From positions 317,413-381,412 of IMG/VR virus record IMGVR_UViG_3300014205_000001: 64,000 nt of DNA; one strand, written 5' to 3'. The stretch comes from a virus (Duplodnaviria; Heunggongvirae; Uroviricota; Caudoviricetes). Positions within the stretch are counted from its first letter, which is position 1. Each line of letters begins with the position of its first letter. The translations under genes were made by a program, and so were the position numbers. The notes beneath the pieces were generated by a model, which saw only the letters and a list, made by a program, of their open reading frames with translations, searched no databases and was not told the DNA's origin. Positions 1 to 64,000 of the stretch are shown here, piece by piece.

Positions 1-2243
1 GCAGCACCGATTGTAGTACGCGTTACTGTTACTTTAATATCATTTTTAAAATCAGCTGTAAATCCATTAATATCTAATTTTTCAGCACCACTAATAAATA
101 TTTTTGCATTATTCTGAGTTGCTTGAAAATAAGTTTGATAACTACCAACTAAACAATTCGATCCATTCATCGAAATGAAAGCCTCTTCGTTCGGAGCACT
201 GTATATCAAACCGCTGCCAGGAAATCTTAAACCACCAACTTCAAATAAATAATTATTACTTGTATGAAGTGTTGAAATTTGACCAATTCTTAAACCAGTA
301 GCATCTAATCTTGTGCCGTAATTTGTTCCTGTATTGCCTGTTTGATTATAGATAACAGATGCTCCTAAATGTAATGGTAAATTGAAACCTAAACCAGCTT
401 GTATATAAATTGTATCGACTAATGGGATGGAGGTTGCCACAAAAATACCTGCAGCTGTACTACCGTATTTTGCAATGACCCCTAAATTACTATTATCTTG
501 TCCAAATATTACACCCGCAATTCCACTTATATCAGTATTTTGAATACCAATAATATTATTACCTGTTGATGTACCTATAGCAAGTTTTCCTAGTAAAAAA
601 TTACTTGTAAAAGTAATTGCTTGTGGATTGATTTTAAAGATACCGTCATAAATAACTTGATTAGTACCACTTAATAAATTACTACCATTACCAATACCTA
701 CTTGATATTGATTTAATGCTGCAGAAGAAGGAATTGCTTGTGTACTTAAAGTTCCTGTATTATCTGCAACAACCATACGTGTACCTGTTCCTGCTAACGT
801 ATTAACGTTGACACCAGAACTTGCAACTAAAAATATGTTAGCTGCTGAATCTAAATATAAATTACCTGTGGATTTAATACCACCGAATGAAGGAAAAACT
901 AATTGATCGGTTCTACCTCCACTTAAATTTTCAAAATAGCTACTTAATACTTGAAATACTTTCGTATTTGTAGTATGTAATGTATTTAATAAATCAATTC
1001 TGAAACCTGTTTTATCAGTACGGGTACCATATTCAGTACCAATTATTGTAGGTAAATTATAAATTGCACCATTTGAATTTGTTGAAACAACAATATCCAT
1101 TGCTGAATTATCATTAGTTGCATTATATAATTGTAAACTTAAATTTAAAGGAATAGAAGAACCTGTGTAATTACTTGCACCATTATTATAAGAAACTAAA
1201 CCTTTTTCACCACTAAAGGCTTGAAAATAAGTTTTAATCACACCATTACTTGAAATATTTGTTAAGCGTAAATTAGTTTGTAACGAAGCTAAAGTAGTTG
1301 AAAGACGAAATGTTTCAGCATAAGCAGGTCGGAAAATAATGTTAGATGTACCATTATTACTTGATGAAATGTACAAGTCATTTTCACCTTCGATACGTGA
1401 AGGACCATTCAGATTTTCACCAAAATCAAGTGACAAACCATTTTTAAGAACTAAACGACCAGATTTAATTCTCATGACTTCTGTACCTGCTAAACTAAAT
1501 TGAAAATTACCAGAAATATCACTTGTTCGATCAATTGTAAGAATGCTTAAATTATTTCGTAATGTAAAACTACCAAATGCACTTCCATCAATTCCAATAC
1601 CTACAGTACTAACATAACCTAATTTTAAATAACCAATCTCGATATAATTATCTGTACCTGGAGTTCCTAAACCATTTCCTGTATGTGTAAAACCATCGTT
1701 ACTTGCAACACCAGTACCTGTACCAAAAACAACTTGTGTGTTTGGGATAACTAAAGTTGCAGCAGTAATATCAGTTAAATATGCAATTGTTTGGCGAGTT
1801 AATGAAGTTGTTTGTGTAAAATATAAACGATCAGTTAAAAATTCTAAGTTACCTGCTAAAATATTACCTGCTGTTGTTAATGCACCTGATGTTAATCGAA
1901 TAGCTGATGATGAAGTACTACCTGCAGCAAGATGTAAATTTGCAGTAGGTGAAATATCAGCACCAATATAAAGTTTTCCTAAAATACGATGATCAGCTGC
2001 AGAATATTTAATGATATTATTTTGAATATCAATAAAGTGATTCGTTAAATTATTTAATTTTAAAGTACCCGCATCGCCTTGAATATAACTTTGTGACCCA
2101 GTAGTACCAATTTTGGTTAAATTTATTGATAAATAACCTAAAACATCATTATAGAATAGATTTAATGATCTTTTTACATTTGTTGCACCCTGATATAAGA
2201 TAGGACCAGCAATATCGGATCGAAGTTGTTTAATATTCACCAT
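1..2243 (-). CDS. Partial tail fibre / virion structural protein (runs off the left edge of the window)
   Basis: ATG at 2243-2241 (MVNIKQLRSDIAGPILYQG...), frame appears open to the window edge by eye, so the ORF track misses it. G/T/S/N-rich with LAIGTSTG- and YIGADISPTANLHL-type motifs. AATATATAG motif just upstream. Confidence 0.7.
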   Translation of the reverse strand, partial: MVNIKQLRSDIAGPILYQGATNVKRSLNLFYNDVLGYLSINLTKIGTTGSQSYIQGDAGTLKLNNLTNHFIDIQNNIIKYSAADHRILGKLYIGADISPTANLHLAAGSTSSSAIRLTSGALTTAGNILAGNLEFLTDRLYFTQTTSLTRQTIAYLTDITAATLVIPNTQVVFGTGTGVASNDGFTHTGNGLGTPGTDNYIEIGYLKLGYVSTVGIGIDGSAFGSFTLRNNLSILTIDRTSDISGNFQFSLAGTEVMRIKSGRLVLKNGLSLDFGENLNGPSRIEGENDLYISSSNNGTSNIIFRPAYAETFRLSTTLASLQTNLRLTNISSNGVIKTYFQAFSGEKGLVSYNNGASNYTGSSIPLNLSLQLYNATNDNSAMDIVVSTNSNGAIYNLPTIIGTEYGTRTDKTGFRIDLLNTLHTTNTKVFQVLSSYFENLSGGRTDQLVFPSFGGIKSTGNLYLDSAANIFLVASSGVNVNTLAGTGTRMVVADNTGTLSTQAIPSSAALNQYQVGIGNGSNLLSGTNQVIYDGIFKINPQAITFTSNFLLGKLAIGTSTGNNIIGIQNTDISGIAGVIFGQDNSNLGVIAKYGSTAAGIFVATSIPLVDTIYIQAGLGFNLPLHLGASVIYNQTGNTGTNYGTRLDATGLRIGQISTLHTSNNYLFEVGGLRFPGSGLIYSAPNEEAFISMNGSNCLVGSYQTYFQATQNNAKIFISGAEKLDINGFTADFKNDIKVTVTRTTIGA

Positions 2244-2343
2244 TACATAACTATATATTAAAAAATCGTAATTTTAGCCCAGAATTTTCAAGATTCAAAA
2301 GAAATGCTTATATTTACATCCTATTTCAAACATCCGAAAAAAG

Positions 2344-2355
2344 GCATATAATTGT
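2344..2355 (+). promoter_or_regulatory. Early promoter motif GCATATAATTGT (first of about 16 copies)
   Basis: Exact or near-exact copies start at 2344, 3543, 4862, 12073, 14497, 15541, 19103, 22498, 25338, 27093, 30215, 33679, 37060, 37888 and 48389 (+), plus 43509-43520 (-). Nearly all sit at or just upstream of a gene start. Resembles the Bacteroidota -7 element TAnnTTTG. Confidence 0.8.
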
Positions 2356-2386
2356 CTTAAATCGTTTAACTTAAAAACAATTTAAC

Positions 2387-3130
2387 ATGAAAAACAAAAA
2401 ATTCAACAAGATCACAAAAACGATCATTGCTGATTTACTGTCGTGGTCGTCAAAAGCAAATGGCATTCCTAAACAGGAAATCATTGATGAGATTTTTAAA
2501 GGTCTCACACGCGGTTCTTTAAAGAAAAAAGGTGAAGAAGTTACAGAACACACTTACATCGATAAAGGCAATGAATCTCGCTTTACTGTCGACTTTGCCG
2601 CAAAAACAATTAATAACGATGATAAAATTCTTTATGAATTTATCATTCCAGGTGAACCTGTAAAAACACCGAAAGCTGATAAAGCACCTAAAGCTGATAA
2701 AGCACCTAAAGCTGATAAAGCTGCTAAAACATCCAAAACTGAACCCGTAATTGCAACCAAAACAAAATCCACAAAAAGTATGGAACAACAACGCCAGGAC
2801 GTAAAAGACTTCCTTGATACCAATTTCGCAATTGAATTTTCCGAAGAAGGAAAAATTAAAAAATTCCAATTGCTGAACAAAGAAGATAAACAAATGGGAG
2901 TTGATATGATTCTGGGTGGAATTATCCTTTGCGTGATCAATAACGTAAAAGATATTGACGATCCGAACAAAGCAGTTCGTTTGTGGCTGAAAGGTTTACA
3001 ATCACCTGAACCGGTAACTGCAACTGCGACTGCGACACCAGCAGCTGATGTAACTGAAAAATCACCTTCACCACGTAAAGTCGCCGAAGGTGTTGCAGCA
3101 AAGAAAAAAGCTAAACGCAGTAAAAAATAA
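2387..3130 (+). CDS. Hypothetical Lys-rich early protein with KADKAP repeats
   Basis: 247-aa ORF after a promoter motif; low-complexity PKADKA repeats and a basic C-terminus. Confidence 0.75.
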   Translation: MKNKKFNKITKTIIADLLSWSSKANGIPKQEIIDEIFKGLTRGSLKKKGEEVTEHTYIDKGNESRFTVDFAAKTINNDDKILYEFIIPGEPVKTPKADKAPKADKAPKADKAAKTSKTEPVIATKTKSTKSMEQQRQDVKDFLDTNFAIEFSEEGKIKKFQLLNKEDKQMGVDMILGGIILCVINNVKDIDDPNKAVRLWLKGLQSPEPVTATATATPAADVTEKSPSPRKVAEGVAAKKKAKRSKK

Positions 3131-3134
3131 TTTT

Positions 3135-3323
3135 ATGGCTTACGAACAAGATTTGATCAAAAAGATTGAAGCAGGTATCGGAGCTGTAAAAGGAAAACGG
3201 AAATCACCACAGGAGGCAAAACTTGCCTCCTTTTTTTCTGCCTTAAAGCCGATGAATTTACCAATGCATGATGATCTTATCAAGCAATATAAACTTGCTT
3301 GTGAGATATATAATTCTAAATAA
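3135..3323 (+). CDS. Hypothetical protein
   Basis: In-frame ATG at 3135 follows the previous stop; operon-like packing. Confidence 0.6.
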   Translation: MAYEQDLIKKIEAGIGAVKGKRKSPQEAKLASFFSALKPMNLPMHDDLIKQYKLACEIYNSK

Positions 3324-3329
3324 TTAGAC

Positions 3330-3527
3330 ATGGCAAATACTACTCACATGATATTACCTTTAATGGTTGGAATATCTAACAACAGTCAAATGACAAATGA
3401 ATTGGCTGTCATTCTAGCCAATAAATTGGATGCAGCAGAAATGAAAAAATTAGAGTTGTGGTTGTTGCATGCCAAACAAATAAAAAATTCTGAAACACAA
3501 CAATTAAAAAACAAATCTCGTTTTTAA
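3330..3527 (+). CDS. Hypothetical protein
   Basis: 65-aa ORF packed in the operon. Confidence 0.55.
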   Translation: MANTTHMILPLMVGISNNSQMTNELAVILANKLDAAEMKKLELWLLHAKQIKNSETQQLKNKSRF

Positions 3528-3718
3528 ATTACGTTTAAAATTCATATAATTGTAACATATTAAAATCGCATGACAATTCGATTTTAAGTGGGTATAACGT
3601 AAATACCTGGAACCAGAACCTGATATTGTGCAATAATCAAAAAGGTACAAGAACGTAAGTAGTTTTTAGCACGCTCATACGTTTTTACATTCTCAAGGCC
3701 TTTTACTTTTTAAATTCT

Positions 3719-4459
3719 GTGCGAGTATTCATTCCTAAAGGCAAAAACAATCTTTTTATTTCCAACGAAATTATTACTGAAAACACTTACATTGCTTTCT
3801 TTGGTTTTTCTATTATGGGTTGGGAAATAATTTTCTATGAAGGGATGCCTCCCGAAGGATTGAATCGTGAAGATATTATTGTAGGTTTTATCACGCAAGT
3901 CAAAAAAGGATTAAGCAATCTAGGTATTGAACCACCCACAGAAATTGATTATCCTGAAGAAATTCAATCGTATTTAGGTCGTAAAGTTTGGCAAGATACT
4001 TTGCATCATATTTACACAGATAATTCGACGTGGCCCGTATTTGTAAAACCTGTTAAAGGAAAACAATTTGACGGAAAATTAATTACTTCTTTAAAAGATT
4101 TAGTGGGCTTAGGTTCACAAGAAGATCGTAAAATTTGGTGTAGTGAACCTGTGAAATTTCTTTCTGAATATCGTTGTTTTGTACGTTATGGAAAATTAGT
4201 AGATGCACGAAGATACAAAGGCGATTTTCGTTTAGTTCCTAATTTTAATGTTGTTGAACAGTGTATTAAAGATTATACGTCCCAACCTGTATCTTTTACT
4301 TTAGATTTTGGCGTGACAGAACAGGGTCATACTACTTTAATTGAAGTTAATGATGGTTATGCAATGGGAGCGTATGGAATGTCACCTACTGATTATGCCA
4401 AAATGATTTCAGCACGTTGGAGTCAATTAACTGATACACCTGACTATTGTATATTTTAA
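3719..4459 (+). CDS. ATP-grasp protein, R2K/DUF4343-like
   Basis: PVFVKP, SEYRCFV, LDFGVT..G.T.LIEVNDGYAMGAYG motifs; paralog at 25353. Confidence 0.75.
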   Translation: MRVFIPKGKNNLFISNEIITENTYIAFFGFSIMGWEIIFYEGMPPEGLNREDIIVGFITQVKKGLSNLGIEPPTEIDYPEEIQSYLGRKVWQDTLHHIYTDNSTWPVFVKPVKGKQFDGKLITSLKDLVGLGSQEDRKIWCSEPVKFLSEYRCFVRYGKLVDARRYKGDFRLVPNFNVVEQCIKDYTSQPVSFTLDFGVTEQGHTTLIEVNDGYAMGAYGMSPTDYAKMISARWSQLTDTPDYCIF

Positions 4460-4460
4460 G

Positions 4461-4853
4461 ATGAAAGATTATCAAAAAGTACACGAAGATTATTTACATT
4501 ATACTTCTCAAGTTGAAAAGTTAGAAAAACAATTATCGAATCCTGGTTTTTTATCTAAAGCTAAACCAGATATGATTGCTGCTTCTAAACAAAAATTACA
4601 TGATTTTACTTTAAAATTAAATTCATTACCTACAGCATTCAAAGCATGTATTATGCAACATACTACTTTATGTGATGATATGTGGATTGAATTTATGATT
4701 CAACATGAACGTGAAATTGATTATTTAATTGAACGTGATATTACAATTGAACAATGTAATTTTGATGATGATTATTTTAAGCGTGTTTATGCACCAATTA
4801 ATACTAACGATATATTTTTGTTAGTGCACTATTTAAACTATTTACATTCTTAA
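4461..4853 (+). CDS. Protein with N-terminal ValRS C-terminal coiled-coil-like segment
   Basis: VEKLEKQLSNPGFLSKAKPDMIAASKQKLHDF resembles the valyl-tRNA synthetase C-terminal arm (KL.N..F..KAP..V....KL). Confidence 0.6.
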   Translation: MKDYQKVHEDYLHYTSQVEKLEKQLSNPGFLSKAKPDMIAASKQKLHDFTLKLNSLPTAFKACIMQHTTLCDDMWIEFMIQHEREIDYLIERDITIEQCNFDDDYFKRVYAPINTNDIFLLVHYLNYLHS

Positions 4854-4876
4854 TGTAAAATGCATACAATTGTTGT

Positions 4877-5980
4877 ATGTTACAGATACAACAATATTTG
4901 CGTACTCACAGTTTAGAAAAAACTGTCGAAACTTTCAAATTAATTCACAAAGTTAAAGGTGATCTGAATATGTTTAAATACAATCAGATCGAATCCAACT
5001 ATGCATTAGAAGAAGTGCAAGAATCTCGTGGGTTGATTTTAGATGCAGCTAACGATTGGGCAGTTGTATGTTATACATTTCATAAATTTTTTAATACACA
5101 AGAAGGCTTTGCTCATCCAATCGATTGGAATAACTGTAAAGTGTATAAAAAAGAAGATGGGTCAATTTTGCAAATGTATCATTACAATAACGAATGGCAC
5201 GTTGCGACTTCAGGAACCATTGATGCAGATACTTATTCTAATGATGGTTTAATTTCCTTCAAGGATTTATTTTGGAAAACTGTTTCTATTCATTACAAAA
5301 TGACTAAAGAAGAATTTACAAACGAATTCAACACAAATTATTGTTATGCGTTTGAATTGTGTACTCCTTTCAATTTAGTCATTACGCAACACAAATCTTA
5401 TCGTTTAATTTTCTTAGGTTTGCGTAACAAATTAACTTTACAAGAAGAAGTAATTGAACAAGAAGAATTTAATTGGTTACAAATACCTGAAACATTTGAT
5501 CTTAAAAATGTAGATGATGTAATTAATTCTTTACAAGGTAAAGATTGGCAAGACGAAGGTTATGTTGTATGCGATATAAATTTTAATCGTCAGAAAATTA
5601 AAAATCCTGCGTATGTTGCTGTACATCATTTGAAAGGTAACTTAGGTGCACATCACGTTATGCAAGTTATTAAAGATAATGACTTGGATGAATTTTTTAT
5701 TTATTGTCCAGAACGTAAAGATGAAGTTACTCAATTAAAAATAGGTTACGATAAATTATTATGGGCGATTGAAAGTCAATATAAAACTTTTTTAAAAAAT
5801 GGTGAATACGAATCTGATAAAGATTTTGCATTAGATGTGCAAGCAAAAATCGCACGCCATTTTCAAGGAGTCATGTATAGTGTACGTAAAGGTAAAACTA
5901 CTTTTAAAGAATGGCTATATAAATACGACAATAAAGAATTGTATTTATTACTTACACCCGAAAGTAAATCAGAAATATAG
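4877..5980 (+). CDS. rnl1: RNA ligase, T4 Rnl1-like
   Basis: Nucleotidyltransferase motifs KEDGS (I), FELCTP (III) and EGYVV (IV); HKFFN motif; own promoter copy at 4862. Confidence 0.8.
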   Translation: MLQIQQYLRTHSLEKTVETFKLIHKVKGDLNMFKYNQIESNYALEEVQESRGLILDAANDWAVVCYTFHKFFNTQEGFAHPIDWNNCKVYKKEDGSILQMYHYNNEWHVATSGTIDADTYSNDGLISFKDLFWKTVSIHYKMTKEEFTNEFNTNYCYAFELCTPFNLVITQHKSYRLIFLGLRNKLTLQEEVIEQEEFNWLQIPETFDLKNVDDVINSLQGKDWQDEGYVVCDINFNRQKIKNPAYVAVHHLKGNLGAHHVMQVIKDNDLDEFFIYCPERKDEVTQLKIGYDKLLWAIESQYKTFLKNGEYESDKDFALDVQAKIARHFQGVMYSVRKGKTTFKEWLYKYDNKELYLLLTPESKSEI

Positions 5981-6014
5981 TAAATTTAACTTGTTCACTA
6001 TCAATAAGATAGCT

Positions 6015-6048
6015 AAAAATCCTGAATTTTTACAGTTCAGGATTTTTT
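6015..6048 (+). terminator. Intrinsic terminator
   Basis: AAAAATCCTGAA / TTCAGGATTTTTT inverted repeat after the ligase gene. Confidence 0.75.
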
Positions 6049-6102
6049 ATTTACACAAAAATTGTTTAATTATGTAGTGTTCAATCAATAAAAAGTAATA
6101 AC

Positions 6103-7050
6103 ATGTCAACTGAATTTAATAAACAAACAATAGTTGAACGGATCAGAAAGATTATGGAATCTGCTGGTCGTACTGAAGCTGAAATGTTAACAGCTCAGAA
6201 TTTGTGTCAAAAATTGATGATGCGATATAATATCGACAAAAGCGATGTATTTGTTTCGGATGGTGATATTGGAATATCGGAAGTTGAAAATACATTTGAA
6301 GGTCACGAAACAAGATATTGGACTTGGGATTTACTTTGTCGTATTGGTTCACCTTATAATGTAGAAATTGTCCGAACTGAAAAACGTCGACCTGTTATGG
6401 AAAACGAAAGACTTGTGGGTTACGAAAAATACGAAATTTACAGGTTGGTGGGTAGTAAAGAAGATCGCGAAATTGTGCAAAGTATTTTTACAAATATTTT
6501 ACCTGTTATTCGTGCATCCAGAAAATTACGTTGGAAAGAATATCAAAAACGTATTCCTAAAAAAGAACAAACAAAACCTGCAACATTTGCAAAATCATAT
6601 TTTACTGGTTACGGTGTAGGCTTATATGACAAATTAAAAGCTGAACGTGATGAATTTCTACGCGACATGGAGGACGAAACAAGTACTTCCAATTCTGAAA
6701 CAAACGAAGAAAATTTAGGACTTGATGGTAAATTAAGTTTGGACGAAGCAATTCAAAATATTAACAACAGTGTTCTTAAAGGTGGTTTAGTTGTATCAGA
6801 GAAAAAGCTGCTTAATACTGCCCAACAAAAATGGGAAATGATCGTTGCTCGTAAAAAACAATTAGTCGACGATTTTATGAAAACACAATTTGCGAAAGCA
6901 ACTGAAGAAAACGATCGTAAAAGTAAAAAACAAAGTTTAGATGCATACGAATCAGGTTATGTTGATGGTAAACACAGGTATCATGGTCATCAATTAGATT
7001 CTGCAGAAAACAGCGAAACTGAAGATAGTAACAACTTAAAAACAGAATAA
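6103..7050 (+). CDS. DUF2786-like protein
   Basis: N-terminal IVERIRKIM...EAE...A..L...LM.RYNI pattern. Confidence 0.55.
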   Translation: MSTEFNKQTIVERIRKIMESAGRTEAEMLTAQNLCQKLMMRYNIDKSDVFVSDGDIGISEVENTFEGHETRYWTWDLLCRIGSPYNVEIVRTEKRRPVMENERLVGYEKYEIYRLVGSKEDREIVQSIFTNILPVIRASRKLRWKEYQKRIPKKEQTKPATFAKSYFTGYGVGLYDKLKAERDEFLRDMEDETSTSNSETNEENLGLDGKLSLDEAIQNINNSVLKGGLVVSEKKLLNTAQQKWEMIVARKKQLVDDFMKTQFAKATEENDRKSKKQSLDAYESGYVDGKHRYHGHQLDSAENSETEDSNNLKTE

Positions 7051-7051
7051 T

Positions 7052-7267
7052 ATGCATTTTTTAGATTTAATTATTTACATCGTATTGGCAATTATCATTT
7101 GGTATGTTATTTTACCACGTGATTACACAGAAGAAATAGGTGCTTTATTAGGTATTAGATTTATGATTTGGTACACAATCGCATACGTTATAATATTTGT
7201 ATTTTGTGGTATTAATTGGATAGATTTTCCGTGGTCAATATCTTTTCAGAACTTTTTTAAATGGTAG
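7052..7267 (+). CDS. Small membrane protein
   Basis: Two hydrophobic segments; packed in operon. Confidence 0.55.
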   Translation: MHFLDLIIYIVLAIIIWYVILPRDYTEEIGALLGIRFMIWYTIAYVIIFVFCGINWIDFPWSISFQNFFKW

Positions 7268-7527
7268 ATATTGTTTCATATAAAAATATAATTTTTGTAA
7301 AGGATGCAAAACCACCTGAACAACTTACAGATGTTTATAAAATATTTTATAAACGAAATGCTTTAGTCGATGGTCACATTGGCACTGTACGGTGGAACCA
7401 TTTACCTACTTATAACAACAACAATAAAATTCGAGGATATACGTTTTTTGGTCGACCTGGGATAGGTTTAACAGCAATCGTATTAGGTGAAATAATTGAA
7501 TTTATTAATGCATTAAATAAAAAATAA
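7261..7527 (+). CDS. Hypothetical protein
   Basis: Overlaps the previous stop; 88 aa. Confidence 0.55.
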   Translation: MVDIVSYKNIIFVKDAKPPEQLTDVYKIFYKRNALVDGHIGTVRWNHLPTYNNNNKIRGYTFFGRPGIGLTAIVLGEIIEFINALNKK

Positions 7528-7580
7528 CCAGTCCTTAGGGACGACAACATATAATCCAAATATAAATTAAAAATAAAAAC

Positions 7581-8399
7581 ATGGCAAAAAAAGCAAAATC
7601 AACCGCAAAGTTATACGCTCGTGGTTGTCGTATTCTTTATTCAGCAATTACCGATGATGGTAAATTCATTACAGACGCCGAAGAAATTCTTCGTAAAGCT
7701 CGCGCAAGCAAAGCTGTCTTAAATGAAATGATCAAAATGGGAATGTTGAAAAAAGACGGCAATGCAGTGTACAAAATCGGGAACTTTACACCTAAAGATG
7801 TTGAAACTAAAATCTTCAACAGTTTGGTGAGTTCTAACACTGTGAAAGCAATCGCTAAAAAAGTAAAACCTGTCAAGGTTGTTGCTAAACCTGCGAAGAA
7901 AAAAGCAATGAAAAAAGTTGCTAAGAAAACTCGCAAAGCAGCACATGGACCGACGGCAACAGTACGTGCACCGAAAAAAACAGCACGCACAAAAGGTAAC
8001 ACTCAGGAATCGTATTCAGATGCAATTGAATCGATCCGTAAATTGACAAAAAGTCCTAAGCAATTAGCACTTAACGAACTTTCGAAGAAATTCAAAGTAA
8101 GTAGTCATTTGCCTGTAGCTTTAATGAATTTACATTTGTTAACGAATCCTAAAGGTAATCGTAAATTAATTCAATGGAACGGTGGAACTGAAAGTTCTAA
8201 TCATCTTGCGATTAAAGTTATCAATTACATCAGTGATCGTTACTACAAAAAGAAAGCGAACAAATCGAAACCGAAAAACAATACAACTGTAAAACCTAAA
8301 ACACCTGCAACAAAATCCAATGTATTGGAAGAACTTGCACTTGAATGGCAAGGTCGTGGTCGCCACGATATCGCGTTACAGTTGTTACGTAAAAAATAA
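7581..8399 (+). CDS. Lys/Ala-rich basic (histone-like) protein
   Basis: 272 aa, very basic (KPAKKKAMKKVAKK); followed by a terminator. Confidence 0.7.
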   Translation: MAKKAKSTAKLYARGCRILYSAITDDGKFITDAEEILRKARASKAVLNEMIKMGMLKKDGNAVYKIGNFTPKDVETKIFNSLVSSNTVKAIAKKVKPVKVVAKPAKKKAMKKVAKKTRKAAHGPTATVRAPKKTARTKGNTQESYSDAIESIRKLTKSPKQLALNELSKKFKVSSHLPVALMNLHLLTNPKGNRKLIQWNGGTESSNHLAIKVINYISDRYYKKKANKSKPKNNTTVKPKTPATKSNVLEELALEWQGRGRHDIALQLLRKK

Positions 8400-8404
8400 A
8401 ACAT

Positions 8405-8433
8405 AAAAGCCTGGGTTAATTCCCAGGCTTTTT
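8405..8433 (+). terminator. Intrinsic terminator
   Basis: AAAAGCCTGGG / CCCAGGCTTTT hairpin. Confidence 0.8.
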
Positions 8434-8437
8434 AAAT

Positions 8438-8770
8438 TTGAAACTCATGGACAAAAATTATAAAATACATTATTGGTATCAAGAATTGAAATCACATATT
8501 GAATGTGTAAATGCATCTCAATACAAAACAATATTAATTACCGGTCCTCATTTTTATCAAGTTGTTACACGCGTAAATAATTTGACAACTAAATTATGGA
8601 TGGAACATGTTAATGTGATTTTAAAAGCCAATAAACAGGTTAAAATCGAACAAATTCGACGAGTGGAATGGTTAACAATGCAAAAAAGATACCGTCGGGA
8701 ATTTCAGCAAAAGATCGAGGATAAGATACTTGAATTTCAACAAAAGGCTGACACCAAAAATGAAAAATAA
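8438..8770 (+). CDS. Hypothetical protein
   Basis: 110-aa ORF. Confidence 0.55.
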   Translation: MKLMDKNYKIHYWYQELKSHIECVNASQYKTILITGPHFYQVVTRVNNLTTKLWMEHVNVILKANKQVKIEQIRRVEWLTMQKRYRREFQQKIEDKILEFQQKADTKNEK

Positions 8771-9080
8771 TATTCCATATTATTTTTATAATGAGTGTCA
8801 AAAATGCGATACTTGCGACGAAGCGATGTTGCAGTACAGTGGACCTCATATTAAATTAATATGTAATGAATGTGGTGCATATATTAAGTTTGCATCACCT
8901 AAACAAATTCCTTCATTAAAAGAATTAAAAAGTAAAATATCTGAATTACTTAATGATGATTTACTTAAAGTTGAAATTATGAAATTTTTCATTGACTTTA
9001 AAAAACATCCTGAAGGTTCCAAACAAGAATTTAAAGAATATTGGAGGCTATATATACATTCACGTAGTAAATCTATCTAA
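8730..9080 (+). CDS. Hypothetical protein with Zn-ribbon-like CxxC pairs
   Basis: CQKC...CNEC; true start may be the internal ATG near 8760. Confidence 0.55.
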   Translation: MNFNKRLTPKMKNNIPYYFYNECQKCDTCDEAMLQYSGPHIKLICNECGAYIKFASPKQIPSLKELKSKISELLNDDLLKVEIMKFFIDFKKHPEGSKQEFKEYWRLYIHSRSKSI

Positions 9081-9102
9081 TTGACTATCAATAAGTTACA
9101 TT

Positions 9103-9134
9103 AAATCTGAACATTTTAACATGTTCAGATTTTT
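9103..9134 (+). terminator. Intrinsic terminator
   Basis: AAATCTGAACAT / ATGTTCAGATTT hairpin. Confidence 0.7.
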
Positions 9135-9179
9135 CTATGTCAAATAAATTGATTAATTATGTAGTAACAAATAATTACT

Positions 9180-9497
9180 ATGAAAACACCAAAACAGCTT
9201 GAAGTTCAAAAATTAATAGATGTTTTTATTGAAGAAGAAAAAACAAAAATTGATTCACTGTGTCAACTTTTAGTTGAAATTAAAACAAATGGCTATGCCG
9301 AATTAGTCAATGCTGGTAATACTCATGGTGATAATATGGATATGCGTAGTTATGCAATAATCATAAGTAATCGTATCAGTAATATTTTTGAATGTTTACG
9401 CCAACAAGATTTTAAAAAATATCAATATTATCATTACGATATTTATGATAAATACTTTAAAAATAACACTACCTGGAAAGATATTTTACCACGTTAA
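9180..9497 (+). CDS. Hypothetical protein
   Basis: 105-aa ORF after a TTAATTATGTAGT promoter-like motif. Confidence 0.6.
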   Translation: MKTPKQLEVQKLIDVFIEEEKTKIDSLCQLLVEIKTNGYAELVNAGNTHGDNMDMRSYAIIISNRISNIFECLRQQDFKKYQYYHYDIYDKYFKNNTTWKDILPR

Positions 9498-9508
9498 AAA
9501 TAAAAATT

Positions 9509-10327
9509 ATGCCAACCAAAATAAATTTAAATATCCCTTTCGATGAAATCGAAGCACCAAAAAAAGGTGAACGTTGGCGTCGTCGTGGTCTAAAAATAGA
9601 TCACGCTTCACCTTGGACAATTGCAAAACGTGTCATTAAAAAATATACTAACAAAAGTTTTGGTGATGCATTTTCTGAATTTTGCGAAAAAGTACCTAAA
9701 TTCATGCAATATACGTTTTTGGAATATTTCCAAAATTACGAAGCACATGGTTGGAGAGGTTATCGTGGTAATGATTACATCATTGACAAAAACAATATCA
9801 TTCGTTCGTTGAAAGATTACAACAAATATAAAGGACCGTACAAATTTGTTTCCATCGATGCTGAATACGAAACAATCTATGTGAATCGTATTACAGGCGC
9901 TGTATGGAAAGAAAGAACTGACGATGAAAAGAAAAATAAGTTTCGTCTTGAACCATGGAGTTGGATGAATAAAAATCCTAAAAATGCACGTGAAAATTGG
10001 GACAAAACTGTTTACATTGTTAAAGGTTATGAAATGATCTTTAAAAGCAAAAAGGACCCTTTATTTGTTCGACTTAAAGCTGAAAAGGAAAAAATCCGTA
10101 AAGCAATGAAACGTGCTACTAAAAAACAAAACATTAAAGATTGGGATGCTACACTGAAATTTTATTCTGATAAAATGGAAGACAAGTTGGAAAAATCTGA
10201 AATGAAAGCAATTGAACTTGCGAAAAAAGAACAAGCAGAAAATCTGGTGAAAATCATCAGTCACGGGTTTGACCCATTAACATCATTTAGAACACCTGCC
10301 AAAGGTTTTTCAGGAGGAGGTAAATAA
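9509..10327 (+). CDS. Hypothetical protein
   Basis: 272-aa ORF, no family recognised. Confidence 0.7.
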   Translation: MPTKINLNIPFDEIEAPKKGERWRRRGLKIDHASPWTIAKRVIKKYTNKSFGDAFSEFCEKVPKFMQYTFLEYFQNYEAHGWRGYRGNDYIIDKNNIIRSLKDYNKYKGPYKFVSIDAEYETIYVNRITGAVWKERTDDEKKNKFRLEPWSWMNKNPKNARENWDKTVYIVKGYEMIFKSKKDPLFVRLKAEKEKIRKAMKRATKKQNIKDWDATLKFYSDKMEDKLEKSEMKAIELAKKEQAENLVKIISHGFDPLTSFRTPAKGFSGGGK

Positions 10328-10484
10328 TGTATACAAACGAAACAGTAAAAAGCAAAGATGTTAGTTTTTATTATGTGAATGATAAAGGCGACATGATTTA
10401 TTCCAACAGTGGATGCAGTATTATTGGTTTTTCTTCCAAACAAGAAACACCTGATTGGAATCATCTTAAAAATTTAAATGACTC

Positions 10485-11267
10485 ATGGACACAAAAATAA
10501 CAGTATTAGAAAATGTAAGTGATCTTGACGCACCACTTACTGCGTATTTACGAAAATTACAAAATGTTAACGTTACAGTTGTTTATTCAATACAAAGTAA
10601 AAGTCAAGAAAAACAAATTGAAATACATCAAGCACTTTCCAATTGCGAAATGTTGTGTGTATGTTCAACATTTGCAAATCAAGATCAACTTGCACAATTT
10701 GTAAAATTAATACCATTTTATCCCAATATTAAAGAAGTTAGGATAATGTATTTATATAGTAAACCCAACGCAGGTGACAATCGTTCATTTTTATTCAAAT
10801 TAAATTTGGATATTGAAAAAGAAGTATATAAAGGAATATTAGAATTATTAGAAAAAATAAAAATAGTTGAAGTTTTTCAGATCGGTTTAATTACTCAAAA
10901 ACAAGAATATTTCGATAAAATTGAATATTACTTTGACGAAGTTGAATTGTATTACATTCCTAAAAAAGATTTAATCTGGCATGTTCGTCCACCTTACATA
11001 GTATTAGATGGTGAAGAAAATTATTTACAACAAGTTCCTACAAAAGTTGTTACTGTTACCAAACATACAGAAACTGATTTAACAACATTACCAGGTTTGT
11101 ATATAAAACCAATTGATTTACCAATTTTGAAACCTGCGATGGAAGAATTTCGTGCAATGGTTGATAATCAAATAGAATCGTGTAAACAGCAAAATTTTGG
11201 TGATTCAGAAAGTTTAATAGCTGAAAAAGAAGAATGGTTAAACCTTTTAGACAAATATAAATTATGA
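10485..11267 (+). CDS. Hypothetical protein
   Basis: 260-aa ORF. Confidence 0.7.
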   Translation: MDTKITVLENVSDLDAPLTAYLRKLQNVNVTVVYSIQSKSQEKQIEIHQALSNCEMLCVCSTFANQDQLAQFVKLIPFYPNIKEVRIMYLYSKPNAGDNRSFLFKLNLDIEKEVYKGILELLEKIKIVEVFQIGLITQKQEYFDKIEYYFDEVELYYIPKKDLIWHVRPPYIVLDGEENYLQQVPTKVVTVTKHTETDLTTLPGLYIKPIDLPILKPAMEEFRAMVDNQIESCKQQNFGDSESLIAEKEEWLNLLDKYKL

Positions 11268-11665
11268 TTAAAGGAAAAGCAAAAGTAAATGGTTGGAAAT
11301 TTTATTTCAAACTACATTCACGGAAGGATAACGATCCGACTAAAGTCGAATTTCATATCACACCTGTATTAACTCACTTTGCTGTGAAACATCCTTCAGG
11401 TTGTGCAAAAGGTGGAGGTTTAGCATTAGAATGGGGTTACTGGGCAATTTCAATAGGAATGTTTTATTTCGATCATGTAACATATAGGTTGGGTCGTTAT
11501 TCAATTAAAGAAGCAATCGCATATTTACGCAAAACTGTAAAAACTTTTAAAGATTTACAGTCAAACATTATGACTTCAGAAGAAACAATTGAAGTAGGTC
11601 GCGAATTAGACAATATTGCAGGTTCAGTAGAAATTATGAGATTTAACCAAATAAAACAAAACTAA
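11264..11665 (+). CDS. Hypothetical protein
   Basis: 4-nt overlap with the upstream gene. Confidence 0.6.
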   Translation: MIKGKAKVNGWKFYFKLHSRKDNDPTKVEFHITPVLTHFAVKHPSGCAKGGGLALEWGYWAISIGMFYFDHVTYRLGRYSIKEAIAYLRKTVKTFKDLQSNIMTSEETIEVGRELDNIAGSVEIMRFNQIKQN

Positions 11666-11889
11666 TGAAAGAACAAATCGCACAATATCGCAAAGCTTTG
11701 AAGTATCAAAAGTTAGCACTTTTAATTTCAAGCGCATTCATGATCGGAATGTTAATTTTATTAAGTTTTCCGTATCGTGTAACTTATGAAATTAATTCTG
11801 CCTTTTTTCTGGTAATTGTAGGTTGTTATTTATATGAAGGAGGTTTAAGACTAAAATTATCTCTTGCAGTATTTTTTACAAGGAGTTAA
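11665..11889 (+). CDS. Small membrane protein
   Basis: Two hydrophobic helices; TAATG coupling. Confidence 0.5.
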   Translation: MKEQIAQYRKALKYQKLALLISSAFMIGMLILLSFPYRVTYEINSAFFLVIVGCYLYEGGLRLKLSLAVFFTRS

Positions 11890-12107
11890 CATGGCATGGA
11901 TATTACTCAATGAAAAATTTTCTGATACTTTTATTGCCTTTTCTGCAATGAGTATCTTTATTGGTGCTATATTTTATTGTGCGTGGTTAGAACAAAAATA
12001 TCGTGCAATCAAAGGTTTTATCAAACGGCACGGCAAATACTCTTAAATTCAGTTTTAAATAGTAATTAAAAGGCTTATAATTGTAATATATTATAAGCCT
12101 TTTTAGC

Positions 12108-12500
12108 ATGTGTTTCAAAGTAAAAGAAAATTTCAAAACTCGGCAACAAGCCCGTGAATATCAACCCAAAGTAGCTACGAAAAACATTCGTGTGTGGAAA
12201 TTTCTTGAGCATGTATACGATAATGGTGCTTTGAAACTTTTCTCTCCATATTATTTTATGGAATATAAACAACGAAAAACATTCACATCCAAATTAGTTA
12301 AAAGTATCGATCGTTGGTCTTCTTTTAGTCCATGGGAAATCAAAATTAATCGAGGTTTACATGCTTATACATATAATCGCGAATCGACTTTTGGTTATTT
12401 TGTATATGAAATGTATGTACCCAAAGGTGCACTTTATTATACTGATGGTAAAGAAATCGTTGCGACAGCATTAGTTTTTAAACAATTACGTAAAAGATAA
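12108..12500 (+). CDS. Hypothetical protein
   Basis: 130 aa after a promoter copy at 12073. Confidence 0.6.
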   Translation: MCFKVKENFKTRQQAREYQPKVATKNIRVWKFLEHVYDNGALKLFSPYYFMEYKQRKTFTSKLVKSIDRWSSFSPWEIKINRGLHAYTYNRESTFGYFVYEMYVPKGALYYTDGKEIVATALVFKQLRKR

Positions 12501-12511
12501 ATACAACTAGT

Positions 12512-13318
12512 ATGGGACGTAGAATTGTAGTGGGTGACCTTCATGGTGCACATCTTGCTTTTTTACAATGTTTAGAACGTTGTAAATTCGATTATGAAAA
12601 TGATCAATTAATTTTAATTGGTGATATAGTTGACGGATGGGCGTATGTGTATGAATTAGTTGAAGAAATCATCAAAATTAAAAATCTAATTGCTATTAAA
12701 GGTAATCACGATGATTGGTTTATTGATTTTTTGAAAGACGGTTACTCTATGCATCCTAATATGTGGACCCAAGGTGGTGAAGGTACGTTAAAATCGTATA
12801 TCCGTTATTCTGGCCATTCAATGGAAATTGTAAGGGGTTATAATGAACAACGACGTAGAGTTGAAGTAATACGGTGTAATACCAATTTTACGAACGAATT
12901 TGTGCCTCAATCTCATAAAGATTTTTTCCATAGTATGAAATTACATTGGACAGATCATAAAAATAATTTCTTTGTACATGGCGGTTTTGATCGGGAACAA
13001 TATATTGATTATTTAACTGTGTTTGATCCGCGTGATTTTTATTGGAATCGTAAATTATGGGAACAAGCAAAATCTCATCACGGTTATGAAGGTAGTCGTT
13101 TTAGAATAGCAGAAGATTTTAAAAGAATCTTTATTGGTCATACTTGTACATTAGCTTGGGACACAGATCAACCGATGTGTGCTGATGATCGTATTTGGAA
13201 TGTCGATACAGGTGCAGGTTGGAAAGGAAAATTAACTTTCATGGATGTTGATACTTATGAGTATTGGCAAAGTGATAATGTTTTAGAATTGTACAAGGAA
13301 GATGGAAGAGAAAATTAA
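12512..13318 (+). CDS. Calcineurin-like metallophosphoesterase (Ser/Thr phosphatase family)
   Basis: GDLHG, GDIVD, GNHD, HGG and GHT motifs. Confidence 0.9.
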   Translation: MGRRIVVGDLHGAHLAFLQCLERCKFDYENDQLILIGDIVDGWAYVYELVEEIIKIKNLIAIKGNHDDWFIDFLKDGYSMHPNMWTQGGEGTLKSYIRYSGHSMEIVRGYNEQRRRVEVIRCNTNFTNEFVPQSHKDFFHSMKLHWTDHKNNFFVHGGFDREQYIDYLTVFDPRDFYWNRKLWEQAKSHHGYEGSRFRIAEDFKRIFIGHTCTLAWDTDQPMCADDRIWNVDTGAGWKGKLTFMDVDTYEYWQSDNVLELYKEDGREN

Positions 13319-13616
13319 AAGGACGTGGCATTACATACAAAAACCACAACAGCATGACATAAAATGTACAAAATGTGGAGGTACTAATTTAGATTGGAGT
13401 GAATTTGCAAAACATGTTTGGTGTTATGATTGCAAAATAGATTTCGATAATTATGTGTCAGTATTGGATGGACCCTTTCCGATAACTGTAGGTGCTCTGT
13501 TAGGAATTTCAACAGATCGATTTTTAATGGACGAAAAAATGATTGAACATTACGATTTTCAGAAAAAAGAATACGTAAAAATGACAATCGAAGAATACGG
13601 AAGAATTGGTGATTAA
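13302..13616 (+). CDS. Hypothetical Zn-ribbon protein
   Basis: CTKC...CYDC. Confidence 0.6.
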   Translation: MEEKIKRTWHYIQKPQQHDIKCTKCGGTNLDWSEFAKHVWCYDCKIDFDNYVSVLDGPFPITVGALLGISTDRFLMDEKMIEHYDFQKKEYVKMTIEEYGRIGD

Positions 13617-13622
13617 AAGAAT

Positions 13623-13994
13623 ATGCTAAAAATAAGTTTTGATTTTGATTGTACGTTGGGTGAAACAATTATCCAAAAAGTTGCTAAAATGATGTTAGCA
13701 CATCCTGAGGATTGCGAAATTTATATAGTAACTGCTCGAATTAAAGGTGAAGGTAATTGGGATTTATGGAGTGTAGCTAAACGATTAAATATTCCTAATG
13801 AACGGATATTTTTTACGGAAGGCGCTTATAAATGGAACACAATCAATCGATTAGAAATTGATATTCATTTTGACGATGTACCTGAAGAATGTGAATTGAT
13901 TGCAACACGAACAGCATGTTTACCTATATTGTTATGGGATGAATATTGTAAAGGTTCAGTTAAAGAAGAAAATTTTGGCAAAGAAATTTATTAA
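13623..13994 (+). CDS. Small HAD-superfamily phosphatase
   Basis: DFDCTL (motif I), VTAR (II), HFDD (IV). Confidence 0.75.
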   Translation: MLKISFDFDCTLGETIIQKVAKMMLAHPEDCEIYIVTARIKGEGNWDLWSVAKRLNIPNERIFFTEGAYKWNTINRLEIDIHFDDVPEECELIATRTACLPILLWDEYCKGSVKEENFGKEIY

Positions 13995-14012
13995 AAATAA
14001 AAAAACAAAAAT

Positions 14013-14222
14013 ATGAAAATAGTTATCTCGAATCCTTTTGGTGGAATTGGTTATTTATTAGCTGCACTTGCGACAGCAATTGTAGGAATGGAAATACACC
14101 ATAATGTATTTTACGCAATTGTCAATTTTTTCATGTGGCCTTTTGCATGGATTTATTGGTTAATTACACATCACGTGACAATGTCAATTATTAAATCAGC
14201 ATTTTCATTTTTCTTTCAATAA
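14013..14222 (+). CDS. Small membrane protein
   Basis: Hydrophobic 69 aa. Confidence 0.55.
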   Translation: MKIVISNPFGGIGYLLAALATAIVGMEIHHNVFYAIVNFFMWPFAWIYWLITHHVTMSIIKSAFSFFFQ

Positions 14223-14226
14223 TGTT

Positions 14227-14472
14227 ATGACACATAAACAAGAATTTAAACAATTCAAAACAATTTGTGGGTGGACTGAAGAAGAAATTTTACAAGGGAA
14301 ATGTGAGTCATCAATTAAATTATTATATAAAGATGTTTTAGGTAAAACTACCCAAGCTGATCAAATTCAAATTGTAATTGAATCTTTATTGTTATATAAC
14401 AATGTTGATTTTATTCCACAGTCAGAACTGAAAGCAGCAGTGAATAAAATCATCAAATTAGTGAAAAAATAA
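14227..14472 (+). CDS. Hypothetical protein
   Basis: 81-aa ORF. Confidence 0.55.
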   Translation: MTHKQEFKQFKTICGWTEEEILQGKCESSIKLLYKDVLGKTTQADQIQIVIESLLLYNNVDFIPQSELKAAVNKIIKLVKK

Positions 14473-14511
14473 CCATTTTCACGTATCCTTTATTATGCAT
14501 ATAATTGTATC

Positions 14512-14907
14512 ATGGAGGTTAATAAATACAATTTAGAACACGAAATTCAGACAAAAGTCAGAAATGACAATGGCTGTAGTGTTCATTTCGAATATGACGA
14601 AGAAAATTTCGTCAAAACTGTTTCCGCTTATACCATTAACCCACGCAACAATGAAACATTCCTATTAAAAACAGGAACTGGTGATACTGTTGAAGAAGCG
14701 TTAAATGCTGTTTTAAAACACATTAAAGCTTTAACTGATAAAACACCTTTTGCAGTCGAATGGGTAAAGATAGGTGAAAGTAACACTAAACGTCATGTGT
14801 CCTATTTCTATTTACATGATATGTTGGAAGTAATGCAAACATTTTTTAAAGACAAAAATACTGTAGATTATATAATTTACAAGTGTGAAACACGACCGAT
14901 TTCTTAA
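14512..14907 (+). CDS. Hypothetical protein
   Basis: ATG a few nt after the promoter motif at 14497. Confidence 0.65.
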   Translation: MEVNKYNLEHEIQTKVRNDNGCSVHFEYDEENFVKTVSAYTINPRNNETFLLKTGTGDTVEEALNAVLKHIKALTDKTPFAVEWVKIGESNTKRHVSYFYLHDMLEVMQTFFKDKNTVDYIIYKCETRPIS

Positions 14908-14934
14908 TAATAAACCAAAAACACAAACAACAAC

Positions 14935-15513
14935 ATGAAAAAGTTCAAAATGATTATCATCATCGCAATTGTAGCAATTGGCTGTGGTGTGTATTTCGTC
15001 CGTTGCGACGAAAATTACAAACAAGGTAAAAAATACGGCACCATTAACAAATTGGCTCGCGAAGGTCAATGGCGTAAAACATTGGAAGGTCATTTGCAAT
15101 CGACACAAACAGGTATGAACAGCGGTGCTGGTTTAGATTTCAGTGTCGATTATTCAAATGAAAACGAACAACTTATTGCTAAACTTGATTCTGCAGCAGC
15201 ACACGGTTGGATTGTTGAACTTGATTATCATGAAGTATTAGGTACCAATTGGATGAATCATCGTGGAAGTACTAATGTTTTTGTAACTGATTGTAAAGTT
15301 GTACAACGTCTTACGAATAATAATTCACCCGGTCAAAGTTATGTACAAGTTAAAGGAGTTCCTGATACATCAGGTACGTATAAAACAGTTGAAAGAGTTA
15401 TTGAACACGGTATAGGTTATAAAGATACAATTTATGTGATAATTTTAGGACCGGATAGGAAACCTATTGATTTGTCAAAATTAGTTCAACCACAAACAGA
15501 AGCCGTTAAATAA
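14935..15513 (+). CDS. Membrane-anchored hypothetical protein
   Basis: N-terminal hydrophobic signal/anchor (MKKFKMIIIIAIVAIGCGV); followed by the hairpin AGCCGTTA/TAACGGCT. Confidence 0.7.
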   Translation: MKKFKMIIIIAIVAIGCGVYFVRCDENYKQGKKYGTINKLAREGQWRKTLEGHLQSTQTGMNSGAGLDFSVDYSNENEQLIAKLDSAAAHGWIVELDYHEVLGTNWMNHRGSTNVFVTDCKVVQRLTNNNSPGQSYVQVKGVPDTSGTYKTVERVIEHGIGYKDTIYVIILGPDRKPIDLSKLVQPQTEAVK

Positions 15514-15548
15514 CGGCTTTTTTCATTTGTAATTGAAAAAGCTTATAA

Positions 15549-15866
15549 TTGTACAACATGAAAAAATTATACACACTCACAGCAATTTTATTTGCATTTA
15601 TGTGTTCGGCACAAACGACCACATCCTATCAACTCACCTCAAAAAATCAGGTAGGTTTAACCAGCCCTAAAAAAGATACGCTGTATTTAATTAACGACGA
15701 ATTAGGTCTTACGATTAAAGGTTCCTGGTACATGAAAGACACTACAGGGCATGATTTATACCCTGAAAAACCACACTTTGTTTTTCTGCCTAAGGATAAA
15801 TTCATCCGCAAATTAAATAATCAGATTTTGACAGAAAAAACAAAATCAAAAAACACCAACCGATAA
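15549..15866 (+). CDS. Secreted hypothetical protein
   Basis: Signal-peptide-like N-terminus MKKLYTLTAILFAFMCSAQ (likely start 15558). Confidence 0.6.
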   Translation: MYNMKKLYTLTAILFAFMCSAQTTTSYQLTSKNQVGLTSPKKDTLYLINDELGLTIKGSWYMKDTTGHDLYPEKPHFVFLPKDKFIRKLNNQILTEKTKSKNTNR

Positions 15867-16066
15867 TGAAAAATACATTATACATTATTTCAATGATTAT
15901 TATGACATTTGGTATCATTTGGTCAGTTATCAATCAGTATCATGCAGGTTATTTCGATTGGTATAAATCTTTTTCTACTTACGAAAGAATGTGTGTTGTA
16001 GGTCCTGCATATATTCCTATTTTTACAGGTTTAATCATCTATTGTTTTGCAACTTTTAAAAAATAA
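15866..16066 (+). CDS. Small membrane protein
   Basis: Two hydrophobic segments. Confidence 0.5.
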   Translation: MKNTLYIISMIIMTFGIIWSVINQYHAGYFDWYKSFSTYERMCVVGPAYIPIFTGLIIYCFATFKK

Positions 16067-16617
16067 AGATGAATCCTACTGGACATAAAGCATCCAAAAG
16101 TTGGGTACGACAAAAAACAAAACTTAAAAGAGTATCATATCCTATGAAAAATAAATTTACAAAATCGCAAAGATATTTACTTGCATTATTACTATTTGTC
16201 GTAGGTGTTTCTATGTCACTTAGTGGTTGTGGAATGCTTAGTTATATTCCTACAATTTGTGCAGCGGTACTTATAGCTACGAGATAATTTTCTAATATAT
16301 ACAATATGAAAAAATACTATTGCATATTACGTTCATGTTCTGAAAAAACTGGTGACAGTTACTTTGGACTTTCAAGATTATCTGCTGCAAAACATTTTGC
16401 TGCAAAGAAATTAATCGCATTAAAAGATTGGTTGAAGATTTATTCAATTACAAGATAATTTGTGGTGCCTTTTACGTCATGCTATGAGCTTACGTGGTAA
16501 GAAAATAGGTAAATGAAAAACCGGAGACTTCCTGGAAACACATCACGGTCAAGATAGAACCGTCACTTCCATTTAGAATACGACTATCGCACGTTCGGAG
16601 ACATTCAGCCACAAACT

Positions 16618-16651
16618 AAAAACCTCTACTTTAAACAGTAGAGGTTTTTTT
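16618..16651. terminator. Bidirectional intrinsic terminator
   Basis: AAAAACCTCTACT / AGTAGAGGTTTTT between convergent transcription units. Confidence 0.8.
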
Positions 16652-16955
16652 ATTTAATATCACCTGGGTAAGGCATCCAAGCTTTGATAGTAACTTGTGT
16701 ATAACCATTTCCTGCTTTTCGGAAAAATCCACTAAATGGTGGTTGTTCTTCACCGGATAAATCTTGTGCAAAATGTGCTTTATGAACTTCATTATCTTCG
16801 GTTAAACCAATAAAATATTTAGGTACTTTTGCAGCTTCTAAATCTTTATTCCACAGCTGTCCTTCATTGATTAGTTTTTCATATTCACTTTTGTAATGAT
16901 CGCGTGACAATTTAATGTAACGTATTTCTGATTCTAATTCTGCAATTGTTTTCAT
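16650..16955 (-). CDS. Hypothetical protein
   Basis: Directly follows 16956..17681. Confidence 0.6.
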   Translation of the reverse strand: MKTIAELESEIRYIKLSRDHYKSEYEKLINEGQLWNKDLEAAKVPKYFIGLTEDNEVHKAHFAQDLSGEEQPPFSGFFRKAGNGYTQVTIKAWMPYPGDIK

Positions 16956-17681
16956 TTATGCTGTAAAATCCATTTTATCAATATCACTTAAACCAAATTT
17001 ATCTTTTAATTCTTTGATAATTATTTTACCGAATTTTTTATCCAATAAAATAAACATGTTCCAAATGTTAGGAGAAAAGTAACCTGATAATTCAATAAAA
17101 ATTTCACTGTTAGTATAACCAAAAGGTGCTAATTCTTTTGTTAGTAATGCAAAGTATGCGTTAAAATCTGTTTTTGCAGGTTTACGCATGTGTGCATGAA
17201 ATTTAATATCAGTATTATTTTTTAAAATTTTATAGATATGTTCTTTTAAAACGCTATCACGATAGGAATCAATATTGTTTTTTGATTCTTCACCATTTAA
17301 ATCAGAATCATCAATATCTAAACTACCACCTGCATTTTTAATGATATGTTCAGCTTGAAATTCTTCAGTTACCGGCGCATCTTTTTTACCCTTGAAAATA
17401 GTATCGTATTTCAATGAATGTTTACCGATCAGTTTACTCTTCATGTTCTTACGTTTCTTAGGTTGAGGTTCATCATCTTCCTCGTCAGGTGCAATTGAAA
17501 AACCATCACTTAATTCGGGTGGAAGTTTTTCTTCTTCATCATCTAAAATAACATCACCGTTATCATCATCCTCATCTTCAGTTTCATCATCCAATTTGTC
17601 TAATAAGTGACTTGAAAATTGACCAGTTCCCCAATCTGTATTTTCATCTTCTTCGTCGTGATTATATTTTTTGCGTCCCAT
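16956..17681 (-). CDS. Acidic hypothetical protein
   Basis: D/E-rich N-terminal half; AATATATAG motif upstream. Confidence 0.7.
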   Translation of the reverse strand: MGRKKYNHDEEDENTDWGTGQFSSHLLDKLDDETEDEDDDNGDVILDDEEEKLPPELSDGFSIAPDEEDDEPQPKKRKNMKSKLIGKHSLKYDTIFKGKKDAPVTEEFQAEHIIKNAGGSLDIDDSDLNGEESKNNIDSYRDSVLKEHIYKILKNNTDIKFHAHMRKPAKTDFNAYFALLTKELAPFGYTNSEIFIELSGYFSPNIWNMFILLDKKFGKIIIKELKDKFGLSDIDKMDFTA

Positions 17682-17699
17682 AAGTATACTATATATTTT

Positions 17700-19028
17700 T
17701 TATTGTTGTGTGTTTTCGATGTAATAATCAGAGTGTAAACGTAAATACGATTTATTAAATAATAAACCAATACGTTCATAATCTGTTGCGTTGTCACGTA
17801 ATTTAACTGGCTTCCAATGATATTTACCTTCAGCTTTCATTAAATTAGTAAGAATAATTCCCCATACTGAATCGGCAGTATCAGCGATAGCTTTAGATTC
17901 AGGCATATCGTTTAATTCGATATTGTTTGCACCGTATTTATCTTTGGCTAATTGTGTTGCTGTTAAACAAACTAAATTGTATTGTTGTGCGATTGCACGT
18001 AAACCTACTGCTAAGTGTTCACCTTTTAAGTATAACATATTACGGTCAACTCCTTTTTCACATCCCATAATTTGAATGTAATCCACGATTAACATATCAA
18101 TATCAATACCTGCTTCTTCTTTTACTTGTTTTAAATATTTACGAATATCAGATAATGTCATACTACCTGAAGGAAATTCCCGTACAAATAATTTACCCGG
18201 TTTTGATTCGAATACGCCATCACCATTACGACGATTCATTTCAGCAATACGTTCTTTAATAAATTCTTTATCTTTTGCTTTTTCAGTGTATTCTGCAATA
18301 GGAACTTCTAAACGCATACTGCCGATACGTTTCATACATTTTTTATCGCTTAACTCTAAAGAAATATATGCAACATTATATCCAGCGTTGACTGCATTCA
18401 CTCCTAAATTCTGTAGAGTCAATGATTTACCTGAACCAGGACTTCCCATGTACACATTAAGTGTTTTACGGTCCCATCCACCTTCTAAAATTTGATCGAT
18501 TGTTTTATAACCTGTAGTAATTTTATTAATGGCTAATTCTTGGTCATGACTATCAGGGTCATCAAAATCTAATCCAATGCTACCTTTATCTAATTGAATA
18601 TTAATAGCATCTTCAATTTTTGATCGAACACTGCTGACTGCTTCTTGTACTTTTGTATAATCTGTTTTGTCTAAACCCTTAACGTCTTCGATTGAATTAA
18701 CTAAACCTGCAATGATTGAATTGGATAACACCCAACCTTTAAAACGAGGTAACACAAATTCTTCACGATATTCATTGAAATCAATTTTTAAGAGTGCTTT
18801 AATAAAATCAGTACTGATTTTATCTGTTTTGTCGTATAGTTTTACTAAATTAGTAATTTCTAATTTGCCAGGTACTATTTTGTCCGCACTTGCCAAGTAT
18901 TCATTACGAACACAATCGTATATGTATTTAATGTCTTCATTTTCAAAAAAGAACCCTTGTACGTTTTTAAAGTGTTCAGGATGTTTTAAGACCCAATTGA
19001 AGAAGATTTTTTCGATGTTTGCTGTCAT
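17700..19028 (-). CDS. Replicative DNA helicase, T4 gp41/DnaB-like
   Basis: Walker A GSPGSGKS, YISLEL, IVDYIQIM, TATQL, ES.AIADTAD. Confidence 0.92.
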   Translation of the reverse strand: MTANIEKIFFNWVLKHPEHFKNVQGFFFENEDIKYIYDCVRNEYLASADKIVPGKLEITNLVKLYDKTDKISTDFIKALLKIDFNEYREEFVLPRFKGWVLSNSIIAGLVNSIEDVKGLDKTDYTKVQEAVSSVRSKIEDAINIQLDKGSIGLDFDDPDSHDQELAINKITTGYKTIDQILEGGWDRKTLNVYMGSPGSGKSLTLQNLGVNAVNAGYNVAYISLELSDKKCMKRIGSMRLEVPIAEYTEKAKDKEFIKERIAEMNRRNGDGVFESKPGKLFVREFPSGSMTLSDIRKYLKQVKEEAGIDIDMLIVDYIQIMGCEKGVDRNMLYLKGEHLAVGLRAIAQQYNLVCLTATQLAKDKYGANNIELNDMPESKAIADTADSVWGIILTNLMKAEGKYHWKPVKLRDNATDYERIGLLFNKSYLRLHSDYYIENTQQ

Positions 19029-19142
19029 TGTTGCTGTTAATTCTTTTTATTGCTGTTGATTGAAGGTCGACATGACCATCATTTTCATATTATATCCTAA
19101 AAGCATATAATTGTTTTATAAATCACAAAAACAAACAACAAC

Positions 19143-19916
19143 ATGGAAACAATTAACAATTTAATTACACAGTTTGGTGAAATATTCACCAATCCGCTTC
19201 ACGCCACCTTCGTCATGATTTCGATTATGCTGTTGGAGGTTATTCTTTCAATTGACAATGCAGCAGTATTGGCTTTAATGGTAAAAGATTTACCTAAAGA
19301 ACAACAAAACAAAGCACTTCATTATGGAATTATAGGTGCTTATGTATTTCGCGGTTTAGCATTATTATTCGCCGGTACTTTAATTCAATTCTGGTGGATT
19401 AAACCAATTGGAGGTTTATATCTAATATACCTTACGTATCAGTATTTTAAAGGCTTAGGAACTGAAAAAGACGAATCAGATGATGTAAATAAACAAAATC
19501 ATTGGTTTTATAAATTTCTCACAAAAATTAAAATAAGTACATTTATCTCTACAATTATTATGGTCGAAGTTATGGATATTGCCTTTAGTATCGATAATAT
19601 CTTTGCGGTCGTTGCCTTTTCAAAAAACATGGTACTCATTATCTTTGGTGTTATGGTTGGTATTTTAGCCATGCGATATGTTGCAAATCGATTCGTAAAA
19701 CTTATGGAACATTATCCATTCCTTGAAACTTGTGCCTTTATTGTAATCGGAATTTTAGGTTTGAAATTATGCCTGGCTGCTGTAGTACATTTCATACCAA
19801 ATCTTGCCTGGATAGAATCTGAAGCATTTGATTTGATCATTTCAGGAATAACGTTATTAACATTCTTTGGTCCTATTGCATATCACAAATGGTTGAAGAA
19901 ACCTGCGACTGCATAA
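19143..19916 (+). CDS. terC: TerC-family integral membrane protein
   Basis: LEVILSIDNAAVLALMVKDLP and DIAFSIDNIFAVVA signatures. Confidence 0.9.
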   Translation: METINNLITQFGEIFTNPLHATFVMISIMLLEVILSIDNAAVLALMVKDLPKEQQNKALHYGIIGAYVFRGLALLFAGTLIQFWWIKPIGGLYLIYLTYQYFKGLGTEKDESDDVNKQNHWFYKFLTKIKISTFISTIIMVEVMDIAFSIDNIFAVVAFSKNMVLIIFGVMVGILAMRYVANRFVKLMEHYPFLETCAFIVIGILGLKLCLAAVVHFIPNLAWIESEAFDLIISGITLLTFFGPIAYHKWLKKPATA

Positions 19917-19936
19917 CTCAGTTGTTTGTGTGAACG

Positions 19937-19969
19937 AAAGGGGCGGTGCTGTTTACAGTCCGCCCTTTT
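19937..19969 (+). terminator. Intrinsic terminator
   Basis: AAAGGGGCGG / CCGCCCTTTT. Confidence 0.7.
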
Positions 19970-20001
19970 CTATTTATTAAGTAAACTTAAAAAACGAAAA
20001 T

Positions 20002-20283
20002 ATGAAATTTAAAATCGAAAATGTCTCCGAAAATTCACAATATGTTAATTTAAATATTAACTTTTCCAATATTTCCTTAGATGAAGCTGTAACAGTACTG
20101 GATGCTATCGAAAAAAAATTAGGTGTAAATTTATCCAAATTGGACAAAGAAATAGTTGCAATCATTAAAGATGGTAGTTTATTAGCTGCTGTGAAATTTC
20201 ACAAGGAGCAAACAGGTATGGGTCTTAAAGAATCTAAAGATTATTGCGATAATTTAAAAGCTAAATACGTCGTTAGTACTTAA
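20002..20283 (+). CDS. Ribosomal protein L7/L12 C-terminal domain-like protein
   Basis: LAAVKFHKEQTGMGLKESKDYCDNL resembles the bL12 CTD motif (I.AIK..R..TGLGLKEAKD.VE). Confidence 0.7.
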   Translation: MKFKIENVSENSQYVNLNINFSNISLDEAVTVLDAIEKKLGVNLSKLDKEIVAIIKDGSLLAAVKFHKEQTGMGLKESKDYCDNLKAKYVVST

Positions 20284-20345
20284 AAAAGTAATTGTGAAAA
20301 CAAATAAACAATTTTCTTTACTAATTACTGATTTAAATTTACAAC

Positions 20346-21029
20346 ATGAAAGTAAAAACAATATCCTTCGATCTATGGGCAACTTTATTGAAAGGCAACC
20401 CAGAATACAAAAAAGCACGTGTTGAATTTCTACAACAACACACATCTAAAAGTGCAGAAGAAATTCACGCAGTAATGACAAAAATTAAATTCGATGTCGA
20501 TAAAAAAGTAGAAAAATACGGACTGCAATTTAACGATGCTGATTTATATCAACTGTTACTAAATAGTTTGGATATTACTGATACTAAACTTAATGTTAAG
20601 GAATATATAGGTTTTTGTCATTCCTCGTTTATCAGTAATGCACCCATTCTCTTTAATCAAGTAATTAATACGTTGGAAACATTGAAAGCAAAAAATTATC
20701 GCTTATTAGCAGCATCTAACACGGTGTTCGTAAGTGGTAAAACAATGCGAATTGTTCTAATGAAATTAGGAATTTTTGATTATTTCTATGACTGTATCTT
20801 TAGCGATGAAGTTGGGTATTCTAAACCTCACATTGAATTTTTTAAACATTTGCATCAGAAGAGTCATACTTTTGCAGAGGACATTTTACATACAGGTGAT
20901 AATTCAATCACTGATATGAATGGAGCACGTAATTATGGAATGCAACATTTCTTTGCACCTGAAGGTTATGATTCACCTGAAACCACATTAAAATTACTTG
21001 CAGCATTGGATAGTACATTTAAATTGTAA
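20346..21029 (+). CDS. HAD-superfamily hydrolase
   Basis: FDLWATL, SNT, FSDEVGYSKP, HTGDNSITD.NGA..YGM. Confidence 0.85.
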   Translation: MKVKTISFDLWATLLKGNPEYKKARVEFLQQHTSKSAEEIHAVMTKIKFDVDKKVEKYGLQFNDADLYQLLLNSLDITDTKLNVKEYIGFCHSSFISNAPILFNQVINTLETLKAKNYRLLAASNTVFVSGKTMRIVLMKLGIFDYFYDCIFSDEVGYSKPHIEFFKHLHQKSHTFAEDILHTGDNSITDMNGARNYGMQHFFAPEGYDSPETTLKLLAALDSTFKL

Positions 21030-21033
21030 AGCC

Positions 21034-21621
21034 ATGAAAATATTTCATTATTGTAATAAACAGCTTAAATACGTACCTTACAGTTTTAAGTTTTATTTAA
21101 AATTATCAATAGTATCTTGCTGTATTATATTAATTTCAAGTACAGCATTGAGTTATTGGTTTAATTCTTATTATCAAGAACGAAAAATGATTCGTGTTAA
21201 TGAGGAACTTAAAGTAATCATTTTAAAAGAATACAATAAATTTGATCGTACTGCAATGATTCACTTTTTAAAAGAACTGAACATTAAGTTTCCACATATT
21301 GTGTACGCTCAAGCCATTTTAGAAAGTACGGATTTCACAAGCAATATTTTTCGTGAAAACAATAATTGTTTTGGAATGAAAGTTGCTACGTTACGACAAA
21401 CTACAAATAAAGGTGAACAATACAATCATGCAGTATTTGATACATGGAAAGACTGTATTATTGATTACGCTTTATATCAAGCAAGGTATTTATCCAGTAT
21501 TAAAACTGAAGCACAATACTATGAATTTTTGCAACAATCTTATGCTGAAGATATAAATTACGTAAATAAACTCAAAACAATAATAAACAACAAACATCTA
21601 AAAGAAATTTTAGAAAATTAA
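21034..21621 (+). CDS. Membrane-anchored glucosaminidase (GH73-like peptidoglycan hydrolase)
   Basis: TM segment followed by AQAILES, ENNNCFGMK, F.TW.DCI.DY and YAED.NY. Confidence 0.7.
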   Translation: MKIFHYCNKQLKYVPYSFKFYLKLSIVSCCIILISSTALSYWFNSYYQERKMIRVNEELKVIILKEYNKFDRTAMIHFLKELNIKFPHIVYAQAILESTDFTSNIFRENNNCFGMKVATLRQTTNKGEQYNHAVFDTWKDCIIDYALYQARYLSSIKTEAQYYEFLQQSYAEDINYVNKLKTIINNKHLKEILEN

Positions 21622-21638
21622 TTTTAAACACAAACAAC

Positions 21639-22496
21639 ATGACAACACTACAATTAACTAGGTTCAGCGCAAACAAATTTACTTGCGAAGAAAACATAAA
21701 ATTTAATCCTGAAACGTATTCACGTTTTAAATTCGGTTGTAAAGATTCTGCCCGCGAATTTGGGATGGAATTGGCTGAAAAATTTATCCAATCAGAAGAT
21801 TACGCAGTTATGTGCGCTAAATTAACAGCGATGCAAAACAGATTAATTGTAATGTCTTCACCGTATGTACATGTACCTACAGCAACTTTTGCAATGAAAG
21901 ATTATTTCATACGTTCGTTGAATAATCAATTAGTTGAAGATGGTTTGATGCCTGTAATGGAAACCAAAATTTATCGCAAATCTTCTTACAAAGAAGAATA
22001 CGGTGAAATGTCAAAAGAAGAACGTTTCAATGTAATGAGTAATGATACTTTTTATGTGGATGCGAATCTCTTAAAAGGAAATCTTCGCATGTTTCTGGAT
22101 GATATTGTGATCACAGGTGCTCATGAACATAGAATTGTCACAATGTTAGAAAAATATAATTTACATGATCACGAAGACAATATGTTTCTGTATTATGCAG
22201 AATTAACAAATCATGAAACGAATCCCAAAATTGAAAATTATCTCAATTATTACTATGTGAAAGATTTAGTTTCGTTGGATAAAATCATTAAGAACGAACC
22301 TTTCATTATGAATACTCGTGTTGTGAAATATATTTTGGATGCTGATCATGAGCAATGTAAAATATTTTTCAATTATCAAAAGTATGTATTTCTACATACT
22401 TTGTATCATAATGCAATTGGAAATGGTTATCATAAAATTGACGATTATTTACTTAATCTTAATTATTTGAAAACATTATTAAATAACACTTATTAA
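21639..22496 (+). CDS. Phosphoribosyltransferase-like protein (Ter-associated PRTase type)
   Basis: PRPP-binding-like FLDDIVITGAHE; YSRFKFG and SSPY..VPTA motifs. Confidence 0.7.
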   Translation: MTTLQLTRFSANKFTCEENIKFNPETYSRFKFGCKDSAREFGMELAEKFIQSEDYAVMCAKLTAMQNRLIVMSSPYVHVPTATFAMKDYFIRSLNNQLVEDGLMPVMETKIYRKSSYKEEYGEMSKEERFNVMSNDTFYVDANLLKGNLRMFLDDIVITGAHEHRIVTMLEKYNLHDHEDNMFLYYAELTNHETNPKIENYLNYYYVKDLVSLDKIIKNEPFIMNTRVVKYILDADHEQCKIFFNYQKYVFLHTLYHNAIGNGYHKIDDYLLNLNYLKTLLNNTY

Positions 22497-22511
22497 ACAT
22501 ATAATTGTAAC

Positions 22512-23444
22512 ATGAAAATACTTAATTTAGCAAACGAAGGTACTGGGACTTACGGTAAAGATGATGAGTCAAAAATTCATACAGACATCCGCTTCAAATT
22601 CAAAAATTTTCCTGATGGTCAAGTTGATATAGTAATCAATCCCGAAGATGTAATTCACAACATACCAGTTCAAATCACATCTCATTTTAATTCAGCTGAA
22701 GATTTATTAAAAATTATGTGTGCCCGTGTAGCTTTAAATAAGCTTCAAGTTAAAGAAATACATCTTTTTATTCCTTATGTTTTAGGAGCAAGAAGTGATC
22801 GTAGATTTGAAAAAGGTGGTACAAGTTATCTTGTTGATATAGTAGCACCTATTATTAATTTACAAAAATTTGAATCAGTAACTTGTTTCGATGCTCATTC
22901 AGATGTTGCGCAAGCATGTATTGATCGTTTAGATGTAATTACAAACGTAGATTTAGTAAAATGGGCGATACACGATTTACAAACTACTACATTTCGCATC
23001 GCAGCTCCTGATCAAGGAGCAACTAAGAAAGTATTCGAACTTACACATCAATTACAAATTGAATCAAATATTCTCTTCTGTGTGAAGCATCGTGACCAAA
23101 TTACTGGAAAGATACTTCACACAGAAGTCCCTTTGGGAACTATTGTTCCTGACATGGACTACATTATTGTTGACGATATTTGCGATGGTGGAAGAACTTT
23201 CATCGAAATTGCAAAAGAAATTAAACGACAATATACTGAAGCAAAAACAAATTGTCGTATCTTTTTAGTAGTAAGTCATGGAATTTTTTCCAATGATTTC
23301 AACGAATTAAATCGTCACTTAGACGGTATCTATACTACTAATTCAATTACAAGTTATGGTTGGTCAGTTAAAATGTTAAATCAAGCACCCAAAAATTTAC
23401 ATGTAATGGATGTAATACACACAAAAATTAATCAAAACAAATAA
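22512..23444 (+). CDS. Ribose-phosphate pyrophosphokinase-like protein (candidate Adps of NARP1)
   Basis: FPDGQ, PY..GARSDR, DAHS, PDQGA, IVDDICDGGRTF, SHGIFS; adjacent to the Nampt-like gene. Confidence 0.88.
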   Translation: MKILNLANEGTGTYGKDDESKIHTDIRFKFKNFPDGQVDIVINPEDVIHNIPVQITSHFNSAEDLLKIMCARVALNKLQVKEIHLFIPYVLGARSDRRFEKGGTSYLVDIVAPIINLQKFESVTCFDAHSDVAQACIDRLDVITNVDLVKWAIHDLQTTTFRIAAPDQGATKKVFELTHQLQIESNILFCVKHRDQITGKILHTEVPLGTIVPDMDYIIVDDICDGGRTFIEIAKEIKRQYTEAKTNCRIFLVVSHGIFSNDFNELNRHLDGIYTTNSITSYGWSVKMLNQAPKNLHVMDVIHTKINQNK

Positions 23445-23446
23445 AT

Positions 23447-25285
23447 ATGCTTAAATATCCTGAACCATTAATTCGACGGAACCGTGTAAAAGGTTTAGTC
23501 GTTTGCCCTACAATGTTGTCAGATGGTTACAAAATGGACCATCGCAGACAATATATTCCAGGCACAAAATATGTTACTGCAAATATGACGCCACGTAAAA
23601 GTCGCATTAAAGGTTGCAATCACGTAATTGTGTTTGGTGTACAATACTACATTATTTCTACGTTAATTGAACGTTGGACTAATGATTTCTTCGCAGTACC
23701 TATTGAAGAAATTACTGCTGATTATGTTGCTGAAATGACTGAGTACACTTTATCCAAAGAAGCTGCACTTGCGATTGGCACAGATCATTGGAAAGCACTT
23801 CACCAATTAGGTTATTTACCTTTGGAAATTCGTTCCTTAGAAGAAGGGACTCGTTGTCCAATTAAAGTACCAGTATACATGGTAAAAAATACTCATCCAG
23901 ATTTTTATTGGTTGACAAATTTTATCGAAACTGATATGTCAGCTGAAACATGGGGAACTATGACATCAGCAACATTGGCAAATCAATATCGCGAAATTTT
24001 TGAACGTTGGGCACTTAAAACTGGTGGTGATTTAAACTTTGTTCCTTTTCAAGGTCATAACTTTTCATATCGTGGAATGTTAGGCCGCGAAGCAGCAGCA
24101 ATCGTTGATATGGGTCATTCAACTTCGTTCGTGGGCTCTGATAGTGTTCACGGTCGTAAATATTTAAAACATTATTACGATGCAACACAAACAGGATTTG
24201 ACGATATTATTACATGTTCAGTATTTGCAACGGAACACGCAGTAATGTGTACGTCAACAGGATTCTACATTAAAAAATACAATTTAACGTGGGAAAAATA
24301 CGGTGAAGCAGAATTTGAAGTATTCAAACGCTTAATCACTGAACTTTATCCAAATGGAATTGTAAGTATCGTTTCAGATACTTGGGATTTGTGGAAAGTA
24401 TTAGTTGAATATATGGTTCGACTAAAACCTGAAATCATGGCACGTAACGGTAAAGTTGTGATTCGTCCTGACAGTGGTGACCCAGTAGATATTATGTGCG
24501 GAAAATTAAGTGCTAAACTTAATGTTGTTAAAGTCGATGAAGACGAATACAAAACATTAGACGAAGCATTAGAAGATGCAGATGTTCATTTCGATGACAG
24601 CGATGGTTGCGAAGTAGAAATTTACGAATTTCAAGGTAAATATTACGAAGTAGAATTTACACCAGGCGATTGTATCGAAGCAACTTGGGACCACAGAATT
24701 TTTGAAACTGATTTTACTTACAAAGAATATTTCTTCCCAGCTGAAACTCCAGCTGACAAAGGAGTAGTTGAATTGCTTTGGGACACTTTCGGTGGTACTA
24801 CTAACGTAGGAGCTGACGGTAAAACTTATAAATTCCTCGATTCGCACATTGGTGCAATTTACGGTGATTCTATTAATTTAGAACGCGCCGAAGCAATCTG
24901 TCAACGTCTTGCTGACAAAGGATTTGGTTCTACAAATTGGATTGCTGGTATTGGTTCTTACACTTACCAATATGTTACACGTGATACTTTTGGCTTCGCT
25001 CAAAAAGCTACGTTTGCAGAAATTGAAATCGATGATTTCATGCACGGAATTGAAGTTTTCAAAGACCCAATTACCGATGATGGCACGAAAAAATCTGCTC
25101 GTGGAAGATTAAGAGTTGATCAAGATGAGCAAGGTGTGATTTATTTAAAAGATCAATGCACTGCCGAAGAAGAAGCAGGTGGATTACTGAATACAGTATT
25201 CTATAATGGAAATTTAACTAACAGAACGAATTTACAAAAAGTTCGTAACTTAATTAAACATCCTGAACTTTTATTAGCAGCTTAG
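23447..25285 (+). CDS. Nicotinamide phosphoribosyltransferase-like protein (candidate Namat of NARP1)
   Basis: DGYK.DH..QY, ATEHAVM, SIVSDTWD, RPDSGDP, IYGDSI, KDPITDDG.KKSARG. Confidence 0.93.
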   Translation: MLKYPEPLIRRNRVKGLVVCPTMLSDGYKMDHRRQYIPGTKYVTANMTPRKSRIKGCNHVIVFGVQYYIISTLIERWTNDFFAVPIEEITADYVAEMTEYTLSKEAALAIGTDHWKALHQLGYLPLEIRSLEEGTRCPIKVPVYMVKNTHPDFYWLTNFIETDMSAETWGTMTSATLANQYREIFERWALKTGGDLNFVPFQGHNFSYRGMLGREAAAIVDMGHSTSFVGSDSVHGRKYLKHYYDATQTGFDDIITCSVFATEHAVMCTSTGFYIKKYNLTWEKYGEAEFEVFKRLITELYPNGIVSIVSDTWDLWKVLVEYMVRLKPEIMARNGKVVIRPDSGDPVDIMCGKLSAKLNVVKVDEDEYKTLDEALEDADVHFDDSDGCEVEIYEFQGKYYEVEFTPGDCIEATWDHRIFETDFTYKEYFFPAETPADKGVVELLWDTFGGTTNVGADGKTYKFLDSHIGAIYGDSINLERAEAICQRLADKGFGSTNWIAGIGSYTYQYVTRDTFGFAQKATFAEIEIDDFMHGIEVFKDPITDDGTKKSARGRLRVDQDEQGVIYLKDQCTAEEEAGGLLNTVFYNGNLTNRTNLQKVRNLIKHPELLLAA

Positions 25286-25302
25286 TAAAAAACACTCAAA
25301 TT

Positions 25303-25334
25303 AAAACCAGATAAGTTAACTTATCTGGTTTTTT
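25303..25334 (+). terminator. Intrinsic terminator
   Basis: AAAACCAGATAAG / CTTATCTGGTTTT. Confidence 0.8.
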
Positions 25335-25352
25335 ATTTATATAATTGTAGTA

Positions 25353-26063
25353 ATGGTATACATTCAATCAAACTTAGCAAAAACACTTCCACATCATTTC
25401 GATTGTAGTTGTGCATTATTTGGCGCTACTGATAACGCCTTAGATTTTAAATTAGTCACATACGAAGAACTGACCTTAGGTAAATACGACGCATTGTTAC
25501 AAAACTATCTCTTCGTAGGTTCTACTGAATTTATGATGGAAATTTTTCGTCGGTTAGGTTTAGAAAATGTTGGTGTTCCTGAAAACACAAATCGTTTTTA
25601 CGAAACAATTACACTTGAACAAGCGTGGGATAGAGCTGCAGCTGATGAAAAAATCTTTATCAAACCTTTACAAATTAAATTATTTACAGGTTTTGTATTA
25701 GACAAAATGCAATATGGTTGTTTAAATGGTTTAAGTCGTGAAACGTTAGTAATGGCGTACAAACCTTTTGAACATAAAATTGTTTCAGAATGGCGTCTTT
25801 ATATTCACAATCACCAAATTGTAGATAGTCGTAATTATAGTGGCGATTTTAAAATTTCACCTAGTTATGTACAAGCAACAAAAATTGTCGACAAACAACG
25901 TCAATCGTGGCCGAAAGCTTATACGATGGATGTAGGCATTTTAGAAAATGGTGAAGATGTTATTATAGAATACAATGACATGTGGGCAATAGGTAACTAT
26001 GGAATACCAAATGACATTTATGTAAGAATGTTACAAGATCGTTATTTTCAAATAGTAAGATAA
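25353..26063 (+). CDS. ATP-grasp protein, R2K/DUF4343-like (second paralog)
   Basis: FIKP, SEWRLYI, MDVGIL..G..VIIEYNDMWAIGNYG. Confidence 0.75.
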   Translation: MVYIQSNLAKTLPHHFDCSCALFGATDNALDFKLVTYEELTLGKYDALLQNYLFVGSTEFMMEIFRRLGLENVGVPENTNRFYETITLEQAWDRAAADEKIFIKPLQIKLFTGFVLDKMQYGCLNGLSRETLVMAYKPFEHKIVSEWRLYIHNHQIVDSRNYSGDFKISPSYVQATKIVDKQRQSWPKAYTMDVGILENGEDVIIEYNDMWAIGNYGIPNDIYVRMLQDRYFQIVR

Positions 26064-26064
26064 A

Positions 26065-26274
26065 ATGGCTGAAATTAAATTAGAAATTAAATCGTGTCAA
26101 GAATGTCCATTTTTCGATTCTGAAACTCAGTATACTGCTGATAGTTGGGAACGACCTGAAAAATGGATTTGTAAAAAAGAAAAGAAAACAATTGCCAATT
26201 ATGTTGATTGGAATGATAAAGTTCCAATTCCTGAATGGTGTCCAATTAAAGTAAAACCTGAAACTCAAAAATAA
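26065..26274 (+). CDS. Small Cys-rich protein
   Basis: C..CPFF...WIC...IPEWCP. Confidence 0.6.
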   Translation: MAEIKLEIKSCQECPFFDSETQYTADSWERPEKWICKKEKKTIANYVDWNDKVPIPEWCPIKVKPETQK

Positions 26275-26277
26275 TTT

Positions 26278-27063
26278 ATGACTCTCTTAATAACTAATCA
26301 AGGAATATTTTACGAAGAATGGGGTGATAACATTAAAGAAAAAATTGTCACTCCCTTACCTAAAGGCATTCATCATTATTATGCAAATTCAGTTTTATTT
26401 GCAGATGATTTAACTTTAGGTGGATTTTTAAACACAATGTACAAATATAAGGAAATTATTGAAGATGATTTTACTTCGTATATGCACGGTTTAAATTTAC
26501 AACCATTTTATGATCAATTACAAAAAGATAGTGACGATCAAGTACATTACAGTTCAATTATTTTAAAGCATTCGTGTTCTATTAATGTTCATCAAGTAAA
26601 TGGTAAAAAACGTAATTATGTTAATGCATGGAATTATACAGTAGGCGTAAATAATTCTACAACATTTCCAACATTGTCGTTATCATTAGATAATTTACAT
26701 AATTTAAAACATTTACCTTTTGGTTTAGATTCTATTTATAATTTATGGAGTATTAATCCTTTTGATCAGGATGTTTTATTAGCAGCAGAATTAATTCATT
26801 ATTTTACCCTACATGATATAATTGCAGCTGTCATGACAGACATGACATATTGTGGTTATCCTGGCGACGATTTAAGTGATTGTGATTGGGACCAAATTAA
26901 ACCTATTGAACAATTAATCGAAGAAGACTTACAAATCACTTTACAAAGTAAGAAAAACGAATTAAATCTTGCATTAAGTGAAGAAAAATATGAAAAATGT
27001 GGATTTTTATCCAAAGAAATTGAACGGCTCGAAACCTCAATAAAATCAAGGCAAGAATCTTAA
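26278..27063 (+). CDS. Hypothetical protein with C-terminal UVR-like coiled coil
   Basis: ELNLALSEEKYEKCGFLSKEI. Confidence 0.65.
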   Translation: MTLLITNQGIFYEEWGDNIKEKIVTPLPKGIHHYYANSVLFADDLTLGGFLNTMYKYKEIIEDDFTSYMHGLNLQPFYDQLQKDSDDQVHYSSIILKHSCSINVHQVNGKKRNYVNAWNYTVGVNNSTTFPTLSLSLDNLHNLKHLPFGLDSIYNLWSINPFDQDVLLAAELIHYFTLHDIIAAVMTDMTYCGYPGDDLSDCDWDQIKPIEQLIEEDLQITLQSKKNELNLALSEEKYEKCGFLSKEIERLETSIKSRQES

Positions 27064-27129
27064 AAATTAGGTTTTCATTGTTCGTATTTAAAGCATATAA
27101 TTGTAATAATAATCATAAACAACATAAAC

Positions 27130-28362
27130 ATGAGCACAGATAAAAACAACACAGAACACGTAGAAGACGTTGCGTATACCGAAGTTAAAGACGGTAACGA
27201 AACACATGTACAATCAAGTCAGGCGGATTTATCCACCCCTAAAAATCCTATTAAAAACGCACAAGTTGTAGTTTCAACAGGAATGAAATTGGATAAAGCA
27301 ACAGGTCGTCCTGATTATTCCAAATTGGATGCGCAGGAATTAGCCCGTTATAAACAAATCGGTTCTGCATTAAATCCTACCGATGCAAATTCAATTCTGA
27401 ATTATGGTCAACAATTACAAAACAAATTGGCAGGTTTTTCGGATTCGTTTTTAAATAACGTTCGTGCATTTGATGCTGGTGAAATTGGCGGATCAATTAC
27501 AGATTTGTTGACTAACGTTAACATGATCGATATTGACCCTTCACAAAAACCAATGATTCAACGTATGTTGATGACAATTCCGGGTGTGAAAAATATCATC
27601 ATGAATACCAAAAAAATGTTTCAAAAATACGATTCAGTATCAAAAAACATTGACGGTATTACTGCAAAGCTTGATCACGGCCGTTTAACATTAGTAAAGG
27701 ATAACGAACAATTAGAAAAATTGTTTAAGGACAATGTTCAATACATTAAAGATTTGGAAGAACTGATCATTGGTGGTCATCTTACAATGGATGAACTGAA
27801 CAAAGAACTTGCGGAAATGGAACGTAACTCTGATCAATTTGAAGATTATGTGATCAGCGACAAAAAAGATTTCATTAACCGTTTAAGTAAACGTTTAACG
27901 GATATGCAATTAACTCGTATGATTGTTATCCAATCTTTACCACAAATTCGTTTGGTACAAACCAATAACCTTACGATGATGGATAAAATCCAGGCATCAG
28001 TTTCTACAACTATTCCTTTATGGAGAAATACTTTATCTGTTGCTGTCGCTTTACAACGTCAAGGTAAAATGGCGGAAGTAGTTGAAAAGGTAACTGAAAC
28101 AACAAATACCATGTTGATTAAAAACGCTGAAATGTTAAAAGCAAATAGCGTTTCAATCGCGAAACAAAATGAAAAAGGTGTTGTTGAAATTGAAACACTG
28201 AAAAAAGTTCAAGCCGATCTTATTTCTACTTTAAACGATATTCGCAAAATTAAAGAGGAAGGCGAAATCAAACGTAGAACTGTTGGTAAGGAACTGGAAG
28301 TACTCGAAGCTTCTTTGGAAAAAGAAGTTCTGGGAATTGCTCAAAAGAATACTGATCTATAA
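27130..28362 (+). CDS. telA: Toxic anion resistance protein TelA family
   Basis: Coiled-coil protein; SILNYG..LQ.KL..FSD, Q.LPQIRLVQ.NN..M.DKI..S..TTIPLW. Confidence 0.88.
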   Translation: MSTDKNNTEHVEDVAYTEVKDGNETHVQSSQADLSTPKNPIKNAQVVVSTGMKLDKATGRPDYSKLDAQELARYKQIGSALNPTDANSILNYGQQLQNKLAGFSDSFLNNVRAFDAGEIGGSITDLLTNVNMIDIDPSQKPMIQRMLMTIPGVKNIIMNTKKMFQKYDSVSKNIDGITAKLDHGRLTLVKDNEQLEKLFKDNVQYIKDLEELIIGGHLTMDELNKELAEMERNSDQFEDYVISDKKDFINRLSKRLTDMQLTRMIVIQSLPQIRLVQTNNLTMMDKIQASVSTTIPLWRNTLSVAVALQRQGKMAEVVEKVTETTNTMLIKNAEMLKANSVSIAKQNEKGVVEIETLKKVQADLISTLNDIRKIKEEGEIKRRTVGKELEVLEASLEKEVLGIAQKNTDL

Positions 28363-28381
28363 TTACCTGCTCACACACGAT

Positions 28382-28409
28382 AAAGTCCAGGTATCACAGC
28401 CTGGACTTT
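28382..28409 (+). terminator. Intrinsic terminator
   Basis: AAAGTCCAGG / CCTGGACTTT. Confidence 0.7.
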
Positions 28410-28437
28410 ACTTATTTAAATTTCACACAACTCGAAC

Positions 28438-29616
28438 ATGAAAATAATAAATTGGTTCATTAATATTTTTACCTTCAGTAAAAAAGGTAAACTTAAAAAA
28501 ATAAAACAATTGTCAGAACGTTCTGATGTTGACCCGGAAACAGGTGAAACATTAGTACAGGCAATGCAAACTCAATTCCAACGCGATCCGCATGAATTAA
28601 TCATGCAAAAATCTCAAGATCATTTGAATGATCTTAAAATATATGTGAACTATTTTTCAGAAGAAGAATTGTTAGAAAAAGCTTTTGTGCAATCACAAGT
28701 AATTCATGATGTTTTTGCTGAAAACAAAGAATTGAATTACAAATCATTGGAGCAATTCCATTACTATTATACAGTACATTTAATCGACGTATTAAAACAA
28801 TTGAAGAAAAAATACGACGAAAAGAATTTAATTTTTCGTAGCAAAATCAAAGCTTTAAAAGAAGTTGTTGCGAAAAGTGAAGAAAAAGTGAAGAAAATTA
28901 CTGTTGATCAAAAAAAGGTTAGCAATCATAAATATCAATACGCATCTTTTATGACGTTATTATTAACGTCAATTTATAATTGTATTGTGAAAAATTTTGA
29001 GGATTTTCGTTTCAAAAATAAAACACAACTACAAAAATTAACTTACACATTTAATAATGGTTTGGATTATGCGTGGGAAATACCGCAAGAATTATTTAAA
29101 CAATTAACGGAATTGTTGACTGACGACGATGTTGACGAAAAAGGAGTAAAACGTGGTGCACCTTATCGCTACAATGGATATATTATTGAACGTCCTTTAT
29201 TAGGTCGTTTAAATCGTGATCATTATCATGTATCTTTTATTGGTACATTTAAAATGGATGGTCAATCAGATTTTTTCGAAGTATTTCAAATTTCTGATTC
29301 TGATAAATATTTTTTAATTCATGCAGAATACGGTTTAATTCGTTCAGTTGACATAAAAATATTAAGTCAGTACATGGCTGATAAAACAACTCGTGTGGGT
29401 CAAATCAACGAAGATATTAATGAACATGAACAGCAAATCCGGGAACTTAATTTTAAGATGAAAGAAAACCCAGTCTTTAATACTGAAATTAAAGAAACGC
29501 TGACTAAATACATCGAAACAATATCCAAACAAGAATTAATGACAGATTTTACGCAGGTTGATCTTCATCGTCAAAATTTGGAAGCAATTATGAAATTGGA
29601 ACGAATGGTTATTTAA
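28438..29616 (+). CDS. Hypothetical protein, possibly the XpaC-like partner of TelA
   Basis: 392 aa next to telA; FHYYY..HL.DVL..L pattern weakly recalls XpaC-type proteins. Confidence 0.55.
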   Translation: MKIINWFINIFTFSKKGKLKKIKQLSERSDVDPETGETLVQAMQTQFQRDPHELIMQKSQDHLNDLKIYVNYFSEEELLEKAFVQSQVIHDVFAENKELNYKSLEQFHYYYTVHLIDVLKQLKKKYDEKNLIFRSKIKALKEVVAKSEEKVKKITVDQKKVSNHKYQYASFMTLLLTSIYNCIVKNFEDFRFKNKTQLQKLTYTFNNGLDYAWEIPQELFKQLTELLTDDDVDEKGVKRGAPYRYNGYIIERPLLGRLNRDHYHVSFIGTFKMDGQSDFFEVFQISDSDKYFLIHAEYGLIRSVDIKILSQYMADKTTRVGQINEDINEHEQQIRELNFKMKENPVFNTEIKETLTKYIETISKQELMTDFTQVDLHRQNLEAIMKLERMVI

Positions 29617-29628
29617 AAACAAAATATC

Positions 29629-30042
29629 ATGGTTAATTATTTTGAAAAAGAACAAGGACATTTTGGTGGATTAGAAATGGCACGAATTGATTGTGGTTGC
29701 AATCATTGCCGACCTTTAATAATCGAATACAACAAACAAAAACGTAAAGAAACACAAAAATTACGTGAAGAACGTTTTAAATTTGTGAAAGAAATTGTGA
29801 AAAATAATATTGTTATTGACGATAATACTCCTCAAAATACAAGTTTTTATTGGCACAAATTCCAGCCTAATGCTGAAGATTGGATATTAAATTCCAATGT
29901 TGTAGAATTACCGCCATTATTAAAAAGAATGAATCGTTTAATTCCTTTTAATTTGAACCGTATGAAACCTGAAACTCAAGCCACTGCACGTAGAATATTT
30001 GCCGAAGTATTTAAAGATTGCGAATGGTTAAATACTAAATAA
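29629..30042 (+). CDS. Hypothetical protein
   Basis: 137-aa ORF. Confidence 0.6.
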   Translation: MVNYFEKEQGHFGGLEMARIDCGCNHCRPLIIEYNKQKRKETQKLREERFKFVKEIVKNNIVIDDNTPQNTSFYWHKFQPNAEDWILNSNVVELPPLLKRMNRLIPFNLNRMKPETQATARRIFAEVFKDCEWLNTK

Positions 30043-30251
30043 TATGAAGTTCGTTAAAACACCTCTTAATTTCAGTCTATTACCTAAATGCTCACGTATT
30101 AAATCAAATAATGCGACAGGTTGGGAAATATGGTGGTTAGGTTTTAAAATTGTTTCAGTTGAATATTATGCTGAAGATCATTTTGAATACTAATTTTCAT
30201 AAATCATTTTTTAAGCATATAATTGTTCTATAAACATAAACAAACAACATT

Positions 30252-30836
30252 ATGAGTAGCGGTATTAATCTTTCAAAAGGACAAAAAATTGCACTGGGTC
30301 GTACCAATGTGCGTGTTGAATTAGGTTGGACACCTAATCAAGGAACAGGTCATAAATTCGATTTGGATGCTTCAGTATTCTTATTGGATGACAACAAAAT
30401 GATTCCAACTGAAAATCATTTCATTTTTTATAACAACCGTGAATGCCCGCAAGGTGCTGTAAAACACAGTGGTGACTGTCGTGACGGTAATTCATCAACC
30501 ACAGGTGCAGATGAAACAATTTTAGTCGACACAACCAAAATTGACCCACGTGTTAAAGAATTAATCTTCGTAGTTTCAATTGACGAAGCAGAAACACGCC
30601 GCCAAAATTTCGGTTTAATCCGTAACAGCTTTATTCGTATCATGGATAATGTTACAGGTGAAGAAATTGCAAAATACGAATTAGACGAAAGTTTCTCTGC
30701 TGAAACTTCAATGGAGTTCGGCCGTCTCTATAAAAAAGACGATGCATGGAAATTCGATGCAACACCTATCGGTCATCAGGCTGATTTAGGTTCTTTTGTA
30801 TCAAAATACTTCCAAGGTCCGGTAAACAAAAATTAA
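30252..30836 (+). CDS. terD: TerD-family stress protein
   Basis: INLSKGQKI, LGW, FDLDASVF, FIFYNN, HSGD, DETI.VD, FVVSI.EA..R.QNFG, LY.K...WKF.A. Confidence 0.93.
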   Translation: MSSGINLSKGQKIALGRTNVRVELGWTPNQGTGHKFDLDASVFLLDDNKMIPTENHFIFYNNRECPQGAVKHSGDCRDGNSSTTGADETILVDTTKIDPRVKELIFVVSIDEAETRRQNFGLIRNSFIRIMDNVTGEEIAKYELDESFSAETSMEFGRLYKKDDAWKFDATPIGHQADLGSFVSKYFQGPVNKN

Positions 30837-30845
30837 ACAAAACCC

Positions 30846-30888
30846 AAACCCCTCTCAATTTCTGCCATGTTAAAGAGAGGGGTTTTTT
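30846..30888 (+). terminator. Intrinsic terminator
   Basis: AAACCCCTCTC / GAGAGGGGTTTT. Confidence 0.7.
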
Positions 30889-30891
30889 ATT

Positions 30892-31248
30892 ATGATCAAC
30901 TTAAAAAAACATAATCAAGCAATGATTACAATTAATGGTCAAACTTTTTACGGTGATAATGTTACTATCAGAAATGGTAAAGTAATTGTCGACGGTAAAG
31001 ATCACACACCTTCTGATTCTAAATCAATTTCAATTTCCATTCAAGGTGACTTAAAAGATTTAAGTGTTGATTGTTGTAATAAAGTGGATATTAAAGGAAA
31101 TGTAGGAACAGCAAAAACAGTATCAGGTGATATTGATATTAGTGGTGATATTGCTGGCGGTGCTTCAACAGTTTCAGGTGATATTAAATGTGGCAATATT
31201 GGTGGAAGTGTTTCCACTGTGTCAGGTGATATTAAAAATAAAAAGTGA
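30892..31248 (+). CDS. Small beta-repeat protein (DUF4097/adhesin-like)
   Basis: Repeated TVSGDI motifs. Confidence 0.65.
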   Translation: MINLKKHNQAMITINGQTFYGDNVTIRNGKVIVDGKDHTPSDSKSISISIQGDLKDLSVDCCNKVDIKGNVGTAKTVSGDIDISGDIAGGASTVSGDIKCGNIGGSVSTVSGDIKNKK

Positions 31249-31252
31249 AATT

Positions 31253-31510
31253 ATGAAAGATAATACTTCAACTTCAAAAAAGAAAGTAACTTCAAAAAAG
31301 AAAGTAACTTCAAAAAAGAAAGTAACTTCAAAAAAGAAAGTAACTTCAAAAAAGAAAGTAACTTCAAAAAAGAAAGTAACTTCAAAAAAGAAAACGATAC
31401 AACCAACAAATTGGGGTAATAGCAGCTCAGGTTCTTCAGTGAGACAAAGTCATCCTGATGCGCCAACATATCATGATTATAGTTTTCTTTCAACAGCAGC
31501 AGGTGATTAA
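31253..31510 (+). CDS. Small basic protein with TSKKKV repeats
   Basis: ATG at 31253 follows the previous stop; encodes the VNTR. Confidence 0.55.
   Translation: MKDNTSTSKKKVTSKKKVTSKKKVTSKKKVTSKKKVTSKKKVTSKKKTIQPTNWGNSSSGSSVRQSHPDAPTYHDYSFLSTAAGD
31271..31393 (+). repeat. Perfect 18-bp tandem repeat ACTTCAAAAAAGAAAGTA (6 full copies plus 1 partial)
   Basis: Read directly; units are identical at DNA level. Confidence 0.95.
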
Positions 31511-31988
31511 AAATAAACACGATACTCCAACGTCCAAGGAGACCGAAATGAAGGATAGCGAAAGCAACGAACAAAGTCAGTGCAAGACAGGGATGAGGGA
31601 CTTAAAATCCCTTTCCGATGCAAGGAAATCTTACGAGGAGAAAAATATGGGCAACCACTCGGGCGTAGGTGAAGCTGATGATCGTGTTTTATTATGTGCC
31701 AAATGTAAAGTACATCCTGCAGAAAATGCTAGAGGAGTAACAAAACCTTTATGTACTCATTGCTGGGTTGAAGTAATGTGCGATTTTTAAAAAATTAAAA
31801 CATGGAAATTTTTGAAATTTTATTAGGTCTTGTCGATATGTTCGAACCTGATAGCAAAAAAGGTGGATGTATTTTTCTTATAGTAATCATTATTGTAATT
31901 GCAGCAGTGATTTATTTTTTACCTGCAGGTTCACTAACATAGCATTAAACTTTATGTTGTATTATTTATAAAAGAATAATACAACACT

Positions 31989-32603
31989 ATGAATAATCAA
32001 ATCAAAGCAATAAACTCTGTAGCTGAGTTTCATGAAGTTTTCCAAATTGGAAACGAAACAACACCCACAATTTCTGAACAAAAAACTTACGAACTTCGTC
32101 ATCGTTTAATGGCTGAAGAAAACGATGAGTATCTTGAAGCTTGTAAAAAAGGTGATCTTGTAGAAATTGCTGACGCTTTAGGCGATCAACTTTATATTCT
32201 TGCCGGTACCATTTTAAAACATGGTTTACAAGATAAAATCCAAGAAGTATTTGACGAAATTCATCGTAGTAACATGTCAAAGTTAGACGAAAAAGGTCAA
32301 CCTATTTTTCGTGAAGATGGTAAAATTTTAAAATCGTCTATTTATTTCAAACCTAATATCAAAGATATTTTGGATGATACAGAATATGTTTTAACTGCTG
32401 ATTCAATTCTAATTGCAAAAACAAATTGCAAAATGAGTGATGGTTCAGGCGATGCTTTAATTGTAGGTAAAGAATATCCAATAGTACAACTTACTGCAAG
32501 CGATGTAGTAATTGATTCAGAAGTCACTAAAGGTCATTTCTTTGAACATAAAAATGATGACGAACATTATTGGAAAAAATATTTCGATTTAAAACAAAAC
32601 TAA
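31989..32603 (+). CDS. MazG-like / PRA-PH family NTP pyrophosphohydrolase with C-terminal extension
   Basis: V.EFHEVF, LMAEE..EY.EA, EIADALGDQLYI..GT, EIHRSNMSK, R.DGKILK. Confidence 0.85.
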   Translation: MNNQIKAINSVAEFHEVFQIGNETTPTISEQKTYELRHRLMAEENDEYLEACKKGDLVEIADALGDQLYILAGTILKHGLQDKIQEVFDEIHRSNMSKLDEKGQPIFREDGKILKSSIYFKPNIKDILDDTEYVLTADSILIAKTNCKMSDGSGDALIVGKEYPIVQLTASDVVIDSEVTKGHFFEHKNDDEHYWKKYFDLKQN

Positions 32604-33059
32604 ATGCTTAGCAAATTAATACTTGACAAATTTCTTTTTAGGATTCTACCTAAAAAGAAATTTGTCTTTGGTAAAGGTTGTGTGACTCGATACACTCTTC
32701 TTGAAATACGTTGGTTATGTAGTGTGTATTTTCATCATGTGGAAACATTTGAACAAGATCGTTTTCATACTCACGCATTTAACGCATTAGCACTGATTAT
32801 AAGAGGTGGATATGAAGAATGTGTAAAGTTAGGTGTGGGTCCTAATAAACCTATTTATTTTAAGTCGTACAAGGCTGGAGATTTACGTTGGATTCCTCGT
32901 GAATTAAATCATAAATTATTAGAAGCCAAACCTGATTCTGTATCAATGTTATTTACGGGACCTTATTCAACAATTTGGACAGAAGAATTAGACAATGGCG
33001 ATGTGAAAGTTATTACAAAAGGTCAAAAAATATTATATCAAGGTGAAAATAAAAATTAA
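32604..33059 (+). CDS. Cupin-fold protein
   Basis: HTHAF...IIRGGYEE...HKL; similar pattern to 41624..42130. Confidence 0.6.
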   Translation: MLSKLILDKFLFRILPKKKFVFGKGCVTRYTLLEIRWLCSVYFHHVETFEQDRFHTHAFNALALIIRGGYEECVKLGVGPNKPIYFKSYKAGDLRWIPRELNHKLLEAKPDSVSMLFTGPYSTIWTEELDNGDVKVITKGQKILYQGENKN

Positions 33060-33182
33060 TTTAATAGGTCTTAAATATAATCAAAACGATATTTGTCCTT
33101 CGTGTAAACAACGAACAATGTGGGAAGGATATTGTAGTAGTTGTGGTTACGGTGAATCGACTTCTGAAATGGATTGGTCAAA

Positions 33183-33638
33183 TTAATCTTCTTTATTTGC
33201 GTATTTTACGCCCATAATTGTACCAATGATACTAAAACTGTTGGTCAATAAAATACCAAACATATTACTCCAAGTCGCTTCAATTATTTTTAATTCATAA
33301 CCGTGTGACATTGCGTATACATATAAACCTGTTGTGATAACACCTGTACCTAAAATTACGATTAATGCGACACGAACAATAGTTTCAATTAATTTGTTTT
33401 GAGTTTTCTTTTGTAATATTTCTAATTCATGTTCAATTTTAACGTTATCAATTTTGGCTTGTTGATGTTCTTCTTGATGCCAACGATTAATACGTCCTAC
33501 ACTTGTACCAATTTCACGTGCAATTTCGAACTGATTGGTCATTAGTTTCCCATTGATTTTACCTGTCGCTAAAAATTCTTCATATATTTTGATTTTGTCA
33601 GCTGTGAACTCAGCACCGCTGTCATCGTTTTTTCCCAT
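33183..33638 (-). CDS. Two-TM membrane protein with late-type promoter
   Basis: Two C-terminal hydrophobic helices; AATATATAA immediately before the ATG. Confidence 0.65.
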   Translation of the reverse strand: MGKNDDSGAEFTADKIKIYEEFLATGKINGKLMTNQFEIAREIGTSVGRINRWHQEEHQQAKIDNVKIEHELEILQKKTQNKLIETIVRVALIVILGTGVITTGLYVYAMSHGYELKIIEATWSNMFGILLTNSFSIIGTIMGVKYANKED

Positions 33639-33715
33639 ATATTATATATTATTAATGTTTTCAAATATCATTTGTTAAGCATATAATTGTATTATACAAA
33701 CAAAAACTGAATATC

Positions 33716-34351
33716 ATGGGAATTAATCTTTCAAAAAAACAAGAAGGTGACGGAATTAACCTCACCAAAAATCAAGTTATCAACTTGAAAAAACCATCAC
33801 CTGATTCACCAATTTTCGATCTGAGTAAAATCACGATTGGAATGGGTTGGGATGTTACAGGTGGCCGTAAATTCGATTTGGATGCAAGTTGCATGCTATT
33901 GAACAAGGACGGAAAACTTGAATCAGACGATCTGGTATCTTACATGGACAAAAAACATCGTTCAGGTAAAGTATGGTCAACTGGTGATAATACAACTGGT
34001 GAAGGCGACGGCGATGATGAACAAATCGTTGCGCAATTGGAATCATTGGATGCGAAATACCAAAAATTGGTTTTCTTCGTAAATATTTACGAAGGCAAAA
34101 ATCGTGGACAACGTTTCAGTGACATTGCAAACGCTTATTGCCGCGCAATGGATGCAAATGGTAAAGAAATTTTCCGTTTCGTTATCAGCAACAATCCTGA
34201 TCTGAACAATAAATATTCATTTATCTTTGCCGAAGTATATCGTGGAGCAAATGGATGGGAATTGAAAGCACTGGGTGAAGCACACGAAACAGATGCAATT
34301 TCAGGTATTACTGAAAAATATAAAGCAAAAAGCGGATTCTTTTCCCGTTAA
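33716..34351 (+). CDS. terD: TerD-family stress protein (second copy)
   Basis: INLTKNQ.I.L, GMGWD, FDLDAS, TGDN.TGEGDGDDEQI, FVNIY, E.YR....W..KALG. Confidence 0.92.
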   Translation: MGINLSKKQEGDGINLTKNQVINLKKPSPDSPIFDLSKITIGMGWDVTGGRKFDLDASCMLLNKDGKLESDDLVSYMDKKHRSGKVWSTGDNTTGEGDGDDEQIVAQLESLDAKYQKLVFFVNIYEGKNRGQRFSDIANAYCRAMDANGKEIFRFVISNNPDLNNKYSFIFAEVYRGANGWELKALGEAHETDAISGITEKYKAKSGFFSR

Positions 34352-34375
34352 TCAGAAGTTTTATTAATTTACTTC

Positions 34376-34403
34376 AATCCCCACAGAAATGTGGGGATTT
34401 TTT
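34376..34403 (+). terminator. Intrinsic terminator
   Basis: AATCCCCACA / TGTGGGGATT followed by a T run. Confidence 0.8.
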
Positions 34404-34446
34404 ATTTTGTAGGATTAATATATAAAATAAACAAATTAATTATATT

Positions 34447-34752
34447 ATGCACACTAAAGTAAGATTCTTAAATCAATTTTGGCAACGTAATACTGCAGGT
34501 TCAGGTCCCTATTTAGTAAAATATACAAGAAAACCTGTTGTTACTGGTGATTCAAATCCTGGTCCAATGCCAGCAGGAACATCTACACAATATGTATTTA
34601 CACGCGCTGCATCAACTCCAGTTTTTAAAGCTGCTTCAGGTGCTTCTATGACAAAACACGAAGTGAAATTTGATAGTGATGCTGGAGTTAACGATTTCGT
34701 TATTTCATCTACGTATTCAGTATTATTTATTGCACCAAGCAATATGAACTAA
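34447..34752 (+). CDS. Hypothetical protein, possibly late/structural
   Basis: AATATATAAAATA motif upstream; G/T/S/P-rich. Confidence 0.6.
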   Translation: MHTKVRFLNQFWQRNTAGSGPYLVKYTRKPVVTGDSNPGPMPAGTSTQYVFTRAASTPVFKAASGASMTKHEVKFDSDAGVNDFVISSTYSVLFIAPSNMN

Positions 34753-34814
34753 TTACTCTTTAAAATACCTTTCACGCCTCTGTTTCATGCGCACTTTGAA
34801 AGGTCTTCTTATAC

Positions 34815-34844
34815 AAAAAGCTGATCATTACGATCAGCTTTTTT
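34815..34844. terminator. Bidirectional terminator
   Basis: AAAAAGCTGATC / GATCAGCTTTTT between convergent genes. Confidence 0.8.
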
Positions 34845-34939
34845 AGTAAAGGAATCAAAGCTAAGTTACGGCTTGAAAGAGCGACTTTCAGCTTCTTATG
34901 TGGACACATCCAGCTGCCTTACCCACAATTCGGCATTCC

Positions 34940-35134
34940 TTATGAATTAATTTGTTTTGTTTCCGGTTGAGATTTATCATTTTCTGTAACTAACCATTTA
35001 TACATTCTTTCTGCACCCGCAAGTGTCATATCAACACTACTTGTATGTATTGATGCAGCTACTTTTAAACATTCTAAACGTATATATTGTGTACTAGTTA
35101 ATGATATTTCGTCTTCTATTGGAGCTCTTAACAT
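34940..35134 (-). CDS. Hypothetical protein
   Basis: 64-aa ORF downstream of uvsX. Confidence 0.5.
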   Translation of the reverse strand: MLRAPIEDEISLTSTQYIRLECLKVAASIHTSSVDMTLAGAERMYKWLVTENDKSQPETKQINS

Positions 35135-35195
35135 AATTTTTTATTTTAAATTTTATTAGAACAACAATAAGCTTTTACACTTATTGTTGTAGATA

Positions 35196-36425
35196 TTATT
35201 CGTCTTCGTCAGAATTAAATAAAGAACTGCCATCTAAATTTCCAGAATATAATTCTGCATCTTCAGTGTCACCTTTTGCTTCTTCTAATGCTGCGTTTAC
35301 TTCTTCAATTTCTGTAATTGATTTATATCGGAAGTAATCTTTAATGATTGGACGTAAAGCGTCTAATACTTCTTTAGTAAAAACTTTTTCAGAAAATAAT
35401 TGTACTGTTGGTACATGTTTACCTAAATGGCGTACATACCAACGATTTCCACCTGCTTTGAATGTTTCACCATCCATTTTACCTTTTGCGATACCTACTG
35501 CGTCGAAAGTATCTTCAGTTAACCAGAAATCTAATCCTTTGTAAGGATTACATCCTGATACAAAACTAATTTCAAATTTAACTTTCTTTGGTTTTGCTAA
35601 ACGATTTTTAACGAACTTAGCTGTTACGATAATACCACTTTGATTTGTATCTAAATCGTCCATGTGTTCTTCGTCGCGTAATTTAGCTTTCGATAAAAAT
35701 GCAATTGAAGATGCAGAATATAATAATCCTTTACCACCTTTCATTTCAGGTTGTGCGTACATTTCCATTGGAGCATAAGTATGATTAGTACATACTAAAG
35801 GAATTTCTAACAATCCTAAATCACTATTAATAATACGGAAGAAAGATGCTAACGCTTTTGCTTTTGTAAAATCGGCTTTTTCTTTACCATCTGATGCATC
35901 GTTTACTTCTTTACGGGAAGCTAATTGACCCACACTGTCAAGTACGATCATGAATTTACCAATATCTTTACCTGCAAATTTTTCTGTTTTTAACGCATCT
36001 AATAATTGTGTAATGTAGATTTTTAAATCCTCTACAATATTATTACGCAATAACATAAATTTATCTTCATCTGTATCAATTCCATAACCTGGTAGCTGAT
36101 CAACTTCAATTGAAAATTCAGTGTCGATGTAGATAATACTGTAGCCTTGTGATTGTGCGACACGACAGATATTATAACACAGGAAAGATTTACCTACTCC
36201 TGATTCACCTGCTAACACTGAAATACGATTATTTGCAATACCACCATAAATGTCACCTGAAAAGGCTGCATTCAATACATAAATTCCTGTTCCGATGTTG
36301 TTACGGATTACTTCAGCATTCGGATCAGCTTTAAGAATTGCTGATTTTTTAATAATGCCATCTGTTAAACCTACGATGTCTCGAAATGAGAATAATTTCG
36401 GTTTTGCTGTTTCTTTTTTTGCCAT
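35196..36425 (-). CDS. uvsX: RecA/UvsX-like recombinase
   Basis: GESGVGKS, YIDTEF, LDSVGQL, TNHTY, GGKGLLYSAS, KNRL. Confidence 0.92.
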   Translation of the reverse strand: MAKKETAKPKLFSFRDIVGLTDGIIKKSAILKADPNAEVIRNNIGTGIYVLNAAFSGDIYGGIANNRISVLAGESGVGKSFLCYNICRVAQSQGYSIIYIDTEFSIEVDQLPGYGIDTDEDKFMLLRNNIVEDLKIYITQLLDALKTEKFAGKDIGKFMIVLDSVGQLASRKEVNDASDGKEKADFTKAKALASFFRIINSDLGLLEIPLVCTNHTYAPMEMYAQPEMKGGKGLLYSASSIAFLSKAKLRDEEHMDDLDTNQSGIIVTAKFVKNRLAKPKKVKFEISFVSGCNPYKGLDFWLTEDTFDAVGIAKGKMDGETFKAGGNRWYVRHLGKHVPTVQLFSEKVFTKEVLDALRPIIKDYFRYKSITEIEEVNAALEEAKGDTEDAELYSGNLDGSSLFNSDEDE

Positions 36426-36461
36426 TTGTTGCTTGTCATTCTTTTTATTTTTTATTGTTGT

Positions 36462-36986
36462 TTATATATCGTTACGTACATAATGTGTTCCATTCACTGT
36501 AATTTCATGAATAGAATCAATTTTAAAGTCACGTATAATAATAGCTTCTTCTAATCCATGTTGTTTGGATTCTGTAACTTTGGGTAAATGATCTTCAATC
36601 ATTTCTTTTTCGATTGCGTCGCCATCTAAAAAATATTCAACAGTAGGCTCGTGTTTTAAGAAACGCGCTTCTAAATAGTATTGATTTTTGTGAAGAATTA
36701 ACGGAGTGTTGGGAATCCGGTTACCCCATGCTCGGGGTTTTGCTTTGAAATCGGGAGTTTTCCCTTCTTTGATAAGTGCTTTGTTGATACTGTTTTCGTA
36801 ATCAAAGTTGACGAAAACATTGCTTCGTTGTTTCTTTTGAATCCGTCCGAAGTAAGGATTGCTTTTGTTAAGTTTAACTTCAGTAATCGCTACAAAGGTA
36901 GCTGGAGTCGCTGATGTTAACTGCATTAGTGCGCGAACTAATTCCATTTTGTTCACACTGATTTGAATTGCTGTTTTTGTTGCCAT
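36462..36986 (-). CDS. Hypothetical protein
   Basis: 174-aa ORF upstream of uvsX. Confidence 0.7.
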   Translation of the reverse strand: MATKTAIQISVNKMELVRALMQLTSATPATFVAITEVKLNKSNPYFGRIQKKQRSNVFVNFDYENSINKALIKEGKTPDFKAKPRAWGNRIPNTPLILHKNQYYLEARFLKHEPTVEYFLDGDAIEKEMIEDHLPKVTESKQHGLEEAIIIRDFKIDSIHEITVNGTHYVRNDI

Positions 36987-37214
36987 TTAAGTCCATAAAA
37001 TTCTTTTTATTATTGTTATTACTTATATTGATTTTTTGTTTTTAAGTTTAATAATTTAAGCATATAATTGTAAAGCTAACTGCATGGATATTAACAAACA
37101 ACTACAGGAACAAAACATTGATTTAGAAGTTAATAATGATGTCTTTACATTTACTTTTGCAGATAAAACTTCAAAAAAGATTGAAAAGACTGAAATTGAG
37201 AAATATTTGTTTGT

Positions 37215-37544
37215 GTGTCTATTAAATTACATAAAACTTTCTTAATTATTATGGACTGTATAGGAATGAGATTTGATGAAAATTTATTAGGTCGTTTAAT
37301 GGTTGCAAAAATTAAAGGAACTGACGGTTTTTCAACTGACCTAACATTAGCAGCAAATGTGCAATCAACAGTATTGCCTGATATGCAATTTGCATCATTT
37401 GCAGAATGGAAAAAATATGTTCATGATCAAACAGCTTTGACTGAACGTTTAAAAATTGAAGAAAAAGAAATGCGTGAACAAATGGTTGAAAATATTGACT
37501 ATTATCACAATTGGCTTAACGATAAATTTTCAAAAATTATATAA
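37215..37544 (+). CDS. Hypothetical protein
   Basis: Start uncertain. Confidence 0.5.
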   Translation: MSIKLHKTFLIIMDCIGMRFDENLLGRLMVAKIKGTDGFSTDLTLAANVQSTVLPDMQFASFAEWKKYVHDQTALTERLKIEEKEMREQMVENIDYYHNWLNDKFSKII

Positions 37545-37795
37545 TGTCACAAATAGTAATTAAATGTAATTTAGATCGATATAGTTATCTCGATTTTCCA
37601 ACTACTCTTGTATTTGTTCCTCGTGTAGGTGAATACATCGAAGTTGTGAAACGTAGTCAAGATAAATTTCAATATCCTTATCCTAACCGTTTACAAGTAA
37701 AAACTGTTACACATCGTGAAAATTGTGTAGAAGTAGATGTGTGGTACGATAAAACATCACATGATCATTTAATTACAATGGAATTTTCGTTATGA
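37544..37795 (+). CDS. Hypothetical protein
   Basis: TAATG coupling. Confidence 0.55.
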   Translation: MSQIVIKCNLDRYSYLDFPTTLVFVPRVGEYIEVVKRSQDKFQYPYPNRLQVKTVTHRENCVEVDVWYDKTSHDHLITMEFSL

Positions 37796-37907
37796 TAGAA
37801 ATACAACTTACAATATTTTGTTTGATATGTTGTGTACCAATTTTATTCAACATTGAATTTAAATAATTTTTACTTTTCAAAGAAAAAGTATATAATTGTA
37901 GTAATTA

Positions 37908-38234
37908 ATGGATATTATACAATTCATAAAAGATATTAAATGCGATGGTTATAAAATTATAACTGGAAATGAATATAATTTTATGGAGGCTGTAAATTAT
38001 GCTACTAAAGAATTAGCAATTGAAAAAATAGATGAAGCAAAAGACGATAATTTGTATGCTTGTTTAATTAAAGTCGAAGGCGATAGTGTTGAAAAAATTG
38101 CTGAATTTATGGAAGGAGAATCTTTTGAATTTCCTGAAGAACGTTATAACGAAACTGAACCAAAAATAATAAAAACACCCAAACCTCGTGTTATTGAACC
38201 TAAACGCGATATTAAAGATTTTTTAACTGAGTAA
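37908..38234 (+). CDS. Hypothetical protein
   Basis: Promoter copy at 37888. Confidence 0.6.
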   Translation: MDIIQFIKDIKCDGYKIITGNEYNFMEAVNYATKELAIEKIDEAKDDNLYACLIKVEGDSVEKIAEFMEGESFEFPEERYNETEPKIIKTPKPRVIEPKRDIKDFLTE

Positions 38235-38258
38235 GTAAGAAATTGCTTAACTCAGTTC

Positions 38259-39536
38259 ATGAAAGCAGTACAAGTAGTAAAAATTAGTAAATTAATTCCA
38301 ATTTACAAAGAAGGCGTCGAAGCCAATTCCATTAATTTAGTAAACTTTGAGTTTCTTAATGGTGACGAATGTGGTTACAATGTAATCGCACAAAAAGGTT
38401 TATACGAATTAGGTGATAAAGCAATTTACATCATGCCTGATTTCTGTTTAAGTGAAATTTCATTGTTTGAATCTTTCACTGCACCCAATGGTGAACCTAA
38501 TAAAACGAAATTAGGTAAAATGAATCGTATTCGTGCCATCAAATTTAATTTTCAACAAGAAAATTCATCTGAACCTATTTTTAGTTTTGGTGTCTTATTA
38601 CCTATCACTGAAGTTAAATCTTATTTAGGTGATGCGTACGATGAAGAAACATTAACTGATACTTTAGGTATTACAAAATACGAAGAACCTGAAACTGCTG
38701 GTAGCGGTCAAACAAAAGGTGGACTACCTTCATTTTTATATTCTACTGACGAAACAAATCAAGAAACATTAAAATCACATATTAAAAAATTATGTGATGG
38801 CACAACTGAAATGGGATTTACGATTAAACGTGACGGATCATCTTTCACAACCTATTTCAGAAAAGATGAAAATGGTAATTGGTATCATGGTATTTGTTCA
38901 CGTAATCAAGAAAAGAAAACTGAACAATATTACGTTTCCAAATATGTGGATTCTCATAAAAATGAATACACTAAGTACATGGACCCTGAAACAAAAGAAA
39001 TGGGTTGGAAATGTCATGTCAATAATCATTTTGTAAATGAACGTGATATTTTAAATACAGATTGGAAACAAGTAACTACGGAAGTAAAAGATTCTTGGGT
39101 AGAACTTGCCAATAAATCTGGATTAATTGAACAAGGTATGGCATATTGCCAAGCCAATGATATTCAATTAGCATTCCGTGGTGAAATTTACGGACAAGGT
39201 TTAAAAGGTTCAGGTAATAAATCAAATCCGGACGCTGCCAAAAAACAAGGTTTGTATCTCTTTGGTGTAGATGATTTAAGTTCAGGATTTTCTGTAAGAA
39301 TAAACGATAGCAGTGAACATAATTTAAGTAAATTAGCTACACAATTTGGTATTGAATATTCAATTTCTGATTGGTATTTACCAACATCTTACGAAGACTT
39401 TTGTAATTTTTGTGAAAGTATTATTCAGGATGAAGCAAGTAAAGGCCGAATCATTGAAGGTGTAGTAGTAAGAACTCGTTATACAAACGAATTATCAACC
39501 AAGTACATGAATAAAGTGTACGACGCAAAAAAGTAA
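38259..39536 (+). CDS. RNA ligase, Rnl2/DRB0094-type
   Basis: N-terminal OB-like module (I.PI..AN.I...KG.Y..GD..IYI.PD), motif I KRDGSS, FRGEIYG, EGVVV, KYMN. Confidence 0.82.
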   Translation: MKAVQVVKISKLIPIYKEGVEANSINLVNFEFLNGDECGYNVIAQKGLYELGDKAIYIMPDFCLSEISLFESFTAPNGEPNKTKLGKMNRIRAIKFNFQQENSSEPIFSFGVLLPITEVKSYLGDAYDEETLTDTLGITKYEEPETAGSGQTKGGLPSFLYSTDETNQETLKSHIKKLCDGTTEMGFTIKRDGSSFTTYFRKDENGNWYHGICSRNQEKKTEQYYVSKYVDSHKNEYTKYMDPETKEMGWKCHVNNHFVNERDILNTDWKQVTTEVKDSWVELANKSGLIEQGMAYCQANDIQLAFRGEIYGQGLKGSGNKSNPDAAKKQGLYLFGVDDLSSGFSVRINDSSEHNLSKLATQFGIEYSISDWYLPTSYEDFCNFCESIIQDEASKGRIIEGVVVRTRYTNELSTKYMNKVYDAKK

Positions 39537-39636
39537 TCAACTAAAAAAATATATACAATGTTTACATTAATTTTAGGCGCAGCGATTGGATTTTTCATCG
39601 CAAAAGCCATTTAAAAAGAAAAAGAAAGAATAAATT

Positions 39637-39849
39637 ATGATCGTGTTTCCTAAACGCGAACAAATTGCTGAACAAGTATATTTGTCGCTGTACAACAAAG
39701 AAGGACAAATTCTAATTCGTAGTTCTGCAGGTACAACTGAAGATATTTTAACAGTCGAATATGATGGACTTATTTATATGAGTTTTTCACAATTGCCTAA
39801 TAATGTATTTTTAGATTATGCATCTGTAGTTAACAAATTCAAAGATTGA
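39637..39849 (+). CDS. Hypothetical protein
   Basis: 70-aa ORF. Confidence 0.5.
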   Translation: MIVFPKREQIAEQVYLSLYNKEGQILIRSSAGTTEDILTVEYDGLIYMSFSQLPNNVFLDYASVVNKFKD

Positions 39850-40078
39850 AACAGTAAATGAAATGACTGAAATGACAATACTAAGTCAACGCATTTCAGG
39901 AAAGGTACTTGACTTATAATCAGGTATAGAGAAAGCAACCCGGGAAACGGAATCGGCAAGTAATTTACAGCCCAAAGAAACTGCAGTTTCTTTGGGTGTT
40001 TCTGTGTGATTTAGTCACTGATTAACAAATTTTTACAAAATAAATGTAAATAATTTTTTAAGATTCAAATTAAATACA

Positions 40079-40113
40079 TATATTTGTAGTATCAAAACAA
40101 ACGTTCTTTTAAT
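40079..40113 (+). promoter_or_regulatory. Bacteroidota-type -7 promoter TATATTTG followed by boxA-like CGTTCTTTTTAA
   Basis: Exact TAnnTTTG at 40079-40086; boxA-like at 40102-40113; upstream of the tRNA-like RNA. Confidence 0.6.
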
Positions 40114-40184
40114 TGGAAGATGAAAACTGGAAACCACCCTTAACTGGGACTCGGATAGGTAAATAATCTTCCATTTTTTAACAG

Positions 40185-40456
40185 CCCGGTGTAGCTCAGT
40201 TGGTTAGAGCACTTGTCTGATACGGATGTAATTTCCTTCAAGAACTAAACTGTTGTACAATAGTTTTATTCCCACGGAAATGGCATTAGTAGTTTTCAAA
40301 CGAAAGGATTGATAATTCGTCGACGTTTTATTGGTCTAAATAAATTTGAAAGGTATTAATGTTAATCCAATACAAGAGGCGTTCCTGTTAATGTTGGCGA
40401 AATCGAAGATGGTAGCTGGCAAGCGCGGGTCGGGGGTTCGGGTCCCTCCACCGGGA
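40185..40456 (+). ncRNA. tRNA-scaffolded RNA (Ile-GAT-like remnant) with about 155-nt anticodon-loop expansion and long variable arm
   Basis: Acceptor CCCGGTG/CACCGGG + A, D-arm GCTCAGTTGGTTAGAGC, anticodon stem CTTGT/ACAAG (40212-16/40372-76), T-arm GGGGG-TTCGGGT-CCCTC. Confidence 0.75.
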
Positions 40457-40494
40457 CATTGGTTTATTGGTCAGCGTAGGTGAGGCTTCACCTC

Positions 40495-40526
40495 AAAAAG
40501 GGTTACTTTTCAGTAACCCTTTTTTT
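40495..40526 (+). terminator. Intrinsic terminator closing the tRNA-like transcript
   Basis: AAAAAGGGTTACT / AGTAACCCTTTTTTT. Confidence 0.85.
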
Positions 40527-40573
40527 ATGCAAATAAATTTCATAGTTACAATAAAAATGATTAATTATGTAGT

Positions 40574-41137
40574 ATGAAACAACGTAAAACTCCACCTTTT
40601 CTTATCGACGAAATGTGCGATATTATTCAATTCGAATTTACAGAATTTGACCCATATTTTACTTCAATGTTAGAACCCTCTGCAGGTGAAGGTGATATGT
40701 TTGACGAACTATATTTAAATCGTTTATGTTTTGACGTGAGACGCGAAAATATTTTGTGTGTCGAATTAAACGAACAAAAAGCAAAAATTTGCGCAGATAA
40801 AAATTATCCCACCTTACGTGCTGACTTTTTGAAACATGATTTTGGTACTCGTAAATTTGACATTATTATTGCAGCTCCTCCTTTCATTAATAATGTAGAT
40901 GTTGAACACATCCAAAAAATGTATCGTTTACTTAAACCTAGTGGTATCATTGTTACATTGACAACTCCTTATTGGACAACAAACAATGAACCACATCAAG
41001 TTGTCTTTCGGGAATTTTTAAAAGATAAACGTTACTCATTAAAAATGGTACCCGACAATACTTTCATTGAGAAAGGTAAAACAGTCCCTACTGCAATATT
41101 AACTTTACATAAAAAATATACAAATGAAAATGCTTGA
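40574..41137 (+). CDS. SAM-dependent amino-methyltransferase-like protein
   Basis: Motif I LEPSAGEG, VELN, ADFL, FDIII; motif IV reads APPF instead of NPPF. Confidence 0.8.
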   Translation: MKQRKTPPFLIDEMCDIIQFEFTEFDPYFTSMLEPSAGEGDMFDELYLNRLCFDVRRENILCVELNEQKAKICADKNYPTLRADFLKHDFGTRKFDIIIAAPPFINNVDVEHIQKMYRLLKPSGIIVTLTTPYWTTNNEPHQVVFREFLKDKRYSLKMVPDNTFIEKGKTVPTAILTLHKKYTNENA

Positions 41138-41624
41138 AACACAAGAAGAAGAATTTAAACCAGGTGATAATGTTTATTATTGTTTAGGCGATCAAGGTGA
41201 TTTTGGAGGTAAAAGTGGAATTATCGACAGAATTGAAGATACAGTAGTATTTATTGTTGATCAACCTATTCCTACAGCATTGGAATATTTGCAACATAAA
41301 CGTCCTGAACCTGAAGTAATTATTTTACCTTTAAAAGAAAATTACGCTTTAGCACATTTATTTACTGTTGAACATTTGGATGCTTTAGGTTATAAAGTAA
41401 CAGATTTCAATGGAGTTTGTGGAAAAGCTAAAGAGAAAAAAGCTGGTGGTAAAAAAACTATTGCTTGGAATTTTGAAGGTATTAGTTGCGATTATTTTGG
41501 CAAACCTTTAGAACAACCCAACGTTGCTTTCGGAGTCCGTGATGACTGGGACACGCGTATTACGTTTGCAGGTTACATTCGTAATTTAACAGATTTACAA
41601 ACAGTACTAACACTTACTCGATAA
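41124..41624 (+). CDS. Hypothetical protein
   Basis: 166-aa ORF. Confidence 0.65.
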   Translation: MKMLETQEEEFKPGDNVYYCLGDQGDFGGKSGIIDRIEDTVVFIVDQPIPTALEYLQHKRPEPEVIILPLKENYALAHLFTVEHLDALGYKVTDFNGVCGKAKEKKAGGKKTIAWNFEGISCDYFGKPLEQPNVAFGVRDDWDTRITFAGYIRNLTDLQTVLTLTR

Positions 41625-42130
41625 TGAAACCATTTTGGAAAACCAATAATAATTTTCAAGTCCGTTGGAACGAACCTTTAGGGAAACCTGAATGTCCTTA
41701 CGCATATCGTTTTGTGATAATCTTTTTTGGTTATTCAATTCGTTTACATTATTGGTTACGAAGTGATGATAAAAGGTACATGCATGATCATCCGTGGAGT
41801 TTTCGTACCTTTGTGTTAAAAGGTGAATATACAGACGTATCAAGATATAATGTTACTGATTTAAACGATTTACCTGATTTGCAAGGAAGTTGTGGAATGG
41901 TTGAAGATAATAATGATCATTTTATTGTTCGTGAAACTATCAATATTACTGCATATCGTAAAGCTAATCATATTCACTATGTAGAGATTCCCAAACCCGG
42001 TGTTATCACGCTTGTATTTTGCGGTAGACCTAAACGTAAATGGGGTTTTTGGATTCCTGGACGTGAAAATTTATTACGTCCCTTAAAGTACTTTGCAAAA
42101 TACGGACATCCTCCTTGTTCAGAACAATAA
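41624..42130 (+). CDS. Cupin-fold protein
   Basis: LHYWLRSDD.RYMHDHPWSF.TFVLKG.Y...H..E...TLVFCG..KRKWGF. Confidence 0.65.
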   Translation: MKPFWKTNNNFQVRWNEPLGKPECPYAYRFVIIFFGYSIRLHYWLRSDDKRYMHDHPWSFRTFVLKGEYTDVSRYNVTDLNDLPDLQGSCGMVEDNNDHFIVRETINITAYRKANHIHYVEIPKPGVITLVFCGRPKRKWGFWIPGRENLLRPLKYFAKYGHPPCSEQ

Positions 42131-42140
42131 ATAAAATAAT

Positions 42141-42365
42141 ATGGAAGCAAAATTCCCAATGACACTTATGTATGACATGACAACTAAAAAAGTGGGTTGT
42201 GCATTAATTCAAGCAGCATGCGGTGCAACAATTGATAATTTAAATTTACAAATGATGGATTGTAACAATTGGTTTTTAGCACCCACTAAAGACATGAAAA
42301 TGTATTCTGTAAAATCGCAAGAAGAACTTAATAAAGTAATTGAAATTACGAAAAATGGAAAATAG
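42141..42365 (+). CDS. Hypothetical protein
   Basis: 74-aa ORF. Confidence 0.55.
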   Translation: MEAKFPMTLMYDMTTKKVGCALIQAACGATIDNLNLQMMDCNNWFLAPTKDMKMYSVKSQEELNKVIEITKNGK

Positions 42366-42603
42366 TTCAAAACATATTGAATGGCGTAAAAAGAATAGTT
42401 ATTGGCTTCAAACTTCGGTTGATATTGCAAATAAAATTTTGCAAGCGTTAGATGAACAAAATTTAACCAAAGACGATTTGAATCGTAAAACAAAAATTTC
42501 AAAAATAAAAATCAACAAAATGTTGAATGGAAAATACGACTTTTCACTGAAGCAATTAATTAAAATTGAAGTTGCTTTAAATATCAATTTAATTTGCAAA
42601 TAA
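42355..42603 (+). CDS. XRE-family helix-turn-helix protein
   Basis: LTKDDLNRKTKISKIKINKMLNGKYDFSLKQLIKIEVAL. Confidence 0.7.
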   Translation: MENSSKHIEWRKKNSYWLQTSVDIANKILQALDEQNLTKDDLNRKTKISKIKINKMLNGKYDFSLKQLIKIEVALNINLICK

Positions 42604-42629
42604 AAAGCCGCTAACACGTAGCGGCTTTT
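42602..42629. terminator. Bidirectional terminator
   Basis: AAAAAGCCGCTA / TAGCGGCTTTT. Confidence 0.8.
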
Positions 42630-42802
42630 ATTTTATTTGTCCTATTGTCCAGATAGGAGTGGGCTTGTTACTGGAATAACTTTTAACCGTGCATTGCGTC
42701 TTTTTCCATTTAGGCTCAAAGATTTTTCACTTTATAAGTATCTGCGATCACCCTAGCAGAATAGGTGCCTGAGTATTTGCTCCGCCACTGTTTACAAATA
42801 TT

Positions 42803-43315
42803 TTAACGATTCCATTTAATTTCTTTTTTATCATGAAAACATCGTGCTGATAATACATCACATGCATGGCAAAATCCTGCCAATTCATTCATAATTCGTG
42901 TCGTTTTACTATATTCATGACCTTCACCATGAATGTAGGTGAGAGCGTTAAGTTCCTCTTCAGTAAAATTTATATTATATTTTTCTGGTAAGGTGGAAGT
43001 ATAGTAATGTTTTTTATCGATATAAAAAACTTCATATTCACTTTTCCAAATTTTTTCAATATCGTGAAAGAATAACACAATAAATACTGAATCTAAACTA
43101 AATTTGAAATTTTTATCTAAAATATTATGTAAGTTAATTGCTATTTCATAACACTGAACGATATGATCGTAATAGCCACCTTCCCAACTTTGGTGATTGT
43201 GACCCGAACCTGGTGCTTTGATAATTAAATCCCAATACTTTTCTTCAAATTTCTTTAAAGCTAAATAACGTGAATCGTTTGTTGAGATGACGTGTTCAAT
43301 TAAACTAATTTTCAT
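42803..43315 (-). CDS. HD-domain phosphohydrolase
   Basis: H..W.GG..DH...FHDIEK...HG...HACD. Confidence 0.78.
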   Translation of the reverse strand: MKISLIEHVISTNDSRYLALKKFEEKYWDLIIKAPGSGHNHQSWEGGYYDHIVQCYEIAINLHNILDKNFKFSLDSVFIVLFFHDIEKIWKSEYEVFYIDKKHYYTSTLPEKYNINFTEEELNALTYIHGEGHEYSKTTRIMNELAGFCHACDVLSARCFHDKKEIKWNR

Positions 43316-43505
43316 TTACTTTTGATTGTTCGTTCGTTACTTTACCTTGAGCAGCAGCTGCTATCACTGAACCATAAGTTTTATCAAAATTATCAATTGC
43401 GCGTTGTGCTTCATCAATATAGCTACTTTCGTTATAAATTTCACGTTCAAGACGTGTATTCATTAAATTACGCTGATTTAGCAATGCTAATATTATTTCG
43501 TTCAT
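43305..43505 (-). CDS. Hypothetical protein
   Basis: Immediately after the minus-strand promoter copy at 43509-43520. Confidence 0.6.
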   Translation of the reverse strand: MNEIILALLNQRNLMNTRLEREIYNESSYIDEAQRAIDNFDKTYGSVIAAAAQGKVTNEQSKVNEN

Positions 43506-43700
43506 AATACAATTATATGCATTATTTTAAATATTTATCCATATACCATTCGTATGCTGGTAATGTAACAAATAAACTACCCGCTAAAGATATTAGATTT
43601 CCTAATAACGTAGTTGCACCTAATGAAAAATAGATGATGCTACAATACCCTGTAATTAAACATAAAAGTATTCCTAAGTATTTTAATATTTGTTGTATCA

Positions 43701-44777
43701 TTATTGTTGATTAAATAAATGTGCACCACGTTTCAATTTCAAACGATTATAATTTTGTACAATGTTGTACAATTTATCGATTGTAGTTAAATCTTTTTTA
43801 ATTGATTTCAATGGTTTAGAATATAAATCTTCACGAATTTGTTCAGGTCCTTTACTACCTAAAATATCACTTTTCCAAAAATGATATTTATATAAGAATC
43901 CCATTAATTTAGGTTCAGCTTTTTCCCAAGTACATACTGCATAAAAATCAGTTTCTTTGTGATTTTTGCTAATTTTTAAATTATCATCTTTCGTAGATTT
44001 CACGTCAATATTAATTTGAGTTTCATTGATTGTGAATAAAATATCGATACCTAAATAATCTTTCTTAGTGTCCCATTCCATTGTTACAGCATAACCTGCA
44101 TCTTTTAATAAAAGATACGTTCTAATTTGTGCATATAAACCTGTTGCAATGTTTTTAATTTTTGTAACTTCACCACGTTGACCAATATCTGCAAATTGTT
44201 TATGAAAATTTGTTGCATATTCAAGGCATAGAGTTTTTAATTCTTTCGTATTATAACTATCCAATAGTTTTACGAATACACTAGATTTCAGTGATTTCAA
44301 TGTTAAAGCACAACGATGTGGCAATTGATCTATCCAAAAATATACGCTTTTACCGTTTTTACCTTTTAATCCAAATTCGAACCAATCGTTCAGATTAACT
44401 AATTGCAAAAAGATAATTTCACCAATTTCTTCATCCAAATAATATAGTGGACATTGAATTAAATTTAAAAGATCATTGTCTTCTAAATCTGAATATTCTT
44501 TAGGTAATATTGAACGTAACGTATTGAAATACGAGAAGTTGAAACTAATTGTTTTAGATGTACAAAACAAAGGTACGATTAAAGAAATTAATCGATCACC
44601 TAATTTAACGCCAAAGACGTTTTCAACTAAACCGTTGCTATTTTTATTTTCGAACTCAACACCAAATGCAGTTGTTTTTTCTGATTTGTATGCTTTTAAG
44701 ATGTTTTTGAAATTAGTTTCTGCTGTTATTTTAGCAGCAATTTCACTTCCTTTTAATTTAGGCATGGCTGATGTCAT
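43701..44777 (-). CDS. Hypothetical protein with C-terminal PD-(D/E)xK nuclease-like motif
   Basis: GIDILFTINETQINIDVKST. Confidence 0.6.
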   Translation of the reverse strand: MTSAMPKLKGSEIAAKITAETNFKNILKAYKSEKTTAFGVEFENKNSNGLVENVFGVKLGDRLISLIVPLFCTSKTISFNFSYFNTLRSILPKEYSDLEDNDLLNLIQCPLYYLDEEIGEIIFLQLVNLNDWFEFGLKGKNGKSVYFWIDQLPHRCALTLKSLKSSVFVKLLDSYNTKELKTLCLEYATNFHKQFADIGQRGEVTKIKNIATGLYAQIRTYLLLKDAGYAVTMEWDTKKDYLGIDILFTINETQINIDVKSTKDDNLKISKNHKETDFYAVCTWEKAEPKLMGFLYKYHFWKSDILGSKGPEQIREDLYSKPLKSIKKDLTTIDKLYNIVQNYNRLKLKRGAHLFNQQ

Positions 44778-45102
44778 TTATCTTGATTTTACTTTTTTTT
44801 ATGTTTTTAATCACTGAGACTCCGTCACAAATACCTAATTCAATTGAAGTATTTGTACGTTCAATTACTTTACACCAAGTATTGTTGATATAAATATAAT
44901 TTCCTTTTTTAGTTTTCAGTTGTTCTTTCGTGAACACAAGATCACTTGTTGATAGTGTCTGTGCCAATTTATCACAATGTTGTTCTAAATCTTTTGTGAC
45001 ACCTTGCATACATTGTAATGCTTCACCTAATCGTTGTTCTTCAATTAAGCATTTAATATAGTCAACTTGCGTGATAAGTACTGTGTCGATGTTGTTGTTC
45101 AT
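44758..45102 (-). CDS. Hypothetical protein
   Basis: 114-aa ORF. Confidence 0.55.
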   Translation of the reverse strand: MNNNIDTVLITQVDYIKCLIEEQRLGEALQCMQGVTKDLEQHCDKLAQTLSTSDLVFTKEQLKTKKGNYIYINNTWCKVIERTNTSIELGICDGVSVIKNIKKSKIKINDISHA

Positions 45103-45141
45103 TATTAAGAGTTATATAAGTAAGTTAAAAATTTGTTTATG

Positions 45142-45483
45142 TTAAAATAACTTTTTTGCAAAAAGTCGCAATCTTTTATTTGTTCTTGTATCTGTAAAAA
45201 TTAATGCGGGTGCTTTATCCCCCGGATTTGACGCAGTAGGCTCGTTAAACTTAATTCGCATTTCATCGCCATTGGGTACAAATGCGAATGGAATAGGCGT
45301 ATCATCATCAAACTGCAAATAGACTGTCCATACATTGTCACCTTCGTTAGGAATTTTATTATATGTTGGAGGATAAATTTCAATTTTTTCATTAGGATTT
45401 ATTTCGTTTCTTTTATTCTTTTCGTCCCCGCCTGAATCGAAAATGCCACCTAAATCTTCAATAATGTTTTTCATGTTAATCAT
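45142..45483 (-). CDS. Hypothetical protein
   Basis: 113-aa ORF following the helicase. Confidence 0.6.
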   Translation of the reverse strand: MINMKNIIEDLGGIFDSGGDEKNKRNEINPNEKIEIYPPTYNKIPNEGDNVWTVYLQFDDDTPIPFAFVPNGDEMRIKFNEPTASNPGDKAPALIFTDTRTNKRLRLFAKKLF

Positions 45484-45489
45484 TTATTT

Positions 45490-47130
45490 TTATTCTACAT
45501 ATTGGATCGCATCCTTGACCCATTTGGGTATATATTTACCACTCCATTTTAGTACATCACCAAAACATGAATCTAATATATACGTGTTTGCATTATCTGT
45601 CATACTACGAACACTTCTACCATAACTTTGTACTAAATCTCTTACAGTAGTCAATGGGTAATATTCTTTCATTGTTTCCATTCGTTGTTTGATTTTTTTA
45701 GAACCTAAATTAGGATATGGAATTTTTAATATTGTTTGATGACGTGAATAATCATCTTTTAAATCGACACCTTCGTGCATAGAAGGCGAACATAAAACTG
45801 TAGGTTCTTTTGAATTATAATGTTGTTGTAATAATTCTGAACGATTAGTTGAATCATGACTTAAAATACGATTTTCATTTATATCTCTGGTTACCCAAGA
45901 TTGAATTTCGTAATTTGCTGTATGTATTATTCCTTTATCGTTTTTATGTTTCTTTAAAATTTTCTTTAACGTTGGTAATTGTGCTCCCCACGTAATTTCT
46001 TTTGTTTTAAACGTTTGTTTACCTGTTTTATGGAAATAATAAATAGGACGATTTTCTACTGGGAAAGGAGAATCTAAACTGATATATGCAGTATCGTTCG
46101 GTTCAAGTGCATTCATTTGACAAAATAATTGTTTGTCTAATATAGTACCTGACATGAAAATAACATAATCATAACGTGACCAAACTTTTTCTTGTAGATA
46201 TGGATATGCCCAAACGGGCTGTGCAGTTAATTCCCAATACTGATCGTTAATTTTTTTATCTTTACCATAACGTTTTACAAGTTCTGCTTCTAAAATCCAA
46301 TTATCGGGAAATTTTTCGTACTCTTCAGCTAACATATCCCATTTTAAAAAATGATTTCCTAAAGACTGTACAGCTTTTAAACTTTCCATTGAACCTTCTT
46401 CAGCTTCACGAGTTAATCGAGTAATTGTTGATTTTACTATATCTAAAAAAGGTCCTTTAATAATTTCAACAAATTGATGCATGGTTAGATTTTCTAAATC
46501 GTTACCAAAACAATTCATCGCTCTATTAATTTCCTCATCATTTAATCCGTTACGTTTTAAAAGATTTTTAGAAACTTTTGTTGTAATAAAGTCGCAAAAC
46601 ACAGATTCAAAATCATGTGCTTCATCAATAATTAATACACGGCTACTACGTTTCCATGCCATAGGCATGTAACACATGTAAGTTAAAAATAAATGGAAAT
46701 TTGTTAATGCTACATCACCTTTTTCAAAACGAAATTTTGCGATTGCATAAGGACACATATCGCATTTTACTTTTTGAATACGAGCAAATTCAGCACCTGT
46801 ACCACAATCACATTTATATCGTTCACATTCATAACTACCTTTACCCCACAATGAGTTCATAAAATCAAATTCATTGGTGTATTGTTCTTGTAGAATTTTT
46901 GAATTCGTTAGTAAATCAAATTGAGCAGAAATATCGTAATGACGTTTAAACCAATCCATGAACATAACTGCATAGACACTTTTACCAATACCTACTGGTG
47001 CATCAATTAAAATAAACTTCATATTATTTAATATAGAAGTTTTAGTAAACTCTGTAAGAGTTACTTGATCGGGCCGAGGTTGTTTTTCAACTCGTATATT
47101 CTTGAGGTCGTAAATATCTATATCTTGCAT
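45490..47130 (-). CDS. DinG/XPD-family SF2 helicase
   Basis: APVGIGKS, IIDEAHD, MSGTI, H..NY, EGVD, Q.YGR.VR...D; Cys cluster. Confidence 0.88.
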   Translation of the reverse strand: MQDIDIYDLKNIRVEKQPRPDQVTLTEFTKTSILNNMKFILIDAPVGIGKSVYAVMFMDWFKRHYDISAQFDLLTNSKILQEQYTNEFDFMNSLWGKGSYECERYKCDCGTGAEFARIQKVKCDMCPYAIAKFRFEKGDVALTNFHLFLTYMCYMPMAWKRSSRVLIIDEAHDFESVFCDFITTKVSKNLLKRNGLNDEEINRAMNCFGNDLENLTMHQFVEIIKGPFLDIVKSTITRLTREAEEGSMESLKAVQSLGNHFLKWDMLAEEYEKFPDNWILEAELVKRYGKDKKINDQYWELTAQPVWAYPYLQEKVWSRYDYVIFMSGTILDKQLFCQMNALEPNDTAYISLDSPFPVENRPIYYFHKTGKQTFKTKEITWGAQLPTLKKILKKHKNDKGIIHTANYEIQSWVTRDINENRILSHDSTNRSELLQQHYNSKEPTVLCSPSMHEGVDLKDDYSRHQTILKIPYPNLGSKKIKQRMETMKEYYPLTTVRDLVQSYGRSVRSMTDNANTYILDSCFGDVLKWSGKYIPKWVKDAIQYVE

Positions 47131-47179
47131 TATAGATATTATATGTTAAATGAGGTTTTTTGTTTTACTGAAACGTAAA

Positions 47180-47704
47180 TTAACTTATCACACTGCTGTA
47201 TTCGTAAGTAGGTGTCATTGTTCTGGCATCAGGCGCATCTTGTAATATAAAAATACAATCACCTTCATATCCTGCTGTTTTATATGGAATTAATACTGTA
47301 TCAGGAAAAGTATTGCCTAAATCATACAATTTAGTTACTTCTTGATTTAAATCTTTCCAAATCACCATCGGATTTTTATAGCGTGTTCTATCTCCAGCTG
47401 CCCATTCATTATGTTGAGCTGCAAATTCTTTCCAATTAGAAATTATACAAGTTAATGTTTTTACATTTTCTTTAATCGCTTTAATACCAATAATATTGAT
47501 TTTAGGAATATACCAGTCAGGTTGACCTAAATAAGGGCTGTCTTCAGTAACAGAAACTAATATTTTATCACGTTTTAATTCAACAACTCGAACCGAAATT
47601 AAATCTTCGGTAATTGGATGATGTATAAATATCAAATCACCTGCTGAAAATTTAAGATTTTCAACGATTTGTACTATTTGGTCTTTCGAAAGAATGTGTT
47701 TCAT
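47180..47704 (-). CDS. Hypothetical protein
   Basis: 174 aa; AATATATAG upstream. Confidence 0.65.
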   Translation of the reverse strand: MKHILSKDQIVQIVENLKFSAGDLIFIHHPITEDLISVRVVELKRDKILVSVTEDSPYLGQPDWYIPKINIIGIKAIKENVKTLTCIISNWKEFAAQHNEWAAGDRTRYKNPMVIWKDLNQEVTKLYDLGNTFPDTVLIPYKTAGYEGDCIFILQDAPDARTMTPTYEYSSVIS

Positions 47705-47809
47705 GCTAACAATGTTATATTTCTATATATTAAATAGTTTAAAGTGACCCTTTAAGTTTTTGGGACAGATATGATATAATTAAAAATAATATAAAATAAA
47801 ATATTATGA

Positions 47810-48364
47810 ATGTGGTCTAAAACTATTATCAGATTGTTTTATATAAGACTTATGATGATTAAACGTGCAGTTTTATTAGGGTATTCCCTTCGGGATTATA
47901 AATCTGATTTAAAAGAAGGTGATTTAGTTACTATTGATAATGGTTATGATGATCAATTATTCATTTTAGATAAAATTGACCCAAGATATGGTAAACGGAA
48001 AGATGAACCCGATACTGCATTCAAATATTTAATTAAAGGTCAATATAATATTGATCAGCACATTAATTATGAACGTACTGAAATTTCAAAAGCACATTTA
48101 GCATTTTTTGATTATCAAAAGTATTATAAAGAAGGTAAACGAATTTTATTGGGAGGAATTTCAGCCGAAGATTTAACTTACATAAAAGCCAAACATGCGA
48201 ATGATTTAGAATTACCTTTTAGTGAATTTCATAAAATTTCTTTAACTGATCTTATTGGTTTAGATTTTTATGGTTCTACTGTTAATAAAGAATTGTATTA
48301 CGAAAATAGTCCCGGTACAGGTGTAACAGTGATTCAATATTTTAAAATAGAAAAACCTGAATAG
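47810..48364 (+). CDS. Hypothetical protein
   Basis: 184 aa; start uncertain. Confidence 0.6.
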   Translation: MWSKTIIRLFYIRLMMIKRAVLLGYSLRDYKSDLKEGDLVTIDNGYDDQLFILDKIDPRYGKRKDEPDTAFKYLIKGQYNIDQHINYERTEISKAHLAFFDYQKYYKEGKRILLGGISAEDLTYIKAKHANDLELPFSEFHKISLTDLIGLDFYGSTVNKELYYENSPGTGVTVIQYFKIEKPE

Positions 48365-48403
48365 TAATTTTCACGATTCATAGTAAATGTTTATAATTGT
48401 AAC

Positions 48404-48799
48404 ATGAAAGTTGCTAAAACATATCTTCAAGAATTATCTACTGATAAAATTTTACAAATAGTAGAAGAAATGAAGAAACCTTCTCATTCAATAAAATCAC
48501 CATTACGTAAAGTAATCAATGAAATTTTTGGGGAGAATACAGGAATATTTGTTTTACGTATTCAGGAATTACTTTGGCCCATATTAGAAATATTGGCTGA
48601 ACGTACTGAAGATTTACCAAAAGGTAAGAAAACTTTAAAAGATGAAAAAATTCGTCAATTGGCACCTAAAATGTATAAAGCAATTGATAAGTTGATTAAC
48701 TGTGATCATCAGGAACATTTAATTGTAAGATTGAATGACCCAGAAACAGAAGCAGTTGAATCAATGAAAAAGATTTTAGTATCGATTGAAAAATATTAA
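48404..48799 (+). CDS. Hypothetical protein
   Basis: ATG 3 nt after the promoter copy at 48389. Confidence 0.65.
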   Translation: MKVAKTYLQELSTDKILQIVEEMKKPSHSIKSPLRKVINEIFGENTGIFVLRIQELLWPILEILAERTEDLPKGKKTLKDEKIRQLAPKMYKAIDKLINCDHQEHLIVRLNDPETEAVESMKKILVSIEKY

Positions 48800-48807
48800 C
48801 GTTCTTT

Positions 48808-49040
48808 AAAAATACGCAACTGATAAGGGAACACACGGTCGACCTATATGTGGATAACGTAAGGGTCAACTACTGGGTTTAACAAAATTAGTTGAATGCG
48901 AATAGGTAAATAACCACGTAGTCGGCAGATACGCCGTGACACAAAACAGAAGTTAGATTGGTGTCTTCGTCTATTCCAATAAAGGTTCAACTGAGCGACG
49001 TGAAACAGCTATATAACACCAGTAATTGATGCGTATTTTT
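48808..49040 (+). ncRNA. Candidate structured ncRNA (about 230 nt)
   Basis: Perfect 11-bp terminal stem AAAAATACGCA/TGCGTATTTTT; GC-richer than its flanks; no ORF; boxA-like CGTTCTTTAAAA at the 5' end. Confidence 0.55.
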
Positions 49041-49056
49041 ATTTTAAAAATAATAA

Positions 49057-49317
49057 ATGAAAGAATCAATTAAATTCATATTTATCGAATCAGTAGGTGA
49101 TAATTCACTACGTGGTAGTATTTATGTAAAATACGGAATTGAAATATTCAGCAATAATAACATTGCTGAACACCAATGGATAATCCGTATAGGACAAGGA
49201 GTTAATCGTTTTGAAATGATTACTGAACAGTGTAAAGAATTAGGCATTACAGATTATTTGATTACATATCTTGAGCAATCAAGTAGCAATTCAAATTTTT
49301 TTATGAATAAATCTTAA
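49057..49317 (+). CDS. Hypothetical protein
   Basis: 86-aa ORF. Confidence 0.55.
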   Translation: MKESIKFIFIESVGDNSLRGSIYVKYGIEIFSNNNIAEHQWIIRIGQGVNRFEMITEQCKELGITDYLITYLEQSSSNSNFFMNKS

Positions 49318-49364
49318 ACAAAGCAAAAATTTTTACATATATAGACTTACAAACCAAAATTAAT

Positions 49365-51047
49365 ATGTTTACATCTAAAAAATCAAAGTTATTTGACGTA
49401 CCGTCAAAAACAAAAAGTACATCTGGTACTTCAACATCAGCATTCGTCAACGGCGGAATGAAAAAAGCCGTAGAAACAACATCACTTAACGGTGCAGTGA
49501 AATATTCTTCAACAGGAAATGATTTCGTAGATCAATTTGGAAAATTAGGTACTTATAAAGCACCACGTGCTTATAATGATATCGCAAAAGACCAAACATT
49601 GTTATACAGTCAAAATAAAATGTTGACAGTTGCATTTACTCTTTACATTCGTATGATTACTCGTGTTACAGATATTTTCGGTAAGAAAACTACTGTTTCA
49701 CAAAAAGGTGCAGAATTAAAGCACGAAGGTATCATGCGTATGATTTGGTTACATACACAGGACCCAAAAACATTCAAGAAAAATATTACGCTGTTTACAG
49801 CAGTAGGTTCTTGGAAAGATATTATTACAATGTTACAATATGACCTTGTATATAATGGTTGGAAAGGTCGTGTCCTTGATTGGAAATTCTTAGGTGAATT
49901 TATCCTTGCGGGATTAAGTGATGCTACACAATCTGAATTGTTGAAGAAATATCTTCCACAAATTAAAGCAAATTCACAATGTAAAACTGTTGAAGCGCAA
50001 GCAGATAACATGATTGCAAAATGGATTTGTCAATTATTATTCGGTAATAAGTCTGAAGGTGAAAACTATAAGACTTATAAAGCTTATCGTAAATTAAAAT
50101 CAGGTGGTACTGCTCACGAATGGCAACAATTGATCTCTCAAGGTAAACACAACTTGATTGAATTTGAAAAAATTCACGGACGTGCATTGAATTTATTAGT
50201 TCGTTCAAAATATTTGAAAAACCAAGGTTTGACAGAGAAATTTGAAAAATGGATTACTAAACCAACGACTGAAGCAAAATTCACTGGATTCGTTCATGAA
50301 TTATTCTCTAAATTGCCACATTCGTTAACAGGTTTAAACAAAGGTGAACAAGCTACAATTAATAAACAATTTGAAACTTTAGTTGCAAAAGGTCGTGAAG
50401 GTGAAAAGGATTTAAATTCAACATTGATTGTTGTACGTGATACATCAGCTTCAATGGGTTCAAACTGTGCTGGAACACCAATGTCTTGCTACGATGTAGC
50501 GAAATCGTTGGCACTATATTTCTCATCGTTCTTAACAGGAAAATTTGAAAATGCATGGATTGAATTTAACAGTGATGCTAAAATGCATACTTGGAAAGGT
50601 GCTACTGCACTTGACAAATGGTACAACGATCATTCAAGTTACGTTGGAAGTACTAATTTCCAATCAGTAATTAACTTGTTCGGTACTATTAAAAAACAAG
50701 GAGTTGCTGAATCGGAATTTCCAACAGGAATCCTTTGTATCAGCGACAGTGAATTTAATCCTGCTCAATTAGGTCGTACTAACGTAGATGCTGCAAAAGC
50801 TAATTTACGTAAAGCTGGATTCTCACAGGAATACGTCGATAATTTTGTAATCGTTCTTTGGAATGTGGCTCACACTTCAGGAAAAGGTGGACAAAAATTC
50901 GAAACATACGGCGACGTACCAGGCGTTTACTATTTCTCAGGTTATTCTGCTGCAACAGTAGCATTTTTAACTTCAGAAATTAAAACTGCTTCCGAATTAT
51001 TTGAAGCAGCTATGAATCAGGAAGTTCTTTCAATGATCGAACTTTAA
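49365..51047 (+). CDS. TROVE/Ro60-like RNA-binding protein with C-terminal vWA domain (DUF2828-type)
   Basis: Helical N-terminal region (R...G.K..G...M.WL, GSWKD, LL.KYLP) and a C-terminal vWA with MIDAS DTSAS, A.SLALYF, F..DAKM, GSTNFQ.V, ISDSEF, V.WNV; 560 aa, similar in size to Ro60. Confidence 0.7.
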   Translation: MFTSKKSKLFDVPSKTKSTSGTSTSAFVNGGMKKAVETTSLNGAVKYSSTGNDFVDQFGKLGTYKAPRAYNDIAKDQTLLYSQNKMLTVAFTLYIRMITRVTDIFGKKTTVSQKGAELKHEGIMRMIWLHTQDPKTFKKNITLFTAVGSWKDIITMLQYDLVYNGWKGRVLDWKFLGEFILAGLSDATQSELLKKYLPQIKANSQCKTVEAQADNMIAKWICQLLFGNKSEGENYKTYKAYRKLKSGGTAHEWQQLISQGKHNLIEFEKIHGRALNLLVRSKYLKNQGLTEKFEKWITKPTTEAKFTGFVHELFSKLPHSLTGLNKGEQATINKQFETLVAKGREGEKDLNSTLIVVRDTSASMGSNCAGTPMSCYDVAKSLALYFSSFLTGKFENAWIEFNSDAKMHTWKGATALDKWYNDHSSYVGSTNFQSVINLFGTIKKQGVAESEFPTGILCISDSEFNPAQLGRTNVDAAKANLRKAGFSQEYVDNFVIVLWNVAHTSGKGGQKFETYGDVPGVYYFSGYSAATVAFLTSEIKTASELFEAAMNQEVLSMIEL

Positions 51048-51109
51048 GGGTTTATAAAAACGATATATATTTAACTATCTGAGGAATTGGATAGTTAAAT
51101 TCAGAAACA

Positions 51110-51122
51110 AGTTCTTTGACAT
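51110..51122 (+). promoter_or_regulatory. boxA-like antitermination element AGTTCTTTGACAT
   Basis: Resembles rrn boxA (E. coli TGCTCTTTAACA); sits in the leader of the ncRNA array after an ATATATATT motif and a hairpin at about 51070-51099. Confidence 0.55.
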
Positions 51123-51551
51123 CTTTATACAATAAAGCTGTTTAAATTTAATGAAACAAATGTAAAATATTCAAGGATATTTACAAGAGCAACTAGGACG
51201 TAAGTAGTGTCGAGCGAAAACGTGATAAACCTATAGCTATCATTAAAAATATTAGTGGAATAAAACATAACAGAAATGCATGTAAGACTAAATCTGTTGT
51301 ACTATAATGTTTTATTCAAAGATGAATAACAGCAATGTTCGTAAATAATGGTCCTAAGGTAGTTCAGGAACGAAAGTTCACAACGATATACTTAGTCTAA
51401 TACTTCATTTACCTTTGCATTAGGTATATAAGGAAAAACTACAGTGCCCAGTGTCGTACAGCAATAAACTTCTTCGATTCGTGCCTTTGAAGCACAAATC
51501 TTTTATTCTCCGATTTACGGCGACCGTACAAAAAGAATATTCATCTGCAAA

Positions 51552-51842
51552 AGGTTTTTCACAGCAATCTAAACGCATATCATTCAGAGATCGAAACAGG
51601 GGTTCGATTCCCTTCGCCAGCTCATTCCTACTTGTCCCTGAAGTAATTCAAACTTGTAGGTGCAAACAAAACAAATACTGTCCAATCGCAGGTAGCTATA
51701 GGCTAACGTTAAGTTATACCAATAGGAAAAGTCATGATTATTGAAATATAATTTCAAGGCTTGCTTAACCAAGATTCAGTCTTGCAGTATTATAAGCTGG
51801 TGTCGTCTAGTGGTTAGGACTCGTAGCAAAAAAAAGAAACCT
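51552..51842 (+). ncRNA. Array unit 4: circularly permuted tRNA-Glu-like domain
   Basis: T-arm AGGGG-TTCGATT-CCCTT (51598-51614) and acceptor 3' strand CGCCAGCT (51615-22) precede the acceptor 5' strand AGCTGGTG (51795-802) and D-arm GTCTAGTGGTTAGGAC (51805-20). Confidence 0.75.
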
Positions 51843-51846
51843 GAAA

Positions 51847-52007
51847 AGATTTACAACAGCAATTCAAACGTTAATTAAAACAGGCGTATGTGTCTATGGT
51901 CTTATAAGCCATAGTTTGGTTCGAATCCCACCTCCGGCACAAAAAATTACAACATGCCGGTGTATGCGAATTGGTCCAGCAGCCCGTAACAAAACAAACG
52001 TAAATCT
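51847..52007 (+). ncRNA. Array unit 5: circularly permuted tRNA-like domain
   Basis: Closing stem AGATTTAC/GTAAATCT; GGTTCGAAT at 51918; acceptor CCGGCA/TGCCGG (51934-39/51955-60) closed by a loop; D-arm TGCGAATTGGTCCAGCA. Confidence 0.72.
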
Positions 52008-52969
52008 GATAAATACTCTCACAGCAAATTAACTAAATTTTTATTGAAAAAAACCTCGCCCGGCGGAAGGCACGTTAAAGGGTTCGACTCCCTATGAGTA
52101 TTGATAAAGTTACATACAGCAAATTAAAAAAATTCAATTTTGGTTTGAAAAACAAGCGTAACTTGATAAAATAACAGCAAATTACTACGGTAAACAATTT
52201 CTCCTAAAAAGAAATCACATGGTTCAAACCCATAAATGTTATTTGATAAGAATACAATCAGCAACTAACGCAATACACTCTTAATGTAAAAAAGCAAACG
52301 TATTCTGATAAAATAGTACACAGCAATTATAAACTTCGTGACTAGTTAGGCTATATATGCACTATGCTAAAGTTAATATTTTAATATTGAAAGTTATGCG
52401 TCTTAGAACATTAGGTTGGAACTAATTATTCCTTAACTGGTTGGCAATCAGCCCGTACTCTAAGCCATTCAATAAGTAAATAGTATTAATTTCAGACGCG
52501 AACTCTTAAGAAGGCGTAAAGAATAATTAACTTTATGAGGGCCTTAAATACTATTTGAAAAATTTGTCTAACAGCAAAACAAAAATTTATCTGCCAAAAT
52601 CAAGATGGGTTTGGTTCGACTCCAAACGGTACGCGGGATGGCCGCAAAAATAGACAAATGATAAATGTACTTACAGCAAACTACAAAAAAAAACGTCCGA
52701 CTCAAAATCAGAAAATAGTTTAAAACAACAGTACATTGATAAAGTTACCAGCAGCAACATTAAAACGATATAAATAAACTCAATCTAAAACGTATAATGG
52801 TAACTTGGAACTTAAATGTTCACATGCTTAAAAGTCATCGTAACAGCAAACTTTACAAAAACTTCAATTATGTAAAACGACGAGTTGGGTTCGAATCCCG
52901 ACGCCAATGTGAAATCGGTAGCACGGTGCTGGAATAGATTTAAGATGACTTGGATATTCTTTATCACTT

Positions 52970-53000
52970 AAAATGCGATCTGTAAAAGGATCGCATTTTT
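52970..53000 (+). terminator. Intrinsic terminator ending the array transcript
   Basis: AAAATGCGATC / GATCGCATTTT. Confidence 0.85.
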
Positions 53001-53112
53001 CATTTAATTACTTATGAAATTCGGAAAATCAATGTACGTATTTCCTATTTTAGTTATAGTTGCAATAGTTGCAATTTTAATTGGTGTAGGATTCGTAATC
53101 GCAACTATTTAA

Positions 53113-53307
53113 ATGTTTCAATGGAATAAATATCCTGAGTCATTATCGTGTTTCACGAAAAAGAAGTATAAAGATGTTATTGCTGCTTCTGATGCAGGAA
53201 AGAGTCAAATCTATAACTCGAATTTTACAATTCAATTATACATATATGAATGTGACTATTGTCACCAATATCATCTAACACAGCAAAAAACTGATATTAA
53301 AGTTTAA
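53113..53307 (+). CDS. Small Zn-finger protein
   Basis: YECDYCHQYHLT. Confidence 0.6.
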   Translation: MFQWNKYPESLSCFTKKKYKDVIAASDAGKSQIYNSNFTIQLYIYECDYCHQYHLTQQKTDIKV

Positions 53308-53311
53308 GACT

Positions 53312-53908
53312 TTATTTTAGTAATGGATAAAACTTGTTGAATTTTGCAGCACGATCATCAAGTCCATGAGTACCCCCATTTACTTTTTTTGTAACAGCAG
53401 TAATAGTTGCCATATCAGCACCTTTATCAGCAACACAATTTAAAAGAGTTTTATTCCAAAACCAAGCAGCAGATAATAAAGGATATTTTGTTGCAACTAA
53501 ATCAGGAGTTGTTAAAATATCTTCTGTAACTAATTTATCAAAAGCTGCGTAATTGTCATGTCCTGTTAATTGAATAAAACCACGTCCACGAAATTTATAA
53601 CCATCTTTGGATGCTTCATCTCCATTACCCATACGATTTGCATAAACATGACTTGCGATTGCTTCAGGTTTTTTAGCATAAGATTCATTTAATGTTCCTG
53701 GAAAATATTTAGGAAATATAGATTTTAATCCTGCTGCAGAATACATTAAACCTTCGTATACAGTTTTAAAATTACCTGATTCGTGAGCACATTGTGCTAA
53801 AAAATGAGCTAAACGTAAAGGAGTATTGATTTGAAATTTTGCCATTACGTCTGGTATTTGTGCAATTACTGCATCGGGTATTGACCCTTTTAATTTTTCT
53901 AAATTCAT
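53312..53908 (-). CDS. Glycoside hydrolase family 19 endolysin
   Basis: RLAHFLAQCAHES.NF, FRGRGFIQLTG.DNY, SAAWFW, TKKVNGG.HGL.DR. Confidence 0.92.
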   Translation of the reverse strand: MNLEKLKGSIPDAVIAQIPDVMAKFQINTPLRLAHFLAQCAHESGNFKTVYEGLMYSAAGLKSIFPKYFPGTLNESYAKKPEAIASHVYANRMGNGDEASKDGYKFRGRGFIQLTGHDNYAAFDKLVTEDILTTPDLVATKYPLLSAAWFWNKTLLNCVADKGADMATITAVTKKVNGGTHGLDDRAAKFNKFYPLLK

Positions 53909-53924
53909 AATAATTATTTATTTT

Positions 53925-55127
53925 TTATCCTACACCACCATCAACGATTGTCCAGTTGTTAGGTGCAGATGTTAAGATTGCGCGTGCTGCTATTGCTTCG
54001 GCACGATATTTATTTGTTACACCAAAGTTAAAAGATAAATTTGGTTGAACAGGATATTTTGACCAAGCTAAATATAATTCAGTTAAAAAAGGTCCATTAT
54101 AACTAAAATTAGATACAGTTGTAAAATTAGTAGGATTGAAATTTGTAATAGGTTGTTTAAATGCAGTAGCACTGCTAAACATAAATTGACAATTTGTTAC
54201 TGAACGTGTATTTAACCAAGCCAATGATTGATTAAAAAGACCTGATGTTAAAAACAAATTATTCATTGCAGTCACAGAACTTGTATCAGTAAGTAAAATA
54301 GGTTGATTAAATTTTACACACTGTTGAAACATTTGAGAAATATTAAGTAATAAAGGTGAAGTAATTAATGTTACAGGTACATCAAGTGCTGTACGATAAA
54401 ACATTAAATTTGTTGTTGTGACAAGAGGACAATTTAAAAAGATTGGTACAGGTGAATTAAATAAATCACATTCTGCAAACATCAATGCAAGATTAGTAAC
54501 TTGTGAAGTATCAGGCATATCTTTAAAATTACCTACAACATTATTACAACCATAAAAAGCATTTTGAAAACTTTGCCAAACACCAGAACCCCAATTCTCA
54601 ATTGATACTAATTTTCTACGATCATTTGCAATGTTAAAATAAATTGCACCAAAAACACCTTTAATTGAAATAGTATAAGTACCTGCTTGAGGATAAGTAT
54701 GTGTAGGACTAGTTGTTGTAGTTTGATAAGTAGTTGTTCCATCACCCCACTCAATAATACAGTTATACGTACAAGCTGGATTTAAAGGTAATAAAAATTG
54801 TGTGCTTGTAGTTGTACCAGGATTATCAGTTTTTACTTTAATTATAAAAGAATCAATTTTACGATTAAAAGGAATTGACTGTTTAGGTGCCACAGCTGTA
54901 TTATAAATTGTATCGACAGGTGTTGTTGTAAGTGATGTACTATCGTAATAAGCTGTATTTTTATTTACAACTTCATTCCCATTATTAAAAACATTATTAG
55001 TTGTTACGTCATAATGAATATTTTTTGAAGGTTCATCTGTACCTTGAGGTTTTTTGAAAAAATCAATTTTCTTACCATCCCATAAAGTAGTATAAAATTG
55101 TTTCAGAAATTTTAATTTAGTTGTCAT
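53925..55127 (-). CDS. PKD-like domain + BspA/DUF285-type surface repeat protein
   Basis: IEWGDG...THTY...GTY.I.IKG, then about 25-aa repeats (DTS.VT.....F..C..FN.P). Confidence 0.78.
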   Translation of the reverse strand: MTTKLKFLKQFYTTLWDGKKIDFFKKPQGTDEPSKNIHYDVTTNNVFNNGNEVVNKNTAYYDSTSLTTTPVDTIYNTAVAPKQSIPFNRKIDSFIIKVKTDNPGTTTSTQFLLPLNPACTYNCIIEWGDGTTTYQTTTTSPTHTYPQAGTYTISIKGVFGAIYFNIANDRRKLVSIENWGSGVWQSFQNAFYGCNNVVGNFKDMPDTSQVTNLALMFAECDLFNSPVPIFLNCPLVTTTNLMFYRTALDVPVTLITSPLLLNISQMFQQCVKFNQPILLTDTSSVTAMNNLFLTSGLFNQSLAWLNTRSVTNCQFMFSSATAFKQPITNFNPTNFTTVSNFSYNGPFLTELYLAWSKYPVQPNLSFNFGVTNKYRAEAIAARAILTSAPNNWTIVDGGVG

Positions 55128-55159
55128 ATATTATATATGAAACTACTACTTATTTTTGG

Positions 55160-55663
55160 CTATAATTGTTTGGCTAAATGTTCAGGTAATCGGGAAGCAG
55201 CACCAGAACGGATATAAGCTATTCTTTCAGCTTCACTATATTCATTAAAAGGTTTATTAGGTGCTACATAAGGTTCAGGCTTAGATTCAGTTTCTTTTAC
55301 AGTTGAAATTTTATTTTTTAATTCAAATTTTGTAAAGAAAAGGTCTAAACCTGTATTTATATTATCATACACTGATAACATATCGTTTAATTTATATTTA
55401 AAAGATTTTGTTTCATTACAAAACATAATCGTATTCATAGGTAAACTGTTAAGACTGTAAACTGGTAAACTACCTATAAAACCTAATGAATGTATAATGT
55501 CACCATAAAAAGTGTAATGTTTGGAGATAAACATGTCACTAGGTTGGAACATATTTTCTTTATTTACAATACTAGTACCTAAATCCATACGGAAATGAGT
55601 AATTTGTTTTAAGCGATTCATTAAACTCGAATGAGTTACTATGTAAGTAGATTTAATAGTCAT
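55160..55663 (-). CDS. Hypothetical protein
   Basis: 167-aa ORF. Confidence 0.65.
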   Translation of the reverse strand: MTIKSTYIVTHSSLMNRLKQITHFRMDLGTSIVNKENMFQPSDMFISKHYTFYGDIIHSLGFIGSLPVYSLNSLPMNTIMFCNETKSFKYKLNDMLSVYDNINTGLDLFFTKFELKNKISTVKETESKPEPYVAPNKPFNEYSEAERIAYIRSGAASRLPEHLAKQL

Positions 55664-56238
55664 TATTGTATAGGATTATCCTCTTCAGGTTGTTCTTGAA
55701 CTTCACCACTAGGTTCAGTATCTTCTGCACCTGGTACTTCAGGTTCTTCTTCGGTTAAATCAGTTTTTTCTTTAGATTCAGGACCTTGTAATTCATTTTT
55801 GATCTTTTTATTGCCTTCTTCATCTAAATTTTCTAATTTAAATTCGTTTACTAATTCAATAAGTAAATCCGAAACTAATTGTTCAGGTGTAGCAGTTTTA
55901 TCTAAAGAACCTAATATTTCACTATCATTTGCACGGTAACCAGTAAGTTGTAAATTAATTTCAGAAATATCATCTTGAGCAACATTTTTAGCGTCAATAA
56001 TAATATTTAATCGATATTCTATATCAGGTTCACCAAAAAATAATACGCCTGTGTATAAATCTACGACAGAATTACTATCAGCAAATTCAAAATAATCAAA
56101 TTCAAAATCAAGAAGTTCAGTTTCAAACCATTGTTCAAATTGAACTTTACGGTCCATGAACCACTTATCTATTTTATAAGTAGGTGATTCTTTCCATTCA
56201 TTAAACATCAAAACATTGAATATTATAGGTCGTTTCAT
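55663..56238 (-). CDS. Acidic hypothetical protein
   Basis: 191 aa; TATATAAATA upstream. Confidence 0.7.
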   Translation of the reverse strand: MKRPIIFNVLMFNEWKESPTYKIDKWFMDRKVQFEQWFETELLDFEFDYFEFADSNSVVDLYTGVLFFGEPDIEYRLNIIIDAKNVAQDDISEINLQLTGYRANDSEILGSLDKTATPEQLVSDLLIELVNEFKLENLDEEGNKKIKNELQGPESKEKTDLTEEEPEVPGAEDTEPSGEVQEQPEEDNPIQ

Positions 56239-56251
56239 GTATTTATATATT
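56239..56251 (-). promoter_or_regulatory. Late-type promoter AATATATAAATAC (contains the T4 late consensus TATAAATA)
   Basis: Related WATATATAR motifs precede 2243(-), 17681(-), 33638(-), 34447, 47704(-), 49365, 55127(-), 57026(-), 57133 and 63672. Confidence 0.6.
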
Positions 56252-57026
56252 ATTCCTTTGCATTATATTTCCATTTCTCATAACGATCAGTTAATTCAAT
56301 TAGAAACTTATTACGTACAATATCTTCACGTTCAAATTTAAAACTAGCAACTTTATCCATACCTTCACAAAAGTCAATAAAAGTCAGAAATTTTGCATCC
56401 TTGTGTTTAATGTCATATTGACTGACATCTCCCATCATTACAGCATACGATTCTTTACCTAAACGAGTTGCCCATAGCATTAATTGACTCATCTGTACGT
56501 TTTGTGCTTCATCTAAAATCATACAAGCATCATCGAATGTATCACCACGCATAAATGCTAATAAATTGACTTCAATAATACCTGCGTCAAATAATACATC
56601 TGACATAAATTTACCTAAGATTTTTTCAAAAGTAGAAATATAACTTTTCATGTAAGGTAAAGTTTTTTCGTACTGATCTCCTGGTAAAAATCCTAAATTT
56701 TCACCAGCTTCTACAATCGGTTTCGTGATTACAATTCTTGATATTTTTTTATCTGCAAGTAAACCCAGTGCTGTATAACATGCAGTGAAAGTTTTAGAAG
56801 TTCCTGCTGGACCTTGTACAATTGTAAGAATATTATTACGGATTGTTTTATATAACTCAAATTGTTTGGGAGTTAATTCGACACTTAACTTACTAAAAGC
56901 AGTCTTATCGAAATTTGTTTTTTGAGATCGTGTTTTAGAGTTTTGAATTTTGTTCCATTCTTCGGTAGCGTCTTGTTTAAGTGCTAGTTTGTCTTTGCTT
57001 CTCGAGTTACTTGGTTTTTTACTCAT
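56250..57026 (-). CDS. phoH: PhoH-like ATPase
   Basis: GPAGTSKT, ITKPIVEAGENLGFLPG, LAFMRG.TF, ILDEAQN, GD..Q.D, F...DIVR. Confidence 0.95.
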   Translation of the reverse strand: MSKKPSNSRSKDKLALKQDATEEWNKIQNSKTRSQKTNFDKTAFSKLSVELTPKQFELYKTIRNNILTIVQGPAGTSKTFTACYTALGLLADKKISRIVITKPIVEAGENLGFLPGDQYEKTLPYMKSYISTFEKILGKFMSDVLFDAGIIEVNLLAFMRGDTFDDACMILDEAQNVQMSQLMLWATRLGKESYAVMMGDVSQYDIKHKDAKFLTFIDFCEGMDKVASFKFEREDIVRNKFLIELTDRYEKWKYNAKE

Positions 57027-57132
57027 AGGATAGATTTTTTGTATAATTTATATATGATTATCAATGAAGCTTCCTTTGATATGTGAACAGTAATTTAATA
57101 TATAATCTAAATAATGCGAGAACGCTGGTACT

Positions 57133-57357
57133 ATGGAAACAGTTTTAGATAAAAAGGAAAAACTGATTTATTCGATACTATTTTTATCTAAAATCGATTT
57201 TGAAATTAGCATTCAAGATTATTGTAATGCTGACAAAAGATCAGACTTTAGAGAAGAAATACGGATCATAATAAAAAAAGGCGAAATTTCTATTGTAGAA
57301 GATCGCATCATACATAAGGATGACTCAGTTATTTGGAAATTAAAACTTAAACGATAA
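57133..57357 (+). CDS. Hypothetical protein
   Basis: Coupled (TAATG) to the giant gene. Confidence 0.6.
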   Translation: METVLDKKEKLIYSILFLSKIDFEISIQDYCNADKRSDFREEIRIIIKKGEISIVEDRIIHKDDSVIWKLKLKR

Positions 57358-60300
57358 TGATTTGGAGAAAAAATGATAACAATCAATGGTATATTGCAAA
57401 TAACGATATACAATTTACAGATTTTAAAGAAAATTTAAAGTCAACCGATAAATTAAATATCGTACGTACAACTGATCAAAAACCAGTTATCTACATACCT
57501 ACACACAATATTCATGATGTGTATGAATGGTATCGTATGTTTAAAGATTCTCATTTAATTACTAACAATACTGATAAATACGGTTTTGCTATTCATGGTT
57601 TTTTTAATAAACAAAGAAGCGAAAGCATTCAAGGTTATTTCCCTAATTTATTAGAAGTAAAAGCTTCATCCACATCAACGTTAAAATATTTTGATGATGG
57701 TACAGATTATTTCCGTACAAGTGTCGATTACATTGACGATTTAAATGCTACATTTTCAACTTTGATAATTGACAATGTTGAAGTATTAAATAACGAAAAT
57801 ATATTATTAAAACATTTATATACAGAAAAACTTACTTTCTTCCCCATAATAGTATTCAGCAATAAATTATACATTAATGTCGATACAGGATTTGAAGATC
57901 GTTTAACAAAATTAAAAAAGAATAATTCGTGTCGTGTAAAATATAATACTAATTTATTTGCTACTGACACAATAAAAAATTTAGAATTAGTTACAGAAGA
58001 TATTGGATTTGGTAGTAATGATTACGTAATAGTAACATTAACAACAACATATTCAGGAATTATCTCTATTGCTGATTTTGAATTAGGAGAATGGACAATT
58101 GATACTGACAATCGTGAACAACACGGTGTGTATCAATTTTTAAATAATGAATTAATTTATTTATCTGAAATGACAGATAAGTATAAAACATACAATCAAA
58201 TTGTTTACACTTATCAAGGTGAAACAAATGCAAACAAACAATTTTATTTACGTCGTATCGAAGATACTTCCGATGTTTCAAAATACTCACTTTATCCTTA
58301 TAATGGTTTTGGTGTTCCTTTGATTTATTCAGAAGGTGAAGCATATTTAATTAAATGTCGTTTAGAATACACTTTAGATGCAACATCACCAACGCATCCT
58401 GGAGGTAGTCCGCCTTATGATAAAGATACTGATACATACAAGTTATTATTTTTAGATCATACACAAGCACGTAAAATATTAGGTGTCGATTCTAAAGGAA
58501 TCGGTCAATATTTGTTAAGTAATAATATCACTGTTGGTAATTTTGATGTAAATTACGATCAAGTAGATAATTTGATCTTAAGTATGAATTACAATTCAAC
58601 TGTTACAGGTGAAACAACAGGTAAAACTATTACGAACACAGGTTTAGGTGTATTATCAACAGCACAATTTGTGTCATCTCCTTCATCTCTTTATATTGAT
58701 CCGTATTTTGCAACAGGAACATTTGATACTTCAGTATTTAATACTTCTTTTGGTACACCTGACGATACAGATATTGTCGATAGCGTTGCAGGTAGAACTA
58801 TTACTATTACAGGAGATGTTACAGTTTCTACTGCAAATTATTTAAGCGTACCAAGTTCGGCACGATTCAATGGTACAAGTAGCGTAGCAATTAAAAGTGT
58901 AGAATTATTATTTACAGGTAGTGATGGTGAATCCGATTATCTTGATACATCGGGTAATGGTGTGGATATTTTTACTGACGGTATTTCTTCAAAAATAGAA
59001 TCAAATCGATTAAAAATATTTAACAGCGAAGGCGACGGTGCTATCCATTGGGATTATTCTACATTATTTGACACGTCTAAAGATTTTATCTTAGAAATGG
59101 ATATTGAAATTATAAATTATACTACACGTATTTATTTATTTTCGAAATCAGATTCACCTGCACCAAGCCCAGTAGGAAATGATATTATTATCTTATTAAA
59201 AGATTTAGATACTTTAGAAATTTATGCAGTGGATGATTTAACATTAATTTCAACTATTTCATTTACTGCAAGTACAGGTGGTCCTTTAAATACAAATCAA
59301 ATATATTCTTTTAAATTCACATATAATGTTGCAGATGCTGAATTACAAACATATATTGATGGTGTATCAATTGATACAACTAGTGTTACATTGACAGATA
59401 ATTATCAACAAAAAATCTTTGTAGCAGCAAGTGAAGGAACAGGTGTAATAGCTTTAGAATATTCAGATAGTGATTTTTATTTAGACAATATAACTTTTTC
59501 GCAACTTGATACAGCAACAGATTTCCCATATATTACAATTACTAATTCACCTGCAATTAGTTTTACAACTGATTTCGAATTAAAATTTTCTTTCCGTATA
59601 GAAAGTGGAATTGGTACAGGTAGTTTCGTATATTTTATCAATAAAGATACAGGTGCAAATAAATTTAGAATTTATTTGGAAGATGATTATTTAATGCATT
59701 TAGAAATTGGTGCGAATACAGTAGCTGTTGATATCGTAGCAGGATTAGGTATGTCACCAATTGCTTTAGATACTTGGTACGATGTAACATTTACACATTT
59801 AGGTGTCAATAACACTTTAAAAATCGATACAAATACTGTCACAACAAATACTTGGACTATTCCGAACACTGCAGCAGATATTATTTTAGGTAATGATACA
59901 ACATTTGATAATGTTGTGTGGTTTATGGATGATTTAACTGTAGGTGCACAAATATTTACATTTACAACATCTTATCAAAAAATAACATATAACAGTGATA
60001 TTAATTTTAATTTAGATTTTACAATGCAATTTAATTTACGTGTTGCGACGTTTACAAATTCAATTGTGTTATTCAATAAATCTAATAACAGTTTAGGTAT
60101 TTATGACTTTAAAGTAAAGTTATTAAATATGTCAACGATGCAAATATTTATTAATCAGAATGTAACTGCAACTGTTACTGTATCTCATGCATTTAGTACA
60201 AATACTTGGTATAAAATTGAAATTATTCGCAAATTAGGAGTATTAAAAGTTGAAATTAATGATGTTGATAAGGGTATTAACAATACTACGACAATTAATA

Positions 60301-63300
60301 ACAATTCAGTATATGATATGTACATCAATGCTGATAGCACTTCAGCATTAATTAGTTCACAGTCTAAATTTTATTTAGATGATTTTACAATTACAAAACA
60401 TACATTTGCGTTTGATCCGCATACAGTAACATTTAAAAATGAAGACAGCGAAGGTAACGATAATACGTTATTAGAATACGAAAATGATGTTTTATATGGT
60501 ACACCAACATTACCTACATATAAATTCCAACATCGTACATTAATGAACTCTAATGAAGTGTATTCTCGTACATTTTTAGGTAGTAGTCAAGTAACTTTAA
60601 CTCAATTAGCTTCAACAACAAGAATTAAAGGTACGTATGTAACTAATCCTAAATTCCGTGTGGACGACCCAGTGATTGTTGCTGATTCAGTTTCAACTTT
60701 TAACGTAGGTGATTTTGTGAATATCAAAATTGAATTTAAAAAAGATGGTGTGTTTTATACAGCACTTGAGGAACAATTTGTTATTACAGCAAAAACACAA
60801 TTAGACGCAACAGCAGTTGAATTTGCAGTTTTCCCACAATTAGATACTAATTTTATGGCAGAATATGCAAGTTATGTATCAGGTACAGATTTAATACGTT
60901 TAACAATTGAATGTGTAAACGTTTACGGTTCAGTGATTACAGATTATATCATAGATGAAGCAATTGGTGTAAAAAAATTAGTAGCTGCTTTAAATAAGAC
61001 AGTATTAGGAAAATTATATAGTATGAATTATGGACAAGATAATTCAAGTGAAGATTATTATTTAACGATTGATAATGTTAAACAAAATCATCGTTGGAAG
61101 TGGTCAAATCATGCTGTAGAAATTACAACTACTGAAATTGAAAATGCAGTGACAACTAATTTAGATTATGCTTATGATCATATCATAGATTCAAATTTAC
61201 GTAAATATTTTTATGACTATGATATTGTTGATTATTTAACAAATTATTTAGATGTATCAACACCTTATTTAGGACAAAATACTCAAGTATCAATAACATA
61301 TTCCAATGTATTAAATTCTGCTAATCGTTTAGGTGTGGAAGGTGGTAACAGAACAGGTAATAGTGGTAACATTATTTATTTTGGTTCAAATCATAAAGCA
61401 GCAATATTAGATAATATTAAACCTTCAACTTTAGTTAAATTTGACAATACAACTACAGCATATACAAAAAATATCACAGTAAAAGCAGTTGAATGGAATG
61501 ACGATTTACAAGTAGGTATTATCACGACATTAAGTGATATAACAATCCCTAGTAATGGTAATGCAATTCAAATGTTAGTAATTAACGATATTACTGCAGT
61601 TGCAACATATTTAAAAACTGTGTTCAATAAAAATATTAATGTTAAGGGTGACCCTGCTTTAAACGATTTTAGTTATTTAACTCATCCTGATTATAAACCA
61701 GATACTGCATCATACGCATACGCTATGTTAAATTATGGTCGTACGAATTCTACAGGTGCTTTAACCAAAAATACAGACATTTTAGAAAATGTTACAGGTA
61801 TAGTATATAAAGAATTTAATGAACCTAAAATTTCATTTTTGAAACGGGATAAGTATTTTGATTTTGGAAATTCAATTATTCAATGTGCAGTTAAAACAAA
61901 TGCAAATATCAATGTAAGTGTAGGTGCAACTCCAATTAATGGTGTAGCGTTAACTATTGGTGATTTAGTAATTGTAGGTTCACAATCGATTAATACACAA
62001 AATGGTATTTATATTTATCGTGGTGTAGGAGTACCTTTAGTACGTTATTCACCTTTCAATAAAGTAATTTTCTGGGAAGATACAAACACAAGCAATATTT
62101 ATCAAGCAATATATACTGACCCATTAATTTTAGGTTCAAGTGCTATTACTTTTACAGCTGCATTAATACCAACGTTAAAACGTGATAATCGTTTAACAAT
62201 GCGACCAATTGAAATTGCTAAATTGGGTGTAGATAATAAAACACAACCATGGCAAAAAATTTATTACAAATATGATTCATTAGAATTAGAAGAAAATAAA
62301 GTTGATATTACTATTGGTATTAACAGCAGACGACGTATACGTTTTATTGATGGATTAACTGAAAATAACATTACTAATAATATAGGTGGTCAAGGACAAT
62401 ATGCATGGATATTAAATGACGATGTTATTGTAGAAGATGCTGTTGTAGGTTGTACACAAACAAACGGTCCTGGTACAGGTCAATTGATTTGGTATACAGG
62501 TATTTGGGAAAATGGTTTGTGGGTTGATGGTATTTGGATTCAAGGTACATGGAAAAATGGTACATGGTTAAACGGTGAATTTAATACACATCCGATTCAA
62601 GATTTTTATACTTATGTGACAGTTGATTATAATACAGAAAATATTATCTTGTCAACATGGGAATCAGGTACTTGGGTTGATGGTAACTTTAATAATGGTA
62701 CAGTAACAACAATAAATTGGTTAAATGGAACATTCAACAAAGGTATCATCAATGATGGTACATGGCAAAATGGTATTTTTAAAAATGGTATCATTAAATA
62801 CATTCATTGGTTAAATGGAACATTTAACGGTGGTGATTTTGAAAAAGGTTTATGGTTTAACGGTGTATTAAATCAATTAGATGCAGAGATACCAGCACGC
62901 TTTGGTATTAAAGCAGATTCAACTACTGGAATTTTCCGTGATCGTGCAATTTGGTATCAAGGTCTTTTTACAGGTGGTGAATTTCATTCAGGCGATAATA
63001 CAACTAATAATGCAACAATTTGGTACACAGGTACATTTGAAGCAGGTTCATTTTATGGTGGAGCATTTATTTCAGGTAGTTTTAATAATTCTATTTGGTA
63101 TAATGGTGTGTTCTTTGGTGGTTACTATATTACTAATTTTGTTGACTTGACAGGTAGCAATAAACAATTAATAATTGATCCGACACAATACACTTCAAAA
63201 TTATATGATGGTACAACACAATCTGATCTTGATTTTCAAGATAATGAAGCTCACAATTTAGATAAGTATATTAAAGATTTTGTATTGATTGGTACACCTA

Positions 63301-63641
63301 CAGTTGGAACGACATTTAGTTGGAATGCATTTATTAATGTATGGCACGATACAGTTGCAACACCTTATCCATTAAAACAATATGCAAATAATACTGCAAC
63401 TAATACGAAATTAACATTAAGCATTGATTCTAATCCTGCTGATACAGTTTATATTACAGAAAATATTGCTTCCAATATACCCAAAGGAAATCCTTTTATC
63501 TGTGCAATGTTTACAAATTCTACATGGAAAAATGGCTTATTTATGAATGGTTACATGGAAGATACAGTGTGGGAGATGGGTAACTTCTTAAACGGATATG
63601 CTAATAATATTACTTTTGGGGTTAACTCATATACAGTTTAA
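57357..63641 (+). CDS. Giant virion structural protein (baseplate/tail-like) with LamG/ConA-like modules and C-terminal W-x-x-G repeats
   Basis: 2094 aa; WY.V...H/R....L..., F.LDD..I patterns typical of LamG-like domains; a 5-residue W/F..G repeat near the C-terminus. Confidence 0.7.
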   Translation: MIWRKNDNNQWYIANNDIQFTDFKENLKSTDKLNIVRTTDQKPVIYIPTHNIHDVYEWYRMFKDSHLITNNTDKYGFAIHGFFNKQRSESIQGYFPNLLEVKASSTSTLKYFDDGTDYFRTSVDYIDDLNATFSTLIIDNVEVLNNENILLKHLYTEKLTFFPIIVFSNKLYINVDTGFEDRLTKLKKNNSCRVKYNTNLFATDTIKNLELVTEDIGFGSNDYVIVTLTTTYSGIISIADFELGEWTIDTDNREQHGVYQFLNNELIYLSEMTDKYKTYNQIVYTYQGETNANKQFYLRRIEDTSDVSKYSLYPYNGFGVPLIYSEGEAYLIKCRLEYTLDATSPTHPGGSPPYDKDTDTYKLLFLDHTQARKILGVDSKGIGQYLLSNNITVGNFDVNYDQVDNLILSMNYNSTVTGETTGKTITNTGLGVLSTAQFVSSPSSLYIDPYFATGTFDTSVFNTSFGTPDDTDIVDSVAGRTITITGDVTVSTANYLSVPSSARFNGTSSVAIKSVELLFTGSDGESDYLDTSGNGVDIFTDGISSKIESNRLKIFNSEGDGAIHWDYSTLFDTSKDFILEMDIEIINYTTRIYLFSKSDSPAPSPVGNDIIILLKDLDTLEIYAVDDLTLISTISFTASTGGPLNTNQIYSFKFTYNVADAELQTYIDGVSIDTTSVTLTDNYQQKIFVAASEGTGVIALEYSDSDFYLDNITFSQLDTATDFPYITITNSPAISFTTDFELKFSFRIESGIGTGSFVYFINKDTGANKFRIYLEDDYLMHLEIGANTVAVDIVAGLGMSPIALDTWYDVTFTHLGVNNTLKIDTNTVTTNTWTIPNTAADIILGNDTTFDNVVWFMDDLTVGAQIFTFTTSYQKITYNSDINFNLDFTMQFNLRVATFTNSIVLFNKSNNSLGIYDFKVKLLNMSTMQIFINQNVTATVTVSHAFSTNTWYKIEIIRKLGVLKVEINDVDKGINNTTTINNNSVYDMYINADSTSALISSQSKFYLDDFTITKHTFAFDPHTVTFKNEDSEGNDNTLLEYENDVLYGTPTLPTYKFQHRTLMNSNEVYSRTFLGSSQVTLTQLASTTRIKGTYVTNPKFRVDDPVIVADSVSTFNVGDFVNIKIEFKKDGVFYTALEEQFVITAKTQLDATAVEFAVFPQLDTNFMAEYASYVSGTDLIRLTIECVNVYGSVITDYIIDEAIGVKKLVAALNKTVLGKLYSMNYGQDNSSEDYYLTIDNVKQNHRWKWSNHAVEITTTEIENAVTTNLDYAYDHIIDSNLRKYFYDYDIVDYLTNYLDVSTPYLGQNTQVSITYSNVLNSANRLGVEGGNRTGNSGNIIYFGSNHKAAILDNIKPSTLVKFDNTTTAYTKNITVKAVEWNDDLQVGIITTLSDITIPSNGNAIQMLVINDITAVATYLKTVFNKNINVKGDPALNDFSYLTHPDYKPDTASYAYAMLNYGRTNSTGALTKNTDILENVTGIVYKEFNEPKISFLKRDKYFDFGNSIIQCAVKTNANINVSVGATPINGVALTIGDLVIVGSQSINTQNGIYIYRGVGVPLVRYSPFNKVIFWEDTNTSNIYQAIYTDPLILGSSAITFTAALIPTLKRDNRLTMRPIEIAKLGVDNKTQPWQKIYYKYDSLELEENKVDITIGINSRRRIRFIDGLTENNITNNIGGQGQYAWILNDDVIVEDAVVGCTQTNGPGTGQLIWYTGIWENGLWVDGIWIQGTWKNGTWLNGEFNTHPIQDFYTYVTVDYNTENIILSTWESGTWVDGNFNNGTVTTINWLNGTFNKGIINDGTWQNGIFKNGIIKYIHWLNGTFNGGDFEKGLWFNGVLNQLDAEIPARFGIKADSTTGIFRDRAIWYQGLFTGGEFHSGDNTTNNATIWYTGTFEAGSFYGGAFISGSFNNSIWYNGVFFGGYYITNFVDLTGSNKQLIIDPTQYTSKLYDGTTQSDLDFQDNEAHNLDKYIKDFVLIGTPTVGTTFSWNAFINVWHDTVATPYPLKQYANNTATNTKLTLSIDSNPADTVYITENIASNIPKGNPFICAMFTNSTWKNGLFMNGYMEDTVWEMGNFLNGYANNITFGVNSYTV

Positions 63642-63671
63642 ACATTTTTTTAATGTTACTATATAAGTAAT

Positions 63672-63935
63672 ATGACAGAAGATAAAAAACAACAATCAGC
63701 AGACGTAACCGAAAATGAAGTAGTTCAAGCAGCGTTACAAGCAGCAAAACCAGTACGGTCAGATAATTTGCCGTTGGTCAATGATAAAGGTCAAAAACTA
63801 AGTCGCCGTTTTTTAGGTGATATTTTTGGTCGTGGTCAAGACAAAAAAGAATTTGAAACTTACCTAAAAGGTGGAAGTACTTTCAAATGGAAGAAAAGTA
63901 CTGTTACAGTTCGTCAAGAATATTTTTACGTATAA
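63672..63935 (+). CDS. Hypothetical protein
   Basis: 87 aa; CTATATAAG motif just upstream. Confidence 0.65.
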   Translation: MTEDKKQQSADVTENEVVQAALQAAKPVRSDNLPLVNDKGQKLSRRFLGDIFGRGQDKKEFETYLKGGSTFKWKKSTVTVRQEYFYV

Positions 63936-64000
63936 TGAAATTATCAAAGGCTATAAAAAAGATTCAAAAATCTTTAGCTACAGACCCAGATTATCGTAAT

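What the first reader, a model, noticed from the sequence alone, without database searches (positions are those of the whole stretch)
40185..40456. 272-nt tRNA-scaffolded RNA with a giant anticodon expansion and an oversized variable arm
Acceptor, D-arm and T-arm are canonical. The anticodon stem CTTGT/ACAAG encloses about 155 nt that fold into long helices: GGAT/ATCC, ATTTCC (40231-36)/GGAAAT (40276-81), and an 18-bp helix 40283-40300/40345-40362. The variable arm is about 50 nt, closed by GCGTT/AGCGC. A CTGATA anticodon remnant persists. Removing 40223-40370 (the canonical 37/38 intron position) would restore a 7-nt Ile-GAT loop CTGATAT. It has its own promoter, boxA and terminator. It lacks tmRNA G3:U70 and recognisable group I cores. 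It may be an unusual spliced tRNA (the phage has two RNA ligases) or a new tRNA-like ncRNA.
Basis: partly seen in the sequence, partly recalled or inferred. Interest (0 to 1): 0.78.

Follow-up and report, generated by a model that had tools for sequence, protein, structure and literature searches.

The report
Phage tRNA-scaffold RNA with methyltransferase partner
This giant phage carries a strongly conserved 273-base gene shaped like an isoleucine tRNA, whose anticodon arm is lengthened into a folded rod with a self-pairing tip; in related phages it always sits next to a stripped-down methyltransferase gene and usually a small metal-binding protein gene, so it is probably a working RNA partner of those proteins rather than an ordinary or broken tRNA.

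Summary
Window 40185-40457 is a tRNA-Ile(GAU)-shaped gene with a 149-nt insert in the anticodon loop and a 50-nt insert in the variable loop. I found about 20 relatives in other phage contigs. Their acceptor, anticodon and T stems covary. The insert (79-148 nt) keeps a conserved rod: helix P1, a 5-bp helix with two covarying pairs, and a hairpin whose apical loop is always self-complementary (GUCGAC, UUCGAA, UUGCAA, UGGCCA, GUAC). It is not a group I intron, a bulge-helix-bulge intron, a tmRNA or any Rfam family other than tRNA. Against a 92%-identical sister phage the RNA differs at 1 of 273 bases. The RNA ligase link is local only. The conserved link is to a 175-195-aa N6-adenine methyltransferase domain that lacks a target-recognition domain (19 of 19 loci) and usually to a viral cupin. 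Best reading (about 0.5): a non-decoding tRNA-scaffold RNA that pairs through its tip and works with these enzymes. Protein-dependent splicing to tRNA-Ile remains possible (about 0.2). Expression and splicing are untested. Earlier notes of this scan described sister families (valine-like tRNA mimics beside the same kind of cupin) on other DNA. I found no publication.

The parts
40079..40086 (+). Probable promoter -7 box TATATTTG (Bacteroidota type, TAnnTTTG)
   Evidence: Read from the sequence. The same box and downstream AACGTTCTTT are conserved in relatives L014, L016, L018 and L022. The sigma-70 scan finds nothing useful here. Inferred, not shown.
40105..40179 (+). Leader hairpin GGAAGAT/ATCTTCC followed by a T run, between the promoter and the RNA (terminator-like; function unknown)
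   Evidence: Sequence. Present in L016 and L021; absent in L018, L019 and L022, where the promoter abuts the RNA.
40185..40457 (+). The whole tRNA-Ile(GAU)-shaped RNA gene (273 nt): C1-G72, A73, C74, no encoded CCA
   Evidence: ARAGORN -i. Rfam tRNA scores 17 bits here, and 46.4 bits for the short homologue L018. 272 of 273 bases are identical in sister phage L016, against 78-92% identity in the flanks.
40212..40222 (+). Anticodon stem 5' strand CTTGT (40212-16) and the loop remnant CTGATA (40217-22); CTGAT is invariant in 17 MTase-linked relatives
40223..40371 (+). Anticodon-arm insert (149 nt). P1 is GGAT 40224-27 / ATCC 40365-68; the 3' bulge is AAT 40369-71
   Evidence: P1 covaries among relatives: GGTC/GACC, GCTC/GAGC, GTTC/GGGC, CGGTAGTAAAAT/GTTTTACTGCTG, GATTC/GAGTC.
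40228..40282 (+). Lineage-specific 5' branch: ATTTCC 40231-36 / GGAAAT 40276-81, enclosing hairpin 40247-54 / 40259-66 with loop GUAC
   Evidence: Absent from the short forms L018, L021 and L022; different branches occupy this place in L046, L047 and L050.
40283..40362 (+). P2, the long helix 40283-40300 / 40345-40362 that closes the conserved core
   Evidence: The only difference from L016 (A to G at 40355) changes a U-A pair to U.G.
40300..40344 (+). Conserved core: A-rich J5 40301-05; P4 GGATT 40306-10 / GGTCT 40333-37; P3 ATAATTC 40312-18 / GTTTTAT 40325-31; apical loop GTCGAC 40319-24; J3 AAATAAA 40338-44
   Evidence: RNAalifold on the core alignment recovers P4 and P3 with compensatory changes. 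Table of all members. nhmmer finds the core once in the 391-kb genome (E 1.9e-6) and in every close relative.
40372..40376 (+). Anticodon stem 3' strand ACAAG
40380..40429 (+). 50-nt insert in the variable loop (AGG^TC), closed by GCGTT 40379-83 / AGCGC 40422-26; found only in the window and its sister L016/L017
   Evidence: Alignment. Identical in L016 although the flanks diverge.
40432..40456 (+). T arm (GGGGG TTCGGGT CCCTC), acceptor 3' strand CACCGGG, discriminator A73
40500..40526 (+). Intrinsic terminator: GGGTTACT / AGTAACCC stem, then a T run
   Evidence: Sequence. Weak Rfam matches align to this hairpin. Conserved in relatives.
40574..41137 (+). 187-aa methyltransferase: N6-adenine (gamma-class) catalytic domain without a target-recognition domain; motif I EPSAGEG, motif IV AAPPF
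   Evidence: Pfam Eco57I and Methyltransf_11, weak. AF2 model pLDDT 84.5. Best folds are the catalytic domain of M.TaqI (E 8e-11, TM 0.71), CamA and M.BseCI. Co-occurs with the RNA in 19 of 19 loci.
41624..42130 (+). 168-aa viral cupin (HDH...HxH metal site)
   Evidence: PHROG 4786, 3.9e-30. Foldseek finds Mn/Fe cupins and cysteine dioxygenase. Atlas search. Follows the MTase in most loci. Its close relatives sit beside other tRNA-like genes.
38259..39536 (+). 425-aa RNA ligase (DraRnl / TIGR02306-like): a neighbour in this clade only, not a conserved partner
   Evidence: Absent from the flanks of L050-L074.

Best explanation
This is a functional gene for a non-decoding, tRNA-Ile(GAU)-derived structured RNA. 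The intact acceptor, D and T arms give the L-shaped body. That body presumably provides end-processing and stability, as in the engineered 'tRNA scaffold'. The anticodon arm is prolonged into a conserved rod (P1, P2, an A-rich internal loop, a 5-bp helix P4 with fixed G.U/U.G wobbles, and hairpin P3). The old loop CUGAU(A) is left as a bulge. The tip of the rod is a self-complementary hexaloop (GUCGAC here), which most likely forms a loop-loop (kissing) duplex, so the RNA would act as a homodimer or pair with another nucleic acid carrying the same palindrome. The RNA works together with the genes inherited with it: a methyltransferase that is only a catalytic domain, and usually a cupin. I infer that it is their RNA partner, either a dedicated substrate or a scaffold/targeting subunit. 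Shown: the structure, its conservation, and the gene linkage. Inferred: no splicing, dimerisation, and the physical RNA-protein partnership.
For: Structure and selection:
- The cloverleaf stems have compensatory changes in 14 of 21 pairs.
- P1, P3 and P4 covary. P4 pair 2/9 is G-C, U-A, A-U or C-G; pair 5/6 is U.G, C-G, A-U or U-A.
- G.U pairs in P1 and P3 (for example in L056 and L060) show selection at the RNA level, not on a DNA palindrome.
- The RNA differs at 1 of 273 nt from a sister phage, while neighbouring genes differ at 8-22% of nucleotides. This covers both inserts.

Apical loop:
- It is always self-complementary although its sequence changes: GUCGAC in 8 distinct genes; UUCGAA in L060, L063, L064, L067, L068 and L069, on different covarying stems; UUGCAA in L056; UGGCCA in L073; GUAC in L061.
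- A random hexamer is a palindrome 1 time in 64.

Against decoding:
- Position 37 is A, G or C among relatives.
- C1-G72 is invariant, unlike the phage's two ordinary tRNA-Ile(GAU) genes.
- A 50-nt variable-loop insert is tolerated.

Linkage:
- All 19 distinct loci with the MTase have such an RNA within about 2 kb: 17 upstream, one directly downstream (L063), and one an insert-less version (L065).
- L048 keeps the ligase and orf70 but lacks both the RNA and the MTase.
- The cupin's close relatives sit next to other tRNA-like genes with expanded anticodon arms.

The MTase lacks a recognition domain: its best folds are the catalytic domains of M.TaqI, CamA and M.BseCI, and longer relatives carry extra domains (DUF4942, PRTRC-E, helicases).
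Against: - There is no expression or size data for the RNA. No RNA-protein contact has been tested.
- CUGAU is invariant, and the two bases before the 3' anticodon strand are A-Y in 13 of the 14 insert-bearing genes checked. This is what a spliced tRNA-Ile loop (CUGAUAY) would need.
- An insert-less relative exists (L065), as expected if the insert were an intron.
- The MTase motif IV is APPF, not the usual D/N-PP-F/Y, so its activity and substrate are uncertain.
- Palindromic loops could serve something other than dimerisation.
- The linkage could reflect a shared pathway rather than a complex.
Confidence: 0.5

Rival explanations
1. It is a true intron-containing pre-tRNA-Ile(GAU). Proteins cut after U36 (or A37) and before the A-Y that precedes the 3' anticodon strand. 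A ligase (the neighbouring DraRnl-like enzyme here, or a host ligase elsewhere) joins the halves. The conserved insert is a handle that recruits the methyltransferase and cupin for an intron-dependent modification of the anticodon loop.
For: - The tRNA body is complete, with A73 and an invariant CUGAU. A cut at 36|37 would restore CUGAUAY in 13 of the 14 insert-bearing genes checked.
- Insert length varies (79-148 nt) and one relative has no insert (L065).
- In this clade an RNA ligase, and in relatives a HAD_SAK_2 phosphatase, lie just upstream.
- An N6-adenine-type enzyme next to a tRNA whose A37 is normally N6-modified is suggestive (established tRNA knowledge).
Against: - There is no bulge-helix-bulge motif: the loop faces a 3-4-nt bulge directly, with no 4-bp central helix (sequence).
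- No EndA or RtcB family gene is in the phage.
- The ligase is absent from the flanks of 11 other lineages.
- Passive protein-spliced introns are not known to keep a conserved structured core.
- The insert-less relative has C37 C38, not A-Y, and L063 has U-U.
- The phage already has two normal tRNA-Ile(GAU) genes.
- The variable-loop insert would remain after splicing.
Confidence: 0.22
2. It is a tRNA decoy or sponge. The exposed CUGAU bulge on a tRNA body would bait a host factor that recognises tRNA-Ile(GAU), such as an anticodon nuclease of a defence system or IleRS. The methyltransferase and cupin would then be only neighbours in an anti-defence island.
For: - The anticodon bases are invariant although decoding seems impossible.
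- Phages are known to carry tRNAs that counter tRNA-targeting defences (PMC10264068, found).
- RNA-repair genes are nearby.
Against: - It does not explain the conserved rod, the fixed wobble pairs or the self-complementary tip.
- It does not explain why the RNA and MTase are gained and lost together (L048 against its relatives) across lineages with 38-53% MTase identity.
Confidence: 0.12
3. The insert is a new small self-splicing or self-cleaving ribozyme.
For: - It has a conserved core with invariant bases and fixed wobble pairs.
- Its position in the anticodon loop after a U is as in bacterial tRNA group I introns (established knowledge).
Against: - No Rfam ribozyme or group I match, even at E up to 10.
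- The shortest inserts are 79-80 nt, too small for a group I core.
- The insert ends in A in most members, not the universal terminal G.
- No internal guide pairs with the 5' exon.
Confidence: 0.04
4. It is a decaying tRNA gene hit by insertions.
For: Default tRNA finders miss it.
Against: - 1 change in 273 nt against 8-22% in the flanks.
- About 20 homologues with compensatory changes.
- It has its own promoter-like box and terminator.
Confidence: 0.01

Closest known systems
Pre-tRNAs with protein-spliced introns at or near position 37/38 (Archaea, Eukarya; bulge-helix-bulge substrates of EndA/Sen)
   Same: An insert in the anticodon loop just 3' of the anticodon. The insert forms a helix that prolongs the anticodon stem. 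Insert length is variable. Archaeal genes with several inserts also carry them in the variable region.
   Different: No 3-nt bulge / 4-bp helix / 3-nt bulge motif. No EndA or RtcB in the phage. The insert has a conserved sequence and structure. The host is bacterial.
Group I introns in bacterial tRNA genes (tRNA-Leu UAA, fMet, Ile CAU of Azoarcus, about 205 nt; review PMC3984707)
   Same: They interrupt the anticodon loop of a bacterial-type tRNA gene, next to a U.
   Different: No P3-P9 core and no Rfam match. Inserts are as short as 79 nt. The 3' end is mostly A, not G.
YrlA / bacterial and phage Y RNAs with Ro60 (Rfam RF02553; PMC4201824)
   Same: A tRNA-mimicking ncRNA that works with a dedicated protein.
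   Different: YrlA is permuted and closed at the acceptor end, and binds Ro60. This RNA has free acceptor ends and a full cloverleaf, has no Rfam match, and its partners are a methyltransferase and a cupin.
Engineered tRNA scaffold for recombinant RNA (anticodon arm replaced by a cargo RNA; e.g. PMC3753655, PMC3401473)
   Same: The same design: a tRNA body carrying a structured cargo on the anticodon stem, which in E. coli gives processing and stability.
   Different: That one is man-made. Here the design is natural, keeps the anticodon bases as a bulge and has a conserved cargo.
Kissing-loop dimerisation sites with palindromic hexaloops (HIV-1 DIS, GCGCGC or GUGCAC) - from my own knowledge
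   Same: A 6-nt self-complementary sequence in an apical loop flanked by purines. The sequence can change as long as it stays a palindrome.
   Different: Dimerisation of this RNA has not been shown. The context is a phage tRNA-like RNA.
Type I restriction-modification HsdM with its separate specificity subunit HsdS; gamma-class enzymes M.TaqI and M.BseCI
   Same: The MTase fold and motifs. A catalytic subunit that needs a separate specificity partner has precedent.
   Different: No HsdS and no recognition domain. The conserved neighbour is an RNA. Motif IV is APPF.
Valine-like tRNA mimics beside a small cupin gene
   Same: Phage tRNA-shaped genes with an expanded anticodon arm next to a related cupin. 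I saw such Val-, Leu- and Asn-like genes beside this cupin's relatives.
   Different: This branch is Ile(GAU)-like, has the P4 / palindromic-tip core and adds the methyltransferase.

Membership tests
Canonical tRNA (Rfam RF00005) | 7-bp acceptor stem, D arm with GG, T arm with TTCRANY loop | tested here: met
   Stems covary in 8 aligned homologues.
Canonical tRNA (Rfam RF00005) | 5-bp anticodon stem closing a 7-nt loop; model score above gathering | tested here: not met
   The loop is interrupted by 149 nt. Rfam scores 17 bits against a 29-bit cut-off for the window copy. Default ARAGORN finds none. The short homologue L018 reaches 46.4 bits with the insert treated as an insertion.
Canonical tRNA-Ile(GAU) decoder | Purine 37 (A37, t6A) and a G1-C72-type acceptor as in the phage's own tRNA-Ile genes | tested here: not met
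   Position 37 is A, G or C among relatives. C1-G72 is invariant.
Group I intron in tRNA | Conserved P3-P8 / P4-P6 core detectable by Rfam group I models | tested here: not met
   No hit at E up to 10 on the window copy or on L047, nor at gathering score on 6 loci.
Group I intron in tRNA | Terminal G at the intron 3' end, a U.G pair at the 5' splice site, size of about 200 nt or more | tested here: not met
   Inserts are 79-148 nt and most end in A. No guide sequence was found.
Archaeal/eukaryal protein-spliced tRNA intron | Bulge-helix-bulge motif (3-nt bulge, 4-bp helix, 3-nt bulge) at the splice sites | tested here: not met
   A 7-8-nt bulge lies directly opposite a 2-4-nt bulge, then P1.
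Archaeal/eukaryal protein-spliced tRNA intron | Splicing endonuclease (PF01974) and RtcB-type ligase available | tested here: not met
   Neither is in the 391-kb phage. The host genome is unknown, so host enzymes were not testable.
tmRNA | tRNA-Ala-like ends with G3:U70, a tag reading frame, pseudoknots | tested here: not met
   ARAGORN -m and Rfam find none. The acceptor has no G3:U70.
YrlA / Y RNA (RF02553) | Rfam model match; permuted tRNA-like domain; Ro60-binding stem | tested here: not met
   No Rfam match. The topology is that of an ordinary cloverleaf.
Kissing-loop dimerising RNA | Self-complementary apical loop kept through sequence change | tested here: met
   Five different palindromes across lineages. 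Self-duplex energies are -7.5 (GUCGAC) to -4.1 kcal/mol.
Kissing-loop dimerising RNA | Dimer observed physically | not testable with these tools
   Needs native gels or SEC with loop mutants.
Gamma-class N6-adenine DNA methyltransferase (for the partner protein) | Rossmann fold with motif I and a (D/N/S)PP(Y/F/W) motif IV, plus a target-recognition domain | tested here: inconclusive
   The fold and motif I are met. Motif IV is APPF. There is no recognition domain in 187 aa. Longer relatives carry DUF4942 and other domains.

The most novel reading that the evidence does not exclude
The RNA is the missing target-recognition subunit of the methyltransferase. The self-complementary hexaloop at the tip of the rod base-pairs with the same palindrome in nucleic acid (GTCGAC for this phage; TTCGAA, TTGCAA, TGGCCA or GTAC in relatives), so the catalytic-domain-only enzyme methylates adenines at restriction-site-like palindromes. 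This would be an RNA-programmed, easily re-targeted modification system that phages use against host restriction.
Probability: 0.07. Interest if true: 0.95.

Novelty: new variant of a known kind. Interest (0 to 1): 0.72.

Why it matters
tRNA-shaped non-coding RNAs in phages are mostly unannotated because tRNA finders skip them. This one defines a family with clear structural rules: a tRNA body, a conserved rod and a palindromic tip. It also has a constant protein context, a methyltransferase with no recognition domain and a cupin. That makes the family directly testable. Does a natural tRNA scaffold dimerise? Is it the substrate or the specificity element of a methyltransferase? Or do bacteriophages have a protein-dependent tRNA splicing pathway? 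Any of these answers would be new for bacterial viruses. The design could also be useful as a natural RNA scaffold.

Tried and rejected
- **ARAGORN's 195-nt intron** (3' stem GCAAG at 40419-23). Rejected because homologues place the 3' strand at ACAAG 40372-76 and show the 50-nt piece to be a separate variable-loop insert.
- **My own impression of group I R- and S-like elements** (40237-50 and 40405-18). Rejected: they are in the wrong order, absent from the short homologues, and have no Rfam support.
- **My idea that the conserved AUUGG pairs with the anticodon loop.** Replaced by helix P4, which covaries.
- **Searches that found nothing.** blastn of the element against 50,697 phage records. 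Exact-pattern scans of viral contigs. A 16-mer scan that gave 23 chance hits, none with the core.
- **Ligase-based searches.** The viral scan gave nothing. The metagenome scan gave two contigs that stop just short of the element. The Pseudanabaena phages and LR756500, which hold the closest named ligases, have no such RNA nearby.
- **Read laying**. No contig joined across the insert. The only 'joint' (40211 to 40424, with 14 other letters between) is a cellular tRNA-Arg(UCU) that shares the D and T arms. The pieces from RNA-type runs cover only those shared arms, so nothing can be said about expression or splicing.
- **Methyltransferase-cupin complex job**. No verdict.
- **Genome-contig scan with the MTase**. 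Nothing found.
- **RNAalifold on 12 cores of unequal length**. Failed through misalignment; the 7 comparable cores worked.
- **GTCGAC counts in the genome** (21 observed, 27.9 expected). Uninformative.

Full report
**Where it lies.** The window is bases 317413-381412 of a 391-kb phage genome with terminal repeats. Earlier notes of this scan call it a Bacteroidota jumbo phage. The element is a single copy.

**Checking the observation.**
- Default ARAGORN and Rfam at gathering thresholds find nothing in the whole window.
- A permissive Rfam search gives only a 17-bit tRNA match to the 5' half and no group I, tmRNA or ribozyme match.
- The phage has 35 other tRNA genes, including two ordinary tRNA-Ile(GAU) and one tRNA-Ile(UAU).

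**Finding relatives.** Direct DNA searches failed.
- The upstream gene is an RNA ligase. Its close relatives in public assemblies led to syntenic contigs. These carry the same RNA with inserts of 79-80 nt (L018/L019, L021, L022), 138 nt (L046), 144 nt (L047) and 145 nt (L016/L017, the sister phage).
- A degenerate pattern for the conserved core found one more, in an unrelated context (L050).
- Relatives of the downstream methyltransferase and of the cupin added L052, L056, L060, L061, L063, L064, L067, L068, L073 and L074. They also added an insert-less version in L065.

**What the comparison shows: the tRNA body.**
- RNAalifold on a plain MAFFT alignment of eight genes recovers the acceptor, D, anticodon and T stems. 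14 of 21 pairs show compensatory changes, including four of the five anticodon-stem pairs that bridge the insert.
In the window the anticodon stem is 40212-16 / 40372-76, the anticodon-arm insert is 40223-40371, and the 50 nt at 40380-40429 are a second insert in the variable loop. Only the window and its sister phage have that second insert.
- All members have C1-G72, A73 and C74.

**What the comparison shows: the insert.**
- It is not free-form. Right after the loop remnant comes helix P1, with many G.U pairs and compensatory changes.
- Long forms add a lineage-specific side branch and a long helix P2.
- All forms share a core of about 44 nt: an A-rich strand; helix P4 (5'-G-N-A-U-Y / 5'-R-G-U-N'-U); a small internal loop; hairpin P3; and, after P4, N-AAUA.
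- P4 pair 2/9 is G-C, U-A, A-U or C-G. Pair 5/6 is U.G, C-G, A-U or U-A. The G.U, A-U and U.G pairs at positions 1, 3 and 4 never change.
- P3 stems differ completely between lineages but stay paired, partly through G.U pairs. Selection therefore acts on the RNA, not on a DNA palindrome.

**The apical loop.** The six bases at the tip are GUCGAC in eight distinct genes. They are UUCGAA in six others on unrelated stems, UUGCAA in L056 and UGGCCA in L073, with GUAC in the shorter loop of L061. All are self-complementary. A random hexamer is so 1 time in 64. The simplest reading is loop-loop pairing between two copies. The computed self-duplex energies are -7.5 to -4.1 kcal/mol. Dimerisation itself is not shown.

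**Selection.** The window copy differs from the sister phage copy at 1 of 273 bases, and that change turns a U-A pair of P2 into U.G. Over the same comparison the upstream spacer differs at 8%, the ligase at 8%, the methyltransferase at 13% and the cupin at 22% of nucleotides. Both inserts are therefore under strong constraint. This rules out a decaying gene.

**What it is not.**
- *Group I intron:* no model match on three searches, inserts as short as 79 nt, and most end in A.
- *Bulge-helix-bulge intron:* the loop remnant (7-8 nt) lies directly opposite a 2-4-nt bulge and is followed by P1, with no 4-bp central helix. The phage has no EndA or RtcB family gene.
- *tmRNA and Y RNA:* no match.

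**Gene context.**
- The ligase is a neighbour only in the window's clade. It is absent from the flanks of L050-L074.
- The constant neighbour is the 175-195-aa protein encoded at 40574-41137. All 19 distinct loci that hold it have a tRNA-Ile-like RNA within about 2 kb. In L063 the RNA lies 20 nt downstream instead of upstream. In L065 the RNA has no insert.
- L048 keeps the ligase and the 70-aa ORF but has lost both the RNA and this protein.
- The protein has SAM motif I (EPSAGEG) and an APPF motif IV. Its AlphaFold model (pLDDT 84.5) best matches the catalytic domains of the DNA adenine methyltransferases M.TaqI, CamA and M.BseCI (by sequence M.BseCI). At 187 aa it has no recognition domain. 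Longer relatives are fused to DUF4942, PRTRC-E or helicase domains typical of mobile-element DNA methyltransferases.
- A 145-170-aa cupin with an HDH...HxH site follows in most loci.
- A search with the cupin found 220 relatives in viral contigs. The closest 24 mostly lie beside tRNA-like genes with expanded anticodon arms, with or without the methyltransferase. The distant ones do not.
- This ties the element to the valine-like 'tRNA mimic plus cupin' families noted earlier in this scan on other genomes.

**How it most likely works.** I favour a non-decoding tRNA-scaffold RNA, at about 0.5. The tRNA body gives processing and stability. The rod displays conserved internal loops and a pairing tip. 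The RNA acts with the methyltransferase and cupin as their substrate or as a scaffold/targeting subunit. The points against decoding are:
- the varying position 37 (A, G or C);
- the invariant C1-G72;
- the tolerated variable-loop insert;
- the redundancy with two normal tRNA-Ile genes.

**The main rival.** Protein-dependent splicing stands at about 0.2. CUGAU is invariant, and the two bases before the 3' anticodon strand are A-Y in 13 of the 14 insert-bearing genes checked, so a cut after U36 would rebuild a proper Ile loop. The conserved insert could then be a handle for intron-dependent modification. The public reads that I could lay held no informative RNA data. Six literature searches found no description of such an RNA or module.

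**Verdict.** This is a real, strongly conserved and apparently undescribed RNA family with defined protein partners. Its mechanism is open. The boldest reading still allowed, an RNA-programmed methyltransferase, is unlikely (about 0.07) but cheap to test.

Noticed in passing
window 40105-40179: Between the promoter-like box and the RNA lies a hairpin (GGAAGAT/ATCTTCC) followed by a T run, with a tiny ORF (ATG at 40110, MKTGNHP) inside it. It is terminator- or attenuator-like. It is present in L016 and L021 but absent in L018 and L022, where the promoter abuts the RNA.
   Followed up: partly
whole genome G000: Several 6-bp palindromes are almost absent from the 391-kb genome: CATATG 0 (88.6 expected), AGATCT 0 (25), GAATTC 14 (168), GATATC 15 (117); also CTAG 188 (467). 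This is a strong sign of restriction avoidance. GTCGAC is not avoided.
   Followed up: partly
G000 genome 25123-25299, 44910-44998, 200209-200293, 234025-234112 (outside the window): Several of the phage's ordinary tRNA genes (Thr x2, Gln, Lys, Glu) are 81-89 nt long, with extended variable regions unusual for these amino acids. Two tRNA-like genes have 6-nt anticodon loops. One call is a tRNA(UUA) with a 36-nt insert.
   Followed up: no
L063 3246-3318; L065 385-458 and 2431-2504; L074 1058-1127; L080 2208-2282: Phages that carry the module often have tRNA(CUA) suppressor genes beside it, and the L065 methyltransferase frame seems to contain an in-frame TAG. These phages probably read TAG as a sense codon.
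   Followed up: no
L021 1972-2454; L022 1377-1913; L046 1363-1908; L047 1582-2103; L048 1937-2458: In relatives, a HAD_SAK_2 phosphatase (an RNA-repair 'Swiss army knife' HAD) sits just upstream of the DraRnl-like ligase. The window's clade therefore has an RNA end-healing and sealing pair next to the RNA gene. The window itself lacks the HAD gene at this place.
   Followed up: no
window 40458-40499: The 3' trailer between the RNA and its terminator is conserved (96.6% to L016), and a GTCAGCG block is shared with L018, L021 and L022. It contains a second small hairpin (about 40477-40492). It may be part of the primary transcript's processing signal.
   Followed up: no
L074 1199-1883: One phage has three different tRNA-like genes with inserts of 50-200 nt in a row, directly upstream of the methyltransferase and cupin. 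One of them carries its insert in the variable region, with a UGCGCA palindromic tip.
   Followed up: partly
window 40560-40576: The methyltransferase start codon lies inside a copy of the promoter-proximal motif (GTAGTATG...AAACAACG), which resembles the start of the RNA's own transcript (GTAGTATC...AAACAAACG). The mRNA may be leaderless, and its conserved N-terminus MKxQRxTP may partly reflect this DNA motif.
   Followed up: no
window 39637-39849: A 70-aa ORF with no family match is conserved between the ligase and the RNA in all syntenic relatives, including L048, which lacks the RNA and the methyltransferase.
   Followed up: partly

What the first reader, a model, noticed from the sequence alone, without database searches (positions are those of the whole stretch)
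51258..52951. Array built from a conserved RNA structure rather than conserved sequence: variable closing stems, invariant ACAGCAA, GATAA linkers
Each unit has its own complementary stem. Examples: GAATAAAACAT/ATGTTTTATTC (51258-51317), AGATTTAC/GTAAATCT (51847-52007), AATACTC/GAGTATT (52012-52102), AAGTTAC/GTAACTT (52107-52164), AAATAAC/GTTATTT (52169-52244), AGAATAC/GTATTCT (52249-52306), AAATAGTA/TACTATTT (52311-52556), ATTTGTCTA/TAGACAAAT (52562-52659), AATGTACT/AGTACATT (52664-52737), AAGTTACCA/TGGTAACTT (52742-52806), AAGTCATC/GATGACTT (52832-52951). (A/T/G)CAGCAA follows the 5' strand within a few nt, and most of the later units abut through GATAA or GAAAA. This is internal covariation within a single genome. 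It implies selection on the structure and probably processing into individual RNAs at the linkers.
Basis: seen in the sequence. Interest (0 to 1): 0.88.

Follow-up and report, generated by a model that had tools for sequence, protein, structure and literature searches.

The report
Phage Ro60-like protein's small-RNA array
A 391-kb phage carries about a dozen tandem small-RNA genes that share one "handle" (a short closing helix followed by ACAGCAA) and display tRNA parts; they sit just after a gene for a Ro60-shaped RNA-binding protein, so they are probably its partner RNAs. I found no published description of this RNA family, whose handle matches the unexplained "Class I" RNAs of Dictyostelium.

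Summary
Window 51320-52951 holds 12 head-to-tail units, preceded by one motif-less hairpin. Each unit is closed by its own 7-9 bp helix. CAGCAA starts at nt 11 in ten of the 12 units (nt 7 in U6, nt 13 in U12). Each unit ends ...CU/UU + G, and most are joined by AUA(A).

The array lies directly downstream, on the same strand, of a 560-aa DUF2828/DUF7788 protein. Its predicted fold matches Ro60/TROVE+vWA over its full length.

The same gene-plus-array pairing recurs in 21 IMG/VR phage loci, a Leptolyngbya phage, four close relatives and many MAG loci. These include about 30%-identical chromosomal genes of Saprospiraceae and Myxococcota.

The closing helix covaries strongly. Cargo hairpins are enriched in T-loop-like and anticodon-loop-like 7-nt loops. 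U2 and U3 carry circularly permuted tRNA domains with YrlA-like topology.

No Rfam family is reached at gathering score. Units do match the Dictyostelium Class I RNA model below threshold (24.8 bits here, 39.3 in a relative, threshold 41.5).

Most likely these are Y-RNA-like partners of a Ro60-like protein. Protein binding, processing at the linkers and function are all untested.

This scan has already noted the same family in at least 32 other genomes. I found no published description.

The parts
49365..51047 (+). Gene for a 560-aa Ro60-like protein (Pfam DUF7788; relatives also carry DUF2828; PHROG 850 'RNA-binding protein').
   Evidence: The AlphaFold model (pLDDT 80, pTM 0.78) matches Ro60/TROVE over its full length: 9kop at E 6e-9, phage phiLo Ro60 9l5y, Xenopus Ro60-RNA complexes 1yvp and 2i91, and Deinococcus Rsr 2nvo. 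The C-terminus is a vWA domain.
51073..51150 (+). Conserved intergenic block between the gene and the array. It may hold a promoter, but none is established.
   Evidence: It is 78.8% identical to L075-L077. The sigma-70 scan gives only weak hits, no more than in shuffles. No terminator lies between the gene and the array, so co-transcription is possible.
51258..51317 (+). Leading 11-bp hairpin (GAATAAAACAT/ATGTTTTATTC) with AACAGAAA in place of ACAGCAA. It is either a degenerate unit or a 5' hairpin.
   Evidence: It is conserved in L074.
51320..51546 (+). U1: 227 nt, 9-bp helix AGATGAATA/TATTCATCT, CAGCAA at 51330, long cargo holding a second CAGCAA at 51459.
   Evidence: Orthologues are L074 5548-5774 and L075 5433-5650.
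51552..51842 (+). U2: 291 nt with a handle plus a circularly permuted tRNA domain. The domain comprises the T arm (51598-51614), the acceptor 3' strand CGCCAGC (51615-51621), an insert of about 174 nt, the acceptor 5' strand GCTGGTG (51796-51802) and the D arm (51805-51820).
   Evidence: Read from the sequence. In the orthologues the acceptor helix covaries: CGCCAGC/GCTGGTG here, TGCCCGG/CCGGGTA in L074 and CGTCCGT/ACGGATG in L075, seven pairs in each. Rfam's tmRNA T-arm fragment hits 51597-51614.
51847..52007 (+). U3: 161 nt with a handle, an anticodon-arm-like hairpin (51894-51914, loop CUUAUAA), a T loop (51918-51928), an acceptor-like hairpin (CCGGCA 51934-51939 / TGCCGG 51956-51961) and a D-arm-like stretch (51962-51983).
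   Evidence: The acceptor helix covaries in the orthologues (CTTCCGCA/TGCGGAAG in L074, CTCCCGCA/TGCGGGAG in L075). The anticodon-like hairpin is absent from L074.
52012..52102 (+). U4: 91 nt with a handle, an A/U hairpin with a 7-nt loop, a G+C-rich hairpin, and a T arm (GGGUUCGACUCCC) abutting the 3' strand. It resembles a tRNA without a D arm.
   Evidence: Sequence-level orthologues occur in the Leptolyngbya phage (L001 3021-3114), L006, L010 and L074.
52107..52164 (+). U5: minimal 58-nt unit. Its cargo is the hairpin UUCAA-UUUUGGU-UUGAA.
   Evidence: R1 scores 62.1 bits. RF01414 scores 22 bits. Orthologues occur in many loci.
52169..52244 (+). U6: 76 nt, cloverleaf-like (closing helix, a 4-bp hairpin, a 6-bp hairpin with loop CCUAAAA, and a T-arm-like AUGG-UUCAAAC-CCAU). 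CAGCAA starts at nt 7.
   Evidence: R1 scores 19.6 bits.
52249..52306 (+). U7: minimal 58-nt unit. Its cargo is the hairpin UACA-CUCUUAA-UGUA, which is anticodon-loop-like.
   Evidence: R1 scores 50.1 bits. RF01414 scores 24.5 bits over the full model.
52311..52556 (+). U8: 246 nt, 8-bp helix AAAUAGUA/UACUAUUU, with about 230 nt of structured cargo that shows no recognisable tRNA feature.
   Evidence: Orthologues are L074 6405-6640 and L075 6420-6661. The unit is missing from L076.
52562..52659 (+). U9: 98 nt, 9-bp helix, T arm UUUGG-UUCGACU-CCAAA and hairpin GCGG-GAUGG-CCGC.
52664..52737 (+). U10: 74 nt, 8-bp helix. Read by eye, a weak hairpin carries the loop CUCAAAA; the minimum-free-energy fold does not contain it.
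   Evidence: R1 scores 37.3 bits. RF01414 scores 17.4 bits. Hairpin read; MFE fold.
52742..52806 (+). U11: 65 nt, 9-bp helix, GCAGCAA, unstructured A-rich cargo.
   Evidence: R1 scores 41.8 bits. Fold.
52832..52951 (+). U12: 120 nt, 8-bp helix AAGUCAUC/GAUGACUU, CAGCAA at nt 13, T arm UUGGG-UUCGAAU-CCCGA and a D-arm-like GUG-AAAUCGGUAG-CAC.
   Evidence: Orthologues occur in L074-L077.
52970..52999 (+). Intrinsic terminator: a 12-bp stem followed by a T run, closing the array.

Best explanation
The region is a cluster of about 12 small non-coding RNA genes. It may be transcribed together with the upstream gene, or from just behind it, and it ends at the terminator at 52970-52999.

Each RNA has a constant 'handle' and a variable 'cargo':
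- Handle: 5'-A-G-N5-7 pairs with N5-7-C-U. CAGCAA begins at nt 11. An A-rich strand (AAAAACAA-like) lies opposite, and an unpaired G follows the helix.
- Cargo: nothing, an anticodon-arm-like or T-arm-like hairpin, a cloverleaf, a circularly permuted tRNA domain, or about 230 nt of other structure.

The handle is most likely the binding site for the Ro60-like ring protein encoded at 49365-51047. That would make the RNAs functional analogues of Y RNAs.

The tRNA-like cargo would then bring the particle together with host enzymes that act on tRNA, or divert those enzymes. Candidates are anticodon nucleases, RNase P/Z, the CCA-adding enzyme, modification enzymes, PNPase and RNA ligase. This would serve the phage during tRNA-directed host defence or RNA repair.

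What is shown: the anatomy, the covariation, the conserved gene-RNA synteny, the Ro60-like fold and the tRNA-like cargo.

What is inferred: protein binding, cutting at the G-AUA-A linkers, and the biological role.
For: 1. Fold. The protein model matches Ro60/TROVE+vWA end to end; its best hits are Ro60 structures, some solved with RNA. One Atlas cluster mixes TROVE, DUF2828 and DUF7788 annotations.

2. Synteny.
- Same-strand CAGCAA-unit clusters lie directly beside the gene in L001-L015 and L021. They lie downstream in 12 of these loci and upstream in 4.
- The four close relatives L074-L077 have the same arrangement.
- Model R1 hits beside the gene in MAG loci, down to about 30% protein identity in Saprospiraceae, Bacteroidota and Planctomycetota. 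One of these lies on an 8-Mb chromosome.

3. The array is unique in the 391-kb genome.

4. The helices covary.

5. Long units of relatives match the tRNA-like part of the YrlA model at 31-42 bits, E 6e-6 to 6e-3. One unit in L012 encloses a complete tRNA. U2 and U3 here have the same permuted topology, with covarying acceptor helices.

6. Cargo hairpins. There are 65 seven-nt loops against 8.1 +/- 2.0 in shuffles. Of these, 35 carry the Y-U...R signature against 0.4 in shuffles. They split into T-loop (UUCGAAU) and anticodon-loop (CUNNNAA) types.

7. In nine related loci the start of the protein's own mRNA folds into a handle look-alike (AG-AUG-UUY..ACAGCAA..ACAUCU-G). This is as expected for an operator bound by the protein.

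8. An RNA ligase gene (PHROG 968, E 8e-35) lies 10 kb upstream.

9. By analogy, bacterial and phage Ro60 bind neighbouring Y RNAs that mimic tRNA (PMC4201824, PMC12135203).
Against:
- The protein does not hit Pfam TROVE. It is only 11-16% identical to Ro60 structures, with TM-scores of 0.34-0.50.
- The canonical Ro60-binding motif of bacterial Y RNAs (GNCGAAN0-1G / CGAA) is not in the handle.
- The window's own long units get no YrlA hit, nor do those of its closest relatives.
- Gene adjacency does not prove a physical complex.
- The decoy or recruitment role is an inference from cargo shape alone.
- The cargo anticodon-like stems are not copies of the phage's own 34 tRNAs.
Confidence: 0.72

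Rival explanations
1. The units are stand-alone tRNA mimics or decoys, for example baits for host anticodon nucleases or tRNA-modifying enzymes, and act without the Ro60-like protein. Under this reading the handle is a processing or stability element, and the gene adjacency reflects co-regulation only.
For: Cargo is enriched in anticodon-loop-like and T-loop-like hairpins. The closing helix is 7 bp in about half of the window's units, like an acceptor stem, and is followed by one unpaired G in the discriminator position. T arms abut the 3' strand in U4-type units, as in tRNA.
Against: The handle, not the cargo, is what is conserved next to the gene from phages to bacterial chromosomes. Units with no structured cargo exist, such as U11. 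The gene's own 5' end imitates the handle in several lineages. Both points are hard to explain without protein recognition.
Confidence: 0.12
2. The region is a decayed or scrambled tRNA island. Under this reading it holds pseudo-tRNAs and tRNA fragments left by recombination, with no function of its own.
For: T arms, D arms and acceptor strands occur in broken or permuted order. ARAGORN calls no tRNA here. The phage has 34 tRNA genes elsewhere.
Against: The invariant ACAGCAA sits at a fixed register. The helices covary. The unit order is collinear in relatives at 76-82% protein identity. The same design occurs in unrelated phages and bacteria.
Confidence: 0.04
3. The elements act at the DNA level. 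They would be hairpin-forming recombination sites (attC-like), miniature mobile elements or replication signals.
For: There are many abutting inverted repeats of variable sequence. Units are gained and lost between close relatives: L076 lacks three units.
Against: The orientation is strictly the same as the gene's, and a + strand terminator closes the array. T-loop and tRNA matches are on the + strand only. Among helices with a single non-Watson-Crick position, G-U outnumbers A-C by 10 to 4. No integrase or transposase lies beside the array.
Confidence: 0.03
4. The region is a long structured 3' UTR or cis-acting stabiliser of the Ro60-like mRNA, not a set of trans-acting RNAs.
For: No terminator lies between the gene and the array, and no convincing promoter was found.
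Against: In four loci the array lies upstream of the gene. In bacteria each unit has its own outer helix and spacing. The modular cargo with tRNA domains fits discrete RNAs better.
Confidence: 0.06

Closest known systems
Ro60 (Rsr/TROVE) with Y RNAs, especially bacterial YrlA tRNA mimics (Rfam RF02553; Chen et al. 2014, PMC4201824) and Thermus phage phiLo Ro60 with Yrl1/Yrl2 (PMC12135203)
   Same: - The protein is ring-shaped, with HEAT repeats plus a vWA domain.
- The small RNAs are encoded next to its gene.
- The RNA 5' and 3' ends pair to form the protein-proximal stem.
- Some RNAs carry a permuted tRNA-like domain in the order T arm, acceptor, D arm. Relatives' units hit model positions 23-86 of YrlA.
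- Such systems occur in phages.
   Different: - The protein belongs to DUF2828/DUF7788, not Pfam TROVE, and is 11-16% identical to Ro60 structures.
- The RNA motif is ACAGCAA beside a short 7-9 bp helix, not the GNCGAA/CGAA bulge in a long stem.
- There are up to 12-13 units in tandem instead of 1-4.
- Many units are only 52-70 nt and have no tRNA domain.
- No unit reaches the YrlA gathering score.
Dictyostelium Class I RNAs (Rfam RF01414; Kjellin et al. 2021, PMC7919456)
   Same: - In the units that begin AG (6 of the 12 here, 124 of 214 overall) the second base G opens a 6-8 bp helix formed with the 3' end; the Class I 5' G is invariant.
- CAGCAA begins at nt 11. Dictyostelium has GaUcuCCUUA-CAGCAA, and many phage units read CUUACAGCAA.
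- An A-rich AAAAAC-like strand lies before the 3' helix strand.
- The 3' end reads ...CUG in those same AG units; the other window units end UUG.
- Length is about 55-65 nt, with a variable interior.
- The Rfam model picks out these units and nothing else in the loci. Scores are 17-25 bits here, and reach 39.3 bits (E 5e-4) in L001.
   Different: - All scores are below the 41.5-bit gathering threshold.
- The CCUU part of the 11-nt motif is not conserved here.
- These are phage and bacterial tandem genes without the DUSE promoter.
- Long units carry tRNA domains.
- The known Class I binder is the RRM protein Rnp1A/CIBP. No Ro60-like partner is reported.
- Class I RNAs are stated to be unique to Dictyostelia.
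tRNA genes and phage tRNA islands
   Same: - The closing helix is 7 bp in about half of the window's units, followed by one unpaired base.
- T arms read GGUUCGAnUCC.
- Seven-nt loops resemble anticodon loops.
- The genes are arranged in tandem with short spacers.
   Different: - ARAGORN and the Rfam tRNA model find none in the array.
- The D-arm position is occupied by ACAGCAA.
- Many units are too short to be tRNAs, or are permuted.

Membership tests
Dictyostelium Class I RNA (RF01414) | Score at or above Rfam's gathering threshold (41.5 bits) | tested here: not met
   The window's units score 24.8, 24.5, 22 and 17.4 bits. The best relative scores 39.3 bits at E 5e-4.
Dictyostelium Class I RNA (RF01414) | Short helix joining the 5' and 3' ends, with a conserved 5' G | tested here: met
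   The helices are 7-9 bp. 124 of 214 units start AG, so that G opens a helix ending C-U-G.
Dictyostelium Class I RNA (RF01414) | 11-nt motif CCUUACAGCAA directly after the 5' strand | tested here: inconclusive
   CAGCAA is invariant, the preceding A is usual, and the register is the same (nt 11). The CCUU part is variable; some units have CUUA.
Dictyostelium Class I RNA (RF01414) | Single genes with an upstream DUSE promoter in dictyostelids; RNAs of 42-65 nt | tested here: not met
   These are tandem units in a phage. Unit lengths in the window range from 58 to 291 nt.
YrlA / bacterial Y RNA (RF02553) | Score at or above Rfam's gathering threshold (69 bits) | tested here: not met
   There is no hit in the window or in its closest relatives. 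Other loci give 31-42 bits on model positions 23-86 only.
YrlA / bacterial Y RNA (RF02553) | Encoded beside a Ro60 orthologue | tested here: inconclusive
   The neighbour has a Ro60-like fold but belongs to DUF2828/DUF7788, and it gives no Pfam TROVE hit.
YrlA / bacterial Y RNA (RF02553) | GNCGAAN0-1G (CGAA) motif in the protein-binding stem or bulge | tested here: not met
   The handle carries ACAGCAA. Only U2 has a CGAA element (GAUCGAAAC at 51588-51596, GGUCGAAAC in L074), and it lies inside the cargo.
YrlA / bacterial Y RNA (RF02553) | Permuted tRNA-like domain: T arm, closed acceptor helix, D arm | tested here: met
   U2 and U3 have this order, with acceptor helices that covary in three orthologues. 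The other units lack it.
Ro60/TROVE protein | HEAT-repeat ring plus C-terminal vWA domain | tested here: met
   Foldseek gives full-length matches to 9kop, 9l5y, 1yvp, 2i91 and 2nvo at E 6e-9 to 2e-5, all with probability 1.00. vWA structures match residues of about 350-550.
Ro60/TROVE protein | Sequence membership (Pfam PF05731 TROVE) | tested here: not met
   Only PF25043 is hit. phmmer against PDB sequences finds nothing.
Ro60/TROVE protein | Binds its neighbouring small RNAs | not testable with these tools
   This needs EMSA, RIP or a structure. No RNA-protein docking tool was available.
tRNA | Cloverleaf recognised by ARAGORN or Rfam RF00005 | tested here: not met
   There are 0 tRNAs in the window and no RF00005 hit in the array at E up to 10. 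The genome's 34 tRNAs lie elsewhere.

The most novel reading that the evidence does not exclude
The stem-ACAGCAA handle defines one RNA family that partners DUF2828/DUF7788 Ro60-like proteins across phages, bacteria and eukaryotes. Under this reading the Class I RNAs of Dictyostelium, thought unique to social amoebae and of unknown mechanism, are its eukaryotic members.

They would then be Y-RNA-like partners of a Ro60-like protein in the amoeba. [quoted passage not shown]

In phages the same scaffold would be used to present tRNA parts to host tRNA-directed enzymes.
Probability: 0.25. Interest if true: 0.9.

Novelty: new variant of a known kind. Interest (0 to 1): 0.78.

Why it matters
Ro60-Y RNA particles are a classic but still poorly understood RNA-surveillance system. 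Here a second, very large protein branch (over 2,100 homologues found in one search) turns out to travel with its own RNA family, which has not been described in the papers I could search.

The design is modular: one constant handle and exchangeable tRNA-like cargo.

If the protein binds the handle, three things follow:
- It gives a simple, testable model for how phages present tRNA mimics to host enzymes. This is relevant to tRNA-targeting anti-phage defence and to RNA repair.
- It provides a natural scaffold for displaying RNA modules.
- It offers a concrete hypothesis for the long-unexplained Class I RNAs of Dictyostelium.

Tried and rejected
- Canonical tRNA or tmRNA. ARAGORN finds none in the window.
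- Any Rfam family at gathering score. None is reached. No self-cleaving ribozyme family appears in the array even at E up to 10.
- YrlA membership for this window's long units. There is no hit here or in the closest relatives, so the YrlA-like claim rests on topology and covariation only.
- Sequence similarity of the protein to solved structures. phmmer finds none; only the fold comparison shows Ro60.
- Annotated phage genomes. Only one weak blastn match was found, to Leptolyngbya phage Lbo-JY46, where the array is unannotated.
- Promoter. The sigma-70 scan gives no more sites than shuffles, so the transcription start is unknown.
- Cargo anticodon-like hairpins as copies of the phage's own tRNAs. 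The stems differ, so this is rejected.
- Strand test by G-U versus A-C. The count is 10 to 4, which is suggestive but weak on its own.
- Whether Dictyostelium encodes a DUF2828 protein, or what DDB_G0281243 is. This could not be established: AlphaFold DB cluster rows hide organisms, the Atlas rows show viral clusters only, Avesson 2011 is not held, and the literature searches were empty.
- Complex prediction was not used, because it does not model RNA.
Full report
**What is there**

Window 51050-53000 is non-coding. It follows, on the same strand, a 560-aa ORF at 49365-51047. ARAGORN finds no tRNA or tmRNA in the window, and Rfam finds nothing at gathering score.

CAGCAA occurs 13 times in 51330-52844, against 28 times in the other 62 kb.

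Anchoring on each CAGCAA shows 12 abutting units, U1-U12, spanning 51320-52951.
- Each unit is closed by its own 7-9 bp helix.
- The 5' strand usually begins AG or AA, and the 3' strand usually ends CU or UU.
- One unpaired G follows the helix. Most neighbours are then joined by AUA.
- CAGCAA starts at nt 11 of the unit in ten of the twelve.

Unconstrained folding keeps every closing helix. A leading hairpin at 51258-51317 lacks the motif. A strong intrinsic terminator at 52970-52999 closes the array, and no convincing promoter was found.

The window is part of a complete 391,061-bp phage genome with terminal repeats. A covariance model of the units (R1) and a pattern search both find this locus only. 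The phage's 34 tRNA genes lie elsewhere.

**Is it more than chance?**

On 50 short units from 21 sources (the window and 20 loci), 96.7% of helix cells pair.
- Shuffles give 63.8%, and sliding the partner gives 37-44%.
- There are 133 double-sided changes, against 42.7 in shuffles.

Those units were picked for having a stem, so this figure is inflated. The better evidence comes from orthologues.

Four contigs whose protein is 76-82% identical have collinear arrays of 8-12 units.
- The helices differ by compensatory pairs. Examples are AATACTC/GAGTATT versus AATAGAC/GTCTATT, and AGAATAC/GTATTCT versus AGAATCC/GGATTCT.
- One contig has lost three units.

**The neighbour gene**

The ORF hits PHROG 850 ('RNA-binding protein') and Pfam DUF7788. 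Relatives also carry DUF2828, and one search gave more than 2,100 homologues, mostly on phage contigs.

It has no sequence match to solved structures. An AlphaFold model (pLDDT 80, pTM 0.78) matches Ro60/TROVE proteins over their whole length.
- The hits are the phiLo phage Ro60 (9kop, 9l5y), Xenopus Ro60 bound to RNA (1yvp, 2i91) and Deinococcus Rsr (2nvo).
- The C-terminus is a vWA domain.
- One Atlas cluster mixes TROVE, DUF2828 and DUF7788 labels.

**Conserved pairing**

In 21 IMG/VR loci and Leptolyngbya phage Lbo-JY46, protein identity to the query runs from 72% down to 37%. Same-strand clusters of such units lie directly beside the gene in L001-L015 and L021. They lie downstream in 12 of these loci and upstream in four.

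A scan of prokaryotic genomes gave 46 more loci. R1 hits beside the gene in phage-like MAG contigs. It also hits next to about 30%-identical genes of Saprospiraceae, Bacteroidota and Planctomycetota, one of them on an 8-Mb chromosome.

In those bacteria CAGCAA starts at nt 10. Each unit sits inside an extra outer helix of the form NNNNN-GAA-AG...CUG-U-NNNNN, which resembles the longer stem of classical Y RNAs.

**The cargo**

In 162 units, hairpins with 7-nt loops number 65, against 8.1 +/- 2.0 in shuffles. Thirty-five carry the Y-U...R signature, against 0.4 in shuffles. They are either T-loop-like (UUCGAAU) or anticodon-loop-like (CUNNNAA).

In relatives, long units match the tRNA-like part of Rfam's YrlA model at 31-42 bits, E 6e-6 to 6e-3. 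One unit encloses a whole tRNA.

The window's own long units get no YrlA hit. U2 and U3 nevertheless have the YrlA order of parts:
- The order is handle, T arm, acceptor 3' strand, loop or insert, acceptor 5' strand, D arm, handle.
- Their acceptor helices covary among three orthologues. In U2 these read CGCCAGC/GCTGGTG, TGCCCGG/CCGGGTA and CGTCCGT/ACGGATG.
- U2 here carries an extra insert of about 125 nt.

U4-type units look like tRNAs whose D arm is replaced by ACAGCAA. U8 carries about 230 nt with no tRNA feature.

**Resemblance to Dictyostelium Class I RNAs**

Rfam's RF01414 model picks out these units and nothing else.
- Scores are 24.8, 24.5, 22 and 17.4 bits here.
- Scores reach 39.3 bits (E 5e-4) in relatives, against a threshold of 41.5.

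In the units that begin AG, the shared features are a G opening a short end-to-end helix, CAGCAA from nt 11, an A-rich 3' strand, a ...CUG end and a length of about 60 nt. Half of the window's units begin AA or AU and end UUG instead.

Kjellin et al. (PMC7919456) describe exactly these features and report the class as unique to Dictyostelia. Membership is not met: the scores are below threshold, the CCUU part is not conserved, there is no DUSE promoter, and the genes are tandem phage genes.

Whether the likeness reflects common descent, a homologous protein partner or convergence is open. The preprint version lists four proteins pulled down with DdR-21: GuaB, NdkC, CIBP and DDB_G0281243, the last of unknown function. 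I could not classify DDB_G0281243.

**Mechanism**

The most likely reading is that the handle is the docking site of the Ro60-like ring. The RNAs would then be Y-RNA analogues, and their tRNA-like cargo would engage host tRNA-directed enzymes.

An extra hint comes from nine related loci. There the start of the protein's own mRNA forms a handle look-alike that buries the AUG (AG-AUG-UUY-..ACAGCAA..-ACAUCU-G). R1 scores four of these sites. This is what an autoregulatory operator would look like. The window's own gene lacks it.

An RNA ligase gene lies 10 kb upstream.

Published Ro60 systems, including a phage one, bind adjacent Y RNAs and recruit PNPase (PMC4201824, PMC12135203). Those RNAs use a CGAA motif, not ACAGCAA.

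Binding, processing at the linkers and biological role all remain inferences.

**Prior notes**

After I had formed this reading, the scan's notebook showed the same family reported in at least 32 other genomes, with the same interpretation.

Literature searches gave no description of the RNA family or of DUF2828 partners.

**Verdict**

- The array is best seen as a new variant of the Ro60-Y RNA theme.

Noticed in passing
L010:3999-4054, L011:26-75, L028:2999-3055, L030:2999-3070; also the gene starts of L002, L004, L008, L031 and L034: The 5' end of the Ro60-like gene itself folds like a unit: AG-AUG-UUY, then (A)CAGCAA or a near variant, then ACAUCU-G 50-74 nt downstream, with the start codon inside the helix. 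R1 scores L028 at 39 bits. This may be an autoregulatory operator, and it may explain the invariant MF..K N-terminus. The window's own gene (49365) lacks it.
   Followed up: partly
L065:4545-4593, L073:4598-4646, L064:4718-5002, L053:4590-4807 and other MAG loci: Chromosomal DUF2828-like genes of Saprospiraceae, Bacteroidota and Planctomycetota (about 30% identity) are followed by one to several single units. In these, CAGCAA starts at nt 10 and an additional outer helix flanks the unit (NNNNN-GAA-AG...CUG-U-NNNNN).
   Followed up: partly
L012:2935-3050: One unit (AGGTATC/GATACCT plus CAGCAA) encloses a complete canonical tRNA (Rfam tRNA 53.4 bits at 2961-3033).
   Followed up: no
window 38259-39536 (+): A 425-aa RNA ligase (PHROG 968, E 8e-35; weak Pfam RNA_lig_T4_1) lies about 10 kb upstream of the Ro60-like gene. 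This fits an RNA-repair theme.
   Followed up: partly
window 51588-51596; L074 and L075 U2 orthologues: U2 keeps a CGAA element (GAUCGAAAC here, GGUCGAAAC or GGUCGAAAU in the relatives) just 5' of its T arm. It recalls the GNCGAA motif of canonical YrlA, so this unit may combine both kinds of motif.
   Followed up: no
window 51622-51795 versus L074:5780-5954 and L075:5655-5819; L076 versus L075 and L077: The array turns over quickly. U2 has about 125 extra nt in this phage. The anticodon-like hairpin of U3 is absent in L074, and U3 is 276 nt in L075. L076 lacks three whole units. The order of the U4-type and U5-type units is swapped relative to the relatives.
   Followed up: partly
own genome C1:25123-25299, 44910-44998, 200209-200293, 234025-234112 (outside the window): Several of the phage's 34 tRNAs that are not class II (Thr, Gln, Lys, Glu) are 81-89 nt long, with enlarged variable regions. 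None contains CAGCAA.
   Followed up: no
own genome C1:278397-278661 (outside the window): There is one further handle-like match elsewhere in the genome: AGCTTTAAA-CAGCAA ... TTTAAAGCT-G, a 9-bp helix spanning 265 nt. It may be chance.
   Followed up: no
window 52311-52556: U8 carries about 230 nt of structured cargo with no tRNA feature and no Rfam match. It is conserved in L074, L075 and L077.
   Followed up: partly

What the first reader, a model, noticed from the sequence alone, without database searches (positions are those of the whole stretch)
51481..52712. Short units display isolated anticodon stem-loops of several tRNAs
Several cargos are a 7-nt loop with U33 and a purine at position 37 on a short stem. 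GTGC-CTTTGAA-GCAC (Gln UUG, 51481-95); TTCAA-TTTTGGT-TTGAA (Gln UUG, 52133-49); TACA-CTCTTAA-TGTA (Lys CUU, 52274-88); GA-CTCAAAA-TC (Leu CAA, unit 12); TTT-CTCCTAA-AAA (Arg CCU, unit 8, which also has a T-arm ATGG-TTCAAAC-CCAT); and a weaker CTGCCAA (Gly GCC, unit 11, with T-arm GTTTGG-TTCGACT-CCAAAC). Anticodon nucleases used in phage defence recognise such loops (for example PrrC on tRNA-Lys). Inference: the array is an exchangeable panel of decoy substrates, a spacer-like record of which tRNAs the host defences cut.
Basis: partly seen in the sequence, partly recalled or inferred. Interest (0 to 1): 0.8.

Follow-up and report, generated by a model that had tools for sequence, protein, structure and literature searches.

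The report
Anticodon-loop mimics on phage Y-like RNAs
A giant phage encodes, right behind a ring-shaped Ro60-like RNA-binding protein, a row of twelve small RNAs that share one docking handle and display look-alikes of tRNA anticodon loops, tRNA elbows and a piece of ribosomal RNA, probably as bait for host enzymes that attack the translation machinery.

Summary
The anticodon-loop cargos are real and far above chance. In 441 non-redundant units from related loci, 65 carry a canonical tRNA loop on a stem of 4 or more Watson-Crick pairs (shuffles 1.2±1.0), and they keep tRNA rules (G37 only after G36). The 12 units (51320-52951) share a stem+ACAGCAA handle and follow a Ro60-fold gene in a 391-kb phage, probably of Bacteroidota. 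Four syntenic relatives keep the same units in nearly the same order, and anticodons switch by point change on AT-rich stems. So this is a tunable panel, not a spacer-like record. Other units are permuted tRNAs; one mimics 23S rRNA helices 68-71. Best reading: Y-like RNAs displayed on the Ro60-like ring as competitive bait for tRNA-directed host enzymes, likely anticodon nucleases (about 45%; binding, expression and cleavage untested). Known YrlA lacks an anticodon loop, and I found no paper on this family. This scan found the system, the anticodon mimics and the helix-69 mimic before on other DNA.

The parts
49365..51047 (+). Gene for a 560-aa Ro60/TROVE-fold protein (DUF7788/DUF2828 clade; helical ring plus vWA domain)
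   Evidence: DUF7788 E 3e-10, phrog_850 E 2e-33; model pLDDT 87.7; top fold matches are all Ro60: 9KOP, 2I91, 1YVP Z 19.0, rmsd 4.3 over 436 residues
51110..51122 (+). boxA-like antitermination element ahead of the array (function inferred)
   Evidence: present at the same place in L241, L245, L246, L249
51198..51223 (+). Handle-less hairpin resembling E. coli 23S rRNA 241-256 (domain I), 14 of 16 bases, closing stem with compensatory changes
   Evidence: L241 and L246 match 15 of 16 with different closing stems
51320..51546 (+). Unit 1: handle plus circularly permuted mimic of 23S rRNA helices 68-71; blocks 51346-62 (=1917-33), 51445-53 (=1834-42), 51514-28 (=1898-1912); tip hairpin 51481-95 with loop CUUUGAA
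   Evidence: score 44.5, above all 100 shuffles, max 43; compensatory helix-69 pairs
51552..51842 (+). Unit 2: permuted tRNA (anticodon arm, T arm, long closed acceptor, D arm); loop 51582-88 reads UCA here, Gly-UCC in three relatives, Trp-CCA in one
51847..52007 (+). Unit 3: YrlA-topology T-acceptor-D module with an inserted Ile-UAU anticodon hairpin (51894-51914)
   Evidence: loop invariant, stem change compensated in L246
52012..52102 (+). Unit 4: Ser-UGA loop (52043-49), long variable arm and T arm; Ser-GGA in two relatives
52107..52164 (+). Unit 5: short unit, hairpin 52133-49 with loop UUUUGGU (Bacteroidota tRNA-Gln loop; also a member of a GG-loop class with variable loop size)
   Evidence: invariant in 5 phages; equals the loop of 4 of 6 Bacteroidota tRNA-Gln
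52169..52244 (+). Unit 6: shortened handle; D-like hairpin, 6-bp anticodon arm 52197-52215 (loop CCUAAAA, Leu-UAA with C33), T arm 52219-33
   Evidence: orthologues read Leu-CAA, Leu-UAA, Met-CAU
52249..52306 (+). Unit 7: short unit, Lys-CUU hairpin 52274-88; Asn-GUU in three relatives by a single change at position 34
52311..52556 (+). Unit 8: conserved 230-nt cargo with no tRNA or rRNA match
   Evidence: alignment of orthologues, no nhmmer hit in E. coli rRNA
52562..52659 (+). Unit 9: weak Gly-like loop 52591-97, T arm 52609-27, small GC hairpin
   Evidence: fold z -2.9
52664..52737 (+). Unit 10: Leu-CAA loop (52701-07); Met-CAU in two relatives
52742..52806 (+). Unit 11: handle with an A-rich, poorly structured cargo
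52832..52951 (+). Unit 12: T arm plus D-like module; hairpin degenerate here, Gln or Ser loops in relatives
52970..52999 (+). Intrinsic terminator-like hairpin closing the array
   Evidence: 12-bp stem plus U run; equivalent hairpins in relatives
4877..5980 (+). T4 Rnl1-type RNA ligase gene, not adjacent; possible repair partner (link inferred only)
   Evidence: PF09511 E 2e-17; no RtcB in the genome

Best explanation
The array is a non-coding operon of twelve Y-RNA-like units of an undescribed family. Each has a handle (7-9-bp stem joining its ends, unpaired ACAGCAA beside the 5' strand) that docks on the Ro60-like ring encoded just upstream. The handle carries an exchangeable cargo that imitates part of the host translation apparatus. 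The short cargos are minimal anticodon stem-loops: they cannot decode, but they present a correct 7-nt loop. During infection the ring stabilises and displays them as competitive bait for host proteins that read anticodon loops, most likely anti-phage tRNA nucleases, sparing real tRNAs; the phage Rnl1 ligase could re-seal cut RNA. Specificity is retuned by point mutation, mostly at the wobble position, and by loss or shuffling of whole units, not by acquiring spacers. Shown: unit anatomy, selection on the loops, Ro60 fold, genetic linkage, orthology and anticodon switching. Inferred: transcription, processing at the GAUA linkers, binding to the protein, the nuclease target and repair.
For: Loops beyond chance. 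Loop rules match real tRNAs: G37 only after G36 (22 of 22), A37 after U36 (73 of 73), 78 loops identical to a real tRNA loop against 64±3 when flanks are permuted, although the stems have lost tRNA character. [quoted passage not shown] The spectrum does not follow codon demand: Glu, Asp and Gly codons are among the most used, yet NNC anticodons are 3 of 142 against 98 of 451. Position 34 is the most variable in orthologous units (7 extra states against 2 at position 33 and 1 at 37). Handle on the gene's strand within 2.5 kb in 73 of 96 distinct loci, reverse strand 2; in this genome 9 of 13 strict handles lie in this array. Ro60 fold. A competitor role for YrlA was already proposed (PMC7790460).
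Against: No expression, binding or cleavage data. Mimic loops are overall no more host-like than phage tRNA loops (58 of 113 against 264 of 380; Gln is the exception). AriB needs contacts outside the anticodon arm, and only 11 of 73 NNU mimics have the G30-C40/A31-U39 stem. PrrC needs t6A37, and it is unknown whether these RNAs are modified. Glu, Asp and His loops, known nuclease targets from my own knowledge, are rare. Avoidance of repeated anticodons within an array is only a trend (4 against 7.4, p 0.09). Several cargos have no anticodon loop, and GG-tipped hairpins vary in loop size (19 of 64 have 7 nt).
Confidence: 0.45

Rival explanations
1. Tether library (RYPER-like). Each cargo recruits a host tRNA- or rRNA-binding enzyme (PNPase or another RNase, a synthetase, a ribosome factor) to the Ro60-like ring, to redirect or damp RNA decay and maturation for the phage.
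For: This is the shown role of D. radiodurans Y RNA (PMC4201824); phage phiLo Ro60 with its Yrl RNAs binds and attenuates host PNPase (PMC12135203). Cargo diversity, including rRNA mimics, fits adaptors.
Against: Does not explain the Lys-UUU bias or the switching of anticodons between close relatives.
Confidence: 0.25
2. Tripwire. The loops are cut when a host tRNA nuclease fires; the cut (2',3'-cyclic phosphate end, opened gate) switches on the ring or recruits RNA repair.
For: The Salmonella rsr-yrlBA-rtcBA operon responds to anticodon-cut tRNAs; the phage has Rnl1; a panel of different loops suits sensing.
Against: No sensor, regulator or ligase gene is adjacent; no RtcB.
Confidence: 0.12
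3. Substrates or sinks for position-37 modification enzymes (TsaD, MiaA, TrmD), or CCA-end-pairing loops in the case of the UGG-tipped hairpins.
For: Only the three hypermodified classes (U36A37, A36A37, G36G37) are kept and NNC is nearly absent; UGG occurs in 74 of 237 short units against 20 in shuffles. T-box, RNase P L15 and the 23S P loop pair with CCA through GG (own knowledge).
Against: No obvious gain for a phage with 34 tRNAs of its own that need modifying.
Confidence: 0.1
4. Spacer-like record: the array captures tRNA fragments and stores them.
For: Repeat-like handles with variable cargos; unit content differs between distant phages.
Against: One-to-one orthology and conserved order at 73-82% protein identity; single-base anticodon changes; stems unlike tRNA stems; handles are not identical repeats. 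No integrase or RT among the neighbouring genes scanned.
Confidence: 0.03
5. Decaying tRNA gene relics with no function.
For: Long units derive from tRNA; some cargos are degenerate (units 11, 12).
Against: Loops and pairing are kept with compensatory changes while stems diverge; strict link to the Ro60-like gene in 73 of 96 loci.
Confidence: 0.03

Closest known systems
Bacterial and phage Ro60 (Rsr) with YrlA/YrlB Y RNAs (Rfam RF02553; PMC4201824; bioRxiv 10.1101/312249; PMC7790460)
   Same: Ro60-fold gene next to same-strand structured RNAs; stem joining 5' and 3' ends with a short motif beside the 5' strand; circularly permuted tRNA module T-acceptor-D.
   Different: Motif is ACAGCAA, not GNCGAAN0-1G (0 of 441); no RF02553 hit; up to 12 tandem units rather than one or two; YrlA lacks an anticodon loop whereas here loops are the main cargo; rRNA mimics; protein 9-16% identical to solved Ro60s.
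Thermus phage phiLo Ro60 with Yrl1/Yrl2 (PMC12135203; PDB 9KOP, 9L5Y)
   Same: Phage-encoded Ro60 with adjacent RNAs; best Foldseek match of the model.
   Different: CGAA motif, two RNAs, no tRNA anticodon cargo reported; shown to dampen PNPase.
Dictyostelium Class I RNAs (Rfam RF01414; PMC7919456)
   Same: Short end-to-end stem with compensatory changes, adjacent motif ending in ACAGCAA, start AAG and end CUG, variable middle; weak covariance-model hits (E 0.09-0.48).
   Different: Eukaryotic, dispersed genes with DUSE promoters, bound by the RRM protein Rnp1A, no tRNA-like cargo known; scores far below the gathering cut-off (24.8 against 41.5).
Phage tRNAs and RNA ligases that counter anticodon nucleases (T4 Rnl1/Pnk against PrrC; T5 tRNAs against PARIS; PMC10264068, PMC12409363)
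   Same: Same conflict, same target tRNAs (Lys, Thr, Asn).
   Different: Those are functional, cleavage-resistant tRNAs or repair enzymes; these units cannot be charged or decode and keep canonical loops.
CRISPR arrays
   Same: Alternating conserved and variable segments in one transcript.
   Different: No identical repeats, no acquisition signature, cargo is a structural mimic and not a guide.

Membership tests
Ro60/TROVE proteins | Helical ring closed by a vWA domain | tested here: met
   All 13 Foldseek matches at E<=0.001 are Ro60/TROVE structures; 1YVP Z 19.0, rmsd 4.3, 436 aligned
Ro60/TROVE proteins | Binds a Y-type RNA | not testable with these tools
   Only genetic linkage: 73 of 96 loci
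YrlA / Y RNA | Encoded within about 4 kb of Ro60 on the same strand | tested here: met
   Array starts 273 nt after the stop codon
YrlA / Y RNA | GNCGAAN0-1G Ro-binding motif near the 5' end | tested here: not met
   0 of 441 units
YrlA / Y RNA | Match to Rfam RF02553 at the gathering score | tested here: not met
   No hit in the window, genome or 9 related loci
YrlA / Y RNA | Permuted tRNA domain with T arm, closed acceptor and D arm | tested here: met
   Units 2 and 3; 44 of 441 units by pattern; absent from the short anticodon units
YrlA / Y RNA | No anticodon loop | tested here: not met
   Loops present in 142 of 441 units; YrlA lacks one
tRNA genes | Cloverleaf with free acceptor ends, found by ARAGORN or RF00005 | tested here: not met
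   0 in the window
Dictyostelium Class I RNA | End-to-end stem, adjacent 11-nt motif, AAG start and CUGU end | tested here: met
   Start AAG 316 of 441, end CUG-A/U 305 of 441; features
Dictyostelium Class I RNA | RF01414 score above the cut-off | tested here: not met
   Best 24.8 bits against 41.5
CRISPR-like acquired array | Identical repeats, polar gain of spacers copied from a source | tested here: not met
   Orthologous units in conserved order, point changes, stems unlike tRNA
Anticodon-nuclease decoy | Is cut by, or inhibits, a tRNA nuclease | not testable with these tools
   Needs biochemistry; spectrum is compatible

The most novel reading that the evidence does not exclude
Phages (and some bacteria) carry a modular RNA bait library against translation-targeting immunity: one Ro60-like display protein plus a dozen RNAs that imitate anticodon loops, tRNA elbows and the 23S rRNA helix 68-71 face, retuned by single-base anticodon switches. 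It would be an RNA-based broad anti-defence system, and its loop spectrum would list the tRNAs that host nucleases attack in uncultured hosts.
Probability: 0.35. Interest if true: 0.9.

Novelty: new variant of a known kind. Interest (0 to 1): 0.72.

Why it matters
What the tRNA-like domain of bacterial Y RNAs is for is an open question, and tRNA cleavage is now seen as a common anti-phage strategy. This family presents the anticodon loop that YrlA lacks, in many identities, with natural single-base switches between close phages, which makes the competitor idea directly testable. It also extends Y-type mimicry from tRNA to ribosomal RNA and gives a possible prokaryotic link for the orphan Class I RNAs of Dictyostelium. 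A cultured phage with the system exists (Leptolyngbya phage Lbo-JY46).

Tried and rejected
ARAGORN and Rfam at gathering thresholds: nothing in the window. Sequence search of the PDB: no hit; the Ro60 link comes from the fold only. First two unit parsers mis-extended stems into the GAUA linkers; replaced by a fixed-geometry parser (876 forward against 38 reverse-strand calls). Arg-CCU register rejected by fold and orthology. Spacer acquisition rejected. Codon-demand explanation rejected. Prediction that mimic loops are more host-like than phage tRNA loops: failed overall, holds for Gln only; the true host is unknown, so this used four Bacteroidota genomes as stand-ins. Non-redundancy of anticodons within arrays: trend only (p 0.09). 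Unit 8 against rRNA: no match. rRNA alignment is individually significant only for the window, L106 and marginally L163; the case rests on recurring blocks and compensatory pairs. Many of the 33 helix-69 pattern hits in viral contigs were coding sequence or rRNA-like, not handle units. RtcB absent. Nine literature searches found no description of the family; two relevant reviews (Burroughs and Aravind 2016, Sim et al. 2020) were not held, so prior mention there is not excluded. No expression data could be searched.

Full report
Setting. The window is part of a complete 391,061-base phage genome with 34 tRNA genes elsewhere. Only 2% of long ORFs have a Shine-Dalgarno motif, which points to a Bacteroidota host (inference). 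The finding lies in a 2-kb non-coding stretch between a 560-aa gene (49365-51047) and a terminator-like hairpin (52970-52999). No tRNA or Rfam family is called there.

The protein. It matches DUF7788 and phrog_850 and has over 2,100 relatives. The model (pLDDT 87.7) matches only Ro60/TROVE structures at E<=0.001, headed by the Thermus phage phiLo Ro60. An independent aligner gives Z 19.0 to Xenopus Ro60 over 436 residues. It is a divergent Ro60-fold protein.

The array. It has twelve units. Each begins with a 7-9-bp stem, normally 10 nt before CAGCAA, that pairs with the unit's 3' end; a short GAUA-type linker follows. The same parser makes 876 calls on the gene strand of about 200 related loci and 38 on the reverse strands, with many different pair types at each stem position. 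A strict handle lies within 2.5 kb of the gene in 73 of 96 distinct loci. Some Saprospiraceae contigs carry the same units behind a 29-30% identical gene.

Check of the observation. The array holds 5 canonical anticodon loops on stems of at least 4 pairs (one is a linker artefact), against 0.14 in shuffles and 0.24 per equal window in the rest of the genome. Across 441 non-redundant units the count is 65 against 1.2±1.0. With no loop filter, 7 nt is the modal loop size in short units, and those loops show U33 in 79% and a purine at 37 in 91%. The loops obey tRNA rules: G37 appears only after G36, U36 is always followed by A37, and 78 of 142 equal a real tRNA loop against 64±3 after permuting flanks. 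The stems do not look like tRNA stems (GC 0.20 against 0.53). Selection therefore acts on the loop. Three were missed: Ile-UAU, Ser-UGA and a UCA loop.

Spectrum. Of 142 loops, Lys-UUU has 28, Gln-UUG 15, Pro-UGG 9, Thr-UGU 7, Ser-GCU 7, and Cys, Asn and Arg-UCU 6 each. Anticodons ending in C are 3 of 142, against 98 of 451 phage tRNA genes, although Glu, Asp and Gly codons are heavily used. [quoted passage not shown] This overlap is suggestive but weak, because known nucleases together hit most tRNAs. A caveat on the Gln/Pro class: GG-tipped hairpins come in loops of 3-10 nt and only 19 of 64 have 7, so part of that class may do something else, such as pairing with CCA ends.

Turnover. Four syntenic relatives (73-82% protein identity) carry the same units in nearly the same order. 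Unit 7 reads Lys-CUU here and Asn-GUU in three relatives, one base apart. Unit 10 reads Leu-CAA or Met-CAU; unit 6 Leu-UAA, Leu-CAA or Met-CAU; unit 2 UCA, Gly-UCC or Trp-CCA with compensated stems; unit 4 Ser-UGA or Ser-GGA. Unit 5 is invariant. Position 34 shows 7 extra states, 36 shows 4, 33 shows 2 and 37 shows 1 (hand-curated, nine units). Units 4 and 5 are swapped in this phage, and L242 has lost several units that L241 keeps. It is not a spacer-like record.

Other cargos. Units 2 and 3 are circularly permuted tRNAs of YrlA topology. Unit 1 is a permuted copy of 23S rRNA domain IV: three blocks match E. coli 1834-42, 1898-1912 and 1917-33, the permuted alignment beats all 100 shuffles, and the helix-69 stem is kept by compensatory changes in about 15 phage loci. 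The handle replaces the helix-69 loop, as it replaces the anticodon arm in YrlA. Helix names are from my own knowledge. A second rRNA-like hairpin lies at 51198-51223. Unit 8 is conserved but unexplained.

Mechanism. Most likely the operon is transcribed from upstream of a boxA-like element, cut into units, and each unit docks on the Ro60-like ring. The cargos then act as bait for host proteins that recognise translation RNAs, with anticodon nucleases the most plausible target of the short units (0.45). The genome encodes an Rnl1 ligase but no RtcB. Against this: mimic loops are not more host-like than phage tRNA loops overall, AriB needs contacts beyond the anticodon arm, and PrrC needs t6A37. 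Rivals are a RYPER-like tether library (0.25), a cleavage tripwire (0.12) and modification or CCA-binding roles (0.10). No step from transcription onwards has been shown.

Comparison. It works like Ro60 with YrlA but fails the YrlA membership tests: no GNCGAAN0-1G motif, no RF02553 hit, and YrlA has no anticodon loop. Hughes et al. suggested that YrlA might compete with an anticodon nuclease; this family is built as that idea would require. The handle closely resembles Dictyostelium Class I RNAs, below the cut-off. I found no paper on the family, with two reviews unavailable. Earlier notes of this scan report the system, anticodon mimics and helix-69 mimics in other genomes; I used them as leads only.

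Verdict. Observation largely confirmed with two corrections; interpretation partly supported. New variant of the Ro60-Y RNA kind; interest 0.72.

Noticed in passing
window 51320-51546: Unit 1 is a circularly permuted mimic of 23S rRNA helices 68-71, with the handle in place of the helix-69 loop; the same cargo occurs in about 15 phage loci with compensatory pairs, some as lone units with no Ro60-like gene in the fetched DNA (L218, L220, L224, L230, L240).
   Followed up: yes
window 51198-51223: Handle-less hairpin matching E. coli 23S 241-256, conserved in L241 and L246 with different closing stems; replaced by other sequence in L245.
   Followed up: partly
window 52311-52556: 230-nt cargo conserved in five close phages and L003; no tRNA, rRNA or Rfam match.
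   Followed up: partly
window 52133-52149 and 64 short units in related loci: A class of hairpins tipped by GG, mostly UGGU or UGGA, with loop sizes from 3 to 10 nt; could pair with tRNA CCA ends rather than mimic an anticodon.
   Followed up: partly
L206:5661-6012 (Leptolyngbya phage Lbo-JY46, PP438436.1): A cultured cyanophage has a 46% identical gene followed by five unannotated units, two with Lys-UUU loops.
   Followed up: partly
L175, L189, L192, L197 (bacterial MAG contigs, mostly Saprospiraceae): Distant homologues (about 30%) are followed by the same handle at a 9-nt offset, with Lys-UUU and Gly-UCC loops in L197.
   Followed up: partly
L241:6890-7040 and L242:6783: In L241 unit 9 has lost ACAGCAA but keeps its stem, and an extra handle-less unit follows; L242, with the same protein, has deleted several units.
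   Followed up: partly
window 52203-52209; L249, L004, L038: The loop CCUAAA(A/C), Leu-UAA-like with C33, recurs in unrelated units, so C33 may be a kept variant.
   Followed up: no
window 38259-39536: Second, weak RNA-ligase-like ORF (PF09511 E 2e-4) shortly before a methyltransferase gene at 40574-41137.
   Followed up: no
window 3719-4459: R2K-clade ATP-grasp gene close to the Rnl1 ligase gene.
   Followed up: no
all handles: Unit ends (AAG start, CUG end) and the ACAGCAA motif match Dictyostelium Class I RNAs; a Dictyostelium homologue of the protein was not looked for.
   Followed up: partly
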